Shown here: positions 1-33,075 of the stretch, one piece after another | How the letters are laid out: each line of letters begins with the position of its first letter | Numbering within the stretch: the stretch's first letter is position 1 | Source of the DNA: Candidatus Fervidifonticultor sextus | GTDB taxonomy: Bacteria > Sysuimicrobiota > Sysuimicrobiia > Sysuimicrobiales > Humicultoraceae | Assembly: GCA_031459875.1 (NCBI GenBank) | Contig: JAVKHQ010000030.1 | Span: forward strand, 1-33,075 | DNA: 33,075 nt | Direction of reading: 5' to 3' | Translations under genes and position numbers: made by a program | The notes under the pieces: model-generated | What the model saw: only the letters and a program-made list of their open reading frames with translations | What the model was told of the DNA's origin: nothing | Databases searched by the model: none

Positions 1-1
1 C

Positions 2-514
2 AACATCAAGCCCACGAACAAGATCTCCAGGCGCCCGGAAGGCGAGAAGGAGACGATTCTCACGGAGTCCGGCCTCCGCAGGCTCGAGGAGGAACTGGAG
101 TACCTCAAGGGAACCCGCCGCAAGGAGATCGCGGAGCGGATCAAGCAGGCCAAGGCCTTCGGCGACCTCTTTGAGAATGCCGAGTATGACGACGCCAAGA
201 ACGAACAGGCGTTCGTCGAGGGGCGGATCCTCCAGATCGAGCAGATGCTCCGCAATGCTCGCATCATCGACAACAATGCGGCGGCCTCCGATGTCGTGGC
301 CGTCGGGTCAACCGTGCGGCTCCGCGATCTCGCAGGCGGTGGTGAGATCTCGCTGACGATCGTGGGGTCCGCCGAGGCCGATCCGCTGCGCGATCGCATC
401 AGCAATGAGTCGCCGGTCGGGCAGGCGTTGATCGGCCGCAAGCAGGGCGAGACGGTGACGGTCCGGGTTCCGGACGGTATCCTCAAGTACACGATCCTTG
501 AGATCGTCCGCTAG
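2..514 (+). CDS. greA: Transcription elongation factor GreA, 5'-truncated by the window edge
   Basis: Frame is open from nt 2: ...ILTESGLRRLEEELEYLKGTRRKEIAERIKQAKAFGDLFENAEYDDAKNEQAFVEGRI...IVGSAEADP..ISNESPVGQALIG. TAG at 512-514. The ORF track shows only 245-514. Confidence 0.95.
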   Translation, partial: NIKPTNKISRRPEGEKETILTESGLRRLEEELEYLKGTRRKEIAERIKQAKAFGDLFENAEYDDAKNEQAFVEGRILQIEQMLRNARIIDNNAAASDVVAVGSTVRLRDLAGGGEISLTIVGSAEADPLRDRISNESPVGQALIGRKQGETVTVRVPDGILKYTILEIVR

Positions 515-641
515 TCCGACGATCCCGTCCGTTTGGGTACAATAGAATCAGGAGCTGCGGGTCCCAGCACCCGGGGAGCGGGAATTTGGTCCCCGCGGGC
601 GGCGTAGTTCGGAATGGCCGATCGGTGGGTGGACCGGTCGT

Positions 642-669
642 GCAGGAGAGGAACTGTAACAGGCAGAAT
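642..669 (+). promoter_or_regulatory. Candidate SigH-type promoter upstream of clpC
   Basis: GCAGGA (642-647), 18 nt, GAAT (666-669). Matches the B. subtilis SigH pattern AGGA-N17/18-GAAT. Confidence 0.45.
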
Positions 670-730
670 GTCGTGACAGGCGTGTGCGGGGATCCTCTCA
701 CCCTCTCAAGGAGAGGAGAGTGCAGTGGCG

Positions 731-3187
731 ATGTTTGAACGGTTCACAGAGCGCGCGCGTCGCGTCATCATTCTCGCCCAGGAAGAGGCCAAGCGTCTCA
801 ATCACAGCGCTGTGGGAACCGAGCACATCCTGCTGGGGATCATCCGTGAGGGTGAGGGGGTCGCCAGCAAGGTCCTCGAGAGCCTGAACATCAGCCCCGA
901 GCGGGTGCGCGCCGAGATCGAGGGCGCCATCGGCCGTGGCGAGCGCGCGCCCCACGAGGAAGTCGCCTTCACCCCCCGCGCCAAGAAGGTCCTGGAACTG
1001 GCGCTGGATGAGGCCCGCCGGCTCGGCCACAACTACATCGGGACCGAGCACCTGCTGCTGGGTCTGATCCGCGAGGGCGAGGGCGTCGCCGCCCGGGTCC
1101 TGGAGGCCATGGGCGCCGACCTGGACCGCGTGCGCGCCCAGGTCGTCTACCTGCTCGGAGAGGAGGGGACGACCTCCTATACCAAGCAGGCCAGCAAGAC
1201 CCCGACCCTGGACGAGTTCGGCCGCGACCTGACCCGACTTGCCCGCGAGGGCAAGCTGGACCCCGTGATCGGGCGCGAGCGTGAGATCGAGCGCGTCATC
1301 CAGGTCCTCTCGCGCCGTACCAAGAACAATCCGGCGCTCATCGGCGAGCCGGGCGTGGGGAAGACGGCCATCACCGAGGGGCTGGCGCAGCGCATCGTCC
1401 GCGGGGACGTGCCCGACGTCCTGCGCCACAAGCGGGTGGTGCAGCTGGACCTGGCCGCCCTGGTCGCGGGGACCAAGTACCGCGGCGAGTTCGAAGAGCG
1501 CATGAAGAAGGTGATGGAGGAGATCCGCAAGGCCCAGGGCGAGGTCATCCTGTTCGTGGACGAACTGCACACCCTGGTCGGCGCCGGCGCCGCCGAGGGC
1601 GCCATCGACGCCAGCAACATCCTGAAGCCGGCGCTGGCGCGCGGAGAACTCCAGTGCATCGGCGCCACCACCCTGGATGAATATCGGAAGTACGTGGAAC
1701 GGGACGCTGCTCTGGAGCGGCGGTTCCAGCCCATCCTGGTCGCCGAGCCGAGCGTGGATCAGACCATCGAGATCCTGCGCGGCCTGCGGGACCGCTACGA
1801 GGCCCACCACGGGGTGGCCATCAGCGACGAGGCCCTGGTGGCGGCCGCCACCCTGGCGGACAAGTACATCTCGGACCGGTTCCTCCCCGACAAGGCCATC
1901 GACCTGATGGACGAGGCCTCGTCCAAGATCCGGCTCCAGGCGTCGTTCCTGCCCCAGGAGCTGCGCCAGGCCGTCGAGCGCGTGGAGCGGACGAAGCGCG
2001 AGAAGGAAGAGGCCATCAAGGCGCAGGACTTCGAGCGGGCCGCGCAGCTGCGCGACCGCGAGCGCGTGCTGCGGCAGAAGCTGGAAGAACTGGAGGGCTC
2101 CATCAAGCGCGAGAAGGGGCGGACGAACATCAGCACGGTGACCGACGAGGACATCGCGGACGTCGTGAGCGCCTGGACCGGCATCCCGGTGACCCGGCTG
2201 GTGGAGGAAGAGACGCAGAAACTGCTGCGCATGGAGGATACGCTGCACGAGCGCATCGTGGGACAGGACGAGGCGGTCCGGGCGGTCAGCAAGGCCGTCC
2301 GCCGCGCGCGGGCCGGGCTCAAGGACCCCCGCCGGCCGATCGGGTCGTTCATTTTTCTCGGCCCCACCGGCGTCGGCAAGACCGAACTGGCCCGCGCCCT
2401 GGCCGAGTTCCTCTTCGGAGACGAGGGGGCGCTCATCCGGATCGACATGTCCGAGTACAGTGAGCGCCACACTGTCTCCCGGCTGGTGGGATCGCCGCCG
2501 GGCTACGTGGGCTTCGAAGAAGGGGGCCAGCTCACCGAGGCGGTGCGGCGCCGGCCATTCTCGGTGGTGCTGTTCGACGAGATCGAGAAGGCCCACCCAG
2601 AGATCTTCAACGTCCTGCTGCAGATCCTCGACGACGGCCGACTGACCGATGCCCAGGGACGCACGGTGGACTTTAAGAACTGCGTCATCATCATGACCAG
2701 CAACGTGGGTGCGCCGCAACTGGACAAGGAGATCGGCATCGGGTTCCGGGCCGCCGGACGTGATGAGTCGGTGGACCGCGAGCGCGCCTACGAGCGGATG
2801 AAGGAGCACGTCATGGAGGAACTCCGCCGGACCTTCCGGCCGGAGTTCTTGAACCGGATCGACGAGGTCATCGTCTTCCGGCCGCTGACCAACCAGCAGA
2901 TCGAGGCGATCGTCGGGATCCTGCTGGAGCGGGTGCGCCGCGAGCTCCGCGGGCAGAGCATGGACCTGGAGGTCACCGACGCGGCCAAGGCCCTGCTGGC
3001 CCGCGAGGGGTTCGACCCGACGTTTGGGGCGCGGCCGCTGCGCCGCGCCATCCAGCGGCTCGTCGAGGACCCCCTGAGCGATGAACTGCTCCGCGCGCAG
3101 TTCAAGCAGGGCGACACGGTGGTGGTCGACGCCCGCGACGGGAAGATCGTCTTCGAACGGAAGCGGGAGCCGGCGCTGGCCGAGTAG
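731..3187 (+). CDS. clpC: ATP-dependent Clp protease ATPase subunit ClpC
   Basis: [12 protein letters not shown] start with double Clp-N repeats (GTEH twice), Walker A motifs GEPGVGKT and [11 protein letters not shown]-type coiled coil, GSPPGYVG and GARPLRR. Purine-rich SD at about 708-720. An in-frame GTG at 725 is an alternative start. Confidence 0.97.
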
Positions 3188-3210
3188 GCCGGCGCAGCAC
3201 CCGAGCAGGC

Positions 3211-3250
3211 GGAGACCCGGTGCCCCGGCGGCCCGGGTCTCCTGGTTGTT
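3211..3250 (+). terminator. Hairpin after clpC, possible intrinsic terminator
   Basis: GGAGACCCGG (3211-3220) pairs with CCGGGTCTCC (3233-3242), followed by TGGTTGTT (weak U tract). Confidence 0.5.
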
Positions 3251-3313
3251 GGAGAGGCGGCAGGAACCCGCTGAGACCGCGGTCCGCCGCCGAGAGACCG
3301 GATGGGGTGGGGG

Positions 3314-4660
3314 ATGGACCGGGGCCGGATGCGCTACGTGTGCCAGCAGTGCGGTCACGAGTCGGCCAAGTGGTTGGGCCGCTGCCCGGGCTGCGGCCAG
3401 TGGAATACGCTGGTGGAGGAGCCACAGGTACCACCCTCGTCGCGGCCGCGGCGGTCCACCGCGGCCGAGCCCGTCTCGGTGCAAGACGTGCCCGCGGGCG
3501 CGGAGCCTCGCCTGCCGACCGGCTCCGCGGAGTTCGACCGGGTGCTGGGGGGAGGGGTGGTTGCCGGCTCGGTGGTGGTGGTGGGCGGCGACCCCGGCGT
3601 CGGCAAGTCCACCCTGCTGATGCAGTGCGCCGACCGGGTGGCGCGCACGGGCGCCCGGGTCCTGTATGCCAGCGCCGAGGAGTCCGTGCGTCAGACCAAA
3701 TTGCGCGCCGAACGGCTGGGTGTCTCAGCCCCCTCGCTGCTGCTGCTCGCCGAGGCCGACCTGGACGCGATCACGGAGACCGCCGGGCGCCTGCGGCCCA
3801 CGCTCCTCATCGTCGATTCCATCCAGACCGTCTCCCGTGCCGACGTGGCGTCGGCGCCGGGCAGCGTAGCCCAGGTGCGCGAGTGCACCGCCGCCCTCGT
3901 GCGTCTGGCGAAGGAGCAGGGGATCGCCGTCTTCCTGGTAGGCCACGTGACCAAGGAAGGCACCCTGGCAGGTCCGCGGGTCATGGAGCACCTGGTCGAC
4001 ACCGTGCTCTCGTTCGAGGGAGACCGCCACCACGTATACCGCATTCTGCGGGCCACCAAGAACCGGTTCGGCTCCACCAACGAGATCGGCGTGTTCGAGA
4101 TGGCCTCCGGCGGACTCGTGGAGGTGGCCAACCCTTCCGCGGCGTTCCTCTCGGAGCGGCCGAAGGCCGCGCCGGGCTCCGCAGTGGTCTGTGCGCTGGA
4201 GGGATCCCGCCCGCTGCTGGTGGAGATCCAGGCCCTCACCAGTCCCACGCACTTCGGCATGCCGCGGCGGACGGCCTCCGGCGTGGACTACAACCGGCTC
4301 CTGGTGCTCCTGGCCGTCCTGGAGCGTCGGGTCGGCCTCCAGCTGGGCAGCCAGGACGTCTACGTCAGCGTGGCCGGGGGCGTGGGGGTGGAGGAGCCGG
4401 CGGCGGACCTGGGGATCGCGGTGGCGGTGGCCAGCAGCCTGCGCAACCGTCCCGTGGATCCGCGCGCCGTGATCATCGGCGAGGTGGGCCTGGCGGGCGA
4501 AGTGCGGTCCGTCCCGCAACTGGGCAAGCGGCTCGCAGAGGCCTCACGACTGGGGTTCGAGCGGGCGGTGGTGCCGCGGACCAACGGCCTCGGGAGCCCC
4601 GCGGGCCTCGAGGTGATCCCGGTGCCCGATCTTGCCGGGGCGCTGCGCGTGCTGACGTAG
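3314..4660 (+). CDS. radA: DNA repair protein RadA/Sms
   Basis: C4 zinc finger CQQC..GRCPGC, Walker A GDPGVGKST, KNRFG motif, Lon-like C-terminal domain. Start uncertain (3302, 3314 or 3329). Confidence 0.96.
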   Translation: MDRGRMRYVCQQCGHESAKWLGRCPGCGQWNTLVEEPQVPPSSRPRRSTAAEPVSVQDVPAGAEPRLPTGSAEFDRVLGGGVVAGSVVVVGGDPGVGKSTLLMQCADRVARTGARVLYASAEESVRQTKLRAERLGVSAPSLLLLAEADLDAITETAGRLRPTLLIVDSIQTVSRADVASAPGSVAQVRECTAALVRLAKEQGIAVFLVGHVTKEGTLAGPRVMEHLVDTVLSFEGDRHHVYRILRATKNRFGSTNEIGVFEMASGGLVEVANPSAAFLSERPKAAPGSAVVCALEGSRPLLVEIQALTSPTHFGMPRRTASGVDYNRLLVLLAVLERRVGLQLGSQDVYVSVAGGVGVEEPAADLGIAVAVASSLRNRPVDPRAVIIGEVGLAGEVRSVPQLGKRLAEASRLGFERAVVPRTNGLGSPAGLEVIPVPDLAGALRVLT

Positions 4661-4662
4661 GA

Positions 4663-5058
4663 TCAGGTCAGGTGGAACACGCCCAGCGTCGCCACGCGGG
4701 CGTGTTCCTTCTCGAGGATGGCTTCCAGGTCCATCCCGAAGAGGCTGCAGACGGCCGCCAGGTAGAAGAGGGCCATCCCGATCTCGGTCTCCAGCGCCTC
4801 CCGGCACCGGCCGCACAGTTTCCCTTCGAGGTGGCTCTGCACCAGGCCGCGGACTTCGGCCAGACTGACGGTGGCGGGGAAGCGCTGGCGGGTGGCGTGG
4901 ATCGAGACGCACCCGCAGGTCGTGACGGCCTTGGCGATGGCCCGGCTCACCCGGGCCGTGGCTTCTGCCAGCTTGCTTTCCACATCGAGGATGCTGCGGT
5001 GGCGGATCAGGTATTCGGTGACGGTGCTTTGGAAGGTGCCCTCGCTGAGTTCTGCCAC
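4663..5058 (-). CDS. Conserved hypothetical protein (LIRHRSILD...CGC...CxxC; resembles the small gene found near radA/yacL in Clostridia)
   Basis: GTG at 5058 with an AGGTGA SD and a consensus promoter upstream. 131 aa, helical, with Cys motifs TCGC and LCGRC. The C-terminal 'ETEIGMALFYLAAVCSLFGMDL' resembles a MazG-like helix (inference). Confidence 0.75.
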   Translation of the reverse strand: MAELSEGTFQSTVTEYLIRHRSILDVESKLAEATARVSRAIAKAVTTCGCVSIHATRQRFPATVSLAEVRGLVQSHLEGKLCGRCREALETEIGMALFYLAAVCSLFGMDLEAILEKEHARVATLGVFHLT

Positions 5059-5114
5059 GTCCTGTTCACCTCGCCCTGCCGGAAGGCGCCGCTCCACGCC
5101 GCACGTCGAGTGTC

Positions 5115-5144
5115 ATTATAGGGATCGGTTGCACGGACTGTCAA
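5115..5144 (-). promoter_or_regulatory. Consensus sigma70/SigA promoter for the 4663-5058 gene
   Basis: Minus strand TTGACA (5144-5139), 18 nt, TATAAT (5120-5115). Confidence 0.8.
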
Positions 5145-5195
5145 ATGCGTCCTCACGCTGCCGCCGTGCGCGGCTTCTCGGCCCGCGAAGGAGTG

Positions 5196-5204
5196 TGCTA
5201 TACT
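5196..5204 (+). promoter_or_regulatory. Extended -10 promoter for the PIN/TRAM-ispDF unit (divergent from the previous promoter)
   Basis: TGcTATACT about 70 nt upstream of ATG 5273. Confidence 0.6.
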
Positions 5205-5272
5205 CGGGCGCGTAGGCCGGCTCATGCCAGGCCCATCTCCGGGCGGGGCATCTCCGGCGGGCCAAGAGTCGC

Positions 5273-6358
5273 ATGCGCAAACACCTCCTCCTGCGGGCCG
5301 TTGGCGTGCTCCTCGGCGGCATTGCCGGGTACCAGGCGGTCCAGCTGGCGGCGCTGTGGAACCCGTCGATTGCCTCCACCGGGTTCCTCGTCACCTCCGC
5401 CAGCATCGCGGGCGGGGGGCTCGTCGGGCTGCTGGTGTTCCCGCTCCTCGCGCGCGGTTTTACCGCTGCCATGGCGTGGCTGCTCCACGGGATGGCCGGA
5501 CTCTCGCTCCGGGATCTCGTGCTGGCCGCGTCCGGGCTGTTGACCGGGCTGGTGCTGGCCTACGTGGTGGGCGCGTTGCTGGACGGCCTGCCCCTGGTCG
5601 GGCCGTACATGCGCCCGGTGGCCGGGGTCGTCCTGGGGTATCTGGGCCTGCACCTGGCGCTGCAGCGCCGCGAAGAAGTCGCCGGCATCCTTCCACGCGA
5701 CCCGCACCGGGCGGGATCGGACCGCGCCGCATGGACCGGCACTCCAAAACTGCTGGACACCAGTGTGATCATCGACGGCCGTATCGCCGAGGTCTGCCTC
5801 AGCGGGTTCCTTGAGGGCCCGCTCCTGGTGCCGCGGTCGGTGCTGGCAGAACTCCAGCGCATCGCCGATTCCGCTGATGTCCTGCGGCGCAACCGGGGCC
5901 GGCGCGGACTGGACATCCTCAACCGGCTGCAGAAGGAACTGGCGGTACTGCAGATCCTCGAAGACACCGGCGGCGCCGATGTGGATGCCCAGCTCGTCGC
6001 GCTGGCCAGGGCGCACCGGGCGGCGATCGTCACCACGGACGTCAACCTGAGCAAGGTCGCCGAACTGCAGGGCGTGCGGGTGCTCAACGTCCATCAACTG
6101 GCCCAGGCGCTGCGTCCGACGGTGCTGCCGGGCGAGGAGCTCTCGGTGCACGTGCTCCGCGACGGGAAGGAGGCCGGCCAGGGCATCGCCTACCTGGAAG
6201 ACGGGACGATGATCGTCGTGGAGGGCGGCAAGCGCCTCATCGGCGAGACCTCGGACGTGGTGGTGACCAGCGTGCTGCAGACCTCGGCGGGACGCATGAT
6301 CTTCGCCCGCCCCAAGTCCAGCGAGCCGGCCGGTCCGCCGTCGGTCGAGCGGCGGTAA
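5273..6358 (+). CDS. Membrane-anchored PIN/TRAM domain protein (YacL-like)
   Basis: Four hydrophobic N-terminal helices, PIN motif LDTSVIIDGRI...RGRRGLDIL...TTDVNL, TRAM region GKEAGQGIAYLEDGTMIVVE...QTSAGRMIFA. Usual position between radA and ispD. Confidence 0.92.
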   Translation: MRKHLLLRAVGVLLGGIAGYQAVQLAALWNPSIASTGFLVTSASIAGGGLVGLLVFPLLARGFTAAMAWLLHGMAGLSLRDLVLAASGLLTGLVLAYVVGALLDGLPLVGPYMRPVAGVVLGYLGLHLALQRREEVAGILPRDPHRAGSDRAAWTGTPKLLDTSVIIDGRIAEVCLSGFLEGPLLVPRSVLAELQRIADSADVLRRNRGRRGLDILNRLQKELAVLQILEDTGGADVDAQLVALARAHRAAIVTTDVNLSKVAELQGVRVLNVHQLAQALRPTVLPGEELSVHVLRDGKEAGQGIAYLEDGTMIVVEGGKRLIGETSDVVVTSVLQTSAGRMIFARPKSSEPAGPPSVERR

Positions 6359-6359
6359 C

Positions 6360-7532
6360 GTGGACGTTCCCCTCCGGCCCCCCCTGCGGGAGGACCACGT
6401 CGGTGCCATCATCGTCGCCGCCGGGGCGAGCACGCGCCTGCCCGGCGAGGTCCCCAAGCCGTTTCTCCCGCTGGGCGGACGGTGGGTCCTGGAGCGGGCC
6501 CTGGCGGCCTTCGAGGCCACGGCTAGCATCGAGCGCGTCGTGGTCGTGGTCGGCGCGGCATACGTCGCGCCGGCCCGGGCGCGGTTGCGCGGGAAGGTGG
6601 GGGCCGTCGTGGCCGGCGGGCCCGACCGGCGCGATTCCGTGGCCGCGGGGCTGGAGGCGCTCCCGGACGCCGGGTGGGTGGTGGTCCACGACGGGGCGCG
6701 GCCGTTCGTGACGCCGGCGCTGATCGACCGGGTGCTGGAGGCGGCCCGGCGAACCGGTGCCGCCACCGCCGGGCTGCCTGTGGCAGACACACTCAAGGAG
6801 GTCACCGGCGACCGGATCCGGCGGACCGTCGACCGCTCGACCCTCTGGGCCGTGCAGACCCCCCAGGCCTTCCGGGGCGAGGTGCTGCGGGAGGCGCACC
6901 GCCGCATCGGCAGGTCTCAGCCCGTGACCGACGACGCCGAACTCGTCGAGCGCCTGGGCGCCGAGGTCGTGGTGGTGCCTGGAGACCCGGGAAATCTGAA
7001 GATCACGACACCGCAGGATCTGGAGCTGGCGCGGTGGCTGGTCGAGGCCAGCGCCCTCCGCGTCGGCGTCGGCTACGACGCCCATCGGCTGGTCCCCGAC
7101 CGGCCCCTGGTCCTGGGGGGTGTGACGATTCCGCACCCCAGGGGCCTGGCGGGGCACTCGGACGGCGACGCGCTGGCCCATGCCATCGCCGATGCCCTCC
7201 TGGGCGCGGCCGGCCAGCGCGACATCGGCGCGCACTTTCCGCCCGATGATCCCACCTACCGCGGTGCGGACAGCCTGCACCTGCTGGCGGAGGTCGCCCG
7301 CCGCCTGCGCGCGGAGGGCTGGTCCGTGGTGAATGTGGACGCGGTGGTACAGGCCGAATCCCCCAGGCTGTCGCCCTTCGCGGCCACGATGCAGGAGCGC
7401 CTGGCCGCGGCGCTGGGCGTCCAGCCTGACCGGGTCGCCGTCAAGGCGACCACAGGGGAAGGTCTGGGGCCCATCGGTCGGGAGGAGGGAATCGCCGCCC
7501 AGGCCGTCGCCCTCCTGCAGAAGGATCGCTAG
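6360..7532 (+). CDS. ispDF: Bifunctional IspD/IspF (MEP cytidylyltransferase / MEcPP synthase)
   Basis: IspD motifs AAGASTR, PKPF, VHDGARP, QTPQAF, TDDA, NLKITT fused to IspF motifs GYDAHRL, GHSDGD, DIGAHFP, KATTGE. GTG start 1 nt after the previous stop. Confidence 0.95.
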   Translation: MDVPLRPPLREDHVGAIIVAAGASTRLPGEVPKPFLPLGGRWVLERALAAFEATASIERVVVVVGAAYVAPARARLRGKVGAVVAGGPDRRDSVAAGLEALPDAGWVVVHDGARPFVTPALIDRVLEAARRTGAATAGLPVADTLKEVTGDRIRRTVDRSTLWAVQTPQAFRGEVLREAHRRIGRSQPVTDDAELVERLGAEVVVVPGDPGNLKITTPQDLELARWLVEASALRVGVGYDAHRLVPDRPLVLGGVTIPHPRGLAGHSDGDALAHAIADALLGAAGQRDIGAHFPPDDPTYRGADSLHLLAEVARRLRAEGWSVVNVDAVVQAESPRLSPFAATMQERLAAALGVQPDRVAVKATTGEGLGPIGREEGIAAQAVALLQKDR

Positions 7533-7934
7533 ATGAGCCGGCGGACCCGAGGCCGCCGCGGCCTGAAGGCAGCGCCGGACCGCCGGAGCGCCGGTGGTCC
7601 CGGTCGCGCCGGGGGCCAGCCCACGGATCGACCGACCGACCTGCTGTTCATCCAGCGGGCCGCGCTGCGAGAGCCGATCGCCGTCGAACTCGACCGGCCG
7701 ATGGCCCGCCGCCCGCACCTCGTGGGGTTCTGGCGGGGGACCGAATTCCACCTGATCACGCGCGTGGTGGCGACCCGGCGGGAGGTGGACGCGTCCTATC
7801 ACCGGGTGCTCACCGACCGGGGCGTCTTCGACATCCGCCACATCCGGCGCATGGATCCGCTGACGCTACGGTTGCACCGCGACTGGGAACTCTGCGCGGA
7901 ACTCGAGGCCATCCCGGTCGCCCGCGTGCGGTAG
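7533..7934 (+). CDS. Small hypothetical protein, possibly DUF6504-like
   Basis: ATG directly follows the ispDF TAG. Arg-rich N-terminus, then EPIAVEL...GFWRG...ITRVV...YHRVLTDRGVFDI...WEL. Host-like GC-rich codons. Confidence 0.6.
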   Translation: MSRRTRGRRGLKAAPDRRSAGGPGRAGGQPTDRPTDLLFIQRAALREPIAVELDRPMARRPHLVGFWRGTEFHLITRVVATRREVDASYHRVLTDRGVFDIRHIRRMDPLTLRLHRDWELCAELEAIPVARVR

Positions 7935-7969
7935 GTGCGGCGGAGGGGTGCCCTGGGCGCCGGTGGCGC

Positions 7970-7999
7970 TTGTCGCGCGCCGGCGCGCCCGGGTAGACT
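7970..7999 (+). promoter_or_regulatory. Possible SigA promoter for cysS
   Basis: TTGTCG, 18 nt, TAGACT, ending about 20 nt upstream of ATG 8019. No room for a T-box leader. Confidence 0.4.
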
Positions 8000-8018
8000 G
8001 GACACGCGGGGTGGGGGG

Positions 8019-9545
8019 ATGGCGCTGGTCATCTACAACTCGCTGACGCGGCGGCTGGAGCCGCTCCAGACCCTGGAGCCCGGGATCGTGCGCATGTACG
8101 TGTGCGGCCCGAACCTCTACGGCCCCGCCCACGTGGGTCACGCGCTGTCCTACATCGTGTTCGACGTCGTTCGGCGCTATCTGGAGTACAAGGGTCTGAC
8201 TGTGCGCCACGTCCAGAACTTCACCGACATCGAAGACCGCATCGTGGAGCGGTCGCAACGCGAGGGACGGAGCATCCACGACATCGCCGCCGAGTACATC
8301 GAGCGGTTCCTCCAGGAGATGGATGCCCTCAACGTGCAGCGCGCGCACCACTATCCCCGCGCCACCGAGGTCATCCCCACGATGATCGAGATCATCCAGG
8401 GGCTGATCGCCAAGGGGCACGCCTACGTGCTGGACGGCGACGTCTACTTCCGGGTGACGTCTTTCCCCTCCTACGGGGCGCTGTCGGGACGGTCGTTGGA
8501 GCAGATGATGGCCGGCGCGCGCGTGGAGGTGGACGAGCGCAAGGAGCATCCCATGGACTTCGCCCTGTGGAAGGCCGGCAAGCCCGGAGAACCGACGTGG
8601 GACAGTCCCTGGGGGCCCGGCCGGCCGGGCTGGCACATCGAGTGCTCGGCCATGTCCATGCAGTTCTTGGGAGAGCAACTCGACATCCACGGCGGCGGAG
8701 AGGACGTGCGCTTCCCGCACCATGAGAACGAGATCGCCCAGTCCGAGGCCTACACCGGGAAGGCGCCGTTCGTGCGGATCTGGATGCACAACGCGTTGAT
8801 GAAGCCGCCGGTGGGTGACGAGATGCACCGGCACCTGGGGAACTTCGTCTCGATCCGCGAGGCGTTGGGCAAGTACGATGCGGATGTGATCCGGCTGTTT
8901 GTGCTGTCGTCCCACTACCGCACGCCGACCCGCTGGACCGACGAGGCCGTCGGCGCCGCCGGGCGCGGCCTGGAGCGCCTGCGGACGGCGCTGGCCAACG
9001 CCGATGCGGCCCTGGAGCGGACCCCCGGCCTGCTGGCCGGCGGGCCCATGGCGCACGCCGCCGGCGCGGCCCGTGCCGCCTTCGAGCGGGCGATGGACGA
9101 CGACTTCGGGACGCCCCAGGCCATCGCCGCGCTGTTCGACCTCGCCTCCGAGGTCAACCGCGGGGCTGCCGCCGCGCTCCAGGGTGATCGGCAGACTGCG
9201 GGAGGCCTGACGGAGGCCGCCCGGGTCCTGCGGGCCCTGGCCGGCGTGCTCGGCCTGAGGATCGGCGAGGTCCCCCTGCCGCGGCACATCGAAGACGCGC
9301 TGGCTGCGATGCTGGCCGACCTGCGGACCCAGGAGCCGGCCCTGTTCTCCGACGGTGTGGCCGGCGACGGCCCCGAGCATCTGGTGGCGGCGGTTCTGGC
9401 CGGACGCGAGCGGGCCCGCCAGGCCAGGCGGTTCGACCTGGCGGATGCGATCCGCCAGCGGCTCCACGACCTGGGTATCGTCGTGGAGGACCTGCCCGGA
9501 GGTTCCCGATGGCGCGCCGTGCTGCGGCGCGGCGTGAGGACCTGA
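8019..9545 (+). CDS. cysS: Cysteinyl-tRNA synthetase with a non-canonical KMSKS loop
   Basis: MYVCGP, HVGH, DFALWK, SPWGPGRPGWHIECSAM, DIHGGG, FPHHENE, C-terminal AR..R.F..ADAIR..L..VED anticodon domain. The KMSKS position reads EMHRH. Confidence 0.93.
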   Translation: MALVIYNSLTRRLEPLQTLEPGIVRMYVCGPNLYGPAHVGHALSYIVFDVVRRYLEYKGLTVRHVQNFTDIEDRIVERSQREGRSIHDIAAEYIERFLQEMDALNVQRAHHYPRATEVIPTMIEIIQGLIAKGHAYVLDGDVYFRVTSFPSYGALSGRSLEQMMAGARVEVDERKEHPMDFALWKAGKPGEPTWDSPWGPGRPGWHIECSAMSMQFLGEQLDIHGGGEDVRFPHHENEIAQSEAYTGKAPFVRIWMHNALMKPPVGDEMHRHLGNFVSIREALGKYDADVIRLFVLSSHYRTPTRWTDEAVGAAGRGLERLRTALANADAALERTPGLLAGGPMAHAAGAARAAFERAMDDDFGTPQAIAALFDLASEVNRGAAAALQGDRQTAGGLTEAARVLRALAGVLGLRIGEVPLPRHIEDALAAMLADLRTQEPALFSDGVAGDGPEHLVAAVLAGRERARQARRFDLADAIRQRLHDLGIVVEDLPGGSRWRAVLRRGVRT

Positions 9546-10306
9546 CGGCCGGCGAGGTCCAGATCGAAGGCCGCCATCCGGTCGCCGAGGCCCTCCGGGC
9601 AGGCCGCCCGCTGCGCAAGCTCATCGTCAGCCGCGCCGCGGGGGCGCATCGGGGCCTGGGTCCTCTTATCGGCGAGGCCCGCCGCCGCGGCATCCCCGTC
9701 CAGGAGGTGGACCCTGCCGCCCTCCGCCGCCTGGCCCGGACCCGGATCCCGCAGGGTGTCATCGCCTACGCGGCGGCCCACGCCCTCGTGGGCCTGGACG
9801 ACCTCCTGGCGAGGGCTCGAGCGCGGGGCGAGCAGCCGTTCCTCCTGCTGCTCGATGGTGTGCAGGATCCCCGCAACCTGGGCGCGATCCTCCGTTCGGC
9901 CGATGCGGCCGGCGCCCACGGCGTCGTCATCCCGCGGCACCGGTCGGCCGGCTTGAGCCCCGCGGTGGCGGCGGCGTCGGCGGGCGCCATCGAGCACGTC
10001 CCGGTGGCCCAGGTCTCCAACATCGCGTCGGCCATCGACCGGCTGAGGCGCGAGGGGATCTGGGTGTTCGGGGCCGATCCCGGGGCGTCCGAGGACGTGT
10101 ACGGCGTGAGCCTGGAGCCGCCGCTGGCGCTGGTGGTGGGAGGCGAAGGCCGGGGGCTTGCCCGCCTGGTCAAGGAGCGCTGCGACCGGCTCGTGCGGAT
10201 CCCGATGTACGGCGCCACGGCCTCGCTGAACGTCTCGGTGGCGGCGGCGCTGCTGCTCTTCGAGGTCCGCCGGCAGATGCGCGGGCGGCCGGCGGACGCC
10301 CCATGA
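9509..10306 (+). CDS. rlmB: 23S rRNA (Gm2251) 2'-O-methyltransferase, TrmH/SpoU family
   Basis: IEGRHPVAEAL, QGVIA, LDGVQDPRNLGAILRS, VGGEGRG, IPMYG..SLNVSVA. GGAGGT SD before ATG 9509 (37-nt overlap with cysS). Confidence 0.93.
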   Translation: MARRAAARREDLTAGEVQIEGRHPVAEALRAGRPLRKLIVSRAAGAHRGLGPLIGEARRRGIPVQEVDPAALRRLARTRIPQGVIAYAAAHALVGLDDLLARARARGEQPFLLLLDGVQDPRNLGAILRSADAAGAHGVVIPRHRSAGLSPAVAAASAGAIEHVPVAQVSNIASAIDRLRREGIWVFGADPGASEDVYGVSLEPPLALVVGGEGRGLARLVKERCDRLVRIPMYGATASLNVSVAAALLLFEVRRQMRGRPADAP

Positions 10307-11673
10307 GCCGGCGGCTGACCGCATTCGGCCTCGGACTCTTGGCCGGTGCCGTCTTCGGTCTGTTCGGGTGGTTCGTGGTGACCGACTGGCGGTACGCCGG
10401 ACGGGTGCTGCCCGGCGTGACCCTGGAGGGCACAGGCCTCGGCGGCCTGACCGCGCCGGAGGTGGCCACGCGGGTGCGATACCGGGCGGCCGCGACCACG
10501 ACGCGTCCGATCTGGGTGCGGGCAGGTCCGGTGCAGGCCCGGGCGACTGCCTTCGAGCTGGGCATGCGACCCGCCGTGGACCGGACGGTGGCAGCGGCGA
10601 TGGCCGTCGGGCGCTCCGGTACCCTCGTCGAGCGCCTCTTCGACCGGCTCGTCCTGCTGCGCCGCCCGATCGAGGTCCCCATCCAGTACTGGTACGAGCC
10701 GGCGGCCGCGCGCCAGGCCGTGGAGCGGGTGGCGGCCTCCGTGGTCGTCGAGCCGAAAGACGCCCGGGTCACGGTGGCCGGCGGTCGCCTGACGGTGGTC
10801 AGCCCCAGCCAGGACGGCGTGGTCGTGGATCTGCGCGCGTCGGTCCTCCGGGTGATCTCCGCGCTGGTCCGCCGCGAGGCCGCAGTGGACCTGGTGATCG
10901 CCCTGCGCCGGCCCGCGTTCACCACCGAGATCGCCGACCGGATGGCCGAGCCCCTAGCCCGGTTCACCACGTCCTTCCCGGACAATCCCGACCGGGTCCA
11001 CAACATCCGGCTGGCCGCAGCCGCGCTGCGGGGGGTGCTGCTGCCTCCCGGCGCGCTGCTCTCCTACAACGAGATGGTCGGGCCCCGGGACCCAGCCCGG
11101 GGCTACCGGAAGGCCCCGGTCCTGATCAACAACGTGCTGGTCCCAGGCGACGGCGGCGGTGTCTGCCAGGTCTCCTCGACGCTCTTCAACGCGGCACTGC
11201 TCGCCGAGATGACGGTCGAGGCCCGGGTCAACCACTCCCGGCCGGTGCCGTACCTGGCCGCCGGGCTCGACGCCACCGTCGAGTACGGGTCGCTGGACCT
11301 CCGCCTGCGCAACACCACGGGGCAGTACCTCTACCTCTGGACCGATGTGACGCGGCGCAGCGTGACGGTAACGGTGTACGGCCCCCGGCAGCCGGGCCGG
11401 GAGGTGGCCATTGTCGTCACCGACCGCGTGGTCCTGCCCGCACCCGGCCACACGGTGACCAGACGGGATCCGGACCTCCCGACCGGCCGGATCAGGATCG
11501 AGCCGGCGTCCCCCGGCCTGCGCGCCCGCACGCTGCGCATCGTCCGCCAGGACGGCGCGGTGGTCCGCCAGGAGGTCGTGGCCCGCTCCTACTACCGGCC
11601 GACGCCACGCACGATCTTCATCGGCGCTGGTCCAGTGGCCAGGCCGGCCTCGCGGCCCGCAACATTGCCTTGA
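10303..11673 (+). CDS. VanW/YoaR-family cell-surface protein (TM anchor, PG-binding-4-like, VanW and G5-like regions)
   Basis: N-terminal TM helix. RVHNIRLAA, SYNEMVGPR..RGY..AP, GGGVCQVSSTLFNA, HS..VPY..GLDATV, and a G5-like C-terminal 'SYYRP'. ATGA overlap with rlmB. Confidence 0.88.
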   Translation: MSRRLTAFGLGLLAGAVFGLFGWFVVTDWRYAGRVLPGVTLEGTGLGGLTAPEVATRVRYRAAATTTRPIWVRAGPVQARATAFELGMRPAVDRTVAAAMAVGRSGTLVERLFDRLVLLRRPIEVPIQYWYEPAAARQAVERVAASVVVEPKDARVTVAGGRLTVVSPSQDGVVVDLRASVLRVISALVRREAAVDLVIALRRPAFTTEIADRMAEPLARFTTSFPDNPDRVHNIRLAAAALRGVLLPPGALLSYNEMVGPRDPARGYRKAPVLINNVLVPGDGGGVCQVSSTLFNAALLAEMTVEARVNHSRPVPYLAAGLDATVEYGSLDLRLRNTTGQYLYLWTDVTRRSVTVTVYGPRQPGREVAIVVTDRVVLPAPGHTVTRRDPDLPTGRIRIEPASPGLRARTLRIVRQDGAVVRQEVVARSYYRPTPRTIFIGAGPVARPASRPATLP

Positions 11674-11698
11674 CGCCTGTGGGAGCGGTTCCTATAAT
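11670..11698 (+). promoter_or_regulatory. SigA-type promoter for sigH
   Basis: TTGACG, 17 nt, TATAAT. Confidence 0.75.
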
Positions 11699-11785
11699 GG
11701 GGCTGTCTTGCACATGGGATGCGTGCCCGACGGTAGCGTTCCAGTCACAGCCCTTCATGCCTCGGTGAGCCGGAGGGGATAGCGA

Positions 11786-12424
11786 GTGGCGCTGGCGCGA
11801 CGGGAAGGGCTGGGCTACCACGAACTGGTTGACGAAGAACTTGTCGAGCACGCGAAGGGCGGCGATGACCGCGCCGCCGAATTCCTCATCAGCAAGTACC
11901 GCAACTTTGTCCGCGTCAAGGCCAAGGCCTACTTCCTGATCGGCGCCGACCGCGAGGACATCATCCAGGAAGGGATGATCGGCCTCTACAAGGCGATCCG
12001 CGATTTCCGGCGCGACAAGCTCTCGTCGTTTCGGGCGTTCGCGGAACTGTGCATTACCCGGCAGATTATCACCGCCATCAAGACCGCGACGCGCCAGAAG
12101 CACATCCCCCTGAACTCGTACATCTCGCTGAACAAACCCATCTACGACGAGGACTCCGACCGCACCCTGCTGGACGTCATCAGCAGCATCAAGGTCTCCG
12201 ATCCTGAGGAGCTGGTCATCAACCAGGAAGCCTCGGCGACGATGCGCGAGCGTATCCGCAAGAACCTCAGCGACCTGGAGTGCAGGGTGCTCACCGCCTA
12301 CCTGGAGGGGAAGTCCTACCAGGAGATGGCCAACGAGCTCAACCGCCACGTGAAGTCCATCGACAACGCCCTCCAGCGGGTGAAGCGCAAGCTCGAACGG
12401 AACCTCGAAGGCGAAGACGCCTAG
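11786..12424 (+). CDS. sigH: RNA polymerase sigma factor SigH (Spo0H type)
   Basis: YFLIGADREDIIQEGMIGLYKAIRDF, SSFRAFAELCITRQIITAIKTATRQKHIPLNSYISL, KSIDNALQRVKRKLE, the Bacillota SigH signatures. GGAGGGG SD and GTG start. Confidence 0.95.
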   Translation: MALARREGLGYHELVDEELVEHAKGGDDRAAEFLISKYRNFVRVKAKAYFLIGADREDIIQEGMIGLYKAIRDFRRDKLSSFRAFAELCITRQIITAIKTATRQKHIPLNSYISLNKPIYDEDSDRTLLDVISSIKVSDPEELVINQEASATMRERIRKNLSDLECRVLTAYLEGKSYQEMANELNRHVKSIDNALQRVKRKLERNLEGEDA

Positions 12425-12447
12425 CCCGGCCCCTACCCGAGCGGTCC

Positions 12448-12591
12448 ATGCTGCGGATGGTCTGTCCTGCGTGCAGGCTGGTGTTGCTTCGGGTGGAGAT
12501 CCTGGACCCGGGCGAGGCCGTCGCCTGCCCCCGCTGCGCGATGGTTTTCCACCCGGACGAAGAAGAGATCCTCGATCCGGAAAACGACTGA
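12448..12591 (+). CDS. Small Zn-ribbon protein with an acidic tail (47 aa)
   Basis: MLRMVCPACRLVLLRVEILDPGEAVACPRCAMVFHPDEEEILDPEND, two CPxC motifs. It is the tail of track ORF 12280-12591. Confidence 0.6.
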   Translation: MLRMVCPACRLVLLRVEILDPGEAVACPRCAMVFHPDEEEILDPEND

Positions 12592-12804
12592 GCGGCGGTC
12601 TTCGCCGGCGCCGTCGGCGCGACCCTGCGTGATGTCGTCAAGCTGACCACGCTCTGCACCAATCCGGCCGGGATTCCCGCCATTCGCGAGGTCCGATCCT
12701 GCGAGTTTGGCGACCACACCCCGGACAGCACCCGGGTAGTCGTCGCGGGGTTGGCGTCCCCTGATTATCTTGTGGAGATCGAAGCGATCGCGGTGATTCC
12801 CTAG
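12592..12804 (+). pseudogene. C-terminal remnant of a RidA/YjgF/UK114-family gene
   Basis: Manual translation: AAVFAGAVGATLRDVVKLTTLCTNPAGIPAIREVRSCEFGDHTPDSTRVVVAGLASPDYLVEIEAIAVIP*. The DVVK and LVEIEAIA motifs are Rid-like. No start codon or N-terminal half. Not in the ORF track. Confidence 0.7.
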
Positions 12805-13778
12805 CCGCCGATCTGGATCATGACCCGCTTTTCGGGGTAGAGCCGCTCCGCCAGCGCGTGCCCGAACGGCCGGCGGTAGGCGGCGGCGGCGAAGCGTTGC
12901 TTCATCTCGTCCCGCGAGGCCCCGGCCCGCAGCGGGGTCAGCAGGTCTTCTTCGTCATCCCGCAGCAGGCACAGGCGCAACTTCCCATCCGCGGTCAGCC
13001 GCAGCCGGCCGCACTTGATGCAGAACGGCTCGCTGACGGGGCTGATCAATCCGATGGTCCCGGCGGCGTTGGGCAGGCGGTAGGTGCGGGCCGGCTGGTC
13101 GCCGGTGAGATCCAGCGGTTCCATGGGCCCCAACGCGGCCTCGATGCGGGCCCGGACTTCCTCGGAGGTGACGATCCCGGCGTCGGCCACATCGGCCACG
13201 GTGCCGAACGGCATGACCTCGATGAACCGGACCTCCCAGGGCCGGTCCAGCGTCAGCGCCGCCAGCGGCACCACGTCGTCCTCGTTGAAGCCGCGGACGA
13301 CGACCGCGTTGACCTTCATGGGCCGCAGCCCGACCGCTTCGGCCCGCGCGATGCCGGCCACGACGCGGTCCACATGCCCGCCCCGGGTGATGCGGCTGAA
13401 CTTCTGGGGGTCCAGCGTGTCCAGGCTGACGTTTAGGCGGGTGAGGCCGGCCTCGGCCAGCGGGCCGGCCAGGGACTCCAGCAGGATGCCGTTGGTCGTC
13501 ATCGCCAAGTCGGTGATGCCGGGAATGGCGCCGATGCGTCGCACCAGGTCCACGATCCGCGGCCGGACCGTGGGCTCGCCCCCGGTCAGCCTGACCTTGT
13601 GGACGCCGAGTTCGGCGGCAATCTCGATCAGCAGGACGAGTTCATCATCCTGGAGCAACTCGGCCGGCGGCCGGAAGTCGATGCCACCTTCGGGCATGCA
13701 GTAGACACACCGGAGGTTGCACCGGTCGGTGAGCGAGACCCGAAGATCGGTGAGCGGCCGGCCATACTGGTCGCGCAT
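12801..13778 (-). CDS. moaA: GTP 3',8-cyclase MoaA (radical SAM)
   Basis: LRVSLTDRCNLRCVYCMP, LTGGEP, TTNG, NVSLDTL, FIEVMP, FCIKCGRLRLTADG..CL, C-terminal MIQIGG. An in-frame GTG at 13784 is an alternative start. Confidence 0.96.
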   Translation of the reverse strand: MRDQYGRPLTDLRVSLTDRCNLRCVYCMPEGGIDFRPPAELLQDDELVLLIEIAAELGVHKVRLTGGEPTVRPRIVDLVRRIGAIPGITDLAMTTNGILLESLAGPLAEAGLTRLNVSLDTLDPQKFSRITRGGHVDRVVAGIARAEAVGLRPMKVNAVVVRGFNEDDVVPLAALTLDRPWEVRFIEVMPFGTVADVADAGIVTSEEVRARIEAALGPMEPLDLTGDQPARTYRLPNAAGTIGLISPVSEPFCIKCGRLRLTADGKLRLCLLRDDEEDLLTPLRAGASRDEMKQRFAAAAYRRPFGHALAERLYPEKRVMIQIGG

Positions 13779-13789
13779 GGTCACCGACC

Positions 13790-13798
13790 ATTCTAACA
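13790..13798 (-). promoter_or_regulatory. Extended -10 promoter of moaA
   Basis: TGtTAGAAT on the minus strand, 5 nt before the in-frame GTG at 13784. Confidence 0.55.
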
Positions 13799-13807
13799 CA
13801 CCTGACT

Positions 13808-13862
13808 CAAGAATGCGGCGGCGGGAGCCGATCCGGCACGGTCCGGGGCGGCTCCCGCCGTC
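13808..13862 (-). terminator. Hairpin downstream of the cyclase gene
   Basis: GGCGGCGGGAGCCG (13817-13830) pairs with CGGCTCCCGCCGTC (13849-13862), followed on the minus strand by GCATTCTT. Confidence 0.5.
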
Positions 13863-13881
13863 CCGCCATCGCCAGACGCCC

Positions 13882-14715
13882 CTACCACAGGGCCATCACC
13901 CGACAGGGCCCGCCCGATCCGCCGGCCACCTTGGGCGCGCCGACGAACACCCACGCGCCGCGGGGCGGGATCTTCGCCAGGTTGGCCAGGTTCTCCAGGC
14001 CCCAGCGACCGGCCGGCAGCCACGTGGTATGGGTCTTGAAGTCCTTGGACGCCCCGTAGTCCAGGCTGAGGGTGTCCACCCCAATCCCGACCACATCGCG
14101 TTCCCTGAGGAGGAACTCCGCTGCCTCGGGGTGGAAGCCCGGGAAGTGCATGACGCCGCCGGCATCGGGGTTGCGGAACGCCTGGGCGCTCCCGACCCGC
14201 GACTCCCACCCGCTGTGCATGAAGACCGCGGCGCCCCTGGGCAGCCGGCCGTGCCGGCGCTCCCAGGCGCGGATGTCGTCGGGGGTGACCCGCGTGTCCG
14301 GGTCGGTGGCCGCCCGCTCGTGGACGTGGACAACGGCGACCGGCGCAATGAGGGTCGAGGGCGCCAGCTGGTTGACGGTTGGGGCCCCATCGCCGAAATG
14401 CGCTGGCGCGTCCATGTGGGTGCCGATGTGCTCGAAGTAACTGATGTTCAGGGCGTAGTAGCCGTCTTTCTTGACGGTGACGGCCACGTCCGACTTGAAG
14501 ACGGGTTGCCCGCCAAACGAAGGGAACGTGGGCTTCAGGGTGTGGGTGAGGTCCTGGATGCGGGAGAACCGCATGCCCATGGGCGCGGCCAGCACCTCGG
14601 TGCCATCCAGCCACTGCGCGCCCACCGCCGCCACCGTCGCCGCTCCCGCCAGGCGCAACACATCGCGCCGGCTCACCCGCTTCTGTACCGCCTCCATGGC
14701 CAGGGGTCCGCACAT
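13882..14715 (-). CDS. Cyclase-family (KynB-like) metal-dependent hydrolase with a Tat signal peptide
   Basis: Twin-arginine SRRDVL plus a hydrophobic stretch. EHIGTHMDAPAHF (HxGTHxDxPxH), FPG, GIGVDTLSLD, LENLANL, GGSGGPCR. GGAGGTG SD. Confidence 0.9.
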   Translation of the reverse strand: MCGPLAMEAVQKRVSRRDVLRLAGAATVAAVGAQWLDGTEVLAAPMGMRFSRIQDLTHTLKPTFPSFGGQPVFKSDVAVTVKKDGYYALNISYFEHIGTHMDAPAHFGDGAPTVNQLAPSTLIAPVAVVHVHERAATDPDTRVTPDDIRAWERRHGRLPRGAAVFMHSGWESRVGSAQAFRNPDAGGVMHFPGFHPEAAEFLLRERDVVGIGVDTLSLDYGASKDFKTHTTWLPAGRWGLENLANLAKIPPRGAWVFVGAPKVAGGSGGPCRVMALW

Positions 14716-14890
14716 GCATCCATCACCTCCCGGGCGTCAGGTTCCAGGGCCCCGCCACTGACTTCCAACAAATTGAACGCCGGTGTTCGGTCTCCTCCAC
14801 GGTGGAGGGGCGCGCCCGTGGGGAGCGGTGGAGAACTTGTCCAACGGCTCGGAGGGGGACGCTGCGAGCCGCCCAGGCGCGTCAGGGGGT

Positions 14891-14921
14891 GAGAGAAATC
14901 GGCCTTCGGCAAGGAGGCCGA
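14891..14921 (-). terminator. Intrinsic terminator after tRNA-Thr
   Basis: Minus strand TCGGCCT-loop-AGGCCGA followed by TTTCTCTC. Confidence 0.6.
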
Positions 14922-14943
14922 CTGGTGGAACCCGCGTCAGTTC

Positions 14944-15020
14944 TGGAGCCGCCGACCGGAGTCGAACCGGTAACCCCCGCATTACAAGTGCGGTGCTCTG
15001 CCGGGTTGAGCTACGGCGGC
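14944..15020 (-). tRNA. tRNA-Thr(UGU)
   Basis: Reverse complement gives a GCCGCCG/CGGCGGC acceptor stem, anticodon arm CCGCA-CT TGT AA-TGCGG, GGTTCGACTCC T arm and encoded CCA. Confidence 0.96.
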
Positions 15021-15034
15021 CCGCTGCGCCCTGG

Positions 15035-15043
15035 ATTATAGCA
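15035..15043 (-). promoter_or_regulatory. Extended -10 promoter for tRNA-Thr
   Basis: TGcTATAAT on the minus strand, 14 nt upstream of the tRNA 5' end. Confidence 0.7.
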
Positions 15044-15135
15044 CGGTCGGCCCCGGTCGGCTGCGGCCGTGCCGGTTCGCCTCCACACCGGTCCGGACCA
15101 TGAGTGGGCCCGGGTGGTCTCCCGGGGTGAAATTC

Positions 15136-15525
15136 TCAGTATACGCTGTCGCGGGCGACCCGGAACTCCAGCAGGTCCTCGTCGGCCTTCAGGCCGCAGT
15201 ACAGCCACACGAAAGGCGCCAGAAGCCCTCCGCTGACGAACAGGAGGGTCCCCATGATCGAGGCGTGCACCCACAGCCCGACCAGCAGGTACCAGATCGG
15301 GCCCAGGATCAGGGCAAGCCAGTTCACGTGCAGCCGCGGCGGGTAGCGGCGGTAGTAGAGCGCCGCCGGATCCTGGGCGGGCAGGGGGAGGCCGACCGGC
15401 GTCTCCAGCACCCGCCGCAGCCAGGTGAACGGTCGGCGGTTGACGGTTCGGATCAGGTGAGAGAGCCCCACCAGCCCCACGACGACCAGGACGAACCCCA
15501 CGACGATCCAGCCAGACTGTGTCAC
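15136..15525 (-). CDS. Small membrane protein, DUF2628-like
   Basis: GTG at 15525 with a GAGGTG SD. N-terminal TM helix and YYRRY...NWLALILGPIWYLLVGLW, like the DUF2628 NW.A....P.W pattern. Confidence 0.65.
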   Translation of the reverse strand: MTQSGWIVVGFVLVVVGLVGLSHLIRTVNRRPFTWLRRVLETPVGLPLPAQDPAALYYRRYPPRLHVNWLALILGPIWYLLVGLWVHASIMGTLLFVSGGLLAPFVWLYCGLKADEDLLEFRVARDSVY

Positions 15526-15637
15526 ACCCGCACCTCGCACGCAGGTCCAGCAGGTAGATTCGCCCGGCATCCGCCCGTCCCTCTCGCGGGCTGCCTGCGC
15601 CTGCGGCGACGAGCATGGCCTGCGCAACGCCCCTTCG

Positions 15638-15667
15638 TTGACGCTTCCTCCGGCCCGTCCCTATAAT
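15638..15667 (+). promoter_or_regulatory. SigA promoter for tRNA-Tyr/tRNA-Gly
   Basis: TTGACG, 18 nt, TATAAT, 13 nt before tRNA-Tyr. Confidence 0.75.
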
Positions 15668-15680
15668 GAAATGGCGGTTC

Positions 15681-15767
15681 GGGCGGGTACCCAAGTGGAC
15701 AAAGGGGGCTGACTGTAGATCAGCTGCGCGACGCGCTTCGGAGGTTCGAATCCTTCCCCGCCCACCA
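15681..15767 (+). tRNA. tRNA-Tyr(GUA)
   Basis: GGGCGGG/CCCGCCC acceptor stem, GCTGA-CT GTA GA-TCAGC anticodon arm, long variable arm, GGTTCGAATCC, ACCA end. Confidence 0.96.
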
Positions 15768-15786
15768 GCCCGTCCGCCGCGGTCAC

Positions 15787-15860
15787 GCGGGAGTAGCTCA
15801 ATGGTAGAGCCCCAGCCTTCCAAGCTGGTGGTGCGGGTTCGATTCCCGTCTCCCGCTCCA
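15787..15860 (+). tRNA. tRNA-Gly(UCC)
   Basis: GCGGGAG/CTCCCGC acceptor stem, CCAGC-CT TCC AA-GCTGG anticodon arm, GGTTCGATTCC, TCCA end. 74 nt. Confidence 0.96.
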
Positions 15861-15943
15861 GCGATCTGACCCTTCGCCGGCGTTCCCCCGCGACCGGCCA
15901 CGTGCAGGACTGCGCTCGTCGTCGCGCCCTGCGCGCCACGAGG

Positions 15944-15968
15944 AGGATTCCCTCACGGCTCGCCGAAA
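15944..15968 (+). promoter_or_regulatory. Candidate SigH-type promoter upstream of hup
   Basis: AGGA (15944-47, context AGGATT), 17 nt, GAAA (15965-68, context GCCGAAA). Confidence 0.35.
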
Positions 15969-16025
15969 CGAGTGGGCGTCGCCACGGCATTCCCAGACGA
16001 CTCCACGCTCGGCGAGGGGAGAGTC

Positions 16026-16298
16026 ATGAACAAGGAGCAGCTGATCGAGCGGGTGGCCGACAAGACAGGCGCCACGAAGAAGGACGCCATGGAAATCCTC
16101 AACGCCGCGCTCGAGTTGATCGCCGGAGGGCTCAAGAGGGGCGAGAAGGTCACGCTGGTCGGCTTCGGCACCTTCCTCGTCCGCAAGCGCAAGGCCCGCG
16201 AGGGGCGCAACCCACAGACCGGAGCGAGGATCAAGATCCCGGCCAAGCGGGTCCCGGCCTTCACCGCGGGGAAGGAGCTGAAGGCGGCGGTCAAGTAG
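16026..16298 (+). CDS. hup: DNA-binding protein HU
   Basis: MNKEQLI...VTLVGFGTF..RKAREGRNPQTG..IPAKRVPAFTAGKELK, 90 aa, GAGGGGAG SD. Confidence 0.96.
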   Translation: MNKEQLIERVADKTGATKKDAMEILNAALELIAGGLKRGEKVTLVGFGTFLVRKRKAREGRNPQTGARIKIPAKRVPAFTAGKELKAAVK

Positions 16299-16322
16299 TC
16301 TTGCTACTGCGGGAAGTCGGCG

Positions 16323-16354
16323 GGCAGGTCGCCTGCGGCGGCCTGCCTTCTTTC
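16323..16354 (+). terminator. Intrinsic terminator after hup
   Basis: GGCAGGTCGC / GCGGCCTGCC stem followed by TTCTTTC. Confidence 0.65.
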
Positions 16355-16401
16355 GTGGCCGGGAGTCGGCGACTTCTGCGGGCCGGAGCGGGATCTGTGC
16401 G

Positions 16402-17772
16402 ATGCGATACGAGGATGCCCTGAAGTACCTGGACGGCCTGCTGGAAGGGGCGCGCCCTGCGTTCCCAGAGGGGCGCCTGGATCGCATGGCGCGATTGCTG
16501 GAGGCCATGGGCCTGCGCCGGCCACCCTACCCCGTGGTGCTGGTGGCCGGCACCAAGGGGAAGGGATCCACAGCCACGATGCTGGCGGCGATCCTCTCCG
16601 GCGCCGGGCGCCGCGTCGGCCTGCACACGAAGCCCCACGTCTCCGACTACCGCGAGCGGATCCGCCTGGACGGGGATCCGGTCGCGCCGGAGACGCTGGC
16701 GGGTCTGGTCGCGGAGGTCGCCCCGGCGGTTGAGCAGGCATCCGCCGGCGGGAGCGGTCGCCCCACGTACTTCGAAGTCTCGTTGGCCCTGGCCCTGCGC
16801 TGCTTCGTGGAGGCGCATGTGGACGCCGCCGTCGTCGAGGTCGGCGTCGGCGGACGGTACGACGCGACGAATGTGCTGGATCCCGTGCTGTCCGTGATCA
16901 CGCCGATCAGCCGCGACCATACCGAGACGCTGGGGGAGACGCCGGGGGCCATCGCCCGCCACAAGGCCGGGATCCTGCGCCCGCACCGACCGGTGGTGAC
17001 GGCCCCGCAGACCCCGGACGTGGAGGCGGTTCTGGAGGAGGAGAGCACCGCGGTCGGAGCCCGCCGGATCCGCACGGGTGAGGCTGCGGCCTGGGTCCGC
17101 GGCGCACCGGAAGCCACCGGCGAGGCCTTCTGCCTGCAGACCCATCGCGCCGACTACGGCCGGCTGGTCGTGGGGCTTCGGGGCCGGCACCAGATCGTTA
17201 ACGCCGCGACGGCCGTGCTGGCGGCTGAGGAGGTGGCGGCGCCCCGGGCTGTCCCCGTCGCCGCCGTGCACGCAGGACTGCGGTCGGCCTTCCTCCCTGG
17301 CCGGTTCGAGGTCTTGCCCGGCGCCCCTCCGCTAGTCCTCGATGTGGCGCACAACGCGGCCTCGATGGAGGCGGTGCGGGCGGCGCTTCACGACTACTTT
17401 CCCGGACGGTCCGTCGTGCTGGTCTTTGGGATGATTGGCACCCACGACCCGAACGAGGTGGCCGGGATCATCGCGGGCCTCCCCCGCCTGGCGGTCGTCA
17501 CCGAACCGGCCCACATCAGACCGGTGCCGGCCGACGACCTGGCCGGCCTGATGCGGCAACGCAACGCGGCCGTCGAGATCGTGCGGGATCCGCTGGCGGC
17601 GGTCGACCGCGCGCTGGCCGCTGCCGGGCCGGACGAGGTCGTCTGCATCACCGGTTCGGTCTACCTGGTGGGCGCGGTCCGCGGGCACCTCATCGCGCAG
17701 CGGGCGGCCATCGGTCTGGCGGCCGACCGGGACCGCGCGGCGCAGACGCCGGCGCCGGCAGGGAGCGGCTAG
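16402..17772 (+). CDS. folC: Folylpolyglutamate synthase/dihydrofolate synthase
   Basis: VAGTKGKGST, TKPH..YRERI, TYFE, EVGVGGRYDATN, ISRDH..LG, KAGI, PGRFE, LDVAHN, TGSVYLVG. Confidence 0.93.
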   Translation: MRYEDALKYLDGLLEGARPAFPEGRLDRMARLLEAMGLRRPPYPVVLVAGTKGKGSTATMLAAILSGAGRRVGLHTKPHVSDYRERIRLDGDPVAPETLAGLVAEVAPAVEQASAGGSGRPTYFEVSLALALRCFVEAHVDAAVVEVGVGGRYDATNVLDPVLSVITPISRDHTETLGETPGAIARHKAGILRPHRPVVTAPQTPDVEAVLEEESTAVGARRIRTGEAAAWVRGAPEATGEAFCLQTHRADYGRLVVGLRGRHQIVNAATAVLAAEEVAAPRAVPVAAVHAGLRSAFLPGRFEVLPGAPPLVLDVAHNAASMEAVRAALHDYFPGRSVVLVFGMIGTHDPNEVAGIIAGLPRLAVVTEPAHIRPVPADDLAGLMRQRNAAVEIVRDPLAAVDRALAAAGPDEVVCITGSVYLVGAVRGHLIAQRAAIGLAADRDRAAQTPAPAGSG

Positions 17773-17774
17773 CC

Positions 17775-19355
17775 GTGTGGGTGGACTTCCTCGCCGACGA
17801 CATCCTCAAGACGCGCCGGGAATCCCGGCACGTCGTCAACGATGCCAAGAGCCCGTCCGGCCGCATCCACGTCGGTGCGCTGCGCGGGGTGATCCTGCAC
17901 GACTGCGTGGCGCGGGCCCTGCGTGACCGCGGCGCGCCCACCGAGTTCCTCTACGGCTACGACGACTTCGACCCGCTGGACAGCGTGCCGCCGGGACACG
18001 ACGACCTGGCCCCCTACCTGGGCGTCCCGCTCTGCGACGTGCCGTCGCCGGACCCGGCCGAGGCACCCAACTTCGCCCGCTACCATGCCGACGAGTTCAC
18101 GCGGGCCTTCACCCGGCTGGGGGCGGAGCCGCGCCTCTACTGGACCAGCAACCTCTACCGCTCCGGCGCCCTTGATGCGGCGATCCGGACCGCGCTGGAT
18201 CGCGCCGGCGAGATCATCGAGATCGACCGCGCCATCAGCGGCAGCCGGAAGGCCGAGCGCCATCCGGTCCAGGTCCTCTGCGAGCGGTGCGGCAGGATCG
18301 GCACCACCGTGGTGACCGGGTGGGACGGGACCCAGGTGGCGTACGCGTGCAGACCCGACAAGGTGGCCTGGGCCCGGGGGTGCGGGCACCAGGGCCGCCG
18401 CTCGCCCTTTGGCGGAGGGAGCAAACTCCAGTACGTAACCGAGTGGGCGGCCAAGTGGCGCCTGTTCGGCGTGACGGTGGAAGGCGCGGGGAAGGACCAC
18501 ATGACCCGGGGCGGCAGTTACGATCGGGCCGGGGCCATCGTGGAAGCCGTCTACGGCCATCTGCGGCCGTTCCCCATTCCCTACGAATGGTTCCTGATCG
18601 GCGGCCGGAAGATGGCCAGCAGCAAGGGGGTGGGGATGTCGGCAGCCGAGTTCGTCGAACTGGTGAGGCCCGAAGTGGCGCGGTTTGCGATCGTGCGGCC
18701 GCACTACCGTCAGGCGGTGAACTTCGACCCGGGCGGCGAGACGATCGCCCATCTGTACGACGAGTTCGACCGGGCGGCGGCCGCCTTCTTCGGCCGGCAG
18801 GACGACCCCGATCTTGCGCGCACGTTCTACTACTCGCACCCGCCGGGGCCCATCGCCGATGCCGTTCGGCTGCGCTTCACCCGCGTGGCCCACATCAGCC
18901 AGATCCCCTCCGCGGACCTCTTCAAGGAAGCGGAGGCGGAAAAGGGGGGCCCGCTCACCGATGACGACCGTCGGGAACTCGCCGCCCGTCAGGCCGACGC
19001 ACGCCGGTGGCTCCAGACCTACGCGCCTGCCGCCCACCGGTTCGAGGTACAGCCGACGCTGCCCGACGGCGCCGCCGCGCTGTCGGACGCCCAGCGCCGC
19101 TTCCTGGCCGATCTGGCCACGCTGGTCCAGTCCGGACTGCGCGATGAGGCGCTCCATGCCGCCATCCACGCGCTGAAGGGACAGCACGGGCTGGCGCCGA
19201 AGGCGGCGTTCGGCGCGATCTACCAGGTTTTCCTGGGGAAGGACTCCGGGCCTCAGGCCGGGTGGTTCCTCTCAGCCCTCGATCGAGAGTTCGTGGTCCG
19301 CCGGCTCCGCGAGGCCGCCGGGGCAAACCGGGGTGAGGTGAGGGATCCCACGTGA
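17775..19355 (+). CDS. lysS: Class I lysyl-tRNA synthetase (LysRS1)
   Basis: W..AD, SPSGRIHVG, DDFDPL, YLGVPL..P, Zn motifs CERCG and CGHQG, EGAGKDH, YEWF..KMASSKG, C-terminal LGKDSGPQAGWF. Confidence 0.92.
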   Translation: MWVDFLADDILKTRRESRHVVNDAKSPSGRIHVGALRGVILHDCVARALRDRGAPTEFLYGYDDFDPLDSVPPGHDDLAPYLGVPLCDVPSPDPAEAPNFARYHADEFTRAFTRLGAEPRLYWTSNLYRSGALDAAIRTALDRAGEIIEIDRAISGSRKAERHPVQVLCERCGRIGTTVVTGWDGTQVAYACRPDKVAWARGCGHQGRRSPFGGGSKLQYVTEWAAKWRLFGVTVEGAGKDHMTRGGSYDRAGAIVEAVYGHLRPFPIPYEWFLIGGRKMASSKGVGMSAAEFVELVRPEVARFAIVRPHYRQAVNFDPGGETIAHLYDEFDRAAAAFFGRQDDPDLARTFYYSHPPGPIADAVRLRFTRVAHISQIPSADLFKEAEAEKGGPLTDDDRRELAARQADARRWLQTYAPAAHRFEVQPTLPDGAAALSDAQRRFLADLATLVQSGLRDEALHAAIHALKGQHGLAPKAAFGAIYQVFLGKDSGPQAGWFLSALDREFVVRRLREAAGANRGEVRDPT

Positions 19356-19377
19356 GCGGGAGGCGTTCAGCAGCGAG

Positions 19378-20337
19378 ATGACTGACCAGCCCCTGGTCGT
19401 CCTGGTCCTGGCGCGGATCGAAGACCGCCACGTGGAGATGATCCAGGCGGTGGATCCCAGAGTGCGCGTGATCGAGGCCGCCAACACCCAGCGGGCTGCG
19501 GCCGCCGCTGCCGAGGCCGACGTGATCGTGGCCTGGCAGATTCCCGACGCCGTGCTGGACCGCGCCCGCCGCCTGCGCTGGATCCACGCCACCGCGGCGG
19601 GGGTGGACGGCCTGCTGGTCCCGGCGGTGCGGGAGGGCCGGGTGATGCTCACGAGCAGCGTGGGCATCCACACCACGTGGCTGCCCGAACACGTCATGGC
19701 GCTGATCCTGGCCTTTTCGCGGCGCCTCCACGTGGCGCTGCGCAACCAGATGGCGCACCGGTGGGACCGGTCCGCCGCGGTGGGGGAGGAGATCCGGGGC
19801 AAGGTCCTGGGCGTGCTGGGCGTGGGGGCGATCGGCCGGGTCCTGGCGGAGCGCGCCGCGGCCTTCGGGATGCGCGTCATCGGCACCAAGCGCACGCCCG
19901 AACCGGTGTCCCACGTGGAGCGGGTGCTCCCGCCCGAGGGCACCGATGAGGTGCTGCGGGAGGCCGACTTCCTGGTCGTCCTGCTGCCGCTCACGCCGCA
20001 GACCCGGGGGTTGATCGACGCGCGGGCGCTTGGGCTGATGAAGCGGACCGCGGTCCTCATCAACGTGGGCCGCGGACCGGTCGTCCGGGAAGCCGATCTG
20101 ATCGCGGCGCTGCGCGACGGGACGATTGCGGGCGCCGGGCTGGACGTGTTCGAGCGGGAACCGTTGCCGTCCGACAGCCCCCTCTACGACATGGAGAATG
20201 TCATCATCACCCCGCACGTCTCGGGAGCCTCGCGGACGTACTTCGACCGGGCGATCCCGCTCTTCTGCGAGAACCTCCGCCGGTTTCTGGACGGTGCCCC
20301 GCTGCTGAACGTCGTGGACCCGGTGCGGGGGTACTGA
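19378..20337 (+). CDS. D-isomer-specific 2-hydroxyacid dehydrogenase (NAD-binding)
   Basis: LRWIH..AGVD, GVGAIG, LPLTPQT, INVGRG, LDVFEREPL, ITPHVSG, VD..RGY. Confidence 0.92.
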   Translation: MTDQPLVVLVLARIEDRHVEMIQAVDPRVRVIEAANTQRAAAAAAEADVIVAWQIPDAVLDRARRLRWIHATAAGVDGLLVPAVREGRVMLTSSVGIHTTWLPEHVMALILAFSRRLHVALRNQMAHRWDRSAAVGEEIRGKVLGVLGVGAIGRVLAERAAAFGMRVIGTKRTPEPVSHVERVLPPEGTDEVLREADFLVVLLPLTPQTRGLIDARALGLMKRTAVLINVGRGPVVREADLIAALRDGTIAGAGLDVFEREPLPSDSPLYDMENVIITPHVSGASRTYFDRAIPLFCENLRRFLDGAPLLNVVDPVRGY

Positions 20338-20349
20338 GGAGGAACGTCG

Positions 20350-22446
20350 TTGAAACGATACGCACCTGCGCAGATCCGCAACGTGGCCGTCGTGGGACAC
20401 GGCGGGGTGGGCAAGACCTCGCTGGTGGAAGCCCTGCTCTTCCAGGCCGGGGCCATCGACCGGCAGGGCCGGGTCGAGGACGGCACGACGACGACCGATT
20501 TCGACCCGGAGGAGATCCGCCGCAAGCACACCATCAACGCCTCGCTGGCGCCGCTGGAGTGGGAGGGGACCAAGATCAACCTGATCGACACGCCTGGCTA
20601 CCCGGACTTCATCGGCGAGGTGGCAGGCGCCCTGCGCGTGGCCGACGGCGCGCTGATCGTCGTGGACGCCCGCTCAGGGGTGGAGGTCCAGACTGAGGTG
20701 GTCTGGAAGCGGGCGGAGGAGGACGGGCTCCCCCGCATCGTGGTCGTCAGCCGGATGGACCGCGAGCACGCCCACTTCGACCGGACCGTGGAGGCCCTGC
20801 GCGCCCGGTTTGGCACCCGCATCGTGCCGATGCACCTCCCGGTGGGCGATGAGGCCGCGTTTGCCGGCGTCGTGGACCTCGTGGCGATGCAGGCGGTGCT
20901 GGCATCCGACGGCAAGGAGCGCGTCGCCGACATCCCCCAGGACCTCCGGGACGCGGCCCAGGCGGCGCGGGAGCGCCTGGTGGAAGCCGCCGCGGAGTCC
21001 GACGATGTCCTGGTGGAGAAGTACCTGGAGGCCGGGACCCTCACCGACGGGGAACTCCGCCGGGGCCTGACCGCGGGCGTGCGTGCCGGCAAGATCGTCC
21101 CGGTGCTGGCCGCGGCCGCGATCAGGCGGATCGGCACCTCGCAGGTCCTCGCCGCCATCACCTCGCTGCTGCCGTCGCCGGAGGACCGCGGCCCGGTCAT
21201 CGGACGGCATCCCCGCAACGACGACGAGGTCACCGTCGAGCCCAACGAGCGGGGGCCGCTGGCCGCCCTGATCTTCAAGACGATGGCCGACCCCTACGTC
21301 GGGCGGCTCTCGTACTTCCGGGTCTACGGGGGGGTCCTGGCGTCGGACTCGCAGGTCTACAACGCCACGCGCGACAGGGTGGAGCGGATAGGGCAGCTCT
21401 ACGCCGTCCGCGGCAAGCAGCAGGAGGCCGTCCCCCAGGTGGGCCCCGGGGACCTGGGCGCGGTGGCCAAACTGGCCGAGACCGGCACCGGCGACACGTT
21501 GTGCCACAAGGACGCGCCGGTCCGGCTGGCGCCCATCAGTTTCCCCCACCCGGCCATTTCGATGGCCATCGAGCCCAAAAGCAAGGCCGACGAGGACAAG
21601 ATGGGCAGCGCGCTCCACCGCCTGGCCGAGGAGGACCCGACGTTCTCGGTCCGACGGGACCCGGAACTCAAGCAGACCATCATCTCCGGGATGGGCGAGT
21701 CGCACCTGGAGATCATGGCCGACCGGCTGCGCCGGAAGTTCGGGGTGGACGTCACCCTGGCCCCGCCCCGGGTGCCCTACCGGGAGACGATCAGGGGGAA
21801 GGCGCAAGGGCAGGGCCGGCACGTCAAGCAGAGCGGGGGCCGGGGGCAGTACGGGGTCTGCTTCGTGGAAGTCGAGCCCCTGCCGCGGGGAGCCGGCTTC
21901 GAGTTCGTGGACAAGATCTACGGAGGCGCGATTCCCAACCAGTTCATCCCGTCGGTGGAGAAGGGGGTCCGCAAAGCGCTGGAAGAGGGCATTCTGGCCG
22001 GCTATCCGGTAGTGGACATCCGGGTGACGCTGTACGACGGCAAGTACCACGAGGTGGATTCCTCCGACATCGCGTTTCAACTGGCCGGGGCGCTGGGGGT
22101 CAAGGAGGCGGCCACCAAAGCCGGGCTGGTGCTGCTGGAACCCATCCTGACCATCGAGGTGCGCGTGCCCGAGGAGATGATGGGCGACATCATCGGCGAC
22201 CTGAACAGCAAGCGGGCGCGGATATTGGGCATGGAATCTCAGGGGGACGGGACCACGATCGTCCGGGCCCAGGTCCCCCAGGGTGAGGTGCTGCGGTACG
22301 CCTCCGATCTGCGGTCGCTGACCGGCGGGCGAGGCACGTTTGCCGCCTCGTTTTCGCACTACGAGCCGGTCCCCGCCCACGTGGCCGACCGGCTGGTCGC
22401 CGAGGCCCGGCGGCAGAAGGAGGAGGCCGAGGCCCAGCGGGCATAG
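20350..22446 (+). CDS. Elongation factor G paralogue (EF-G2 / EF-G II type)
   Basis: Five-domain EF-G layout. GHGGVGKTS, switch I RKHTI, DTPGYPDF, G4 SRMD, GMGESHL, KQSGGRGQYG, YHEVDSS. TTG start with a GAGGAGG SD. Confidence 0.9.
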   Translation: MKRYAPAQIRNVAVVGHGGVGKTSLVEALLFQAGAIDRQGRVEDGTTTTDFDPEEIRRKHTINASLAPLEWEGTKINLIDTPGYPDFIGEVAGALRVADGALIVVDARSGVEVQTEVVWKRAEEDGLPRIVVVSRMDREHAHFDRTVEALRARFGTRIVPMHLPVGDEAAFAGVVDLVAMQAVLASDGKERVADIPQDLRDAAQAARERLVEAAAESDDVLVEKYLEAGTLTDGELRRGLTAGVRAGKIVPVLAAAAIRRIGTSQVLAAITSLLPSPEDRGPVIGRHPRNDDEVTVEPNERGPLAALIFKTMADPYVGRLSYFRVYGGVLASDSQVYNATRDRVERIGQLYAVRGKQQEAVPQVGPGDLGAVAKLAETGTGDTLCHKDAPVRLAPISFPHPAISMAIEPKSKADEDKMGSALHRLAEEDPTFSVRRDPELKQTIISGMGESHLEIMADRLRRKFGVDVTLAPPRVPYRETIRGKAQGQGRHVKQSGGRGQYGVCFVEVEPLPRGAGFEFVDKIYGGAIPNQFIPSVEKGVRKALEEGILAGYPVVDIRVTLYDGKYHEVDSSDIAFQLAGALGVKEAATKAGLVLLEPILTIEVRVPEEMMGDIIGDLNSKRARILGMESQGDGTTIVRAQVPQGEVLRYASDLRSLTGGRGTFAASFSHYEPVPAHVADRLVAEARRQKEEAEAQRA

Positions 22447-22483
22447 AACGCCCGCGGGAGCGGTTGGACCAATGGTGGGTGGC

Positions 22484-24280
22484 ATGGCCAGGGCAGTCCT
22501 GACTCCGGAAGTCAAGGAGGAGATCCGCCGCCGGACCGACATCCTGGCGGTGGTGGGGGCCCACGCGTCGCTGAAGAAGTCCGGGCGGTACTATAAGGCG
22601 CTCTGCCCGTTCCATCAGGAGAAGACGCCGTCGTTTCACGTGGACCCGGAGCGGGGGCTGTGGCACTGCTTCGGGTGCGGGGCCGGCGGAGATATCTACG
22701 ACTTCGTCATGCGGACGGCCAACCTGACCTTCATGGAGGCGGCCCAGGAACTGGCCCGCCGCAGCGGCATCCGCCTGGAGACCTCACCGGAGGCGGCCCG
22801 GCAGGCCTCCGAGCGGGAGCACCTCCTGCGGGCGCTCGACGGCGCGCGGGAGTATTTCCAGACCATGCTGGCCAGCCGGGGCCAGAAGGCTCGCGCGTAC
22901 CTCCAGCGGCGGGGGGTGGCCGACGAGATTGCCGCCCGCTTCCATCTGGGCTATGCGCCGCCCGGATGGGAGGGGTTGCTGGCGGCCATGCGCGCCAGGG
23001 GCTACGCGCCCCAGGTGCTGGAGCAGGCCGGCCTGGCCGCGGCCAGAGCGGAGGGCGACGGGTACTTCGATGTGTTCCGGGACCGCCTGATCTTCCCGAT
23101 CGTCGATCTCCAGGAGCGGGTCGTGGCCTTCGGCGGCCGCGCCCTGGACGACGCCGAGCCGAAGTACCTGAACTCGAAGGAGACCCCGCTCTTCACCAAG
23201 GGCCGGCTCCTGTACGCGCTGCCGCAGGCGCGGGAGGCCATCCGGGAGCGGGGCGAGATCCTCGTCGTGGAAGGCTACATGGACGTCCTGGCGTGTCACC
23301 AGTTCGGGTTCCGCCACGCCGTGGCCTCCCTGGGCACGGCTCTGACCGCCGAGCAGGTGGCGCTCATGCGCCGGTTCGGGGCCCGCGTGGTGTTCGTCTA
23401 CGACGCGGACCGGGCGGGTGAGGCCGCCACCCTGCGCGGACTGGGGCTGTGCGAGGAGGCCGAACTCTCGGCCCGCGTCGCGGTGCTGCCGTCGGGGGCG
23501 GATCCCGATGCCTACCTCCGGCGGCACGGTCCGGAGGCGTTCGGCCGGGTCGTGGCCGGGGCGCTGCCGATGTTCGAATACCACGTGGAGGTGGCCCTGC
23601 GGCGTCACGATCCGGGGACGCGAGAAGGGAAAGTCGCGCTGATAGACGAAATATTGGCCGTTATCCAATCGGTGGTAAACCCGGTCCGCACGGCCGAGTA
23701 TCTCCGCGCGCTGGCCGAACGTTTTGACCTGCCCGAGGATGCGCTCCGCCAAAGGTTGCGGACGCGGGCGCGGTCGAGTCGGACGTCCGCGCTCGATCCC
23801 AAGATGCCGACCCTGGGCAGCGATCGGGCCCGAGAGGAGGCAGAGCGGCTCCTCCTCCACGTGATGGTGCAGGAGCCAGCCCGCCGGGCGGCGCTGGCAC
23901 GGGCGCTAGGGCCGGACGTCTTCTCGACCCCCGTTCATCGCTCGCTCGCGGCCGCGCTGTTCGCGGTCCCCGAAGGTGGTGTCGGCGACGTCCGTGAGCG
24001 GCTCGACGATGAGACCGCGGCCCTGCTTTCACGGCTGGCCTTCGAGCCGCCCCCGACCAGCGAGCGAGATAAGGATCGCGCGGTCGCCGAGGCGGTGCGG
24101 TACCTGACGCAGGTGGAGCCGGCGGCCGCAGCGCGCCGGAGGATGTGGGAGGCGATCAAGGCGGCCCAGGCCAGCGGCGACGAGGCCGAACTGCGGCGAC
24201 TGCAGGCCGCCTACGCGGAGTTGATTGCCGCCGGGAGGCGAGGCGGGTCGGCCGCACGATCCGCGGCGGGCCCCAAGTGA
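22484..24280 (+). CDS. dnaG: DNA primase
   Basis: Zn finger [12 protein letters not shown]...[45 protein letters not shown]. Start at 22472 or 22484. Confidence 0.96.
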
Positions 24281-24282
24281 CC

Positions 24283-25392
24283 ATGGCCAAGAAGAAGGCA
24301 CAGGCCCAGGCGACGACCGAGGAGCTCACGCCCGAACTGCGGGCGCTGGTCGACCTCGGGCGCAAGCGCGGGTTTGTGACCCACGACGACATCCTGGAGC
24401 AGTTCCCCGACGTCGAGCAGAACGTCGAGCAGGTCGATCGCCTCTACGCCGTCCTGGCCGAGCAGGGGATCGAGATCGTCGAGGACGAGAAGGCCGCCGA
24501 GCCCAAGAGCAAGGCCGAAGCCGAGGAAGAGGCCGAGGCGGCGCTGCGGGCCCCGGAGGGGATCTCCATCGATGACCCGGTCAGGATGTACCTCAAGGAG
24601 ATCGGGAAGGTCCCGCTGCTCACCCAGGCCCAGGAGGTCTCGCTGGCCCAGCGGATGGAGAAGGGCGACGAGGAAGCGAAGCGGCGCCTGATCGAGGCCA
24701 ACCTGAGGTTGGTGGTGTCCATCGCCAAGAAGTACGTGGGCCGGGGCATGCTGTTTTTGGACCTGATCCAGGAGGGCAACCTGGGCCTGATCCGGGCGGT
24801 GGAGAAGTTCGACTGGCGCAAGGGGTATAAGTTCAGCACCTATGCGACGTGGTGGATCCGGCAGGCCATCACGCGGGCGCTGGCCGATCAGGCGCGCACC
24901 ATCCGCATCCCCGTGCACATGGTGGAGACCATCAACAAGCTGGTGCGGATCTCCCGCCAGTTGCTGCAGGAACTGGGGCGCGAGCCGACCGCGGAGGAGA
25001 TCGCCGAGGCCATGGGGTTGCCGGTGGAGCGGGTGCGCGAGATCAACAAGATCGCCCAGGAGCCCATCTCGCTGGAGACCCCGATCGGCGAGGAAGAGGA
25101 CAGCCACCTCGGCGACTTCATCGAGGACCACGACGCCCTGGCCCCCGCCGAGGCCGCGTCGTTCACCATGCTCAAGGAGCAGCTGGACGGGGTGCTGGAC
25201 ACGCTGACCCCGCGCGAGCGCAAGGTCCTGAAGCTGCGGTTCGGGCTGGACGACGGCCGGCCGCGGACCCTGGAGGAAGTGGGCCGGGAGTTCGGGGTCA
25301 CGCGCGAGCGCATCCGGCAGATCGAGGCGAAGGCGCTGCGGAAGCTGCGGCATCCCAGCCGCAGCAAGCGGCTCAAGGACTTCATCGAGTAG
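24283..25392 (+). CDS. rpoD: Primary sigma factor RpoD/SigA
   Basis: Region 1.1, [62 protein letters not shown]. Directly follows dnaG. Confidence 0.97.
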
Positions 25393-25504
25393 CCCACGGA
25401 CTGACGGGCAGCGCGCCGGTTCCCCTGGGGCGGGATGGGCAACGTCAGTCTGCCCGGCGCGTGCTATCCACAACCAGCACTGGGTCCAGGAGGAGCCTCA
25501 CGCC

Positions 25505-25533
25505 TTGCCGGGATACCCGGCATACGCTACCGT
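25505..25533 (+). promoter_or_regulatory. Possible SigA promoter of ahcY overlapped by an inverted repeat
   Basis: TTGCCG, 17 nt, TACCGT. The inverted repeat TGCCGGG-ATA-CCCGGCA (25506-25522) covers the -35 and spacer. Confidence 0.35.
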
Positions 25534-25594
25534 AGGTGGGCCGGGAGCCCGGACGATCGTCCGCCAGACACGCTGGAAGCCGATGGAGGAGCCC

Positions 25595-26851
25595 ATGACG
25601 CACGATGTCCGTGATTTGACCCTGGCCGCCGAGGGCCTGCGCCGCATCGCCTGGGCCGAGCGGGAGATGCCGGTGCTGCGGCGCATCCAGGAGCGGTTCG
25701 CCGCCGAACAGCCGCTGCGCGGCCAGCGGATCGCCGCCTGCCTGCACGTGACCACCGAGACGGCCGTGCTGGTGCTGGCCCTGCGCGCCGGCGGCGCTCA
25801 GGTGGCGCTGTGCGCCAGCAACCCGCTCTCCACCCAGGACGACGTGGCGGCGGCGCTGGCCTCGGAATACGGGATCGGCGTCTTCGCCGTCCGGGGCGAG
25901 GACCGCGACACCTACTACCGGCACATCCATCAGGTGCTGGCCTCCAGACCGCAGATCACCATGGACGACGGCGCCGACCTGGTCTCGACTATCCACCGGG
26001 AGCGGACCGACCTGCTCGATGGGATCGTCGGCGGCACCGAGGAGACGACCACCGGCGTGATCCGCCTGCGGGCGATGGCGCGCGACGGCGCGCTGCGCTA
26101 CCCGATCATCGCGGTGAACGACGCCCAAACGAAGCACCTGTTCGACAACCGGTACGGGACCGGGCAGTCCACGATCGACGGCCTGCTGCGGGCCACGAAC
26201 ATCCTGCTGGCCGGCCGCACCGTCGTGGTGTGCGGGTACGGCTCGTGCGGCCGCGGGGTGGCCATGCGGGCGCGCGGGATGGGCGCGCAGGTCGTCATCA
26301 CCGAGGTGTCGCCGCTGCACGCGCTGGAGGCGGTGATGGACGGCTACCGCGTCATGCCCATGGCCGACGCCGCGCGCACCGGCGAGGTCTTCATCACCGT
26401 GACGGGCAACACGGGCGTCATCCGGGAGGAGCACCTGACGGTTATGCGGGACGGGGCGATCCTGGCCAACAGCGGCCACTTCAACGTGGAGATCGAGATT
26501 CCGGCGCTGGAGAGGATGGCGGTCGGCCACCGTCGGGTCCGGGAGCATGTGGAGGAGTACGTGCTGCCCGATCGCCGCCGGTTGTTCCTCCTGGCCGAGG
26601 GCCGGCTCCTCAACCTGGCTGCGGCCGAGGGACACCCGGCCGCGGTGATGGACATGTCGTTCGCCAACCAGGCGCTGTCGGTGGCCCATCTGGTCGCCGA
26701 GGGCCGCCGGCTCGAGCGGACCGTGCACCCTGTGCCGCGCGCCATCGACGAGACCGTCGCCCGCCTGAAGCTGGACGCGCTGGGGGTGGCCATCGACTCC
26801 CTGACCGACGCCCAGCGCCGCTACCTGGAATCCTGGCAGGAGGGGACGTAG
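25595..26851 (+). CDS. ahcY: S-adenosylhomocysteine hydrolase
   Basis: [84 protein letters not shown]. Confidence 0.96.
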
Positions 26852-26909
26852 CAGGCCGGGCCTGGTCGCCACCCCCCGCACGAGCGAGGTCGGCCGGCCG
26901 ATGTAGCGG

Positions 26910-27680
26910 GTGTGGAGCGGCCTGGTCGAACTCGTCTACCCGCCGCGGTGCGTCGGCTGCGGCGAGTCCGGCGCACTGTTCTGCGCCTCCTGCCAGCGCG
27001 GCCTGGTCCCCCTGGCCCCGCCGCTGTGTGCGCGCTGCGGCGGGTCCAGGGCGTCCACCGGGCCGCCGCCCGACGCCTCATCCTGCTGCCTCGCCTGCCT
27101 CCGGCATCCTCCTGGATTCGAGGCCGCCCGATCGGTGGCGGTCTACGAGGGTCCGATCCGGGCGGCCATCCAGGCCCTGAAGTACCGCCGCCGCCGCGCG
27201 CTGGCCGAACCGCTCGGCGGCCTCCTGGCCACTCAAGGGGCCGGGGACCCCGCGCTGAGGGCGACCTGCGTCGTCCCGGTCCCGCTGCATCCCTCCCGCC
27301 TGGCGGCCAGGGGGTTTAATCAGGCCGACCTCCTGGCGAGGCCTGTGGCGGTCCGGCTGGGACTCCCGTGCGTGCCGGATGCCCTCCGACGCATCCGCCA
27401 GGAGAGTCCCCAGGCCGAGTCAGACGCCGTCTCGCGCCGGACCAACGTCCTGCGGGCGTTCGCCCCGGGGCCGGCCCGCCCCTGGGGAACCGTGCTGCTG
27501 GTAGACGATGTCTTCTCGACGGGGTCCACGGTCTCGGCGTGTGCCGACGTGCTCCTGGAGGCGGGTGCGTCCCGGGTCGTGGTCCTGACGCTGGCGCGGG
27601 CGGTGCTGCGGTGCCTGAGTCAGGCCGCCCGGGAGGGGTGCCCGCGCAAAGGCCCCCGCCCACGGGAAAGGCAAGGATGA
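26910..27680 (+). CDS. comF: ComF-family protein (double Zn ribbon plus phosphoribosyltransferase domain)
   Basis: YPPRCVGC..CASC, CARC..CLAC, LKY, PVPLH..R...RGFNQA, LLVDDVFSTGST, VLTLAR. Confidence 0.9.
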   Translation: MWSGLVELVYPPRCVGCGESGALFCASCQRGLVPLAPPLCARCGGSRASTGPPPDASSCCLACLRHPPGFEAARSVAVYEGPIRAAIQALKYRRRRALAEPLGGLLATQGAGDPALRATCVVPVPLHPSRLAARGFNQADLLARPVAVRLGLPCVPDALRRIRQESPQAESDAVSRRTNVLRAFAPGPARPWGTVLLVDDVFSTGSTVSACADVLLEAGASRVVVLTLARAVLRCLSQAAREGCPRKGPRPRERQG

Positions 27681-27751
27681 GAGACCGTTGAGAGCGCCTT
27701 CTGACACCCTCGGGGGCGACCGGGCGGCGGGGAAGACCGGGGAGGGAAGTC

Positions 27752-28489
27752 ATGGCAGCGGGGTCGCAGTCCACCCGAATGCCTCCGGGGGGGCCCGCGA
27801 GAGCAGGGCTTGTCGCCTCACTCCAGTGGCTGGTGATCGAACTTGTCATGCGCGGCGGCGTGGGCGGGGCCCTGGCTGTGGCGCTGATACATGACGAAGA
27901 GCGCCTGTTTGGAACGATCGGTCTTGTAGAGTCAATCGCGTTGTGGCTGGCGATGCTGGTGCTCGGTGCCTTTTTTCTCCGCAAGGCCCGTCGCCAGCAC
28001 CTGCAGCCTGCAGACCTGGGGTACCGGATCTCTAGGGTCGCCGTGCTCATCGGCCTGGCCTCCGGCGCGGCGATTCTGGGGCTGGTGGGCGCGGCCAGCG
28101 AGATCGACCAGCGCCTGTTCGATCAGTCGCGGGCGCTGGAGTTCCGGCGGTCGTTGTCGGAGGCTGGATTGGTGAACGCCGTCATTCTCATACCCGCCAA
28201 TGGGGTCCTAACCCCGATCGTCGAGGAATTCGCCTGGCGCGGGTACATTCAGAGGCGCCTGATCGTCGCCTGGGGCGCGCCGGGGGGGATTCTCGTCACC
28301 TCCCTGCTCTTCGCCGGAAAACATGTGGTCGTCGATCTCTGGCTGGGACGCACCGTCGTCCTGATCCTCGGCTCCCTGGCCTTGGGGGTCGTCGGCGCCC
28401 GGTGGGGCACCCTGGCATCGACCGTGGCGCACCTCAGCGCGAACCTGAGCGCCACCGTCCTGGCTCTCCGCGAGGCGGGCGTCCTGTAG
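27752..28489 (+). CDS. CPBP (Abi/CAAX protease self-immunity) family intramembrane metalloprotease
   Basis: Multi-TM protein with EEFAWRG (EExxxR), FAGKH (FxxxH) and HLSAN (HxxxN). GGGGAGGG SD. Confidence 0.88.
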   Translation: MAAGSQSTRMPPGGPARAGLVASLQWLVIELVMRGGVGGALAVALIHDEERLFGTIGLVESIALWLAMLVLGAFFLRKARRQHLQPADLGYRISRVAVLIGLASGAAILGLVGAASEIDQRLFDQSRALEFRRSLSEAGLVNAVILIPANGVLTPIVEEFAWRGYIQRRLIVAWGAPGGILVTSLLFAGKHVVVDLWLGRTVVLILGSLALGVVGARWGTLASTVAHLSANLSATVLALREAGVL

Positions 28490-28689
28490 AATCTCCCTCG
28501 CCTCATCGCCCGTCGACGGGTGGGGCACGGCTCACCGGACGTCCTGCCCACCCTCTCAAACCAGTCCACGACAGGCGACCCCCGATCGATCTCCTGCAGT
28601 GAGCCGATAGACAGGGTGAAACACATTGGCGGGTTGTGCGGGACGTTGATGCAACGGGTCCGCACGACCCCCTACCGGGAGGGAATGGC

Positions 28690-29136
28690 ATGCGAGTCAT
28701 CGGCGGGTTCCTGATCTTCACCGTCTTCGTCGCCGGGATCGCGGTCAGCGGATCCCGCGCCCAGTCGCTGCCCGGCGAGAGTCTGGCGTTCCAGCAGTGC
28801 CTGGGCGGTTCCCCGCAGACCGGGGACCGGTGCATCCGGCCGGGCATCTCTGTCAGGCTGGCTGCCGGGGAGGACATCGGCGGCGACCGGGCCGTCGATC
28901 AGGTGGGCGATACGGGCTGGGCCGGTTGGGATGGATGGGGTAGTACGGTGGGCCAGGTCGAGAACGTGTCGGACCCGGAGTTCTGGCGGGAAATTCTTGT
29001 CGCCGTGGTGACCAAAGCCCTTGAGCACCTTGCTCAGAAGGCTGTGGATTGGGGGTGGGAACGTTTTGTCGGTACGGTGTCCTCGGAAGTAGTCGAGCTC
29101 GGACAAACGCCGACAATCTTCGATCCGGTCAGGTGA
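28690..29136 (+). CDS. Secreted precursor-like protein A (148 aa), paralogue of 29256-29696
   Basis: GGAGGG SD. Signal peptide ending GSRA|Q. Shares CLGG.P.TGDRC, GEDIGGDRA.DQVGD.GWAGW.GWG, EN.SDP, W..ERF.G and T.FDP.R with the next gene. Confidence 0.8.
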   Translation: MRVIGGFLIFTVFVAGIAVSGSRAQSLPGESLAFQQCLGGSPQTGDRCIRPGISVRLAAGEDIGGDRAVDQVGDTGWAGWDGWGSTVGQVENVSDPEFWREILVAVVTKALEHLAQKAVDWGWERFVGTVSSEVVELGQTPTIFDPVR

Positions 29137-29137
29137 G

Positions 29138-29176
29138 GTGGGGCGGGGAGGGTCAGGGTTCCTTTCCCGTCCCCGC
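29138..29176 (+). other. GC-rich stem-loop immediately after precursor A
   Basis: GTGGGGCGGGGAGGG pairs (with G-U pairs and one bulge) with CCTTTCCCGTCCCCGC. No U tract. Confidence 0.55.
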
Positions 29177-29255
29177 ATCTCGAGGGGCCGTCGCGTGATG
29201 TCCGGAACGTGATGTACGTCTCATTCAAACACAACGACAAGAGGAGGGGAAGGAC

Positions 29256-29696
29256 ATGAAGGTGGCTGGCATGCTCCTTATTCTCGTTGCCCTCGTCACA
29301 GGCGTCGCGGTTCAGGGGTCTCGCGCGCAGCCGCTGCACAGCACGAGTGCGGCCTTCCGGCAGTGCCTGGGCGGCGCCCCGGAGACAGGAGACCGGTGTA
29401 CCCTGCCGTCACTACTCGCCGTCGGTGAGGACATCGGCGGCGACCGGGCCATCGACCAGGTTGGCGATTCCGGTTGGGCCGGTTGGGGTGGATGGGGCGA
29501 AGAGCAGACCCGGGCCGAGAACCTCTCGGACCCTCAGCTCTTGAACAACATGATCCCCACGACCCCGACCATGACCGGCATGTTCGAGCTCTTTGTTCGG
29601 GCCATGGAGTGGGCCCGCGAGCGGTTCTTCGGGACGGGGCTCCCGATCGAACTTGATACGCGGCCCCCCCTCACGGTGTTTGATCCAGCCAGGTGA
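29256..29696 (+). CDS. Secreted precursor-like protein B (146 aa), paralogue of 28690-29136
   Basis: GAGGAGGGG SD. Signal peptide ending GSRA|Q. Same conserved blocks as precursor A, different central segment. Confidence 0.85.
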   Translation: MKVAGMLLILVALVTGVAVQGSRAQPLHSTSAAFRQCLGGAPETGDRCTLPSLLAVGEDIGGDRAIDQVGDSGWAGWGGWGEEQTRAENLSDPQLLNNMIPTTPTMTGMFELFVRAMEWARERFFGTGLPIELDTRPPLTVFDPAR

Positions 29697-29741
29697 CGGG
29701 CCGAAGGAGGGGGCCTCGTCTGGCCCTCTCCTTTCGATCCG
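29697..29741 (+). other. GC-rich stem-loop between precursor B and the SdpA-like gene
   Basis: CGAAGGAGGGGGCC / GGCCCTCTCCTTTCG stem. No U tract. Confidence 0.6.
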
Positions 29742-29754
29742 TACGGAGGATCTC

Positions 29755-30393
29755 ATGGCTCGGATGCTAGCGCCCGCGATCACCGCTGCCCTGTTGGCGG
29801 CCTTGTGCCTGACCTACCTGGCCAACACGTTCCTCTACCTCACCCCGCCCAACCCCTTGAAGGCCGACTGGTTGCCGCTGATCACGAGGCTGGCACATCC
29901 GCTGTTCGCGCAGAACTGGCACCTGTTCGCGCCCGATCCCATCCGGTCGAACTACGTGCTGTCGGCGCGCTGCCGCACGCGAGGTCGCGTGTCGCCCTGG
30001 CAGGACCTCACCCAGCCCATGCTGGCGCGGCACCATGCGAACCGTACATCGCCTATGAGTCGAATGCTCCGCGTCCAGCAGAACGCCATTCGGCTTACGC
30101 TCGGTTTCTCATATGACGAGTGGCGGCCGCTGATCTGTCGGCGTGATCCGAATGCGCCGGTCTGCCGCGGGCAGACGCCGGTGGTCGCGCGGCAGCGCGA
30201 GATCGGCGGATATCTGCTGCGGCGCATCGCGTCGGTCTCCTGCGACGGGCTGGTGGGTCCGGGACGGACCGAGGCAGTCCAGATCGCGATCCTCATTCAC
30301 ACTCCGCCTCCGTGGTCGAGGCGGAATTCGACCGATCAGGGGACGACACGGTTGTTCTTGCTCCCCTGGGCTGGATACGAACCGGTGAGGTGA
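29755..30393 (+). CDS. SdpA-like / DUF5819-like membrane-anchored protein
   Basis: GGAGGA SD. One N-terminal TM helix, then TFLYLTPPNP..HPLFAQNWHLFAPDP, the Q.W..FAP.P motif typical of partners of HTTM proteins. Four further Cys in the soluble domain. Confidence 0.75.
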   Translation: MARMLAPAITAALLAALCLTYLANTFLYLTPPNPLKADWLPLITRLAHPLFAQNWHLFAPDPIRSNYVLSARCRTRGRVSPWQDLTQPMLARHHANRTSPMSRMLRVQQNAIRLTLGFSYDEWRPLICRRDPNAPVCRGQTPVVARQREIGGYLLRRIASVSCDGLVGPGRTEAVQIAILIHTPPPWSRRNSTDQGTTRLFLLPWAGYEPVR

Positions 30394-30425
30394 GCAGCGT
30401 GGCGAGACGCCCTGGAGGCTCCCTG

Positions 30426-31715
30426 ATGGCCAGGCTCTCGCAGGAGCACTGGCTGATCGGCGCCGCCCTGACGCGCATGCTCCTGGGGGCCTGGGCGGTC
30501 TACTACTACCTCCTGCACTATCCCGTTCGGCATTTCCTGTGGGGCCCGAAGGGGATCTGGCCGTATAAGAAGTTCGTGGAAGAACAGCCGTTCCTCTCGG
30601 TCTGGCAACTCAACGCCTCGCCCCTCTTCTTCGAGGCCGTCTATCTCTCGGGAATCCTCATCGCGTTGGCCTATACGGTGGGGCTCTGGCCCAGGGTGAT
30701 GGGAGTCCTCCACTGGGTGATGATCTGGTCGCTCCAGGAGCGCAACCAGCTCATCACCGACGGCGGCGACAACATCATGCGGATTGTGCTCCTGTTCCTC
30801 ATCCTGGTGAACACAGGAGCCTGCCTGGCGATAGGCGGCTCTCGGGGTTCCCGCCGGATGCCCGCCGTGCTCCGCGAGGTCCTGGCCGTCGCGCACAACT
30901 TCGGGATCCTGCTCGTCCTCGGCCAACTTGCCGTGCTGTACACCAGCACCGGCCTGTACAAGGCCATGGGGGAACTCTGGCAGAACGGCACCGCGCTCTA
31001 CTACATCCTGCGGGTCGACGAGTTCTCCTGGCCGGCCGGAGCGGCCTTCATCTACGGCAACCCGTACCTGGTCGTCCTCGGGACGTACGGAACCGTCCTG
31101 TTCGAGGTCCTCTTCGCCCCCTCGCTGCTCAACCGGTGGACCCGCTACGCGGTGATCGCGGCGGGCGTCGGCTTCCACGTCGGGATCGCGGTCTTCATGG
31201 GACTGGTGACCTTCGGGTGGAGCATGCTGAGTCTCTACCCGCTCTTGCTGACCGACTCGGAATACCGGGCTCTTCGGGCCTGGTTGGTCCGGCGCCTCGG
31301 GCTGATCGTCTTCTACGACGGCTGGTGCCCGCTGTGCACCCGCAGCGTCCGGTGGCTGGCCGCGCTGGACCTGCTCTCGCTGGTGCAGTTTGTGTCGCTT
31401 CGGGATCCCGGCGTCCTCGAGCGCTACGGCGTGGACGCCGGCGACGCCGCGCGGCGTATGCAGTGTGTCGGTCGGAGCGGGAAGGTCCGCGAGGGCGCGG
31501 ACACGCTCATCGCCATCGCGGTCCGGTCGCCGGTCCTGCTCCCCGTCCTTCCCCTGTTGGTGGCCGGACGGCTGATCGGCGGCCAGCGCTGCTACGACGC
31601 CGTGGCCTCGCGCCGGTTCGTCCTGGTCCCCGGCGCCTGCGAGGGGCACTGTGACGTCGCCGTGGCGGCCGAGGGGACACAGCCAGCGGGAAGGTTGGAC
31701 CGGATGCCGCGCTAG
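30426..31715 (+). CDS. HTTM-domain (SdpB-like) membrane protein fused to a DCC1/DUF393-type thiol-disulfide domain
   Basis: SLQERN..TDGGDN, Q..VLY..TGLYK..G.LWQNGTALYY, FHVGIAVFMGL..F (HTTM-type). Then IVFYDGWCPLC...YDAVASRR (DCC1-type). GGAGG SD before ATG 30426. GTG 30390 (GTGA overlap) is an alternative start. Confidence 0.82.
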   Translation: MARLSQEHWLIGAALTRMLLGAWAVYYYLLHYPVRHFLWGPKGIWPYKKFVEEQPFLSVWQLNASPLFFEAVYLSGILIALAYTVGLWPRVMGVLHWVMIWSLQERNQLITDGGDNIMRIVLLFLILVNTGACLAIGGSRGSRRMPAVLREVLAVAHNFGILLVLGQLAVLYTSTGLYKAMGELWQNGTALYYILRVDEFSWPAGAAFIYGNPYLVVLGTYGTVLFEVLFAPSLLNRWTRYAVIAAGVGFHVGIAVFMGLVTFGWSMLSLYPLLLTDSEYRALRAWLVRRLGLIVFYDGWCPLCTRSVRWLAALDLLSLVQFVSLRDPGVLERYGVDAGDAARRMQCVGRSGKVREGADTLIAIAVRSPVLLPVLPLLVAGRLIGGQRCYDAVASRRFVLVPGACEGHCDVAVAAEGTQPAGRLDRMPR

Positions 31716-31748
31716 CAGGATGCTGAAAAATGTTCTATATCTTGTGGC

Positions 31749-31777
31749 TTCACAAGATGCCACCAACCATGTATAGT
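31749..31777 (+). promoter_or_regulatory. Transposase promoter inside the IS left end
   Basis: TTCACA, 17 nt, TATAGT. The -35 is overlapped by the inverted repeat ATCTTGTG-gctt-CACAAGAT (31739-31758). Confidence 0.5.
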
Positions 31778-31826
31778 CTCGTCGAGTTCAGGCATGCATC
31801 TCACCCTTTCCACGGAGTGACAGACG

Positions 31827-32912
31827 ATGCGCGGAGACGACCTGCGGCAGGACGCCCTGTTTAGCTACCTCTCGCCCGAGGCCCGGGTCCCTCAGGATCA
31901 TCCCCTGCGTCCCATCCGCCAGCTGGTGGACCGCATCCTGGCGGCGCTGTCGCCGGAGTTTGCCCGACTCTATGCTCGGACCGGACGGCCTTCGGTGCCG
32001 CCCGAGCACCTGTTGCGCGCCTTGCTGCTGCAGGTGCTCTACACCATCCGCAGCGAGCGGCTGCTGATCGAGCAGCTGGACTACAACTTGCTGTTCCGCT
32101 GGTTCGTGGGGCTGAGCCTGGACGATCCGGTCTGGGACGCCACCACCTTCACCAAGAACCGCCAGCGACTGCTGGATGGGGAGATCGCCCAGCGGTTCTT
32201 CGAGCAGGTCCGGGCGGAGGCCGCCGCGCGAGGGCTGCTGTCGGACGAGCACTTCACGGTGGACAGCACGTTGCTGGAGGCCTGGGCCAGCCTGAAGAGC
32301 TTCCGGCGCCGGGATCAGGATCGTCCCTCCCCGCCGGACGACCCGGGCAACCCCACGGTGGACTTCCGTGGGGAACGGCGCAGCAACGCCACCCATGCCT
32401 CGACCACGGACCCCGAAGCCCGTTTGGCGCGGCGGGGCGAGGGGCGAGAAGCACACCTGGCCTACCAGGGCCACGTGCTGATGGAGAACCGCCATGGCCT
32501 GGTGGTGGCGGCATGCGTCACCCCAGCCACGGGCACCGCGGAGCGGGAGGCGGCCGTGGCGCTGGTCCAGCAGGTGGCGGGCCGAGGTCGCATCACCCTG
32601 GGGGCGGATAAGAGCTACGATACGGCGGCGTTCGCGGCGGCTCTCCGCCGGCTGGAAGTCACCCCGCATGTCGCCCAGCAGACCCGAGGACGAACCAGCG
32701 CGATCGACGCCCGGACCACACGCCACCCCGGCTATGCCGTCAGTCAGCAGAGACGCCACCGGGTGGAAGAGATCTTCGGCTGGCTGAAGACGGTGGGACT
32801 GCTCCGCAAGGTCCGGCACCGCGGGAGAGCTAAGGTCCACTGGCTCTTCGTCTTCGCCGCCGCGATCTACAATCTGGTCCGCATGCGCAACCTCGCCGAG
32901 GTGGCCGCATGA
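31827..32912 (+). CDS. IS5-family DDE transposase (DUF772-type N-terminus)
   Basis: VPQDHPLRPI, YARTGRPSVPPE.LLRALLLQ.LY.IRSER...LLFRWF. Catalytic candidates VDST, ADKSYD, VEEIFG. ORF is intact, 361 aa. Confidence 0.92.
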   Translation: MRGDDLRQDALFSYLSPEARVPQDHPLRPIRQLVDRILAALSPEFARLYARTGRPSVPPEHLLRALLLQVLYTIRSERLLIEQLDYNLLFRWFVGLSLDDPVWDATTFTKNRQRLLDGEIAQRFFEQVRAEAAARGLLSDEHFTVDSTLLEAWASLKSFRRRDQDRPSPPDDPGNPTVDFRGERRSNATHASTTDPEARLARRGEGREAHLAYQGHVLMENRHGLVVAACVTPATGTAEREAAVALVQQVAGRGRITLGADKSYDTAAFAAALRRLEVTPHVAQQTRGRTSAIDARTTRHPGYAVSQQRRHRVEEIFGWLKTVGLLRKVRHRGRAKVHWLFVFAAAIYNLVRMRNLAEVAA

Positions 32913-33075
32913 GGCGGACCCCGAAGGGAACAGACGGTCAGGAACTGCAGACCACCCCGCAGAGATCGAGGAGCAACCCCGGTCGGCGAGGCATGACCCC
33001 ACCGCGGAGATAACCGAGGAGGCTGGGATGGCAGCAAGCTCGTGCATCAACATGCGTTCTTCAGCATCCTGCTAG

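Follow-up and report, generated by a model that had tools for sequence, protein, structure and literature searches.

Small secreted proteins encoded beside DUF5819 and HTTM-DCC1 genes are candidate substrates of a proposed split SdpAB/GGCX-like maturase

Maturation of SdpC requires SdpAB, as Perez Morales et al. reportedly found in 2013, and MloH is an HTTM carboxylase in malonomycin biosynthesis, according to what Law et al. are said to have described in 2018. In the available part of one report, the sdpABC and yitPOM genes of Bacillus subtilis encode the secreted toxin precursors SdpC and YitM (PMC6818787). Linaridin clusters, as outlined in the accessible text of two accounts, comprise the LinA precursor, the HTTM protein LinG, a LinE alpha/beta-hydrolase or LinH fusion, and LinL (PMC9927463; bioRxiv 10.1101/2020.07.09.196543), which bears out an earlier remark that HTTM proteins belong to such clusters. 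In the portion of a preprint available to us, a DUF5819 protein and an HTTM-DCC1 protein are predicted to form a complex resembling GGCX and the fused Asp-carboxylase MloH, which contains a region structurally corresponding to DUF5819 (bioRxiv 10.64898/2026.08.19.745780). The pair itself has therefore already been described as a predicted complex; what is new here is its link, across phyla, to an upstream gene whose product ends in an F-D tail.

The locus studied here lies in a stretch of 33,075 nucleotides (the window, meaning the whole of the DNA analyzed) from an Armatimonadota hot-spring MAG. As the initial annotation had it, five co-directional genes, all on the + strand at 27752-31715, stand between comF and an insertion sequence and encode a CPBP protease, a paralogous pair of small proteins, a DUF5819 protein, and an HTTM-DCC1 fusion. 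The upstream flank, comF (26910-27680), has a DZR_2 match above the Pfam cut-off and comF/GntX matches in NCBIfam (E 5.6e-24 and 8.3e-33) that are both below their cut-offs, and the downstream flank (31827-32912) is an IS5-family transposase (NF033581, E 1.7e-82, above cut-off).

Small secreted protein A (28690-29136, + strand, 148 aa, tail IFDPVR) consists of a signal peptide, a SLAFQQC...C segment, an acidic Gly/Trp-rich linker, an amphipathic helix, and the tail. Protein B (29256-29696, + strand, 146 aa, tail VFDPAR) has the same architecture and is 50% identical to A (E 9e-41), so that the twin signal-peptide proteins of about 147 aa first described are real paralogs. Each begins with a hydrophobic signal-peptide-like segment ending SRA/Q, with signal peptides and start codons called by a simple heuristic of our own, and Pfam and NCBIfam contain no family that matches either. 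In a family alignment of 48 sequences (protein B numbering), C37 and C48 never vary, F142 and D143 hardly do, and the signal-peptide region is unusually conserved, A18, G21, S22, and A24 being nearly invariant in Armatimonadota. Conservation is concentrated at both ends and the middle is hypervariable. The AlphaFold2 model of protein B is non-globular (pLDDT 64, pTM 0.25), in which a signal helix is followed by a disordered acidic linker, a single amphipathic helix, and then a free tail; the stable globular enzyme fold that would have spoken against a precursor did not appear. Outside Armatimonadota, an Ala/Gly-rich hydrophobic helix takes the place of the amphipathic one.

The fourth gene (29755-30393, + strand, 212 aa), noted earlier for its QNWHLFAP motif, encodes a DUF5819 protein (PF19136, E 1.4e-20). 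Its former label, SdpA-like, was not sustained: the Pfam SdpA model (PF17418) matched nothing in the host genome at E<=1, and a profile comparison of DUF5819 with SdpA reached a probability of 41%, the two sharing a TM / N-P / F-x-Q-x-W-x-F stretch. P31, N33, P34, F51, Q53, W55, L57, F58, A59, P60, and P62 are invariant in 58 sequences. The structural model has an N-terminal membrane helix, then a confidently folded domain (pLDDT 91.3, pTM 0.76); fold searches with it gave no clear match, GGCX not being listed.

The last gene (30426-31715) encodes the HTTM-DCC1 fusion that had been claimed for it, with an SdpB/GGCX-like HTTM membrane domain at 30426-31295 and, at 31308-31715, a DCC1-like thiol-disulfide oxidoreductase domain (DGWCPLC; PF04134, E 2.3e-13, residues 295-399) together with the C-terminal end of the fusion, all on the + strand. 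The HTTM domain scores 20 bits, below the Pfam cut-off of 27.7, and the protein matches the NCBIfam SdpB model at E 2.6e-20 and 73 bits, below the cut-off of 178. Aligned with true SdpB by hhalign, it reaches a probability of 99.2% (E 1.8e-19), and the proposed SdpB relationship can be read as true homology. A profile search of the PDB returned human GGCX chains as its sole matches (E 2.4e-6), the HTTM core aligning to GGCX residues 114 to 327, approximately, and Lys179 falling opposite the second Lys of the GGCX motif GVKK. We take the latter to be Lys218, the catalytic Lys of GGCX. By these profile comparisons, the HTTM domain is homologous to both SdpB and human GGCX. Position 179 is Lys in 34 and Gln in 11 of 45 HTTM sequences; all 11 Gln proteins are from Bacillales and most still have FD-tail neighbors, so a Lys-dependent tail reaction cannot be universal. 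Not every related HTTM gene carries the DCC1 domain, whose end the phmmer match reaches in 41 of 78; D298, C301, and C304 are kept wherever it is present.

Of the 33 genomes in the host's bacterial family, 18 have DUF5819 and 17 have a small-protein homolog, which lies next to DUF5819 in every one of the 17; among 27 genomes from other families of the order, there was no small protein. In each of the 17, the best small-protein match shares the strand of DUF5819 and lies no more than about 600 nt upstream of it, and matches elsewhere amounted to two marginal extras (E 8e-4 and 1.7e-3); precursor homologs living apart from DUF5819/HTTM, which would have weakened the original proposal, were thus not seen. 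The small protein, DUF5819, and the CPBP ortholog are present or missing together in this family, and adjacent. The order rpoD-ahcY-comF-(CPBP)-small protein-DUF5819-HTTM-DCC1 is found in 10 of 19 fetched loci, with CPBP downstream instead in 3. The grouping is not chance and is shared by 17 of the family's 33 genomes, although related genomes are kin and the counts overstate independence.

The three-gene core of small protein, DUF5819, and HTTM recurs in at least 8 phyla. This survey covered 80 DUF5819 loci chosen solely by the motif Q[ND]W[HG]LFAP. Directly downstream of DUF5819 is an HTTM gene in 78 of the 80, and directly upstream is a small signal-peptide ORF ending [FL][DN]x0-4 in 68, 3 more loci ending at a contig edge; such an ORF is absent from 8 of 77 judgeable loci. 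The FD tail was carried by 58 of 71 first-pass picks, against a background of 81 in 5970 (1.4%) when every ORF of 70 aa or more in these loci is counted. The 67 retained small proteins fall into 17 BLAST clusters, 16 of which keep the tail, with F-N variants in three proteins and L-D in three. None of the 67 had a real match in NCBIfam, and none of the 33 scanned had one in Pfam. Tandem copies occur also at two surveyed loci, L097 (three copies) and L099 (two). Of the initial interpretation as a whole, the SdpB homology stands, and neither a globular precursor nor stray homologs turned up; the SdpA-like label is not supported, and the cluster is no local oddity between comF and an insertion sequence, the locus being syntenic in its family and its core present in many phyla.

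Hairpins follow the small genes. Just 3' of the protein A stop codon is a GC-rich hairpin (29139-29173, + strand, MFE -33.8 kcal/mol, z -1.64) that is weak on its own, 13 of 200 shuffles folding as well, and between protein B and DUF5819 is a strong one with a 14-bp GC-rich stem (29693-29744, + strand, MFE -35.4 kcal/mol, z -2.83), matched by 1 of 200 shuffles. Among 67 related loci, 40 have a top-5% hairpin 3' of the small gene, against an expectation of about 3. A hairpin downstream of the structural gene is a pattern of bacteriocin operons; here it would allow the substrate to be produced in excess over the enzymes.

The CPBP protease first proposed for 27752-28489 (+ strand, 245 aa) is an Rce1-like intramembrane glutamic protease (PF02517, E 6.7e-12, above the Pfam cut-off) with EExxxR, FxxxH, and HxxxN visible in its sequence, which we take to be the CPBP motifs. 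In NCBIfam it comes closest to myxosortase models (E 8.5e-9 to 6.8e-6), each match falling well short of its cut-off. Orthologs occur in 14 of 18 DUF5819-positive genomes of the host's family and in 0 of the 42 remaining genomes (family members without DUF5819 and other families with distant or no DUF5819), and in 12 fetched loci CPBP adjoins the module, upstream in 9 and downstream in 3. It is a lineage-specific fourth member, which would have joined the module in this Armatimonadota family. CAAX proteases remove -AAX. Residues past the tail Asp number 2-4 in 16 of 16 Armatimonadota proteins and 0-2 in 44 other FD-tail proteins, and the Armatimonadota tail, 2-4 residues longer (F-D-P-x-x), therefore suggests that CPBP would trim, in the manner of CAAX proteases, the residues past F-D, with cleavage at F-D/P-x-x.

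Given the genes and families observed, the way they co-occur and are ordered, the tail, hairpin, and conserved Lys, and the non-globular model, we consider it probable that the locus is a substrate-plus-maturase module, the small proteins being most likely substrates of a split SdpAB/GGCX-like maturase. Its core would consist, in fixed order, of one or more small Sec-exported proteins, a membrane-anchored DUF5819 protein, and an HTTM enzyme (here DCC1-fused), the latter two forming a split complex related both to the SdpA/SdpB maturase and to GGCX, the vitamin K-dependent carboxylase, and acting on the outer side of the membrane. The non-globular small proteins, their signal peptides cleaved, would be recognized via two conserved ends, one a short segment that directly follows the signal peptide and reads S-x-A-F-x-Q-C in this lineage, the other the tail [D/E/S]-x-h-F-D at the C terminus, and then modified and/or processed. 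The reaction may be a carboxylation or oxygenation that depends on quinol and targets the tail Asp. The conserved gene set points to candidate substrates for the poorly understood bacterial HTTM (GGCX-related) enzymes.

A possible but less favored reading is a bacteriocin of the SDP/YIT type, in which the small proteins would be membrane-active toxin precursors matured by DUF5819/HTTM, with CPBP providing immunity (Abi-type) or processing; being a claim on the role of the product, it overlaps with the substrate-plus-maturase explanation. The homology of HTTM to SdpB, the amphipathic helix (Ala/Gly-rich and hydrophobic in other phyla), the tandem copies, and a hairpin placed as in bacteriocin operons are consistent with it, as is the faster divergence of the small proteins (25-49% identity, against 50-67% for the enzymes). 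The SdpABC and YitPOM systems, in the part of the report available, likewise combine a signal-peptide precursor having a hydrophobic C-terminal part with SdpA/SdpB-type genes and yield secreted toxins (PMC6818787). Against toxins speak the single-copy Armatimonadota locus in fixed housekeeping surroundings (10 of 19 fetched loci retaining comF), the five genes themselves, among which Pfam and NCBIfam searches found no transporter and no SdpI/SdpR-like gene, and the SdpC-family proteins, which at 199-226 aa exceed the small proteins in length, are encoded downstream of sdpB, and have no F-D end. It seems unlikely that the small protein is instead a structural third subunit or membrane anchor of DUF5819/HTTM whose true substrate is elsewhere or not a protein. 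Strict co-occurrence with the enzymes, fixed gene order, and the near-invariance of A18, G21, S22, and A24, which could mean an uncleaved anchor, would suit a subunit, and MloH, the one bacterial HTTM enzyme of known reaction, is described in the accessible preprint text as using a small-molecule intermediate (bioRxiv 10.64898/2026.08.19.745780); a hypervariable middle, a non-globular model, tandem duplications in three lineages, a hairpin suggesting unequal expression of small gene and enzyme genes, and recognition-sequence-like conservation at both ends would not.

It is doubtful that the locus is a DsbB/VKOR-type module for thiol/quinone redox chemistry in the envelope, in which HTTM-DCC1 would pass electrons between quinone and the two invariant cysteines of the small protein as a redox partner or carrier. 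The intact DxxCxxC motif of DCC1, the invariance of C37 and C48 in the 48 Armatimonadota small proteins, and four DUF5819 cysteines outside the membrane helix fit it; yet in phyla other than Armatimonadota the mature part of most FD-tail proteins lacks cysteine, about 34 of 78 HTTM partners are without DCC1 although the small protein with its tail persists, and DCC1 presence does not track cysteine presence. That the five genes are neighbors by chance, or a mosaic left by an insertion sequence, with no common function, is extremely improbable and already contradicted by family co-occurrence and synteny: an IS5-family transposase does lie directly downstream, but up to 14 genomes, from 9 genera, keep the four gene families together, the three-gene core recurs across phyla, and the transposase of the window had no tblastn match in the fetched related loci.

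Among known systems, the DUF5819 plus HTTM-DCC1 module of Melghirimyces thermohalophilus matches in the adjacency of its genes and in domain architecture (an N-terminal helix plus DUF5819; HTTM, then DCC1-like), and its conserved HTTM K-x5-W corresponds to K179/W185 here; the available preprint text mentions no substrate, upstream small secreted gene, F-D tail, hairpin, or CPBP (bioRxiv 10.64898/2026.08.19.745780). With sdpABC/yitPOM the locus shares, besides the SdpB homology, a small membrane-anchored partner gene just before the HTTM gene, with its common stretch, and a non-enzymatic precursor, exported by Sec, whose C-terminal part is hydrophobic or amphipathic. It differs in that the partner is DUF5819 rather than Pfam SdpA, the precursor is upstream instead of downstream, has 90-150 aa instead of about 200, and ends F-D (an end seen in none of 4 complete SdpC proteins examined), and DCC1 and CPBP are added. 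SDP-type and DUF5819-type systems coexist at separate loci in one Brevibacillus genome. Length, position, tail, and the lack of an NCBIfam match uphold the initial annotation in not recognizing the precursors as SdpC, and their Sec signal peptide and lack of a PxxxTP motif do so for linaridins; the cluster is of neither type.

Linaridin clusters, in the accessible accounts, resemble it in having an HTTM membrane protein gene adjoining a small precursor gene (PMC9927463; bioRxiv 10.1101/2020.07.09.196543), whereas the five genes here include no alpha/beta-hydrolase. Type II CAAX prenyl endopeptidases and myxosortase-type CPBPs share with the protease the Rce1-like Pfam domain, the three motifs, and a pairing with proteins whose conserved C-terminal signal lies a few residues short of the end, but the tail here lacks both a Cys and a transmembrane sorting domain at the C terminus. 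MloH, compared here through its description, is a bacterial HTTM enzyme with a known target aspartyl residue; the preprint text available presents it as a fusion protein that works within a biosynthetic cluster on a polyketide-peptide intermediate (bioRxiv 10.64898/2026.08.19.745780). With human GGCX, the locus has in common the alignable HTTM core with its Lys kept and, putatively, an exported protein substrate recognized by a short conserved peptide beside the signal peptide. Unlike GGCX, which has no DCC1, the system here is split over two genes and has no Gla-domain-like substrate, and it would target a C-terminal Asp instead of Glu clusters.

The module comprises five co-directional genes on the + strand at 27752-31715, and the initial annotation described them correctly, as gene calls and Pfam and NCBIfam matches confirmed. 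They encode a CPBP/Rce1-like protease (27752-28489; PF02517, E 6.7e-12), small protein A of 148 aa (28690-29136) and its 146-aa paralogue B (29256-29696), neither having a Pfam or NCBIfam match, a DUF5819 protein (29755-30393; PF19136, E 1.4e-20), and a 429-aa HTTM-DCC1 membrane protein (30426-31715; PF04134, E 2.3e-13, with HTTM assigned by comparison with SdpB and GGCX). Gaps between the genes are short, and a Shine-Dalgarno-like sequence precedes every start. The module is flanked on its upstream side by comF and is followed directly by an intact IS5-family transposase gene (31827-32912, +; NF033581, E 1.7e-82; DUF772 and DDE_Tnp_1) that had no tblastn match in 19 fetched related loci. The other genes of the window are of the housekeeping type (greA, clpC-like, radA-like, ispDF, cysS, moaA, hup, lysS, fusA-like, dnaG, rpoD, and ahcY); among them lie a gene for a PIN-TRAM protein (5273-6355, +) and an unassigned 144-aa ORF (4666-5097, -). 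The G+C content at 28000-32000, the module region, is 0.65-0.68, below that of most of the window (0.69-0.77). Small protein A fails the GC3 coding filter that B passes, for which an unusual composition of the module genes may be the cause. A promoter and terminator consensus scan gave a site count not above that of shuffled sequences. The top score in an ESM Atlas search (0.80) was at noise level. The listed sequencing runs comprise four DNA runs of hot-spring metagenomes, all from a single study and one possibly the source, and no RNA run.

Within the host's family, the small protein and DUF5819 travel together. Sixty related genomes were searched, 33 of the same family and 27 of the order's other families. 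A small-protein profile built on A and B matched 17/33 same-family genomes and 0/27 of the others, while DUF5819 was present in 18 of the 33 and, at ~25% identity, in 3/8 genomes of one other family. Searching with the precursors and mapping their neighborhoods revealed co-occurrence in every match-bearing family genome (17/17), with the match sharing the contig and strand of DUF5819 and lying no more than about 600 nt upstream of it; in the eighteenth DUF5819-positive genome, that gene lies at a contig end. Two marginal small-protein matches (E 8e-4 and 1.7e-3) lay away from DUF5819. Of the 18 genomes with DUF5819, 14 have a CPBP orthologue (E<=1e-10), and the remaining 42 genomes have none; the four positives lacking it are represented by short contigs or are 59-68% complete, with a fragment in one. 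Excluding two unpublished genomes (G013 and G022), the counts become 15/31 for the small protein, 16/31 for DUF5819, and 12/16 for CPBP.

By tblastn, the order rpoD-ahcY-comF-(CPBP)-small protein-DUF5819-HTTM-DCC1 recurs in 10 of the 19 fetched loci; CPBP lies on the downstream side of HTTM-DCC1 in three, and one genome has a locus without CPBP yet carries CPBP at the start of a separate contig. Most relatives have a single small gene, versus two in the window. At E<=1e-3, an exhaustive profile search across 1.84 billion representatives yielded no more than 44 proteins, and P0003, P0034, and P0038 among them proved on inspection to be spurious repeat proteins, so the small-protein sequence family of this lineage, here called Armatimonadota, is itself small. 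A word-indexed protein search with B returned nothing beyond B and its paralogue.

Proteins A and B are 50% identical (E 9e-41). Across 48 Armatimonadota small proteins, the conserved positions are concentrated at the two ends: G-S-R-A|Q at the end of the signal peptide, S31, A33, C37, C48, and F142-D143, separated by a variable, acidic, Gly-rich middle. In the AlphaFold2 model, the signal helix and a further short helix lead into a disordered stretch, which is followed by an amphipathic helix (105-124) and then a free tail; the pLDDT is 64 and the pTM 0.25, unlike what would be expected of a stable globular enzyme. Most small proteins outside Armatimonadota have no mature cysteine, and the Cys pair is therefore lineage-specific. 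By eye, in A, B, and loci L089-L113 and L114-L140 of several phyla, a P-E/D or E-P motif stands immediately before the hydrophobic or amphipathic helix, as V-E-P-Q in Bacillales, K/G-P-E-K in Streptomyces, and S/D-P-E/D in Armatimonadota; the motif may serve for cleavage or recognition.

The association extends far beyond this family. We surveyed 80 loci, one genome per species, chosen by the DUF5819 motif Q[ND]W[HG]LFAP without regard to neighboring genes; ORFs came from a frame-independent listing with HMM and tblastn anchors, start codons and signal-peptide scores from a simple in-house heuristic, and many of the loci are kin. The loci come from Armatimonadota, Chloroflexota, Sorangium, Vicinamibacterales and other Acidobacteriota, Thermus/Deinococcales, Bacillales (Paenibacillus, Brevibacillus, Thermoactinomyces, and others), Streptomyces and other actinomycetes, Bdellovibrio-like bacteria, and one proteobacterial MAG. 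An HTTM gene lies directly 3' of DUF5819 in 78/80; at least 41 of these genes have the DCC1 extension, and about 34 (e.g., in Sorangium and Streptomyces) do not. Directly 5' of DUF5819 on the same strand, 68/80 loci carry an ORF of 74-151 aa with a signal-peptide-like start and a C-terminus of the form [L/I/V/A]-F-D plus 0-4 residues, varied to L-D in three and F-N in three; of the remainder, a contig end truncates three, and eight have no such ORF. The ending FD.{0,3} occurred in 58/71 upstream ORFs in the first, unedited pick, compared with 81/5970 among all ORFs of 70 aa or more from these loci and 8/3238 coding-like ORFs in the window's own genome.

The 67 small proteins retained fall into 17 BLAST clusters, and the tail is kept in 16 of these; NCBIfam gave no real match to any of the 67, nor Pfam to the 33 that were scanned. 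Because the GC content of the survey genomes spans 32% to 72%, the tail is a feature of the protein rather than of the DNA. Three residues before the tail F, a D, S, or E is found in 56/66, and the residues beyond F-D number 2-4 in Armatimonadota (mostly P-x-x; IFDPVR in A and VFDPAR in B) and 0-2 elsewhere. Tandem copies of the small gene mirror the twin genes of the window: a Deinococcales MAG has three signal-peptide paralogues upstream of DUF5819 (L097, 4574-5759, +), and Paenibacillus massiliensis has two (L099, 4823-5898, +). When the 60 nt after the small-gene stop were ranked against 200 windows taken at random from that locus, a long perfect hairpin was among the best 5% in 40/67 loci, where about 3 were expected; in the window, it had a z of -2.83 after B and -1.64 after A.

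With 75 bits, the DUF5819 domain exceeds its cut-off of 27.1, and the predicted model (pLDDT 91.3) consists of a helix at residues 2-29 followed by a folded domain. The full model had no Foldseek match at E<=0.001 and a best VIA-align Z of 5.3, confined to the N-terminal helix; this long helix dominated the fold-search results, which included neither GGCX nor any clear relative. Pfam SdpA (PF17418) matched neither the DUF5819 protein at E<=0.1 nor anything genome-wide at E<=1, with a positive B. subtilis control. Profile-profile comparison with an alignment of six SdpA sequences gave a probability of 41% and an E of 2.8e-4 over 70 columns, the aligned stretch being a membrane helix, N-P, and F-x-Q-x-W-x-F. 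A predicted complex of HTTM-DCC1, DUF5819, and mature B had a median score of 0.31 against a mark of 0.32, in runs without controls, and argues neither for binding nor against it.

The HTTM-DCC1 gene starts 32 nt beyond the DUF5819 gene, and the topology of its product by hydropathy is ambiguous. Although its Pfam HTTM score of 20 bits is under the cut-off, hhalign against SdpB of a true sdpABC operon gave a probability of 99.2% (E 1.8e-19, 235 columns), which supports the HTTM identity and SdpB relationship proposed in the initial annotation. The NCBIfam SdpB model TIGR04033 gave E 2.6e-20 and 73 bits, less than its cut-off of 178, making the protein a relative and not an equivalog. Searched against the PDB, a profile of 45 HTTM partners found human GGCX chains only (8 distinct sequences, best E 2.4e-6), with Lys179 of the window protein aligned to the second Lys of the GGCX motif GVKK, which we take to be Lys218, the catalytic base of the human enzyme. 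This position is Lys in 34 of the 45 and Gln in the other 11, which are all from Bacillales; F-N tails are paired with Gln, yet the majority of Gln enzymes accompany F-D tails. Residues 179 and 181 take three states, K-x-M, K-x-Q (mainly in enzymes without DCC1), and Q-x-M (in Bacillales), a pattern that may reflect covariation of two active-site residues. In a Bacillales locus (L150, G066:C1:1127000-1131000), a separate DCC1-like gene (1949-2389, +; 146 aa, YDGYCPYC) comes after sdpA-sdpB, so HTTM and DCC1 associate as separate genes too; no SdpC-like gene was seen in the fetched stretch.

CPBP intramembrane glutamic proteases carry the motifs EExxxR, FxxxH, and HxxxN, and the window protein, at 46 bits for PF02517 against a cut-off of 22.4, has VEEFAWRG, FAGKH, and AHLSAN. 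It does not belong to a myxosortase-type sorting system, as the best NCBIfam score was 35 bits against cut-offs of 75-250; myxosortase substrates have a Cys-containing C-terminal transmembrane sorting domain, whereas the tails of A and B lack both Cys and a hydrophobic segment at the C-terminus. An HMM built from Armatimonadota sequences, which could miss distant CPBPs, found none in the 63 loci outside Armatimonadota. CPBP belongs to the Armatimonadota version of the module.

The fixed triad, the conserved ends of the small proteins, their duplications, and the hairpin fit a model in which the small secreted protein would be a substrate, produced in excess over the enzymes, and DUF5819 and HTTM would form the two-part membrane enzyme that matures it. 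The product could possibly be a toxin, given the precedent of SDP/YIT, the hydrophobic helices, and the rapid divergence of the small proteins, but neither the stable housekeeping neighborhood nor the absence of genes for transport or immunity favors a typical strain-variable weapon. For CPBP, the longer Armatimonadota tail (2-4 extra residues versus 0-2) suggests CAAX-like trimming; a role in immunity is the alternative.

As for the chemistry of maturation by DUF5819 and HTTM, the accessible part of a preprint (bioRxiv 10.64898/2026.08.19.745780) puts forward a vitamin K-dependent carboxylation system of bacteria and, in that part, does not name its substrate. There, a DUF5819 protein and its HTTM-DCC1 neighbor are predicted to form a complex resembling GGCX and MloH, the latter a fused Asp-carboxylase, and DUF5819 is proposed as the counterpart of the GGCX clamp, the lumenal/extracytoplasmic domain (bioRxiv 10.64898/2026.08.19.745780). 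With the active-site Lys kept and MloH as a precedent, carboxylation of the tail Asp is the boldest option. DUF5819/HTTM would then be a quinol-dependent carboxylase with the co-encoded small proteins as natural substrates, converting the tail Asp to beta-carboxy-aspartate, after which CPBP would remove P-x-x in Armatimonadota, a scheme that we consider unlikely. The carboxylation step would be modeled on the conversion of Glu to Gla by GGCX and on Asp carboxylation by MloH, and in Armatimonadota, carboxylation and then removal by CPBP would make up a CAAX-like two-step C-terminal maturation. The Gln variants and F-N tails speak against tail-Asp carboxylation as a universal rule.

Bacterial relatives of GGCX are widespread, in the form of HTTM proteins such as SdpB, linaridin LinG, and the partners of DUF5819. 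To our knowledge, what these vitamin K carboxylase relatives do to their protein targets is not known, and the chemical step of SdpAB is unexplained. Small exported proteins with an almost invariant C-terminal Phe-Asp provide a concrete candidate substrate and candidate target residue, and since these occur in cultivable bacteria (Paenibacillus, Brevibacillus, Streptomyces, and Sorangium cellulosum So ce56), the question of the substrate is open to direct mass spectrometry. HTTM/SdpB maturases, the DUF5819-HTTM-DCC1 pair, and CPBP proteases were already known. Our literature search, covering sources other than subscription papers and supplements, turned up nothing that describes the small-protein class and its F-D tail, the near-constant place of the small gene upstream of DUF5819-HTTM across phyla, the hairpin between the small gene and the enzyme genes, or the CPBP linkage. 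The small proteins make up an unannotated class for which neither Pfam nor NCBIfam has a model; new membrane-active peptides may be among its members. Were the carboxylase reading true, a bacterial homologue of vitamin K carboxylase would have in the small proteins its first class of ribosomal protein substrates, and the modification would be a new posttranslational mark across many phyla.

The module is neither an SdpC nor a linaridin system. The initial annotation had recognized A and B as neither kind of precursor, and this held. They have no NCBIfam or Pfam match and are encoded upstream, not downstream, of HTTM, whereas the SdpC proteins of four operons are 199-226 aa long, are encoded downstream of sdpB, and have C-termini other than F-D; one Brevibacillus genome carries both a true sdpABC operon and the DUF5819 module, which marks them as distinct systems. 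Linaridin precursors have a leader-core organization with PxxxTP and no Sec signal, and LinE/LinH is encoded beside the HTTM protein LinG; by eye, A and B have a signal-peptide-like start and no PxxxTP, and neither the five genes nor the two flanking genes encode an alpha/beta-hydrolase (LinE or a LinH fusion). The window does fit the DUF5819 plus HTTM(-DCC1) module, having an N-terminal helix plus DUF5819 and an adjoining downstream HTTM with a C-terminal DCC1-like domain, and its HTTM core is homologous to GGCX, with the active-site Lys retained. What it would have in common with both SdpAB-SdpC and GGCX with its propeptide-bearing substrates is the logic of a substrate plus its maturase.
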